Shown here one piece after another: positions 1 to 17,093 of a DNA stretch of 17,093 bases. Each line of letters opens with the position of its first letter. The stretch's first letter is position 1. Under the pieces are notes generated by a model, which saw only the letters and a program-made list of their open reading frames with translations, made no database searches and was not told the origin of the DNA. Both the position numbers and the translations under genes were made by a program. The stretch is from an uncultured Methanosarcinales archaeon (GTDB lineage: Archaea; Nanobdellota; Nanobdellia; Woesearchaeales; CAZKBD01). The stretch spans positions 11,602-28,694 of the forward strand of contig CAZKBD010000012.1 of assembly GCA_964550945.1 (NCBI GenBank). Reading direction: 5' to 3'.

Positions 1-1
1 A

Positions 2-757
2 TGGCAAGCTGATGCCCGGGCCTATTGCCAGGACAATTGTTATACAGACGAAAGCAGCGGCATAACCAAATGCGGAGCAAACTCTTTCAGCGTTTCCGAA
101 GAATGTTACATGGAATATGGAAAAGAAGGAGTTGTCTTTGTCCCCCCTGAGCCTGAGCACACTTTCCAGGAAGAAACAGCACGAGAAGGATTCTTTAAGC
201 CAAATGATGGCACTTTATTTCTTTTTTATAGGGAAAATTGCCCACATTGTGAGGGCATGGAAAAAGTATTAGATGAAGTGGGAAGTAAACTGAGTGTTTC
301 TGGTGGACTTATAGATGCCGCTGATACAGCCAAGTATGGAACATTGCTCAAAGAAATGGGCATTACTGCTGTGCCTACAATTGTTTACAAAAGAAGCGAT
401 GAGCATTTCATCAAACATTTGGGAAAAGCAGATGCAGCAACTATTATCAATTGGCTCACAGGAAAAGAAACCCCTGTTGAAGGAACAATAAACCGAGAAA
501 AAATAGGAGCAGTAAAAGAAGAAATCTTATTCTGCAAAGATTCCTGCCCTTTCCAAGGGAAATGCTATCCTTTTGGCTATAGGAAAGAGGGAAAATTCTG
601 CTCTGATTCTGGAGCTTTTACCGGCCAGCTGCAAGAAGAGCTAGCTTGTGATAATAATTTTGAATGCTCCTCGAATGTATGCATAGACGGCAAATGCATG
701 AGTTCTGGTTTAATACAGAAATTCATTAAGTGGTTTAAGGGTTGGTTCGGAGCTTGA
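2..757 (+). CDS. Thioredoxin-fold thiol:disulfide oxidoreductase-like protein (CPHC motif) with a C-terminal Cys-rich module. Probably 5'-truncated by the window edge.
   Basis: The tracked ORF is 110..757, but the same frame is open with no stop back to nt 2 (WQADARAYCQDNCYTDESSGITKCGANSFSVSEECY-MEYG...). That stretch is GC-richer than local intergenic DNA, Cys-rich like the C-terminus, and has no TATA or SD before ATG 110. The thioredoxin signature is LFLFYRENCPHCEGMEKVLDEV ... ITAVPTIVY (a CPHC dithiol as in DsbA, plus a cis-Pro-type VPT). The tail is CKDSCPFQGKCYPFG...CSDSG...CDNNFECSSNVCIDGKC, followed by a hydrophobic or amphipathic end, IQKFIKWFKGWFGA. Confidence 0.6.
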   Translation, partial: WQADARAYCQDNCYTDESSGITKCGANSFSVSEECYMEYGKEGVVFVPPEPEHTFQEETAREGFFKPNDGTLFLFYRENCPHCEGMEKVLDEVGSKLSVSGGLIDAADTAKYGTLLKEMGITAVPTIVYKRSDEHFIKHLGKADAATIINWLTGKETPVEGTINREKIGAVKEEILFCKDSCPFQGKCYPFGYRKEGKFCSDSGAFTGQLQEELACDNNFECSSNVCIDGKCMSSGLIQKFIKWFKGWFGA

Positions 758-789
758 AAACTCTAATCTTTTTCTAAACAATCAAAAAA

Positions 790-797
790 TTTATAAC
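790..797 (+). promoter_or_regulatory. Archaeal TATA box (with an A-rich BRE-like stretch upstream) for the aIF5A gene. Implies a leaderless or very short-leader mRNA.
   Basis: caaaaaaTTTATAAC ends 26 nt before ATG 823, and there is no SD in between. It is the same TTTATAA core seen upstream of other genes in this window. Confidence 0.4.
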
Positions 798-822
798 CTA
801 GCTAACTTTTATTATTCAAGAT

Positions 823-1200
823 ATGGCTACTGCGAAGGATCTGGAAAATGGCAGTTATTTCCTGCATAACAGGGAGATAATGAAAGTTATAAGGAAAGAA
901 TTAGTTGCTTATGGCACGCATAGCCATACAAAATTAAAGATATTTGCGCAGCCTTTGTTATCTAGAGGCGAAAAAGCAATAACCATGATGCATCATGATA
1001 AGGTTGAAATTTTAGATATAATGAAGAAAGAAGCTCAAGTGATATCTAAATTACAAGGTAAATTGCAGATAATGGACATTCAAAGCTATGAAACTTTTGA
1101 TGCCCATGCTGAGCCGGCATTAGTGGAGCAAATAAATGAAGGGGACATAGTAACTTTTATAAACTTCAACGGCCAAAACAGGATCATAGAGAAGAGGTGA
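823..1200 (+). CDS. eif5a: Translation initiation factor 5A (aIF5A) homolog
   Basis: It aligns by eye along its full length with archaeal aIF5A. The N-terminal KOW-like part is LENGSYFL...VAYGTHSHTKLKIFA (archaeal consensus S.PGKHG.AKAR). The OB part is KLQIMDIQSYETFDA (consensus VQIMD..TYETFE). 125 aa is a typical size. Confidence 0.8.
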   Translation: MATAKDLENGSYFLHNREIMKVIRKELVAYGTHSHTKLKIFAQPLLSRGEKAITMMHHDKVEILDIMKKEAQVISKLQGKLQIMDIQSYETFDAHAEPALVEQINEGDIVTFINFNGQNRIIEKR

Positions 1201-1226
1201 GCAAATTGAAAACTGCCAGGTTTCGC

Positions 1227-1352
1227 ATGAAAAGCTTTCTGACTTTTATTGTTATAGTAGCAGTGCTGATTTTTGCATACTATCTGATGCAAAACCAATG
1301 GGATGTTCAGTCAGCAGTTCAGGATATGCTAAGCTTATTCTCTAAATCCTAA
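1227..1352 (+). CDS. Possible 41-aa single-pass membrane peptide (hypothetical)
   Basis: This ORF is not in the track; I translated it by hand as MKSFLTFIVIVAVLIFAYYLMQNQWDVQSAVQDMLSLFSKS*. It has one clear hydrophobic helix, lies 27 nt after the aIF5A stop on the same strand, and is followed by a T7 run. There is no convincing SD. Confidence 0.25.
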   Translation: MKSFLTFIVIVAVLIFAYYLMQNQWDVQSAVQDMLSLFSKS

Positions 1353-1366
1353 TTTGCCTATACCTA

Positions 1367-1373
1367 TTTTTTT
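1367..1373 (+). terminator. Oligo-T tract (T7), a candidate archaeal intrinsic terminator for the aIF5A transcription unit
   Basis: tacctaTTTTTTTatt lies 15 nt after the small-ORF stop. Archaeal RNAP terminates at oligo-T tracts. Confidence 0.3.
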
Positions 1374-1396
1374 ATTACGATCATAAACCAAATATA

Positions 1397-2824
1397 TCAC
1401 TCGCTAAAAACCTGCGCTTGGTAAACAAGAACTTCAGTGTTAGGATCTTTCCAGCAGCCTTGGCTTGCGCCGCCTTTAACGCATAAGCTGGATAAGAATT
1501 CTTCTTTGCTATCGAACATCTCCCATACTTGAGGAAGATAGGTGCTCTGGTGCCAGCCAGATTTTATCACAACACCATCAACCATAGGCCTTAACTTCTC
1601 TAATAATTCCTGCGAGTCATTATACTCTAACTTGTAAGGAGATGTTAGGACAGAGACCTCAACCTCAATATCCTTAATCTCATCTTCTGTGACAGGATTA
1701 AATCTGCCATCATTAACAGCTGCATTGACAGCATTATCAATAACGCACTTATAAAGCTCTTCCTGGGGCAAAATATGGCCAATACAGCCTCTTAAATTCC
1801 CATTTTTATTTAATGTAACAAAGCACCCTTGAACTTTTTTCAGTTTCTCAGAAGCATTTCCTTTGATTGTAACTGTTTTCTTATCTTTCACATAAGATTC
1901 AAAAGAAGCTCTTGCTAGTTTTAATAAAAACTCCTGCTCTTCTTTGTTTAATTCTCCTTCTGGTTGTTTTGAAAATTCATCCACAAACATAAATGTAGAA
2001 TAACCAACAACCTTGCTTTTGTCGCCTGTTACATCGCCAGAATTTGCGTAATAAATCAATCTTGGCTTCCAGTTCTTTTCTTTTGCAATCTCCAATAATG
2101 TGGCTACAGCCCATGGAGCATCTATTTCTGCATCCATTATGCCGGCAGAATCAAGGCTTAATATCATTTCTATTGAATAGCCATCTAATTTTTTTGCATC
2201 ATCATAAGGATGATAATGGGACATGTCAACACTCACAACAATCAGATCATCTTCAGAAAGATAGTTTAATAATAATCCTTTTAACTTACTGGTATCCACA
2301 GGGCCCACTAAAATAGGGATGATCTTAAGATTAGCCAACTGTTTTTGTAAAAAAGGAAGCTCTATCTCTAATGAATGCTCATTCTTATCAGCTTCTGGAA
2401 TAGAATCCACAAGCTCTTCATTTAGCATATCACTTGCTTTTTGTGATAACTCAATCTCTCCAAGAGGCGTTTTATAATGAGTCACATTTGATATTGAAAG
2501 CCCTCTTAAAGGATACTGATGAGAAGGGCCTAACAAAAAAACATTCTCATAAGCGTTACCAAGCTGCCTGAAAGCAGTTGCAGCAACCTGGCCAGAATAA
2601 GCATAGCCTGCATGTGGAACGATTATTGCCTTTATGGTGCCATTAGTATCTATCTTTTTAACATTGCTTAAAAATTGCTCAACAGCACTATTAAGCTCTT
2701 CTTGAGTGCCAGGATACCAGCTTCCAGCAACAGCAGGCTCTCTGACTGTTTTTTGCGCAACTTTTCCTTGTTCGCATCCTGCCAAAACAACCAGGCATAC
2801 AACAATAAATAATATTTTTCTCAT
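1397..2824 (-). CDS. Fused Memo-like (AmmeMemoRadiSam protein B type) and AMMECR1 (protein A type) protein with an N-terminal lipoprotein-type signal peptide
   Basis: N-terminus: MRKILFIVVCLVVLAGC (hydrophobic core plus an LAGC lipobox). Memo motifs: AGSWYPG, VPHAGYAYSG, LLGPSH, VSVDMSHY. AMMECR1 motifs: GCFVTL..NGNLRGCIGH, RFNPV, VEVSVLT, STYLPQVW. ATG start at 2824. Confidence 0.85.
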   Translation of the reverse strand: MRKILFIVVCLVVLAGCEQGKVAQKTVREPAVAGSWYPGTQEELNSAVEQFLSNVKKIDTNGTIKAIIVPHAGYAYSGQVAATAFRQLGNAYENVFLLGPSHQYPLRGLSISNVTHYKTPLGEIELSQKASDMLNEELVDSIPEADKNEHSLEIELPFLQKQLANLKIIPILVGPVDTSKLKGLLLNYLSEDDLIVVSVDMSHYHPYDDAKKLDGYSIEMILSLDSAGIMDAEIDAPWAVATLLEIAKEKNWKPRLIYYANSGDVTGDKSKVVGYSTFMFVDEFSKQPEGELNKEEQEFLLKLARASFESYVKDKKTVTIKGNASEKLKKVQGCFVTLNKNGNLRGCIGHILPQEELYKCVIDNAVNAAVNDGRFNPVTEDEIKDIEVEVSVLTSPYKLEYNDSQELLEKLRPMVDGVVIKSGWHQSTYLPQVWEMFDSKEEFLSSLCVKGGASQGCWKDPNTEVLVYQAQVFSE

Positions 2825-2876
2825 ACAAGACTTAATTGATAAGAACTAGTTTAAATTTGTTGTGAATGAATACGAT

Positions 2877-2887
2877 AAAAATAAAAA
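2877..2887 (-). terminator. Oligo-T tract (T5-A-T5 on the minus strand) just downstream of the beta-barrel gene
   Basis: The minus strand reads cTTTTTATTTTTatcg, 14 nt after the stop at 2901. A TATA-like ATTTAAAC (plus-strand coordinates ~2850-2857) follows about 26 nt upstream of ATG 2824. The two genes may therefore be separate transcription units. Confidence 0.35.
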
Positions 2888-2900
2888 GATAGTTTATTAA

Positions 2901-3734
2901 TCAAAAATTATGCCTAACGCCTATATACAAATGATATCCTAAAGGTACATTCCTTTGGTTGTCTTGTGGAACATCAAATCTTACAGCGCCTGTTGCATGC
3001 CATTTTCCTTTGCTGCCGGTATATCTTCCTATTGGCCCAATTTCAAATTTCTTTGTTCCTTCATCTCCCATTGTAGCTAAGGCGTCAATACCTATTCTTA
3101 AATGCTTACCAGCCTTAAGTGTAGGAGATGCTCCTACCGTAAACAAATCTTCACCATGAGGCACATGTGTGTACTTAAAAAGAAAATCCAGCATCGCACC
3201 ACTTGGATATTCTCTTGTTGCGCCAAAATAACTGCCTAAAGTATAAACTCCTTTTCCAAGATTTGCCTTTCCCCCTTCTTTGTAATCGCCTGTTGGAAAG
3301 CCAACCTCAACTCCTAGGATGGAGTCCCAATCGCTATGGAACAGCCTGCCAAATCTAAGTGCGGTGTCGCCAATACCAGAATTTTCATGTTTTAGAGTCA
3401 ATTTTTTTCTTGTTCCATCTTCAGCAACAGTTGTGCTATTTACAACATTATCTATCGAAACAGCTGGCAAAGAAACCGATGCAAACCAATCATCAGTCCT
3501 TCCTTTAAGAGTTAATGTATTTATTGACTTCTCTGATTTTGTATCTTTTTTGTTTCCTTTATCATCAGCAGACTCGCTCTTAGCCCTATACGTGTCACTT
3601 ACAACTTCAGCCTGAAATGAAAGCTTTCTTCCTTCATCAGGCGGCGGAAGTGGTTTGCCGTTATAAAGGTCAGCAGATGCTGTTCCACTAACTGCTAACA
3701 CACTTGCGCTTAGACTCGCTAAAAATCGTTTCAT
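2901..3734 (-). CDS. Secreted beta-barrel protein resembling bacterial outer-membrane 'MetA-pathway of phenol degradation'-type transporters
   Basis: Sec signal MKRFLASLSASVLAVSGTASA|DL. About 12 alternating amphipathic strands. Family-like motifs SGIGDTALRFG, VGFPTGDY and LGKG. The C-terminus ends in ...YIGVRHNF (terminal Phe, as in OMP sorting signals). A strong SD, GAGGAGGT, lies 3-4 nt upstream of the ATG. Confidence 0.6.
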   Translation of the reverse strand: MKRFLASLSASVLAVSGTASADLYNGKPLPPPDEGRKLSFQAEVVSDTYRAKSESADDKGNKKDTKSEKSINTLTLKGRTDDWFASVSLPAVSIDNVVNSTTVAEDGTRKKLTLKHENSGIGDTALRFGRLFHSDWDSILGVEVGFPTGDYKEGGKANLGKGVYTLGSYFGATREYPSGAMLDFLFKYTHVPHGEDLFTVGASPTLKAGKHLRIGIDALATMGDEGTKKFEIGPIGRYTGSKGKWHATGAVRFDVPQDNQRNVPLGYHLYIGVRHNF

Positions 3735-3776
3735 TATAACCTCCTCAATGATTTATTATCACTATTAAATGGTGTC

Positions 3777-3786
3777 TATATATAAA
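3777..3786 (-). promoter_or_regulatory. TATA box for the beta-barrel gene (minus strand TTTATATATA)
   Basis: It lies 43 nt upstream of ATG 3734, leaving room for a short leader that carries the SD GAGGAGGT (3738..3746). Confidence 0.35.
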
Positions 3787-3816
3787 TCTTTGTGGTATTG
3801 TTACAACACCATTAAA

Positions 3817-3824
3817 TTTATATA
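3817..3824 (+). promoter_or_regulatory. TATA box for the TrmB-family gene (TTTATATA). Leaderless spacing.
   Basis: aaaTTTATATAc ends 23 nt before ATG 3847, with no SD. Confidence 0.4.
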
Positions 3825-3846
3825 CTAGTTTGTATCACTAATTCTC

Positions 3847-4581
3847 ATGGAACTCGAAATACTCAGAAAGATAGGCCTTTCGAATGGGGAGATAACAATA
3901 TACTCTGCATTATTAGAGCTAGGAACAGCTCCCGTTAATAAGATCCATGAGAAAACAGGAATAGAGAGGAGAAACATCTATGATATCCTCAATAAGCTGA
4001 TTGAAAGAGGACTGATAAATTATATCATGGAAAATAAGAGAAGAATATTCCAAATTACGCATCCCACAAGGATAATAGGCTATATCGAAGAAAAAAAACA
4101 CGACTTAGAGATTACAGAGCAGGAAATAAAAAAGGAGATACCTCAATTAATTGGAAAATTCAACCTTACAAAACCGGAGATAAACTCTGAAATCTACAGG
4201 GGCTATGAAGGGGTTAAGGCGGTTTGGGAAGACATGCTGAACTATAAGGAAAATTGTTTTATTGGCTCTGGAAGATATGTGCCAAAGGCTTTGCCTCACT
4301 GGTTTGCCAATTGGAATAAAAGAAGGATAAACTTAAAAGTCAGGTGGTACAATATATTTAGGCATGAATTTAGGAACCAGGTTAAGCCATTTACTTATGA
4401 ATACCAAAAATTCCTGCCTAAGGAGTTCAGTGGAAATCCAGCTGCAATAGTCATATACGGAAACAAAACAGTAAACTTCATGCTAGGAAAGGAATTTTTC
4501 GCATTTGTCATCGAAAGCAGGGATATTGCAGAAAACTATAGGAAGTACCACAAATACCTTTGGGATAATGTTTGCGAGTAA
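3847..4581 (+). CDS. TrmB-family transcriptional regulator
   Basis: The N-terminal winged-HTH is typical of TrmB: LRKIGLSNGEITIYSALLELGTAPVNKIHEKTGIERRNIYDILNKLIERGLINYI. It is followed by a coiled linker and a ~130-aa C-terminal domain. Confidence 0.8.
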   Translation: MELEILRKIGLSNGEITIYSALLELGTAPVNKIHEKTGIERRNIYDILNKLIERGLINYIMENKRRIFQITHPTRIIGYIEEKKHDLEITEQEIKKEIPQLIGKFNLTKPEINSEIYRGYEGVKAVWEDMLNYKENCFIGSGRYVPKALPHWFANWNKRRINLKVRWYNIFRHEFRNQVKPFTYEYQKFLPKEFSGNPAAIVIYGNKTVNFMLGKEFFAFVIESRDIAENYRKYHKYLWDNVCE

Positions 4582-4589
4582 TCTTTAGC

Positions 4590-4730
4590 CTACTTAGTGT
4601 TTTTGTGTTTCCTATCACCAAAATCAGGCTTATCCTCTTCATCTCTCACTTTAGAAGCATCCTGCTCGCACTGAAAGCAATATCTTTCATCAGGATCCAG
4701 CTTTTTTCCGCAATACGGGCATTTTGCCAT
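4590..4730 (-). CDS. 46-aa zinc-ribbon protein (CPYC-x11-CFQC), not in the ORF track
   Basis: Hand translation of the minus strand: MAKCPYCGKKLDPDERYCFQCEQDASKVRDEEDKPDFGDRKHKNTK*. It has two CxxC knuckles and an acidic-then-basic tail. Its ATG lies 4 nt after the stop of the upstream M50 protease gene on the same strand. This explains the region better than the tracked +strand ORF 4572..4757. Confidence 0.55.
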   Translation of the reverse strand: MAKCPYCGKKLDPDERYCFQCEQDASKVRDEEDKPDFGDRKHKNTK

Positions 4731-4734
4731 TTCC

Positions 4735-5349
4735 TCACCCTGTTAAATTCTGGCTAAGCAGCAAGCCAATGCCAATGATTACCATGACCGCATAAGCTAT
4801 TTTATTCCATTGAAGGATCTTTTTTCCGTCAAAATTCAAAAATGGGATCATGTTAAACAAGCCAAGCCATGTATTAATCAGATATCCGTAAAAGAATATC
4901 TTTGAAGGAGAAATAAAAACCAAGCCAGCTAAAAACAATGCTGCCATTATCAGGTTCATCAAAGGCCCTGCCATCGAGATTATGCCGTTCCTTCTTCTTC
5001 CAACAGGCCCTGCAATCATTACAGCGCCTGGGGCGGCAAAAACAAATCCAAAAAAAGACATGACAATAGCCAAAAAAAGCATCGTGTCAAATGACCTGAA
5101 CTCAGCAAAGCATCCATAATGCTGCGCAACCAATTTATGCCCTAATTCATGGATTAAAAAACCAAGGCCGACTGTTAATGCTGATATCAGCAGCATAGTG
5201 ACAAAGCTAAGGGAGAATATGCTGCCCTGGTTCAGCACAATGCCAAATGCTATAGATATCGCTATCCAGGCCTTCAAAATGTTGTTAATCTCGATACTTG
5301 AAGTAGTAAAAGGCCCTAATCTTATTGGTTTTGAGCGGGTAAACTCCAT
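4735..5349 (-). CDS. M50-family site-2 protease (intramembrane zinc metalloprotease)
   Basis: HExxH sits inside a TM helix (FLIHELGHKLVAQHYG). The second metal-ligand motif is NMIPFLNFDG. There are about 6 hydrophobic helices. Confidence 0.85.
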   Translation of the reverse strand: MEFTRSKPIRLGPFTTSSIEINNILKAWIAISIAFGIVLNQGSIFSLSFVTMLLISALTVGLGFLIHELGHKLVAQHYGCFAEFRSFDTMLFLAIVMSFFGFVFAAPGAVMIAGPVGRRRNGIISMAGPLMNLIMAALFLAGLVFISPSKIFFYGYLINTWLGLFNMIPFLNFDGKKILQWNKIAYAVMVIIGIGLLLSQNLTG

Positions 5350-5432
5350 TTTAGTTTCCTATAATTGCAGCCATTTATTAATTTAACTATTCCCCGCTCA
5401 GTTTGTTAAAAATTGCCCATAAAACCGATAGC

Positions 5433-5440
5433 TTTAAATA
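5433..5440 (+). promoter_or_regulatory. TATA-like box (TTTAAATA) for ORF 5464. Leaderless spacing.
   Basis: It ends 24 nt before ATG 5464. Confidence 0.3.
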
Positions 5441-5463
5441 TCACTACTACTTAATAGTTAAAA

Positions 5464-5799
5464 ATGGCAATAAAATATTTATTAATCGCAGCAATAGTGG
5501 TTTTTTTATTTAGCGGATGTTCCCAAACTGATAATATACAATCTTCTGAACAGCAATTCATGACCTATGTTGTTGACGGTTCTCAGGGAACAATGGACAC
5601 TTACACAATCTCAGAATACCAGCCAATTGATTTATCTGAATCTTTTGAGCAGGACAGAGCTGATATAGAATCCCAACGTAAATATGAAGCAGTCAGAAAC
5701 CAAGCTGACCGAGAGAAAAAAGAGAGCGAAAGATTAAAATGCTACAAAAAACACGATAAAAACGAAACAGAATACTATCTAGAAGAATGCGAAAATTAA
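5464..5799 (+). CDS. Small putative lipoprotein (hypothetical)
   Basis: MAIKYLLIAAIVVFLFSGC is a signal peptide with a lipobox-like FSGC. The rest is polar and charged, with no recognisable domain. Confidence 0.5.
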   Translation: MAIKYLLIAAIVVFLFSGCSQTDNIQSSEQQFMTYVVDGSQGTMDTYTISEYQPIDLSESFEQDRADIESQRKYEAVRNQADREKKESERLKCYKKHDKNETEYYLEECEN

Positions 5800-6359
5800 G
5801 TGTCAACAAAAATCATGTGCTTCTCTTTTCCTTTTATTTCTGCAAATATCCTCTTTATAATTGCCTTTTTTGGATCAGGCATCAGCTTAACCCTTTTCTT
5901 TATGTCTTCAAAATTCTCAAATGGCTTCTCTTTCCTTGCTTCAATTATCTCCCACATATGCTTTTTTCCAAGTCCTGGCAATAATTCAAGCTGGTGCATT
6001 CTGGTGCTTAATGGCTGAGCCTTGTTGTAGAAGTCAACAAAGCGCTTTTCATTTTTATTCACTATCTCTTTCACAATATACTCTAATTCATTCTTTGCTG
6101 TTTCTGTCAGCTTTTCAACCGGAAGCTTTCCCAATATATGGTGGATATCATCTCTTTTTCCTTCTCCAATGTAGACTACTGCATGAGGCTGCAGATGAAC
6201 ATCCTTTTTTGGCACTAACTCAAGCAAAACAAAATGCTCCTGGCCTAGAGCCTGGGCTATTGCAGTCTTTACATATGTTGGCCTTGAATCAAATGGATAG
6301 CCGTAAGGCAAAAAATCAAGGACAATTGCGAATTCTTCTTTTTGGGTGTCCATTTTCAT
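5796..6359 (-). CDS. DUF655-family protein (archaeal predicted RNA/nucleic-acid-binding protein with a helix-hairpin-helix)
   Basis: EEFAIVLDFLPYGY..., FVLLELVPKK, VVYIGEGKRD, RFVDFYNKAQPLSTRMHQLELLPGLGKKHMWEII..R...F.NFEDIKKRV. This family classically sits next to rpl21e-rpoF in archaea, as it does here. Confidence 0.8.
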   Translation of the reverse strand: MKMDTQKEEFAIVLDFLPYGYPFDSRPTYVKTAIAQALGQEHFVLLELVPKKDVHLQPHAVVYIGEGKRDDIHHILGKLPVEKLTETAKNELEYIVKEIVNKNEKRFVDFYNKAQPLSTRMHQLELLPGLGKKHMWEIIEARKEKPFENFEDIKKRVKLMPDPKKAIIKRIFAEIKGKEKHMIFVDT

Positions 6360-7261
6360 AATTTTAAGGTTGTTGTATACCTATGTGTTGCATTTAACCA
6401 ATCCTGCTCTAATTTTGCAACATTCTTTGCTGATTCTATCCTCTCATCCTTTAATCTCAGCAGTTTTTCCTTTTCTTTCAACAGGTGATATATCTTGATT
6501 TTTAATCTTTTCCTGACGCTTTCCTTTTGCTTAAGCTTGTTGAATATCTTTATTTCCTTCTGGTAATTGCTCTCCAAAGCAGTCAGCAAGGCTAATAATC
6601 TTGTAATCCAATGCGTGAAATTTTTGCTTTTTAGTATATCCTTCCTGATATTGTTTGCTGGCGGCAGTTTAGCCTCCAAATGGCATAACAGCTCTGACTC
6701 TTTTTTCAATATTGGCTCTAAATGATTTATCCCTAATTCTTTCTCTTCTTCAGCCTCTATCTCTTTTTTCTTGTAATCTTTTAGCAACCTTTTGTCTGTA
6801 AATATCAATTTCTCAATCAGCTCATATACTATCTGCTCAAGCTTTGTTATCTCTTCTTTGCTTAGGCTGTCTTCTTGCTTCTGCAGCTTTTGCAGCTCCG
6901 TCTTGCCCAATATCCCTATATTGATCTTCAGCAAGCCAAGCTCTTCCAAAAATACTGTTTCAAGGTAATAGTTTATATCCCTTAACTTCATTACTAATCT
7001 TCTTAGTAATGTCATATTAGCTTTTAAAATTGCTATTGCTTTATCCTCTTTTTTTAAGTCAATTGCTAATGTCTGGATTAGCAGTTCATGCAACTGTTTC
7101 AGCAGCAATGCTTTCTTGCTTTCAATGGTTATATCTTTCCTGAAAAGTAAAGCGATGTTTGGCTTTAACTTTTTATGCTTAACAGCATTTGCCTCTTTTA
7201 TTACTTTGCTAACTATTTCTGACTCTTTTATCTTAAACCACCTTATTAAACTGTATAACAC
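6356..7261 (-). CDS. Lys/Glu/Leu-rich coiled-coil protein (hypothetical). Start uncertain.
   Basis: The 301-codon ORF has heptad-like K/E/L composition and no recognisable motif. The track 'M' is a GTG (plus-strand cac at 7259..7261), and the first ATG is about 80 codons in. Its stop overlaps the DUF655 start (ATGA at 6356..6359). Confidence 0.5.
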   Translation of the reverse strand: MLYSLIRWFKIKESEIVSKVIKEANAVKHKKLKPNIALLFRKDITIESKKALLLKQLHELLIQTLAIDLKKEDKAIAILKANMTLLRRLVMKLRDINYYLETVFLEELGLLKINIGILGKTELQKLQKQEDSLSKEEITKLEQIVYELIEKLIFTDKRLLKDYKKKEIEAEEEKELGINHLEPILKKESELLCHLEAKLPPANNIRKDILKSKNFTHWITRLLALLTALESNYQKEIKIFNKLKQKESVRKRLKIKIYHLLKEKEKLLRLKDERIESAKNVAKLEQDWLNATHRYTTTLKL

Positions 7262-7275
7262 AGCCTATTTATAAA

Positions 7276-7384
7276 CATGTCGGAAATTCGGTGCTAAACG
7301 CACCGAATTTCTGAGCATGCTCAGAAATCAACAGATTTCTGACATGTCGGAAATTTTAGCGTATGGCTAAAATTTTTGAGCATG
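7276..7384. repeat. Three abutting imperfect hairpins that share CATG junctions (REP/BIME-like palindromic element cluster)
   Basis: Hairpin A, 7276..7319: perfect 12-bp stem gaaattcggtgc/gcaccgaatttc, loop taaac. Hairpin B, 7316..7346: catgctcagaaat / atttctgacatg, loop caacag. Hairpin C, 7343..7384: stem aaattttagc/gctaaaattt, loop gtatg. A 22-bp perfect palindrome, atttctgagcatgctcagaaat, sits at 7307..7328. The 13-mer catgtcggaaatt occurs twice (7276, 7343). Confidence 0.7.
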
Positions 7385-7418
7385 TCAAATTTAGAACTAA
7401 AATAAATATATAACGCCC

Positions 7419-7760
7419 TTATTTATTCTCAGCAAGAAATTCAGTAATAGTTGTAATTATCTTCTTTATTGAATCCTGGTTTAGCGTTACAGTATAACCT
7501 TGTAGAATTACCTTTAAATCATCTATAGTTGTAGGCATAATGTCAATTATCTTGGCTATATGCTGGTCTCTTAGCCTAGGGATGTTCAGCTTAGTAATCT
7601 TATCAGCCAGCTTATCATAATTCTTTGTGCTAGCAAACTGGCTGATATATTCCTCGGTCTTGTTAGCCCTGAAATTCAGCTCTTTATCCCTTTTTTTGAT
7701 TTTATCCAGCTCTTCTTTCAGCTGGTGCATGTTCAATGGCTTTTCTGATAGTATTTTCAT
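7419..7760 (-). CDS. rpoF: DNA-directed RNA polymerase subunit F (Rpo4 / Rpb4 homolog)
   Basis: 113 aa, immediately downstream of rpl21e (1-nt gap), which is the conserved archaeal position. The helical, charged sequence has KLNIPRLRDQHIAKIIDIMPTTIDDLKVIL, resembling the RpoF ...IAAKLVDLLPE...DIRVIF region. Confidence 0.75.
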   Translation of the reverse strand: MKILSEKPLNMHQLKEELDKIKKRDKELNFRANKTEEYISQFASTKNYDKLADKITKLNIPRLRDQHIAKIIDIMPTTIDDLKVILQGYTVTLNQDSIKKIITTITEFLAENK

Positions 7761-7761
7761 T

Positions 7762-8052
7762 TTATATCTTTTTTAAGTGCACAGGATGCACTATTAATGT
7801 TTTTTCCTTGCCTAGATCATTTATTGAAATTTCGTAGCATCTCCCTTTTTTTCCTTTTACTGTGCCTGACTTGCCATAAAATCTTGGAAAATAAAAACCT
7901 TTCTGAACAGCAGGCTCTGCGCCTAGATAGACCCTATCTCCTATTTTAAGGTCTTGGAAATAATTGCTTATGCTGATCTTGCCTTTCCGCCTGAAATTCT
8001 TGGATAGCTTGGACCTTGTCTTCCTGCGCATCCCGCCAATTCTTGTAACCAT
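7762..8052 (-). CDS. rpl21e: 50S ribosomal protein L21e
   Basis: MVTRIGGMRRKTRSKL...F..GD.V.......VQKG.....F.GK.G.V.G..G..Y.......GKEK.LIV.P.HL is typical of L21e. 96 aa. Confidence 0.9.
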   Translation of the reverse strand: MVTRIGGMRRKTRSKLSKNFRRKGKISISNYFQDLKIGDRVYLGAEPAVQKGFYFPRFYGKSGTVKGKKGRCYEISINDLGKEKTLIVHPVHLKKI

Positions 8053-8082
8053 ATCTGAAAGTGAAAATTAGCTGCATTTAAA

Positions 8083-8271
8083 AAGGTTTCTAAAATTGAA
8101 GATTTTAGAACCTTAGAAAATCTCTGATTTTCGTAAGGTGTCAAAAACCACCCATTGAAAACAGCTCTGGTTTTCAATGGGTGGTTTTTGAGCATGCTCA
8201 GAAATTTTTCACATCACCAAGGATATTGGCTTTCAGCCACTAGTCCTAGACTAGTGGAAAATTTCTGACAT
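8083..8271. repeat. Second cluster of hairpins with the same conserved base motif as 7276..7384
   Basis: Hairpin D, 8083..8114: aaggtttctaaaat/attttagaacctt. Hairpin E, 8116..8132: gaaaatc-tct-gattttc. Hairpin F: perfect 22-bp stem 8141..8162 / 8170..8191 (tcaaaaaccacccattgaaaac / gttttcaatgggtggtttttga). Palindrome tgagcatgctca at 8189..8200. Outer hairpin G, 8194..8271 (atgctcagaaattttt / ggaaaatttctgacat), encloses hairpin H, 8237..8257 (ccactagtc-cta-gactagtgg). Exact shared words with the first cluster: catgctcagaaat (7316 and 8193) and atttctgacat (7335 and 8261). Confidence 0.65.
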
Positions 8272-8326
8272 TTCTAAAATGCAGGCTTTCAATTATAAGA
8301 TGATAAACACTTCATATTCAGTAACG

Positions 8327-8336
8327 TTTATAAATA
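8327..8336 (+). promoter_or_regulatory. TATA box (TTTATAAATA) for the rps6e-eif2g operon. SD AGGAGGT at 8364..8370.
   Basis: The TATA box ends 42 nt upstream of ATG 8379. A canonical SD ends 8 nt before the ATG. The identical 10-mer recurs at 10310..10319 (+) and 7266..7275 (-). Confidence 0.45.
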
Positions 8337-8378
8337 TCCAGCTGTTTCTTTTAGCAAAACGTCAGGAGGTTCGTTACT

Positions 8379-8813
8379 ATGGCTAGTTATAAATTAACAA
8401 TTGCAGACCCTAAAACAGGGATAACATACCAGAAAGAAGTAAAAGACCAGCAGGCTAATGCTTTTCTTGGCCTGAATATCGGCGAGACTTTGAAAGGCGA
8501 GGCAATAGAGTTGCCAGGATATGAGCTAGTTATTACAGGCGGCTCTGATTATTGCGGTTTCCCGATGAGGAGAGGCATTTTAGGAGTCAGAAAAAAAATA
8601 AAAAGCAAAGGCGGTGTTGGCTTCAGGATAAAAGTGAGGGGCATGGAAAAAAGGAAAACCGTCTGCTCCCACAAGATAACTGAAAATATCACTCAGATAA
8701 ACCTTAAGGTTGTTAAAGAAGGCCCTAAAAGCCTACCAGAAGTGTTTGGTGTAAAAGAGAAGAAAGAAAAGAAAAAGAAAGAAGCAAAAAAAGAAGAGCC
8801 AAAAAAGGAATAA
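8379..8813 (+). CDS. rps6e: 30S ribosomal protein S6e
   Basis: KLTIADPKTG..YQKEV....A..F.G..IGE...G......GYELVITGGSD..GFPMR is the S6e signature. It has a Lys-rich C-terminal tail. Confidence 0.9.
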   Translation: MASYKLTIADPKTGITYQKEVKDQQANAFLGLNIGETLKGEAIELPGYELVITGGSDYCGFPMRRGILGVRKKIKSKGGVGFRIKVRGMEKRKTVCSHKITENITQINLKVVKEGPKSLPEVFGVKEKKEKKKKEAKKEEPKKE

Positions 8814-8814
8814 T

Positions 8815-10074
8815 ATGCCAAAAAAGAAAAACAACATAGAAGAATCCCAACCAGTTATCAATGTAGGCATGGTCGGCCATGTTGACCACGGCAAAACAAC
8901 GCTTCTCGAAAGATTATCCGGCAAATGGACCGATACTCATTCTGAAGAATTAAAAAGAGGCATTACAATAAGATTAGGTTATGCTGATGTTGTTTTCAGG
9001 AAATGCCCTAAATGCAAAGGCTCAAAAGCCTATACAACCAAGGAAAAATGCCCTCATTGCGATTCAGAATCAAAGCCGTTGAGGAAAGTAAGCTTTGTTG
9101 ACGCTCCAGGCCATGAGAGCTTGATGGCAACAATGCTTTCAGGAGCAACAATAATGGATGGAGCTATCCTTTTGATAGCCGCTAATGAGAGCTGCCCTCA
9201 GCCTCAGACAAGAGAGCATTTGATGGCTTTGGACATAATTGGCGTGAAAGATATTGTTATAGTCCAAAATAAGATTGACTTGGTCAATGAAACTGAAGCC
9301 ATTAAGAATTATAATAAAATTCAGGAATTCATCAAAGGGACAAGATATGAAAATGCTCCAGTTATACCAATTTCAGCAATGCACAGCGTCAATATCGACG
9401 TTCTGATAGAAGCAATTGAAAAAACAATTAAAACTCCGGAAAGGGATATCTCAAAACCGCCATTGATGCTTGTTGCAAGATCTTTTGACATAAACAAGCC
9501 TGGAACGCCGATAAAAGAGCTTGCTGGCGGAGTTTTAGGCGGCGCATTGAAACAAGGCACATTGAACACAAATGACGAGATAGAGATAAAGCCAGGGCTT
9601 GAAACCAAAGAAAAAAACCAAAGTATCTGGAAGCCGATAAGAACAAAAATAGCCGCCCTTAAGACAGGCGGCAATACAGTTGATTCTGTTGCTCCTGGCG
9701 GGTCTATAGGCGTTTTAACCTCTCTGGATCCGGCGATTGTCAAATCTGACAAGCTGGTTGGCTCTATAGTTGGTTTGCCAGGAAAACTTCCACCTCTCTG
9801 GCATGAATTGATTTTGGATGTTCATCTGCTCAACAGGGTAGTAGGAGTAAAGGAAGAGCTCAATGTAGAGTCCATTAAATTAAACGAAGCGTTGATGCTG
9901 AATACCAATTCAGCTGCGACTGTAGGCATAGCGACAGAGCTCAAAAAGAACATTGTTACCTGCAAGCTAAAACTGCCGGTCTGCGCAGCATTAGAGTCCA
10001 GAGTCACAATATCCAGAAGGATAGGCAACAGGTTCAGGCTGATTGGCTACGGCATAATCAAAGAGAAAAAATAA
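8815..10074 (+). CDS. eif2g: Translation initiation factor 2 subunit gamma (aIF2-gamma)
   Basis: G-domain motifs GHVDHGKTTL, DAPGHE, NKIDL and SA(M). There is an inserted zinc ribbon, CPKC...CPHC. Domains II/III are full length. It starts 1 nt after the rps6e stop, which is the conserved archaeal pairing. Confidence 0.95.
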   Translation: MPKKKNNIEESQPVINVGMVGHVDHGKTTLLERLSGKWTDTHSEELKRGITIRLGYADVVFRKCPKCKGSKAYTTKEKCPHCDSESKPLRKVSFVDAPGHESLMATMLSGATIMDGAILLIAANESCPQPQTREHLMALDIIGVKDIVIVQNKIDLVNETEAIKNYNKIQEFIKGTRYENAPVIPISAMHSVNIDVLIEAIEKTIKTPERDISKPPLMLVARSFDINKPGTPIKELAGGVLGGALKQGTLNTNDEIEIKPGLETKEKNQSIWKPIRTKIAALKTGGNTVDSVAPGGSIGVLTSLDPAIVKSDKLVGSIVGLPGKLPPLWHELILDVHLLNRVVGVKEELNVESIKLNEALMLNTNSAATVGIATELKKNIVTCKLKLPVCAALESRVTISRRIGNRFRLIGYGIIKEKK

Positions 10075-10309
10075 TCACTTGTTCTGAAACTCAGACATAT
10101 CATCATGCGAATTCCAGAAGCCGATGCCTAGTCTTTTAAATAGGTCTTCTTCCTTCTCGTCAATGATTGTCTCAAAATTGTCTTCTTTCATTTTTAACCC
10201 CTAACCCTTTTATAGCTTTTAGCCTCTTTTTCCCGTAAATATTCCGGAGTTGGCCTTTTTATATATAGTTTTGCCTTAAAATTTATAAACATTATAAAAA
10301 ACAGAAAAA

Positions 10310-10319
10310 TTTATAAATA
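10310..10319 (+). promoter_or_regulatory. TATA box (TTTATAAATA) upstream of the AbrB-PhoU-like gene
   Basis: acagaaaaaTTTATAAATA has an A-rich BRE-like stretch. A near-duplicate, aaaaTTTATAAAC, sits at 10278..10290. The SD-like AAGGGGGT lies 8 nt before ATG 10374. Confidence 0.35.
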
Positions 10320-10373
10320 AGATGAGATTGATTATAATAATTATAACATGCAACAATAAGGGGGTAGTCTAAA

Positions 10374-11291
10374 ATGCGAAGAAAAGTAATCCAGATAGCA
10401 GAGTCCACACAGCTTGTTTCATTACCCAGGAAGTGGGCGTTACAGCATAACATAAAGAAAGGCGATGAGCTTGAGATTGAGGAGAAAGGTTCTCAGATTA
10501 TAATCTCCACTGAAAAAGGCCCTCCAGTTGAAAAGGCTGAACTTAATATGGAACATCTTGAGCCTATGACCTTAAGGTATATTGTGGCACTTTACAAAAA
10601 GGGAGTGGATGAAATAAGTGTAACTTTTGATCATCCTACAAAGATTAAGGTTGTGCAGGATTCTATCGGAAAAGAGGCTGTAGGATTTGAGATTACCGAG
10701 CAAACACCTACTAGCTGCATTATTAAGCATGTTTCAGGAGAGCTTGAAGATTTTGATCCAATCCTTAGAAGGACATTTTTGCTTCTGGATTCTATGGCGA
10801 AACAGACCTATGAAGCATTGAAAAATGATAGGTTGGATGATCTAAAAAATGCAGCATTTTTAGAAGAAGCAAACAATAGGTTCACAACAACTTGCAGGAG
10901 ACTACTTAATAAGAAGGGATATAAAGATAATAAGAAAATAGGCCCGCTATACTATATTATAGAAGATTTGGAGAATATTGCCGACCAATATAAATATCTC
11001 TGCATGTATTTTTATCAAAAAAAAGATAAAAAAATAAAATTCAATAAAAAGGCATTAGCAATATTTAAAGATACAAATGATTTGCTCAGTAAGTTCTATG
11101 AGTTATTCTATAAGTATGATGTTGGGAAAGTAGTGAATATGGGGATATTAAGAAAAGAGATTATCCAAACAGCATTTAAACTATTCGAAAATTCAAAGAA
11201 CCCTGATGACACAGTGCTGTTGCATTATAGCTTGACAATAATGCAGAAGGTCTTTTGTCTAGCAGGGCCTTATCTTGTAATAGCCCTATAA
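10374..11291 (+). CDS. AbrB/SpoVT-type DNA-binding domain fused to a PhoU-like helical domain (archaeal 'phosphate uptake regulator'-type protein)
   Basis: The N-terminus, RRKVIQIAESTQLVSLPRKWALQHNIKKGDELEIEEKGSQIIIS, is a typical swapped-hairpin AbrB fold motif. The remaining ~250 aa is helical with paired repeats as in PhoU-like proteins. The PhoU call is by architecture and is less certain. The 3' end overlaps the convergent PHP gene by 22 nt. Confidence 0.6.
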   Translation: MRRKVIQIAESTQLVSLPRKWALQHNIKKGDELEIEEKGSQIIISTEKGPPVEKAELNMEHLEPMTLRYIVALYKKGVDEISVTFDHPTKIKVVQDSIGKEAVGFEITEQTPTSCIIKHVSGELEDFDPILRRTFLLLDSMAKQTYEALKNDRLDDLKNAAFLEEANNRFTTTCRRLLNKKGYKDNKKIGPLYYIIEDLENIADQYKYLCMYFYQKKDKKIKFNKKALAIFKDTNDLLSKFYELFYKYDVGKVVNMGILRKEIIQTAFKLFENSKNPDDTVLLHYSLTIMQKVFCLAGPYLVIAL

Positions 11292-12274
11292 GCTTCTTGA
11301 AGAGCTTTAACATGCTCTCCTTCCATTCCTATACCTAACTGCCTTTCAGGAGTAAATGCTCCATGAAAATCACTGCCACCAGTCAACAATAGACTCTTAC
11401 CATTAAGGCAGGCCATTTTATTGTATCCAGGGGGTATCTGTATTTTTAAATCTCGCAACTGGTTTGCTACCCATTTGAAATCAGTGGGATTCTCTTCAGC
11501 AGACCTATTTCCGCTCCTTAACTCAAAACCAGCTAATCCATATTGGACATATTCAGCAATCTTCTCCAAAACATTATAGCCACATGTCTCAATCTCAATT
11601 AAATGAGGTAAAATGGCTAAACCATTCAATCTTAATATAGCTTCTATTCCCTCTTTAGGAGTTGGAAATATTGGATCAGTTAGTGAAACATAGGCAGGAG
11701 ACTCTCTATTAAGATATGTGTTCATAGCTTGTTGCGGAGTGACAGCATCCCCCATCTCTTCTAAACCCCTAGATATTGCAACCCCTGCATGAAGCCTACT
11801 TGGAATACCCTGGGAAACAATGTCCATCAAGATTTGTTCTGCGTCAAAACATAAGCCCCTTGAGGTTATAGCAGGATGAGCATTTAATTTGGATATCATT
11901 TCTTTAAATCTTTCTATTCTTTGGTTTCTAACTTCCCTAAACCTTTCTGTGACCTGCTCGCTAGGTTCATCAAGATACAGGCCAATAATATGCACAGTTT
12001 TACCTGCATCATCACAAGATAACTCAATGCCCCTGATAATATCTAAATTTCCATAACCGTAAACTCCAGGAGAAACTTGGCTGGTACATTCTAAGTACTG
12101 GCTGTTATCCCTTATATTATCTGGAGAAAGTGCACGGAGATCATCATGGTCTGTTATTGCTAGTTGCATCAATCTTGTTGTCTTTGCTAAGTTGACTAAT
12201 TCAGGCAAAGAAGAATGCCCATCTGACCAACTAGTGTGAGCATGTAAATCTACAATCACTTTATCTTCTACCAT
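11270..12274 (-). CDS. PHP-domain metal-dependent phosphoesterase, TrpH/YciV-like
   Basis: VDLHAHTSWSDG...LAITDHDDL, IRGIELS, VHIIGLYLD, RLHAG, YL..ESPAYV, LAILPHL, GFEL and LLLTGGSDFHG give the full PHP metal-ligand series in TrpH/YciV order. The track start at 12286 is a GTG. ATG 12274 gives MVEDKVIVDLHAHT, the usual short N-terminus, and overlaps the upstream gene's end by 14 nt. Confidence 0.8.
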   Translation of the reverse strand: MVEDKVIVDLHAHTSWSDGHSSLPELVNLAKTTRLMQLAITDHDDLRALSPDNIRDNSQYLECTSQVSPGVYGYGNLDIIRGIELSCDDAGKTVHIIGLYLDEPSEQVTERFREVRNQRIERFKEMISKLNAHPAITSRGLCFDAEQILMDIVSQGIPSRLHAGVAISRGLEEMGDAVTPQQAMNTYLNRESPAYVSLTDPIFPTPKEGIEAILRLNGLAILPHLIEIETCGYNVLEKIAEYVQYGLAGFELRSGNRSAEENPTDFKWVANQLRDLKIQIPPGYNKMACLNGKSLLLTGGSDFHGAFTPERQLGIGMEGEHVKALQEAYRAITR

Positions 12275-14498
12275 TTGCAGCACCACTATACTTTAGCTCG
12301 CTTATACCAGAACAATATTTCAAAGGATCGCATAGTCCAGACAAAGTACAATCAAGGGGGAGACTCTTGACCAAATCAACAGCCAATCCTAGATGATAGC
12401 CAACTACAGCAAGATAATGTGCCTTTTTCGCTCCGAATTGGTCATCACTTATAATCCCTGCTTCATGTTGGGATGCTAATTTTGGCCAATATTTTGCCAT
12501 GAATAACCCAGCCTCCCTACAAGTTCTAAATAAATGGACTGCCATCGATTCAGGAGCATCTATATCAGGTATATTATTTGGAGATTGGTTTTGAATATCT
12601 CTATAAAACTTAGCTTTTTGAGCATTATCGAGATGAGCATCAAAAAAATCCAGAATTTCCCACACATCTTCTAAATGGTGCGCATCCTTAGCAGCATGAT
12701 CTATTGAATACATTGCTCTCCCAAGTTTTTCTCTCGACAGTGCATTATCATCAGAGAACATGTTGATAAGTGCATCTGGCGTAATGTTTATCCATCCGGT
12801 TCTTATTATGCTGTTCCTAAATGTACCGCTAAAATACCTCATTATGGTTTCGTCTGTTAATAAGCTACCCCACTGATAATTGTTAATAGCACTTCTAGCT
12901 CTGTCTACTTGTTCTTGTGGAATTTGAACATCCGAAAAGCGGCCAAAATTTTCAAAAAAAGCCGCCAACCTACCAATATACCCTTTTTTAACTTGTTCTA
13001 GGCTGTAAGTTTCCTGGCTTGTTAATGTGGGCATGTTTTTTCTCCAGAACATGTATTCCTTAATCCTCTGACTAACAATCGCATCCCTCATATCATATGC
13101 AAGAGGATTGTTTGATCCATTTAACTCCCTTAGTACATCTGCGCTATTTGGGCCTATCAAATCCTCCTCTAGTAGAAATGTAGATCCATCGCCAACTGGC
13201 AGAGGCCTTCTAAGGATTTCTGCAGTTCTAAAATAAGGATCTCCTGCAAGGGGTTTTCCACTTGCAAAAAATTGAGTCCAATCATCATACGCTTGGGTTG
13301 CTTCACTTAACTTAAACTGTTTAAGTAGGAACCTCCTAGCAGATTCCACTTCATAGGCTGTATTGGGGTTAACTATCTCTATTGCACCGTCTGCGCAGTC
13401 TAAATCATTGACTAGGATAGCTACATTCCTTGAATATTGTCCTGAACGAGCAAGTTCCCTAAATCTTCGCAATGCTCCAACAGCGGAGTGTCGCAAATCC
13501 TCAATCAACTCAGGGGCGCTATCCCATTCAAAGTAATAACCTAGCCCAATTAACAACGCATTTCTTGGGTCAGTTATCTCTCTTGTTCGATTATGCTGGT
13601 CTAAATCCCCCGTTATAGTATCTATGGTGTGATTAAAGAGAACTAAATTACTTGGTCTTTGATAATAAAAAACTCGTTGAGGCATTTTTTGAAACATATC
13701 AAGTATATAGTGAGGAGGAGAATTATCCAGAATAAATAATGTTCTTGTTGTATTGTTGCATCTTTGCTGATTAAGCATTAACTCTTCAACTGCTTTTTTC
13801 TCTCCATCCAGCGCTTTAAGGTAAATTATAGACAATCCTGGTGAAATATGGCCTATCAACCTATTAAATCCCTCTAAATCCCTTGAAGGCAATACCCTAT
13901 ACCCTTTTTCTCCAAGTTGTTTTAATAATTCAGTCAGTTTAGGCCTTCCTTGATCACCTCCCTCCAATAAAGCCACAGTATAATTTGATTTGTCCCTCTC
14001 TTGGCCTAAATAACTCTCTCCTCCTGAGGCATATACCATTTTACCTGCCATATGTGCATTCTCTATTGCTAGCCTAACCTGATTTTTGTAGTACCCCATA
14101 TCAGAATCAAGAAGCCTCCAAGATGGGACAACAACATCAAACACGCCTCTTTCAAAACATTCATCTGTTGTTTCTGAGTAAGCATGCAGAAGAGACACAG
14201 TTGGGATGCTCCTATTTACTTCTACAATCTTTCCTAATCTTTCATCGCTACAATCTGTAACAATTACGTTTAGATTGCCTTGACCTATTCTTTCTATTGC
14301 AGACTCTAGATTTCTTGTATACTCCAGTTTTGCTCCATGTTCTCTAGCTTGAGAAAGGTGGCTATGGTCTATCCCAGACCCTTCCAAAAGACAGGCTAAA
14401 ATAGTACAATCTATCAATTCATCGTTTGAAACATCACTCTGGCTTCTGCCCATATTAAATATCCCTTTTATACTACCCTCTATGAATTTATATGCCAC
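12261..14498 (-). CDS. Large uncharacterised protein with two degenerate receiver (CheY-like)-type N-terminal domains and a ~460-aa unrecognised C-terminal region
   Basis: The uninterrupted ORF is 745 codons. Domain 1 is ~res 25-135: ILACLLEGSG...NLNVIVTDCSDERLGKIV...IPTVSLLHAY...GVFDVVVPS. Domain 2 is ~res 170-290: VALLEGGDQG...GYRVLPSRDLEGF...GLSIIYLKALDGEKKAVEEL...TLFILDN...VFYYQRP. Both follow the beta-alpha receiver pattern, and the second lacks the acceptor Asp. The track start at 14498 is a GTG. The alternative ATG at 14453 (MGRSQSD) is preceded by AAAGGGA. Confidence 0.6.
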   Translation of the reverse strand: MAYKFIEGSIKGIFNMGRSQSDVSNDELIDCTILACLLEGSGIDHSHLSQAREHGAKLEYTRNLESAIERIGQGNLNVIVTDCSDERLGKIVEVNRSIPTVSLLHAYSETTDECFERGVFDVVVPSWRLLDSDMGYYKNQVRLAIENAHMAGKMVYASGGESYLGQERDKSNYTVALLEGGDQGRPKLTELLKQLGEKGYRVLPSRDLEGFNRLIGHISPGLSIIYLKALDGEKKAVEELMLNQQRCNNTTRTLFILDNSPPHYILDMFQKMPQRVFYYQRPSNLVLFNHTIDTITGDLDQHNRTREITDPRNALLIGLGYYFEWDSAPELIEDLRHSAVGALRRFRELARSGQYSRNVAILVNDLDCADGAIEIVNPNTAYEVESARRFLLKQFKLSEATQAYDDWTQFFASGKPLAGDPYFRTAEILRRPLPVGDGSTFLLEEDLIGPNSADVLRELNGSNNPLAYDMRDAIVSQRIKEYMFWRKNMPTLTSQETYSLEQVKKGYIGRLAAFFENFGRFSDVQIPQEQVDRARSAINNYQWGSLLTDETIMRYFSGTFRNSIIRTGWINITPDALINMFSDDNALSREKLGRAMYSIDHAAKDAHHLEDVWEILDFFDAHLDNAQKAKFYRDIQNQSPNNIPDIDAPESMAVHLFRTCREAGLFMAKYWPKLASQHEAGIISDDQFGAKKAHYLAVVGYHLGLAVDLVKSLPLDCTLSGLCDPLKYCSGISELKYSGAANGRR

Positions 14499-14674
14499 CA
14501 GCTACATTATTATTCAAAAACATACCTGAAGATATTGATTCATTTATAAACATTTTGTTTATAACCACCCAATAGTGATTACCTCATATTAATCATCACA
14601 TGATCCTCTAATCTGCTCCCAAGAAAAACCAAACTTTCAAATGCATGTAGTTAGCTTATACTTATAAACATTTT

Positions 14675-14683
14675 GTTAACTCC
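14675..14683. repeat. Left copy of the 9-bp target-site duplication GTTAACTCC
   Basis: An identical 9-mer directly abuts both ends of the IS (the second copy is at 15586..15594). Confidence 0.65.
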
Positions 14684-15585
14684 GGCTTAGTCCCGAATCT
14701 CCAAAAGCCAAGAAAAAAGATTATGGCAGGCTAGCCTGCCATAGATTTCTGTTCTAATGGTTACTGCTTTTTTAGAGCTTACGCTACTGCCCATAGTCTG
14801 CTTGATGGAATGATTACCTGATTCTGCCATTTCTCTACGATGATAAGTCCTTAGTCTGAAATGTTCTATTGCTTTTTGCCTTGCATCCCATCGGTGAAAT
14901 CTAGGCTTACCATAACCTCTGATTGGGATATGTGCTTTGATGCCCTGCTCTTGGCAATATTCATGAAGCCAAGCAGCATCATATGCTTTATCAGCTACCA
15001 CAACCTTAGGTTGACTTTGCATTATCAATTGTTTGGCATCCCGAATATCGTGAGAAGGCAATACTCTAATTTTTGCAGCCAATGCTTTCTTTTTCCTTGT
15101 GTCAAAAGCTATACTCGCTTTGACAGGAATTTTTGGGATTGCTCCACTAATGCGTCTAAGATAGTGGTAGCTCGGGTTTGTTCTTGAAAATCCTGTGCTG
15201 TCAATCGCTATGATATATGCTTGACTGCTAGTTGCTTTCAGCACTCTATTCCAAAATTCAGAATTAAGTTTTTGTGCCGTTCTTTGTAATGATGATTTGC
15301 TTGGGCACTTAATGCCTAACAAGTCCAAAAGCTTCTTTGCTCGTCGATATGACAACCTACAAAAGAACCTTATTAGCAAGGCAGCAAAATGTTCATAGAA
15401 TTCATATGTCTTAGGCCCAAAATGATGAAGCCATCTAGGACAACCCAAGCGTCTTAACAAACGCTTAACTTTTTTAACTAGTTTGTTTTCTTTTTCCATG
15501 GTGGAGCGTACCTCCACCCCCATCAACAGCCTAACGGCTGTTATGGGTTATAATTCTTATGAAACAAGAGATTCGGGACAGAACC
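14684..15585 (-). mobile_element. 902-bp insertion sequence, IS5 family (IS903-group-like)
   Basis: The 18-bp imperfect terminal inverted repeats are GGCTTAGTCCCGAATCTC (14684..14701) and the reverse complement of 15568..15585, GGTTCTGTCCCGAATCTC (15/18 identical). The ends begin GG(C), the element is flanked by a 9-bp direct repeat, and it carries a single DDE transposase ORF that ends inside the left IR. A 9-bp duplication, GGC ends, 18-bp IRs and ~0.9-1 kb size match the IS903 group as I remember it. Confidence 0.75.
14687..15523 (-). CDS. DDE transposase (IS4/IS5 superfamily)
   Basis: The catalytic candidates are IAIDSTGF (D), VVADKAYD (D) and a perfect Y-2-R-3-E-6-K signature, YHRREMAESGNHSIK. 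The track start at 15526 is a TTG. The first ATG is 15523, and another is at 15499 (MEKENK). Confidence 0.8.
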   Translation of the reverse strand: MGVEVRSTMEKENKLVKKVKRLLRRLGCPRWLHHFGPKTYEFYEHFAALLIRFFCRLSYRRAKKLLDLLGIKCPSKSSLQRTAQKLNSEFWNRVLKATSSQAYIIAIDSTGFSRTNPSYHYLRRISGAIPKIPVKASIAFDTRKKKALAAKIRVLPSHDIRDAKQLIMQSQPKVVVADKAYDAAWLHEYCQEQGIKAHIPIRGYGKPRFHRWDARQKAIEHFRLRTYHRREMAESGNHSIKQTMGSSVSSKKAVTIRTEIYGRLACHNLFSWLLEIRD

Positions 15586-15594
15586 GTTAACTCC
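15586..15594. repeat. Right copy of the 9-bp target-site duplication GTTAACTCC
   Basis: See 14675..14683. Confidence 0.65.
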
Positions 15595-15609
15595 TTGAAT
15601 CTCTTGCTG

Positions 15610-16110
15610 TTATTTGGTTTCCTTAACCTTTCTGACAAGCTCCAATAAAGCATCCTGGCTTCTCTCATTAATGATATAATCTATAACTAAATTTATCCTC
15701 AAATAGTCTAATTCTCTATGCGAAGATAATGGGTCCCCAAAATCAGCTATTAACGCCATTGCTACCCCTTGTAATCTCTCTCCCAAATCCCCCTTTCTAA
15801 CAGCAGAAATCAAATCTAGTCCAGCTCCTTCTCTGCCAAGATTATATGAAGTGACCAATACACCTATATCGTCAGCTAAGGCTTTTATTCTTTCCAAGCC
15901 TTCTTTATATGGAACAACAAGCCTATCAGCATTATCATAAAATGGCCTAGTTCTTTCAACTGTTTCTCCTCGCTGAGAATCATCAAAATAAACAACAATA
16001 GGTTCTGCTTCGACAGATTCAAGCCTATGCTCCCTTAATAATTCATCATTTTCAAACAGCCATTTTAGAACTTCAATATTATACCCATGATCAACAACTG
16101 CAACTTTCAT
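15610..16110 (-). CDS. 166-aa uncharacterised protein, possibly a degenerate receiver/flavodoxin-like fold
   Basis: It starts MKVAVVD. Later, VLVTSYNLGREGAGLDLISAVRK ... VAMALIADFGD ... IDYII resembles the beta3-alpha3-beta4-beta5 part of receiver domains, but with Ser where the acceptor Asp is expected. Its start overlaps the ArgB-like stop (ATGA at 16107..16110). The fold call is by eye only. Confidence 0.5.
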   Translation of the reverse strand: MKVAVVDHGYNIEVLKWLFENDELLREHRLESVEAEPIVVYFDDSQRGETVERTRPFYDNADRLVVPYKEGLERIKALADDIGVLVTSYNLGREGAGLDLISAVRKGDLGERLQGVAMALIADFGDPLSSHRELDYLRINLVIDYIINERSQDALLELVRKVKETK

Positions 16111-17036
16111 TGGTAATTCACTCTTTCTCTCTCGTACACTTTTTTTTCTCGAGGTGATACAACCATGGTTCCAGTGCCTGCTCCAAATACCTCCCCTATA
16201 AGGCCATACGGGTCTGTTCCTTTGACAATATGAGCTCTAGCAACTCCATTTTCAACCGCGTGAATGCATGTCCTTAATTTAGGCAGCATACCTTTAGTAA
16301 CAACCCCTTTTCGTTGCATCATACTCCTTGCTTCATCTGTGTCCATATAAGACACCAAATCAGAATGCCTTCTATCCGGATGCCTGTAAACTCCCATAAC
16401 ATCAGTTAATATCACTAATTTATCAGCTTTGATTTTTTCTGCGATTCCTCCAGCAACAGCATCAGCATTAATGTTGTAAATCACGCCTTCAGGATCCATC
16501 CCTAAGGAAGAAATAACTGGGATATATCCTTGATTGACTAAAGCCTCCAAAACATAAGTCTTTACATCTGCCACTTCACCAACAAGGCCTAGATCTATTT
16601 GTCTTCTCCCCACCATTCTTGGAGGAGCTTTTCTAGCTAAAATTAGGTCAGATTTATCGGTTCTTTGAAGGCCAACCGCTTCAAGCTCGTATCTATTTAG
16701 CGCTTCTACAACATTTGAGTTAAGTTCCCTCATAACAGGCCTTACTGCTTGCTCTAGAGTTTCTTGGTTAGTTATCCTTAAGCCTGAATCAAATTCTGGC
16801 TCGATTCCAATCTCTTTGGAATAATCGCTAATTTGAGAACCACCACCATGAACAACGACCATCCTAATGCCAAGTTTATACAAAATAGCCATTTCATGAG
16901 CTAATGAGTCTAGTGTTTGGCCTATTACTTCGCCCCCCATTTTGAAAACAAATGTCTTGCCTATACTTTTTCTAATATATGGAGCTACTAATTCAAGAAA
17001 TTGTATACATTCTAAGCTGGGTTGATTTGATTTCAT
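16107..17036 (-). CDS. argB: N-acetylglutamate kinase-like amino-acid kinase (ArgB family, long form with an N-terminal helix)
   Basis: It is collinear with long-form NAGKs: LELVAPYIRKSIGKTFVFKMGGE, VVVHGGGSQI, GLRITNQET, LGLVGEV, GYIPVISS, YNINADAVAG, KLVILTDVMGV, KGMLPKL and GTGTMV. The ORF stays open to the window edge, but ATG 17036 (MKSNQPS...) gives the normal N-terminus and is preceded by AAGGGG and a TATA-like CTTAAATAT (17067..17075, minus strand). Confidence 0.85.
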   Translation of the reverse strand: MKSNQPSLECIQFLELVAPYIRKSIGKTFVFKMGGEVIGQTLDSLAHEMAILYKLGIRMVVVHGGGSQISDYSKEIGIEPEFDSGLRITNQETLEQAVRPVMRELNSNVVEALNRYELEAVGLQRTDKSDLILARKAPPRMVGRRQIDLGLVGEVADVKTYVLEALVNQGYIPVISSLGMDPEGVIYNINADAVAGGIAEKIKADKLVILTDVMGVYRHPDRRHSDLVSYMDTDEARSMMQRKGVVTKGMLPKLRTCIHAVENGVARAHIVKGTDPYGLIGEVFGAGTGTMVVSPREKKVYERERVNYQ

Positions 17037-17093
17037 TAGATCGCCCCTTATCTGAATTATGAGGGCATATTTAAGTTTTTCTGTTTTTATCAC

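Follow-up and report, generated by a model that had tools for sequence, protein, structure and literature searches.

Two arrays of abutting hairpins adjoin rpoF and rpl21e

The window, by which we mean the whole 17,093-nucleotide stretch that we analysed, carries on its minus strand the genes for RpoF (Rpb4 family; 7419-7760) and L21e (7762-8052). One array of hairpins lies downstream of rpoF, and a second lies in the divergent spacer between rpl21e and rps6e. Direct reading of the letters bore out the three abutting hairpins of the preliminary description, at 7278-7382 (array 1). Unit A (7278..7317, plus strand) consists of TG (7278-9), the stem-loop TCGGAAATTCGGTGC/TAAAC/GCACCGAATTTCTGA (7280-7314), a bulged G (7315) and CA (7316-7). 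Unit B (7318..7344), which is of the minimal type and lies in the opposite orientation (minus strand), consists of TG, a bulged C (7320), TCAGAAATC/AACA/GATTTCTGA (7321-7342) and CA (7343-4); it scored 36.2 bits (E = 1.6e-10) against covariance model R1, and forms a head-to-head dimer with unit A. Unit C (7345..7382, plus strand) has TG, TCGGAAATTTTAGC/GTATG/GCTAAAATTTTTGA (7347-7379), a bulged G (7380) and CA. An inverted-repeat search recovered the 22-bp perfect palindrome reported at 7307-7328, and the G:T pairs at 7282/7312, 7349/7377 and 7350/7376 are where they had been placed.

Every unit is closed by TG...CA and contains a single bulged nucleotide, either a 3'-side G or a 5'-side C. 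Competition of neighbouring stems for a shared CATG, as had been proposed, is unnecessary, because each unit has its own closing pairs and the junction splits as CA|TG. The B/C junction, GACA|TGTC, joins two units outer end to outer end, the only such case among the 138 arrays in the matches listed. The proposed folding of array 1 held on both strands (z = -11.1 for the plus strand and -8.6 for the minus strand; 0/200 shuffles were as stable). The array had been thought to fill the whole gap to the rpoF stop; it stops at 7382, and 7411-7418 is plain spacer. At 7383-7410, the element finder and the covariance model called no unit. By eye, this stretch can be read with low confidence as a decayed minus-strand partner of unit C (TG, TCAAATTTAG-AAC-TAAAAT...; the bulged C is missing, as is most of the 3' arm), and hence at most as a fourth, decayed unit of array 1. 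Each unit in the window also starts with ATG TCR GAA AT and reaches a stop within 5-8 codons; we judged these micro-ORFs to be a by-product of CATG and A/T-rich loops.

We confirmed the TATA-type 10-mer noted at the edge of the array (TTTATAAATA; 7266..7275, minus strand) and found it conserved in orthologues; it is the TATA box of the downstream ~300-aa gene and no part of the element. It occupies the same place in orthologous loci without hairpins, indicating that array 1 was placed directly upstream of the box, between it and the rpoF stop.

The preliminary description had also spoken of a second locus. The base motif does recur, at 8139-8270, but this locus is longer than its two motif-bearing units, since the covariance model added two degenerate hairpins, extending array 2 to 8088-8270. 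Unit D (8139..8194, plus strand) has TG, TCAAAAACCACCCATTGAAAAC/AGCTCTG/GTTTTCAATGGGTGGTTTTTGA (8141-8191), a bulged G and CA, and supplies the AAAAA-type half of a head-to-head dimer (22-bp inverted repeat, 100%). Unit E (8195..8270, minus strand) has TG, a bulged C, TCAGAAATT and AATTTCTGA on either side of a 49-nt core (8198-8268), and CA; the core contains an inner hairpin, CCACTAGTC/CTA/GACTAGTGG, and the outer flank of the unit, TTTCTAAAA, matches the family flank consensus T-N-T-N-N-AAAA. The degenerate hairpins left of unit D (8088..8134, no strand assigned) are TTCTAAAAT/TGAAG/ATTTTAGAA (8088-8110) and GAAAATC/TCT/GATTTTC (8116-8132). With scores of 14.5 bits (E = 0.04) and 16.2 bits (E = 0.009), they are probably decayed units of array 2. 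The units are ordered +-+ in array 1 and +- in array 2, and array 2 sits between divergent promoters.

The hairpins belong to a family of head-to-head dimers

Written in one orientation, the unit reads TG-TCRRAAAY-(core of 3 to ~55 nt)-RTTTYYGA-G-CA. Most units are 21-44 nt long, with a bimodal length distribution (~21 and 40-44 nt). Minimal units have the TGTC tag, a stem that starts A-R-A-A-A and loops of 3-5 nt, and only AAAAA-type units have a T5 run after the stem. A pattern scan of species-representative genomes returned at least 119 matching stretches; about 111 of the 119 listed are genuine, with the full hairpin architecture, and they come from ~80 assemblies. The motif is therefore not confined to the two loci of the window, as had been considered, but is found at more than 100 places in other genomes, against ~17 exact matches expected by chance in a hand estimate from pattern degeneracy and collection size. 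Among the matches listed, nearly all hosts are Woesearchaeota, Nanoarchaeia or Pacearchaeota, with up to 7 loci in one MAG. The source genome was covered by the 17-kb window and near-identical short contigs, and same-strain contigs are broken or folded back where the hairpins lie. About 30 match records carry the title 'uncultured Methanosarcinales archaeon', an automated MAG name.

Among the 138 arrays in the matches listed, 73 are exact head-to-head dimers of the form TGTC...GA-GCATGC-TC...GACA, with the tags outside and the junction GCATGC in 73/73; a minimal dimer reads TGTCAAAAATCGAAGATTTTTGAGCATGCTCGGAAATCTCCGATTTCCGACAT. The two partners are mostly unlike: 34 dimers pair an AAAAA stem with a GGAAA stem and 17 pair an AAAAA stem with an AGAAA stem, as compared with 5 dimers of like partners. 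Since the partners usually differ, a dimer is two side-by-side hairpins and not one long hairpin.

We also examined whether pairing is retained in the variable cores, as had been claimed. Positions 9 and 10 of the stem are not imposed by the finder; they are Watson-Crick pairs in 89% and 82% of units (34% and 28% in controls), with all four pair types represented. In a set of 32 distinct units of 21 nt, pairing is kept in 98% of cells and 37 cells are doubly changed, a level reached by 0/500 shuffles. There is some circularity in these covariation statistics, since the finder had already filtered on positions 3-8, and a DNA palindrome may be complementary without selection on its structure. 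The suggestion that the G:T pairs signal G:U wobbles in plus-strand RNA did not hold up across the family, where the ratio of G:T to A:C is 37:25 in the whole set and 9:5 on the sense strand. Loop orientation relative to the unit showed no bias (CTTTG 8, CAAAG 7).

Elements are gained and lost at orthologous sites

We compared the spacer between rpoF and the next gene in related genomes. In L126, L131, L132 and L136 (77-79% DUF655 identity), this spacer is 65-82 nt long and hairpin-free. The spacer of L134 (82% identity) contains only ...ACCGACA^TATTTATAAATA, and in L128 (92% identity) a dimer is inserted exactly at this ...ACCGACA^ site. The window has the same dimer as L128 and one further unit, such that the spacer is empty in five relatives and filled in two lineages. 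Other sites vary too: L137 has three hairpins between rpl21e and rpoF, and L131 has four between genes that overlap elsewhere. In an all-pairs flank comparison, no two genomes had homologous genes on both sides of an array. The window lineage has gained elements both upstream of the TATA box of the post-rpoF gene and in the rpl21e/rps6e divergent spacer.

Among 140 flanking ORFs, covering 147 Pfam families, we found no enriched neighbour. Arrays lie in tandem, convergent and divergent spacers in numbers of 40, 12 and 17, which matches the spacer supply (p = 0.37-0.76), and these 69 arrays show no preference for gene 3' ends. Dimers are polar, with the non-AAAAA end facing a gene 5' end in a ratio of 34:14 (p = 0.0055), a bias that we tentatively attribute to target preference. 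Outside the non-AAAAA end, the sequence is T-rich and continues with A (91%), N and A (84%) up to TGTC. Some of the apparent mimicry in this flank could be decayed neighbouring units. We observed no target-site duplication, as direct repeats of 2-8 bp were at chance level at all four boundary offsets. Some flanks resemble tRNA halves; a link to tRNA genes was considered and dropped, since ARAGORN placed only 5/21 tRNAs at 60 nt or less from a unit and found no tRNA in the window.

Copies also lie inside coding sequences. Dimers are inserted in frame in the genes for CarB (L110), CarA (L122) and CTP synthase (L035), in three genomes. The CarB insert is 57 nt (19 aa) and is missing from 7 homologues, the CarA insert corresponds to a 17-aa gap relative to 6uel, and the CTP synthase insert of 62 aa falls between residues that are adjacent in 3nva. 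The three insertions are placed after TTTGACA^, TTGTTAATA^ and TTTTAGAAA^; all are in the same reading frame and encode the peptide MS-x-NRS...ISEHAQK-x-K-I/V-FD. These are the 3 clear intragenic cases among ~130 arrays in the matches listed; most copies are intergenic.

Transcriptional, regulatory and recombination roles are less likely

The preliminary description had proposed that the hairpins act in processing or termination of the rpl21e-rpoF transcript. More broadly, they could be cis-acting RNA structures (bidirectional terminators, pause sites or 3'-end protectors) that insulate closely packed genes, separating rpl21e-rpoF from the next gene. Many units do read AAAAA-stem-loop-TTTTT, resembling bidirectional intrinsic terminators; the rpoF stop and the conserved TATA box of the next gene flank array 1, and folds are very stable on both strands. 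Bacterial REPs have such secondary roles (PMC3733652). However, gene 3' ends are not enriched, and 17/69 arrays are divergent, as chance predicts, array 2 of the window being one of them. Orthologous spacers in relatives are hairpin-free, with plain T5-T6 runs, and the array-1 units end in TTTCTGA or TTTCCGA, without T5 and hence without the T-run that follows the stem of an intrinsic terminator. The sense strand has no excess of G:U over A:C, and the in-frame carA, carB and pyrG copies cannot terminate transcription. We therefore consider a cis-acting RNA role unlikely, although it fares better than the other alternatives.

A role as operators, also put forward earlier, would have the palindrome TTTYTGA-GCATGC-TCRGAAA (and GACATGTC) bound as a duplex by a global regulator or chromatin protein, with the cores incidental. 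The invariant junction, the perfect dyad symmetry at 7307-7328, the 34:14 polarity of dimers toward gene starts, and the positions of array 1 beside a TATA box and of array 2 between divergent promoters are all in keeping with such binding. Self-complementarity of the cores is nevertheless far above chance, which operators do not need. Convergent spacers are not depleted, copies occur within coding sequences, the neighbouring genes have no common function, and the distance to a TATA box is not fixed (9/56, versus 6/56 on the other side). Operators are accordingly improbable. We similarly rejected a promoter-carrying element: a TATA-like box directly follows ...GACAT in the window, L128 and a few other loci, but this is not general, as the same counts of 9/56 and 6/56 show.

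We consider marginally less probable still that the elements are attC-like or dif-like sites, in which a tyrosine recombinase acts on the folded strand, or on an arm-6 bp-arm core (TTTYTGA GCATGC TCRGAAA), and the arrays are a cassette-less relic or a recombination hotspot. Consistent with this are the conserved base with one extrahelical base, the variable terminal structure (3 to 55 nt), an inner junction arranged arm-spacer-arm as in recombinase core sites, and the absence of target duplication. Against it, no cassettes lie between the sites and no integrase is found among the neighbours; the sites are single or dimeric and dispersed, with no long arrays; and the attC R'/R'' consensus, GTTRRRY/RYYYAAC, is absent, as judged by eye. 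Recombination of this type overlaps with the mobile-element reading as a possible means of mobilisation, and is not a separate function.

Least likely are small structured RNA genes of one to three hairpins, acting in trans from their own promoters: the folds are stable and certain long-core subfamilies keep their sequence from genome to genome, with UGAA- or UAAA-type loops, but no promoter or terminator is kept at a fixed distance, loop orientation is unbiased (CTTTG 8 versus CAAAG 7), wobble pairs show no strand asymmetry, copies lie within ORFs, and Rfam 15 gave no match at gathering score in the window or five related loci, only sub-threshold matches to generic hairpins. C/D-box, H/ACA and k-turn RNAs were rejected by eye, with CUGA and ACA-like letters present but no C box, pocket or Rfam match.

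The hairpins are best explained as mobile palindromic repeats

We conclude, with a probability of roughly 0.7, that the hairpins are small non-coding mobile palindromic repeats of Woesearchaeota/Nanoarchaeia, an archaeal counterpart of REP/BIME elements and Rickettsia RPE. The REP/BIME-like mobile element among the earlier proposals is thus the one that we favour, on the basis of ~80 related genomes in the matches listed, alternating orientation, variable orthologous sites and in-frame insertions. We infer mobility from this distribution and not from a mechanism. The stem base counts against the mobile-element reading: its conservation in genomes that range from 28 to 57% G+C is unusually strong for purely selfish DNA and may reflect a host function.

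The site of insertion would be the 3' side of a T-rich ...A-N-A motif, a look-alike of the TTTTTGACA end of the element. Such target mimicry, the hairpin ends and the missing duplication suggest a single-strand 'peel-and-paste' or site-specific reaction, presumably the work of a host enzyme that acts in trans and recognises the conserved foot of the hairpin. Complementarity of the cores may be maintained by use of the folded DNA strand as substrate or by self-correction of palindromes, and some long cores may have arisen by nested insertion. Any effects on the rpl21e-rpoF or downstream transcripts, such as pausing or 3'-end protection, would be a by-product and not the reason for the element. 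A phmmer search of the 970 kb surrounding the elements, translated in six frames, with six RAYT/TIRYT sequences from PMC3733652 as queries found no RAYT/Y1 match at E <= 1, and no transposase or recombinase is enriched among the gene families flanking the arrays. A viral origin was rejected, since the one IMG/VR pattern match is a GC-rich coding region without a hairpin, and hence a chance match.

DPANN genomes are tiny and streamlined; a lineage-wide family of selfish repeats would show that they nevertheless carry and tolerate mobile DNA, even inside essential enzymes. An archaeal family that follows the dimer logic of bacterial elements and lacks a linked transposase makes the spread of 'orphan' REPs a wider problem; its clean insertion sites should be useful for working out the chemistry of cutting and joining. 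The hairpins break or fold back metagenomic assemblies, add spurious-looking protein inserts and may pass for regulatory RNAs or terminators; masking them is therefore advisable when DPANN genomes are annotated. The 26-nt model or scan pattern also provides a quick lineage marker for Woesearchaeota-type contigs.

Comparison with known systems

To our knowledge, descriptions of small REP-type elements come almost entirely from bacteria. The archaeal hairpins share the general properties of REPs in that they are short, multicopy, mostly extragenic palindromes at non-orthologous positions and in alternating clusters. They are not located preferentially downstream of genes; the family has no gene 3'-end bias, whereas bacterial REPs favour unidirectional and convergent spacers.

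Archaeal MITEs (Sulfolobus, Halobacterium, Haloquadratum, Desulfurococcus) are likewise small, non-autonomous and multicopy, with inverted termini (here TGTC...GACA). Unlike MITEs, the family described here has no target-site duplications and no parent insertion sequence seen with the same ends; it is much smaller (53-120 bp), and lineage-wide rather than species-specific. GTAG REP/BIME/REPIN elements (RAYT, IS200/IS605-type Y1 HUH) resemble it in being short, imperfect intergenic palindromes in alternating clusters without target duplication. As for REPINs, the dimer is the likely unit of spread, and recognition of the hairpin foot is a plausible mechanism. By contrast with REPINs, there is no GTAG tag and no RAYT-like gene in 970 kb around the elements, and the dimer partners abut and are unlike, with no single long hairpin of the REPIN type. 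Integron attC cassettes differ in that the archaeal units abut without an ORF between them and no integrase is among the enriched flanking families. The defining features of MITEs (target duplication), RAYT-REPINs (GTAG and RAYT) and integron attC sites are thus absent.

The likeness to Rickettsia RPE lies in small palindromes inserted in frame into unrelated, conserved housekeeping enzymes, absent from homologues, and adding a short conserved peptide (PMC10969869). RPE-1 is ~150 bp, compared with archaeal inserts of at least 57 nt, and the RPE host is an intracellular bacterium, whereas the archaeal family belongs to an episymbiont lineage.

Our literature searches agreed with the preliminary description that no archaeal element of such architecture has been described, and the family is apparently new; a close bacterial analogue exists in the CGTC/TGTC REPs (PMC3733652). 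As described in that paper (Di Nocera et al. 2013), the CGTC-tagged REP superfamily includes Neisseria dRS3, Rickettsia RPE-4/RPE-6 and Wolbachia CGTC-4, with families reported from five bacterial phyla only. These repeats have a tetranucleotide tag (TGTC instead in many), 8-9-bp stems starting with A/T pairs, loops of 4-5 nt and a 3-nt tail at the untagged end; they form mainly head-head dimers with tags outside, frequently heterodimers and in some cases 1-2 bp apart. In-frame intragenic copies occur, no dedicated transposase adjoins them, and families are similar across distant species. On our best reading, which relies on this verbal description, these bacterial repeats would be the closest counterpart in kind. 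By this description, both groups have predominant head-head dimers, often heterodimers, no adjacent transposase and in-frame copies, and the archaeal tag is TGTC, as it is in many of the bacterial repeats. They differ in that the tag TC of the archaeal units pairs with GA, leaving one bulged base only, whereas the CGTC REP tag is described as unpaired; the tail is GCA instead of CCA; the archaeal junction is always exactly GCATGC, with cores of 3 to ~55 nt; and the host is a DPANN archaeon instead of a bacterium. It is a speculative and rather improbable extension that the DPANN TGTC-tagged dimers and the bacterial transposase-less CGTC/TGTC REPs form one ancient class of single-strand hairpins, moved by a conserved host enzyme that would cut 3' of a ...GACA-like motif at the foot and paste beside a look-alike. 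If that were true, the movement of 'orphan' REPs would become directly testable through the clean carA, carB and pyrG sites and the one-sided target consensus.

Hairpin units and gene setting in the window

Direct reading of the sequence confirmed the three hairpin units that a preliminary description had placed at 7262-7418, downstream of rpoF. With closing pairs included, unit A occupies 7278-7317, unit B, in the orientation opposite to A, 7318-7344, and unit C 7345-7382. The G:T mismatches are correct at all three positions, as are the 22-bp palindrome at 7307-7328 and the minus-strand TTTATAAATA at 7266-7275, and folding of both strands is far more stable than that of shuffles (z = -11.1 and -8.6). 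Units of this array (array 1) have the form TG-TCRGAAAY-[core]-RTTTYYGA-G-CA, or its reverse complement TG-C-TC...GA-CA, with a single bulged base per unit, two pairs above the foot. Neighbouring units had been described as competing for a shared CATG; they need not, because CATG splits into the CA of one unit and the TG of the next. Array 2, consisting of units D (8139-8194) and E (8195-8270), lies in the divergent spacer between rpl21e and rps6e, preceded by two degenerate hairpins detected with a covariance model (8088-8110 and 8116-8132).

On the minus strand are rpl21e (7762-8052), rpoF (7419-7760), an ORF of ~300 aa without a Pfam match (6356-7261) and a DUF655 gene (5796-6359); rps6e and the eIF2-gamma gene, from 8379, are divergent to these. 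A protein of ~300-309 aa without a Pfam match lies between rpoF and DUF655 in the window and in three other Woesearchaeota loci (L126:9097-10020, L131:8965-9891, L132:9078-10004), and is absent from L137, where rpoF abuts DUF655. In the minus-strand region 7225-7275, the listed GTG start of the window ORF (7261) is only 4 nt downstream of the conserved TATA box, too short a distance for that promoter to transcribe it. In relatives the ORF starts with an ATG ~24 nt past the TATA box (ATGAGGGTGG...), a position at which the window and the related locus L128 read ATA/TTA AGG TGG. All units in the window open with ATG/GTG TCR GAA AT (M-S-E-I) and reach a stop within 5-8 codons (7276-7300, 7343-7369, 7344-7327 on the minus strand, and 8139-8159), in the frame that intragenic copies use; these openings are probably a by-product of CATG and A/T-rich loops.

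A dispersed family of two-hairpin elements

DUF655 homologues identify the lineage as Woesearchaeota. Scanning species-representative genomes with the pattern TGTCRRAAAYN{5,35}RTTTYTGAGCATG yielded at least 119 matching stretches, of which about eight of those listed are chance bacterial matches without a hairpin. The genuine matches listed come from at least about 80 assemblies titled Woesearchaeota, Nanoarchaeia/Nanoarchaeota, Pacearchaeota or "uncultured Methanosarcinales" (the last being automated names of metagenome-assembled genomes, MAGs), have a G+C content of 28-57%, and in nearly all of them GAGCATG runs into CTCRGA, with which a second, oppositely oriented unit begins. A rule-based finder identified 138 arrays among the matches listed: 73 are exact head-to-head dimers, TGTC...GA-GCATGC-TC...GACA, with the GCATGC junction in 73/73; 64 are single units, many of which are probably dimers whose partner is degenerate; and the only triple is array 1 of the window. 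Among these matches, dimer partners are mostly of unlike stem type (AAAAA/GGAAA in 34 and AAAAA/AGAAA in 17, versus five alike) and unit length is bimodal (~21 nt and ~40-44 nt). Certain long-core subfamilies are shared by different genomes.

Pairing reaches past the conserved foot. Across 32 different minimal units it holds in 98% of cells, and 37 cells show double changes, a result reached by 0/500 shuffles; the test is circular for stem positions 3-8, which the finder filtered. Positions 9 and 10, on which the finder put no constraint, pair in 89% of units versus 34% of controls and in 82% versus 28%, respectively, using all four pair types.

We also observed more complex arrangements. In L126:7600-7800, a AAAAACCACC...GGTGGTTTTT hairpin surrounds two further small units, suggesting that some long "variable cores" come from insertion into loops. 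In addition, a larger composite repeat, at least ~200 bp in size, contains the short dimer between long hairpins (e.g. GCAGGCGTTC...GGACGCCTGC) and occurs on no fewer than four contigs of the MAG JACQXV (L025:600-900, L028:6100-6262, L050:5950-6128, L088:600-850), and in a second MAG (L117:750-950).

Gain and loss of elements

We compared the spacer downstream of rpoF between related loci. In L126, L131, L132 and L136 (DUF655 identity 77-79%), the spacer to the next gene is 65-82 nt long, free of hairpins, and has the same TATA box as the window (...ATATTTATAAATA). The spacer of L134 (82% identity) reads ...ACCGACA^TATTTATAAATA, where ^ marks the insertion point, and L128 (92% identity) has a dimer exactly at ^, with cores unlike those of the window and pairing kept. 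The window spacer contains the dimer of the L128 site (B and A, in minus-strand reading), unit C and a possible relic. No target-site duplication was found at element flanks, and no homologous genes on both flanks are common to arrays of different genomes among the matches listed, nearly identical elements included.

Insertions private to other lineages also separate, with degenerate hairpins, genes that are otherwise tightly packed: three lie between rpl21e and rpoF at L137:9535-9654, genes normally 2-5 nt apart, and four between the ~300-aa ORF and DUF655 at L131:9892-10000, genes that overlap elsewhere. Both clusters have imperfect tags and are located inside an otherwise tight operon.

Dimers are present in frame within three conserved enzymes in three different MAGs. 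In CarB (L110:4327-4386), the insert of 57 nt (19 aa, MSVNRSAISDHAQKLKIFD) falls in the linker that precedes the second ATP-grasp half and is absent from 7/7 homologues compared. In CarA (L122:1188-1250), it corresponds to a 17-aa gap versus human CPS1, and in CTP synthase (L035:7445-7540), 62 extra residues separate positions 455 and 456, which are adjacent in 3nva. All three inserts use one common frame and orientation, encoding MS-x-NRS...ISEHAQK-x-K-I/V-FD, a peptide missing from homologues and solved structures.

We conclude that the hairpins form a dispersed palindromic repeat subject to gain and loss, which is commonly a two-hairpin heterodimer and inserts without duplication. The observation was real, and the first of the four roles initially suggested, a REP/BIME-like mobile repeat, was the right one, on the basis of dispersal, gain and loss, and in-frame copies. 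A practical reading of the window is two or three insertion events: in array 1, a dimer would have inserted immediately before the TATA box of the next gene and been joined later by another unit or dimer, and array 2, in the divergent spacer, would combine a dimer with older, decayed units.

The window locus also occurs on near-identical groundwater-metagenome contigs, several of which end or fold back at hairpins, apparently as assembly artefacts. Contig ends fall at 7322 (L002), 8191 (L004) and 7421 (L005); L004 (1-159) starts with an inverted copy of 8033-8191, folding back at unit D. The first 401 nt of L001 (L001:1-401) have no match in the window, diverging inside rpl21e, so this contig may be chimeric. 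The region upstream of the L128 dimer (L128:50-200) is not rpoF; it is GC-rich and highly structured-looking, contains a unit-like hairpin (CAGAAATCAC-GAA-GTGATTTCTC), and has no Rfam match at gathering score.

Placement, strand and neighbouring genes

An RNA processing or termination role had also been suggested. Arrays occur in tandem, convergent and divergent spacers 40/12/17 times, as expected from available spacer length (p = 0.37) or from the available spacers of ≥50 nt (p = 0.76), and placement shows no sign of a terminator or promoter element; a TATA-like box adjoining the element, as in the window, is an exception among loci. A transcript effect, if any, would be secondary. The same placement argues against operators for a DNA-binding protein, as do neighbouring genes without a common theme: 147 Pfam families among 140 neighbouring ORFs, none in more than three, speak against a regulon marker. 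A structured small RNA is not supported either, nor are the other RNA roles and the operators: no Rfam family matches at curated score in the window and related loci (sub-threshold matches are generic hairpins), G:T versus A:C mismatches stand at 37:25 in total and at 9:5 when read on the sense strand of flanking genes, and loops show no preferred orientation. The window has no tRNA, and only a few units in the loci lie near one.

Possible target preference and mechanism

Only one side of the dimer, the GGAAA/AGAAA end, has a conserved flank: a T-rich stretch (54-63% T, six positions), N, A (91%), N, A (84%), then TGTC. This flank mimics the far end of the element itself, TTTTTGACA^. The two arrays of the window conform to the pattern (GACA^TGTTTATAA and GACA^TTTCTAAAA), and the three coding-sequence insertions are preceded by TTTGACA^, TTGTTAATA^ and TTTTAGAAA^. 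Among dimers with one AAAAA partner (57 loci listed; 8271-8279 and 7267-7275 in the window), orientation is biased 34:14 (p = 0.0055) towards the GGAAA/AGAAA end pointing at a gene's 5' start, a polarity that may stem from one-sided target motif or choice, replication-strand bias or a promoter effect.

In single-strand "peel-and-paste" transposition (IS200/IS605, RAYT/REP), elements insert beside a look-alike of their own end, without duplication. Based on insertion of this kind beside an own-end look-alike and the lack of duplication, we propose that the archaeal repeat may move by an analogous route, with the conserved hairpin foot, bulged base and GACA end as likely recognition and cleavage signals for a putative enzyme acting in trans. 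A site-specific recombinase acting on the abutted-end junction GACA|TGTC, as between B and C, could also fit. The preliminary description had suggested looking for RAYT/IS200-type or other transposases; six RAYT/TIRYT sequences had no match within 970 kb around elements, and transposases were not enriched among neighbouring genes.

Comparison with known repeats

GTAG/RAYT REPs differ in tag, and their transposase was not found in the 970 kb around elements; a MITE is rejected for lack of target duplication, and a 2024 review lists archaeal MITEs only in Sulfolobus, Halobacterium, Haloquadratum and Desulfurococcus. We found no description of a palindromic repeat family in Woesearchaeota/DPANN in the literature searched, and the family is apparently undescribed. 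The closest description is that of the bacterial CGTC-tagged REP superfamily, a likeness of verbal description with membership unproven. In that superfamily (PMC3733652), the tag is often TGTC; stems of 8-9 bp start with A/T pairs, with loops of 4-5 nt and a 3-nt tail; the prevailing form is the head-head dimer with outermost tags, often a heterodimer, with partners 1-2 bp apart in some families; copies can be intragenic (Rickettsia RPE-4 and RPE-6); and there is "no dedicated transposase". Head-head heterodimers, intragenic copies and the lack of a transposase match the elements seen here, and tag, stem, loop and tail resemble theirs in outline. By contrast, the TGTC family described here has an archaeal host, pairs TC/GA to leave a single bulged base, has a GCA tail and an exact GCATGC junction, has highly variable cores, and lacks the 3'-end preference. 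The hairpins are archaeal representatives of an already known sort of selfish palindromic DNA, sharing the unsolved "no transposase" problem with the bacterial CGTC REPs, in a family that is lineage-wide in streamlined genomes and invades essential enzymes in frame.

Follow-up and report, generated by a model that had tools for sequence, protein, structure and literature searches.

Relation to described systems

In the PII-NAGK system of cyanobacteria and plants (for example Synechococcus, 2V5H/2JJ4), an N-terminally extended ArgB-type kinase is regulated by a small protein that has no catalytic role of its own. A similar pair occurs in the archaeal region analysed here (the window, i.e. the whole stretch of 17,093 nucleotides), although the putative partner, a 166-aa protein, has a CheY fold rather than that of the ferredoxin-like PII/GlnB trimer, and is encoded in the kinase operon with overlapping codons. 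Like the N-terminus of KaiA and the AdiA-type wing domain (the latter being among its Foldseek matches), this protein has a receiver fold in which the set of five catalytic residues is incomplete. In bacterial pseudo-receivers, the β3-α3 and β4-α4 loops have been flagged as the most different regions (doi 10.1101/2025.06.23.661182), and it is on these loops that conservation of the 166-aa protein is centred. However, it gave no PF00072 match, even at E ≤ 10, which places it outside the operational definition used in that work; it is, moreover, a stand-alone archaeal protein with a ~40-residue insertion between β2 and β3, and its partner is an amino-acid kinase.

A 745-aa protein encoded in the same region shares with APH(3′), APH(4), NahK and Rv3168 the bilobal fold of its C-terminal domain (Foldseek probability 1.0, TM 0.5–0.57), together with the β3 Lys, the αC acid, the catalytic-loop Asn and the metal-binding Asp. 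In contrast to those kinases, the domain has no PF01636 match, bears Ser in place of the catalytic Asp, is fused to receiver-like modules, extends at its C-terminus into a long helical segment, and shows motifs of its own family (HxLED, YRxxR). Four members of the family resemble response regulators with enzymatic outputs in that a true N-terminal receiver precedes the kinase-like domain, and these are apparently orphan regulators whose output resembles an enzyme; in the window protein, however, the receiver is degenerate and no histidine kinase lies nearby. A census of archaeal two-component systems mentions a kinase-like, PHP or PhoU output nowhere in the text searched.

In Gram-positive bacteria, a BY-kinase gene adjoins that of the CpsB/YwqE PHP tyrosine phosphatase. 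The 745-aa gene likewise lies beside a gene for a PHP-fold metal-dependent phosphoesterase, but its kinase domain is APH-like rather than of the P-loop BY type, the PHP protein is closest to the TrpH/YciV-type nucleotide/RNA phosphoesterases and not to CpsB, and the archaeal set has an AbrB-PhoU gene as third partner. TrpH/YciV (RNase AM/RNM) and Cv1693-type phosphatases are the best-scoring named families for this PHP protein, which has metal-ligand motifs. Its scores (79 bits for NF041577, 74 bits for NF047791) are nevertheless far under the equivalog cut-offs of 375–400 and it carries a ~60-residue insertion, so it is not an equivalog-level member of either type.

We read the region as two independent units, each separately conserved, which adjoin only in this genome and have mobile elements flanking their junction (probability roughly 0.7). 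Unit A comprises the ArgB-like kinase and the pseudo-receiver, and unit B the receiver/kinase-fold, PHP and AbrB-PhoU proteins; both are small and unannotated. No Pfam or NCBIfam model describes either one and literature searches gave no description of them, in agreement with an earlier preliminary description, which had recognised no known system here.

Gene organisation of the region

The contig is archaeal, since it carries eIF2-γ, L21e, S6e, Rpb4/RpoF, DUF655 and TrmB. The features relevant to the two units are as follows.

10374–11291, plus strand: AbrB-PhoU protein, 305 aa, unit B (PF04014, 1.5e-8; PhoU weak)
11270–12274, minus strand: PHP-family phosphoesterase (TrpH/YciV-like), unit B (PF02811, 32.4, cut-off 26.4)
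12261–14498, minus strand: 745-aa protein, unit B (degenerate receiver-like N-terminal region and C-terminal kinase-like domain)
12279–13406, minus strand: aminoglycoside-phosphotransferase/protein-kinase-like domain, residues ~365–740 of the 745-aa protein (AF2, Foldseek)
13584–14006, minus strand: second α/β region, residues 165–305 (AF2 helix/strand alternation, pLDDT <50)
14019–14429, minus strand: possible degenerate receiver, residues 24–160 (D82 at the acceptor position)
14544–14559, minus strand: 16-nt motif AACAAAATGTTTATAA, copy 2 (TATA-like; part of palindrome TTATAAACAAAATGTTTATAA)
14662–14677, minus strand: 16-nt motif AACAAAATGTTTATAA, copy 1 (overlaps the target duplication)
14675–14683, no strand: 9-bp target-site duplication GTTAACTCC, one copy
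14684–15585, minus strand: IS5-family insertion sequence, 902 bp, inside the spacer (PF01609, inverted repeats)
14687–15526, minus strand: IS5-family transposase ORF (PF01609 DDE_Tnp_1, 4.6e-14)
15586–15594, no strand: target-site duplication GTTAACTCC, second copy
15610–16110, minus strand: 166-aa CheY-fold pseudo-receiver, unit A (AF2, Foldseek)
16107–17036, minus strand: ArgB-type (N-acetylglutamate kinase family) amino-acid kinase, unit A (TIGR00761, PF00696)

The minus-strand order reported earlier (ArgB-like kinase, 166-aa protein, IS in the spacer, 745-aa protein, PHP) was recovered, as were the ATGA overlap at 16107–16110, which couples the 166-aa gene translationally to the kinase, and the 14-nt overlap between the PHP gene (ATG 12274; mechanical ORF from GTG 12286) and the stop codon of the 745-aa gene. 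Searches with Pfam and NCBIfam profiles also agreed that the window contains no histidine kinase. The accompanying claim that neither an HTH output nor any other known partner was present had missed the AbrB-PhoU DNA-binding gene. This conserved neighbour runs towards the PHP gene and shares 22 nt with its 3′ end. The AbrB-PhoU gene lies largely beyond the interval that had been described (11270–17093). The mechanical ORF of the ArgB-like kinase (16107–17093) opens at GTG 17093; its start is probably ATG 17036 (MKSNQ...), with GGGG in front. An alternative start for the 745-aa gene, ATG 14453, would give 730 aa, as in the ENA call.

Once the IS is removed, the spacer between the 166-aa and 745-aa genes measures 200 nt, the length estimated earlier. 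The element has 18-nt terminal inverted repeats (15/18 positions matching) directly flanked by the identical 9-mers, and its transposase scored 137.4 bits against NF033579 IS5 (cut-off 140). The corresponding site is empty in a relative, L005 (...AATTAACAAAATG...). Metagenome contigs L001–L003 all end within the element, and in L001 and L002 an IS630-like transposase gene lies directly upstream of argB. The motif AACAAAATGTTTATAA occurs as two exact copies in the window (0.12 expected). Without the IS, copy 1 would lie about 20 nt beyond the stop codon of the 166-aa gene, and its 13-nt core is matched exactly in L005, 25 nt past the end of the 166-aa gene. Copy 2 may serve as a promoter or operator; it ends 46 nt before the GTG of the 745-aa gene and has a near-identical match at the corresponding position in L005. 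The contigs used for comparison (L-series) were low-GC archaeal metagenome fragments throughout, many of them from one sample series.

Unit B: a receiver-linked kinase-fold protein with PHP and AbrB-PhoU partners

No Pfam or NCBIfam model matched the 745-aa protein, but an exhaustive HMMER search yielded 27 other real relatives, all of which aligned via residues ~340–740. What had been described as a large unknown C-terminus proved to have a kinase-like fold: the AF2 model of this domain has a pLDDT mostly >90, and its top 27 Foldseek matches were APH(4)-Ia, APH(3′)-Ia, NahK, Rv3168 and similar proteins (E 1e-4 to 1e-2, probability 0.99–1.0, TM 0.40–0.57, with the best matches at 0.5–0.57). 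At the sequence level it matched neither PF01636 nor any PDB kinase. Residues K393, D406, G449, N562, D600, E610, D611, R658 and R661 are conserved; K393, D406, N562 and D600 are kept in 20/24 to 27/27 members, and E610-D611 in all 27.

Two tandem receiver-like domains had also been proposed for this protein. Its N-terminus is modelled with pLDDT <50 and gave no Response_reg match in Pfam, even at E ≤ 10. Comparison with the receivers of relatives by hhalign lent weak support to the first domain (residues 24–160; E 0.035, 87 columns in the expected register) and none to the second (residues 165–305; not significant). The N-terminus of the family profile matches the NtrC1 and CpxR receivers (E 1e-3), and a true PF00072 receiver lies ahead of the kinase-like domain in 4 of the 27 relatives, all four distant.

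The PHP protein retains the motifs HxH, SDG, DHD, GIELS, VHI, PH and DFHG, with its metal ligands intact, and its score above the PF02811 cut-off bears out the earlier assignment. A PHP gene was adjacent to the 745-aa family gene in 6/7 contexts, confirming the coupling proposed earlier as a conserved tight pair, and an AbrB-PhoU gene was adjacent in 6/7. In L007, L012, L011 and L013, the kinase-like gene is followed by a PHP orthologue; the PHP protein beside P0029 (L015) belongs to another, CehA/McbA-like subgroup. AbrB-PhoU genes adjoin the kinase-like genes of L007, L012, L011, L014 and L015/L016, their products being 74, 63, 23, 61 and 43% identical to the window protein, respectively. 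L007 keeps the full synteny (kinase-like gene and PHP gene in the same direction, AbrB-PhoU gene convergent), with a gene for a 235-aa unknown protein and an M50 peptidase gene upstream of the kinase-like gene. With AbrB-PhoU proteins 43–74% identical, part of this synteny could stem from common descent in a single clade and not from selection. The adjacency of PHP and AbrB-PhoU persists even where the kinase-like proteins are only 23–28% identical and the gene order is rearranged (L011, L015). The junctions between kinase-like and PHP genes show a 14-nt overlap, 2-nt gaps or a 4-nt overlap, and such near-abutting arrangements suggest stoichiometric co-expression.

From the folds, motif states and gene linkages observed in both units we infer the contacts, substrates and activities proposed here and below. 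We read unit B as a three-gene module formed by a response-regulator-like protein with an APH/protein-kinase-like output domain, the PHP protein and the AbrB-PhoU protein. The kinase-like domain would bind ATP-Mg and add phosphate (or a nucleotide) to a shared substrate, perhaps a small molecule, a nucleotide or the AbrB-PhoU protein, from which PHP would remove it. In the distant relatives, a true receiver would control the kinase-like domain; since neither the receiver nor the catalytic-loop Asp is in its usual state in the window protein, its control is probably allosteric and its chemistry atypical. The phosphorylation/dephosphorylation logic of the preliminary description is thus plausible for the 745-aa and PHP pair, although not for a four-gene circuit including ArgB, given the linkage data below.

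A possible, if rather doubtful, alternative is that the kinase-like domain is a dead scaffold or sensor and PHP an independent nucleotide/RNA phosphoesterase (a pAp phosphatase or RNase AM-like enzyme), their adjacency reflecting co-regulation by AbrB-PhoU, for example under phosphate limitation, and not write/erase pairing. This would fit the state of position 557, where the window protein has Ser instead of the expected catalytic Asp, the relative P0009 likewise lacks the Asp, and 16/27 family members carry Ala or Gly. It would also fit the best NCBIfam matches of PHP (3′,5′-nucleoside bisphosphate phosphatase and RNase RNM), the PhoU domain, which suggests a link to phosphate, and contig L014, where the kinase-like and AbrB-PhoU genes are adjacent and PHP is absent from the visible sequence. 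However, conservation of the altered catalytic loop is itself strong: RNxAATxRN is found family-wide, and the stretch MRYFSGTFRN is shared without change by the window protein and P0009, which are only 41% identical overall. In addition, the Lys, the Asn and the two Asp residues that would bind ATP-Mg are retained, which argues for retained nucleotide chemistry, and the kinase-like/PHP junctions overlap or nearly abut.

Unit A: an ArgB-like kinase with a pseudo-receiver partner

The earlier ArgB-like assignment was supported, as the kinase scored 217.9 bits against TIGR00761 argB (cut-off 151.3) and 2.9e-43 against PF00696, and its KxGG, HGGG, GLR, NINAD and GMxPK motifs align with those of solved NAGKs. 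Its best solved relative is the Synechococcus NAGK (2jj4/2v5h; 188 bits).

The receiver-like nature of the 166-aa protein, first called by eye, was confirmed at the level of fold by the proposed structure prediction and Foldseek comparison: the AF2 model (pLDDT 87.1) matched CheY 3h1f at E 1.9e-5 and many receivers with TM 0.65–0.73. The family lacks both the conserved Asp at the end of β3 and the conserved Lys after β5, and the protein is for this reason a pseudo-receiver; judged by its sequence, its canonical site is unable to accept a phosphate. The invariant residues (D7-x-GYN, LG..GLDLI and IADFGDPLS.H) map to the β1-α1, β3-α3 and β4-α4 loops. The pair recurs in every relative found, representing four further lineages (L004, L005 in part, L006 and L017). 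The two genes overlap by 4 nt in L006 and L017, abut in L005 and stand 3 nt apart in L004. The partners are 52–66% identical in pairwise comparison, whereas identity among the kinases falls to 30–35%, which indicates a stronger constraint on the partner. Most likely the pseudo-receiver binds the kinase and serves it as a dedicated subunit, either regulating it or acting as an adaptor; its role would then be comparable to that of PII on NAGK in cyanobacteria and plants.

It is unlikely that the enzyme instead uses a different substrate in place of N-acetylglutamate, with the 166-aa protein as substrate carrier or as a scaffold specific to the pathway, in the manner of LysW/LysZ. Two of the four partnered kinases do fall under the argB cut-off (L006, 114 bits; L017, 146 bits) and, beside the substrate-binding Arg, read GDRxTD rather than GLRxT; no other arg genes were found in any of the four ArgB-pair contexts examined, and [LysW] kinase models rank next after argB. 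The window and L004 kinases (218 and 208 bits), however, pass the cut-off, and the best alignment is with bona fide NAGKs. LysW-type carriers have a conserved C-terminal acceptor Glu, whereas the C-termini of the partners vary (KETK, TEAK, EQGYKK, QEKS), and LysW is a zinc-ribbon rather than a CheY-fold protein.

The two units are not linked in the other contexts examined

An ArgB-like gene was found beside the kinase-like family in none of its 6 other contexts (L007–L016). Conversely, no 745-aa or PHP gene follows the ArgB pair in the three contigs that extend far enough to show it, where a methyltransferase gene (L004) or Na/Ca exchanger genes (L006, L017) lie downstream. In L005, the closest relative with downstream sequence, the 200-nt spacer is homologous over about 185 nt and is followed by a partial ORF with a receiver-like beginning, which would be compatible with a lineage-restricted linkage between units A and B.

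The single four-gene circuit of the preliminary description, in which an acyl-phosphate made by ArgB would phosphorylate the receiver-like proteins and PHP would act as the phosphatase, is very improbable and largely refuted by these neighbourhood data: the shared strand of the four genes, the 200-nt spacer without the IS, the arrangement in L005 and the Asp at the acceptor position of the first α/β region of the 745-aa protein (D82, hhalign register) speak for it, but against it stand zero co-occurrence in the testable contexts (3 for the ArgB pair, 6 for the kinase-like family), the missing acceptor Asp and Lys in the 166-aa family, the failure of both proteins to match a Pfam receiver model even at E ≤ 10, a T-run and second TATA-like motif in the spacer that suggest two transcription units, and IS elements on either side of the ArgB pair. 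The kinase-fold counterpart of PHP is the C-terminal domain of the 745-aa protein, not ArgB.

Of the two independent units, the trio of receiver/kinase-fold, PHP and AbrB-PhoU proteins is the more interesting, the C-terminal domain of its 745-aa member being a previously unmodelled aminoglycoside-phosphotransferase/protein-kinase-like output domain.

Organization and setting of the locus

The region is best explained as two independent units. In the first (unit A), an enzyme of the N-acetylglutamate-kinase type would be paired with a CheY-fold partner of its own, 166 aa long and not phosphorylatable; the second (unit B) would combine a response-regulator-like protein of 745 aa, bearing a new APH/kinase-fold output, with a phosphoesterase of the PHP family and a DNA-binding protein of the AbrB-PhoU type. 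The ORF map agrees with the minus-strand gene order of the preliminary description and, as stated there, no histidine kinase was found within the window. The features concerned are:

16107-17093, minus strand: ORF of the ArgB-like kinase (PF00696, 2.9e-43; TIGR00761)
15610-16110, minus strand: gene of the 166-aa pseudo-receiver, with an ATGA overlap with the kinase stop codon
14684-15585: IS5-family element, 902 bp
14544-14559 and 14662-14677, minus strand: 16-nt exact repeat AACAAAATGTTTATAA
12261-14498, minus strand: gene of the 745-aa protein
11270-12274, minus strand: PHP gene, with its ATG start at 12274 overlapping the stop codon of the 745-aa gene by 14 nt
10374-11291, plus strand: AbrB-PhoU gene, its 3′ end overlapping that of the PHP gene by 22 nt

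Both couplings noted previously, the ATGA junction and the 14-nt overlap, are thus present. The archaeal window (GC ∼38%) also encodes eIF2-gamma, ribosomal proteins L21e and S6e, Rpb4/RpoF, DUF655 and TrmB. Genes identical to those of the window occur in groundwater metagenome contigs, while no relatives of the 745-aa or 166-aa proteins were found among the GTDB species representatives; both units were seen only in a few low-GC uncultivated archaeal lineages. No RNA family was detected in the window by an Rfam scan, no tRNAs were found in it, and PADLOC matched no defence model among five proteins tested.

Elsewhere in the window, a 475-aa ORF (1397-2824, minus strand) carries a Memo-like domain (PF01875, 2.3e-52) fused to an AMMECR1 domain (PF01871, 8.6e-50). 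A 277-aa ORF (2901-3734, minus strand) matches PF13557 (Phenol_MetA_deg; 6e-8), which seems misplaced in an archaeal setting, PF13557 being a family of bacterial outer-membrane beta-barrel proteins. The ORFs at 6356-7261 (minus strand, 301 aa), 823-1200 (plus strand, 125 aa) and 5464-5799 (plus strand, 111 aa) had no Pfam match.

The ArgB-like kinase and its CheY-fold partner

The kinase scored 217.9 bits against TIGR00761 (argB), passing the equivalog-domain cut-off of 151.3. Judging from the ENA gene call and the alignment with relatives, translation probably starts at the ATG at 17036. When aligned to the N-acetylglutamate kinases (NAGK) of Synechococcus and Arabidopsis, the window kinase was seen to contain the KxGG, HGGG, GLR(V/I)T, N-x-N-A-D and GMxPK motifs, all of them invariant in the kinase alignment A6 except for a change of GGM to KGM; KGM or TGM replaces GGM in all four kinases that have a 166-aa partner. 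Among the contigs bearing relatives, the kinase of L004 also passes the argB cut-off (207.7 bits), and those of L006 (114.3) and L017 (146.3) fall short. The divergent partnered kinases have GDRxTD in place of GLRxT, beside the substrate-binding Arg. The earlier observation that no other arginine-biosynthesis gene adjoins argB can be extended: none was found in the window, within 10 kb upstream (on contig L001), or in L004, L006 and L017.

The 166-aa protein had no match in Pfam (PF00072 included) or NCBIfam, and Pfam remained empty even at E ≤ 10. Its AlphaFold2 model, built from five sequences, has a (beta-alpha)5 CheY-like fold (pLDDT 87), and Foldseek matched this model to more than 30 receiver structures, the best in the PDB being CheY and other receivers (E 1.9e-5, TM to target 0.65–0.73); the CheY-like wing domain of the arginine decarboxylase AdiA was also among the matches. 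Calling the protein receiver-like was therefore correct at the level of the fold. Working receivers have an acidic pair after beta1, an acceptor Asp ending beta3, a Thr/Ser ending beta4 and a Lys after beta5 (doi 10.1101/2025.06.23.661182). As mapped from the predicted strand ends, this set appears largely absent from the 166-aa family: after beta1 only D7 is invariant, beta3 ends in T-S-Y-N, T-A-Y-D, I-A-S-N and the like, without a conserved Asp, beta4 ends in I-A-D, and a conserved Lys is likewise missing after beta5. The family does have invariant residues, namely D7-x-GYN, LG..GLDLI after beta3 and IADFGDPLS.H after beta4. Since the predicted fold is that of CheY but most of the functional receiver residues are missing, the model indicates that the protein is a pseudo-receiver, its conserved surface being the former active-site face. 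Two other identities were considered and rejected: a LysW-type carrier, for which the 166-aa protein has the wrong fold and lacks a conserved C-terminal acceptor, and a split DUF619/GNAT domain of NAGS/K, ruled out by the CheY fold.

The 166-aa family comprises seven 90% clusters among 5.8 billion. Wherever a member had sequence next to it, the gene directly upstream encodes an AA_kinase, as listed below.

Gene contexts of the ArgB pair (junction between the kinase and 166-aa genes; what follows)
Window and L001-L003: ATGA overlap; the IS5 element followed by the 745-aa gene
L004: 3-nt gap; methyltransferase
L005: genes abutting; partial ORF of unknown type
L006 (SDBT01000338, a sediment contig from Loki's Castle): 4-nt overlap; Na/Ca exchangers in convergent orientation
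L017: 4-nt overlap; convergent Na/Ca exchanger

Neither a 745-aa gene nor a PHP gene follows the pair in L004, L006 or L017. Pairwise identity among the 166-aa partners is 52–66%, while that among the coupled kinases falls to 30–35% between two subgroups. We favour the idea that the 166-aa partner forms a physical regulatory or adaptor complex with the kinase, on three grounds: their translational coupling is conserved, the partner is better conserved than the kinase, and the conserved residues are concentrated on one face of the fold. In its logic such a complex would resemble PII-NAGK, the kinase of which is the best solved match to the window kinase.

The spacer and the mobile elements

The gap between the 166-aa and 745-aa genes measures 1111 nt. 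The IS5-family element within it is bounded by inverted repeats of 18 nt, identical at 15/18 positions, and flanked by a perfect target duplication of 9 bp, GTTAACTCC; its transposase matches PF01609 (4.6e-14) and scores 137.4 against NF033579, just under the cut-off of 140. Without the 902-bp element the native spacer is 200 nt long, so the description of a spacer of ∼200 bp carrying an IS holds. About 185 nt of this native spacer are homologous to the sequence 3′ of the 166-aa gene in L005, a relative in which the IS5 site is empty. The homologous part includes a T-run and two copies of the TATA-like 16-mer AACAAAATGTTTATAA (0.12 expected in the window), the second of which forms part of the palindrome TTATAAACAAAATGTTTATAA at 14544-14564; both are kept at the same positions in the L005 spacer (L005 740-752). 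The repeat may be a promoter or an operator, and a likely arrangement is that transcription of the ArgB operon would end at the T-run, with the second motif serving as promoter for the gene that follows. Beyond the spacer homology the window and L005 diverge, and the partial ORF downstream in L005 (191 aa) has no significant similarity to any member of the kinase-like family, i.e. the homologues that share the C-terminal domain of the 745-aa protein.

An IS630-like transposase gene (DDE_3 plus HTH) lies upstream of argB in L001 and L002 (L001 7961-8922, beyond window position 17093), so that the ArgB pair of this genome has a mobile element on either side, the two being of different kinds. L001-L003, the three metagenome contigs that carry this pair, all break off within the IS5 copy, a sign that the element may be multi-copy.

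The 745-aa protein has a predicted kinase fold

A word-indexed homologue search with the 745-aa protein returned the protein itself alone. An exhaustive HMMER search of 1.84 billion representatives yielded, once a repeat-protein false positive had been set aside, 27 other real relatives, all matching through residues ∼340–740. Pfam had no match in this domain in any of the 28 members (PF01636 APH and Pkinase included), NCBIfam had none for the 745-aa protein, and the family profile matched receivers but no kinase among the PDB sequences. A 15-bit match of the C-terminus to SHOCT was discarded as noise.

In the AlphaFold2 model, residues ∼370–740 mostly have a pLDDT above 90, and residues 1–330 are poorly modelled (below 50). 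The top 27 PDB matches found by Foldseek for the confident part are all APH-type kinases (probability 0.99–1.0, TM 0.40–0.57), the best being APH(4)-Ia, APH(3′)-Ia, NahK and Rv3168 (E ∼1e-4, probability 1.0, TM 0.5–0.57); eukaryotic-type protein kinases appear further down the list. The C-terminal domain is thus predicted to be a bilobal kinase fold. It had previously been described as a large unknown C-terminus, which stands in that no curated model covers it, but its APH/protein-kinase-like fold can be recognized.

The conservation pattern also fits a kinase. K393, in a beta-strand, is present in 20/24 members, and D406 in the next helix, a G449-P hinge, R658 and R661 are conserved as well; N562 occurs in 27/27 members, D600 in 27/28 and E610-D611 in 27/27. 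From motif order and spacing and the predicted structure, rather than from printed structural alignments, K393 would be the ATP-binding beta3 Lys, N562 the catalytic-loop Asn and D600 the metal-binding Asp (DFG equivalent). In APH and protein kinases the catalytic Asp lies five residues before this Asn (HxDxxxxN). At the corresponding position the family has Asp in 8/27 members, Ala or Gly in 16/27, His in one, and Ser in the window protein (Ser557) and its closest relative, P0009. The altered loop is itself conserved (RNxAATxRN across the family; MRYFSGTFRN is the same in the window protein and P0009, which are 41% identical overall), and so does not look like simple decay. The missing catalytic Asp may be compatible with a non-catalytic, nucleotide-sensing role.

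Four of the relatives have a true Response_reg domain at their N-terminus (E 1e-14 to 1e-22); weak receiver or KaiA_N matches were seen in another two, and the N-terminus of the family profile matched PDB receivers at E 1e-3. The window protein had been proposed to carry two tandem degenerate receivers. The family architecture makes this plausible, and residues 24–160 could be aligned by hhalign to the relatives' receivers, weakly (E 0.035) but in the expected register and with D82 at the acceptor position; residues 165–305 did not align to them. Searching the PDB sequences with the N-terminus gave nothing at E ≤ 10, and a relaxed Pfam scan (E ≤ 10) found no receiver match in either N-terminal half, in the 166-aa protein or in the L005 downstream ORF.

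The kinase-like gene is linked to PHP and AbrB-PhoU genes

The window PHP scored 32.4 bits against PF02811 (gathering threshold 26.4), and all the PHP metal-ligand motifs (HxH, D, H, E, H, H, DxH) are present, as DLHAHTSWSDG, DHD, GIELS, VHI, LPH and SDFHG. Its earlier classification as TrpH/YciV-type is in keeping with RNase RNM (TrpH/YciV) being among the nearest named families (73.6 bits, cut-off 375; 3′,5′-nucleoside bisphosphate phosphatase, 79.3 bits, cut-off 400), but the scores are far below the equivalog cut-offs. The neighbours of the kinase-like gene in the other contexts were as follows.

Gene contexts of the kinase-like family (identities are to the window proteins)
L007-L010 (P0009): window arrangement, i.e. 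kinase-like gene, PHP (51%), convergent AbrB-PhoU (74%); upstream, a 235-aa unknown gene and an M50 peptidase, no ArgB
L012 (P0011): kinase-like gene, PHP (29%, E 1e-36), convergent AbrB-PhoU (63%)
L011 (P0012): AbrB-PhoU-like gene upstream; PHP (26%, E 6e-19) downstream
L013 (P0021, true receiver): PHP-like gene (E 9e-9) overlapping the end of the kinase-like gene; contig ends there
L014 (P0013, 477 aa): convergent AbrB-PhoU (61%), 4-nt overlap; no PHP in view
L015/L016 (P0029, true receiver, intact DxxxxN): divergent PHP of another subgroup upstream; convergent AbrB-PhoU (43%), 18-nt overlap

With the window counted, a PHP gene adjoins the kinase-like gene in 6/7 contexts and an AbrB-PhoU gene likewise in 6/7. 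The gene contexts, those of the ArgB pair included, all come from metagenome contigs of short length, several of which belong to a single series of samples. Within one clade, part of this conservation may reflect shared ancestry. The PHP beside P0029 (L015 5025-5891) is CehA/McbA-like (72 bits, with PHP_C), as opposed to the TrpH-like PHP of the window, and could represent either an independent recruitment of a PHP enzyme or a coincidence. A convergent 3′ overlap of exactly 22 nt between the PHP and AbrB-PhoU genes recurs in three lineages (window 11270-11291, L007 5977-5998, L012 3878-3899) whose PHP proteins are just 29–51% identical. The window also encodes an M50-type peptidase (4735-5349, minus strand, 204 aa) that is 52% identical to that of L007 (1420-2043). 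In L007 it lies two genes upstream of the kinase-like gene; in the window it is 7 kb away, beyond the ribosomal-protein/eIF2-gamma cluster, which indicates a rearrangement between the two lineages.

An ArgB gene was found beside the kinase-like gene in 0/6 contexts other than the window. The conserved linkage of 745-aa homologues to ArgB-like genes, by which the preliminary description proposed to judge its reading, is therefore not borne out. This result and the lack of an acceptor residue in the 166-aa family argue against the circuit it put forward, in which an acyl-phosphate made by ArgB would phosphorylate a receiver and the PHP enzyme would act as the phosphatase.

Discussion

For unit B, the mechanism that we consider most likely is that of a write/erase pair with a phospho-substrate in common, which is read out by AbrB-PhoU or acts on it. 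In a bolder version, a receiver-controlled atypical kinase would write a phosphate (or nucleotidyl) mark that the PHP enzyme would erase; the mark, carried by a small-molecule messenger or by AbrB-PhoU itself, would set the DNA binding of AbrB-PhoU. The full reading, in which unit B is an undescribed archaeal write/erase signalling system governing AbrB-PhoU and the ArgB/pseudo-receiver pair is, separately, a new form of regulation of archaeal arginine synthesis, is tentative, and we would give it a probability of roughly 0.3. No description of either gene combination was found in the literature, and kinase-like, PHP or PhoU outputs are not mentioned in an archaeal two-component census. The folds in both units are known ones, and no curated model covers either the kinase-like domain or the 166-aa family.

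The locus also carries a caution: the four-gene reading as a kinase-receiver-phosphatase set arose from a juxtaposition seen in this genome alone, with mobile elements beside it. To our knowledge, signalling in uncultivated archaea is poorly understood, as are archaeal pseudo-receivers, and the locus provides two concrete cases. In unit A, a CheY-fold protein apparently devoid of phosphorylation chemistry is nevertheless more conserved than its co-translated arginine-pathway kinase, which suggests regulation of N-acetylglutamate kinase without PII. In unit B, a response-regulator family with a new kinase-fold branch as its predicted output is consistently linked to a PHP enzyme and a PhoU-type DNA-binding protein, and could constitute a new phosphate-related or second-messenger circuit.
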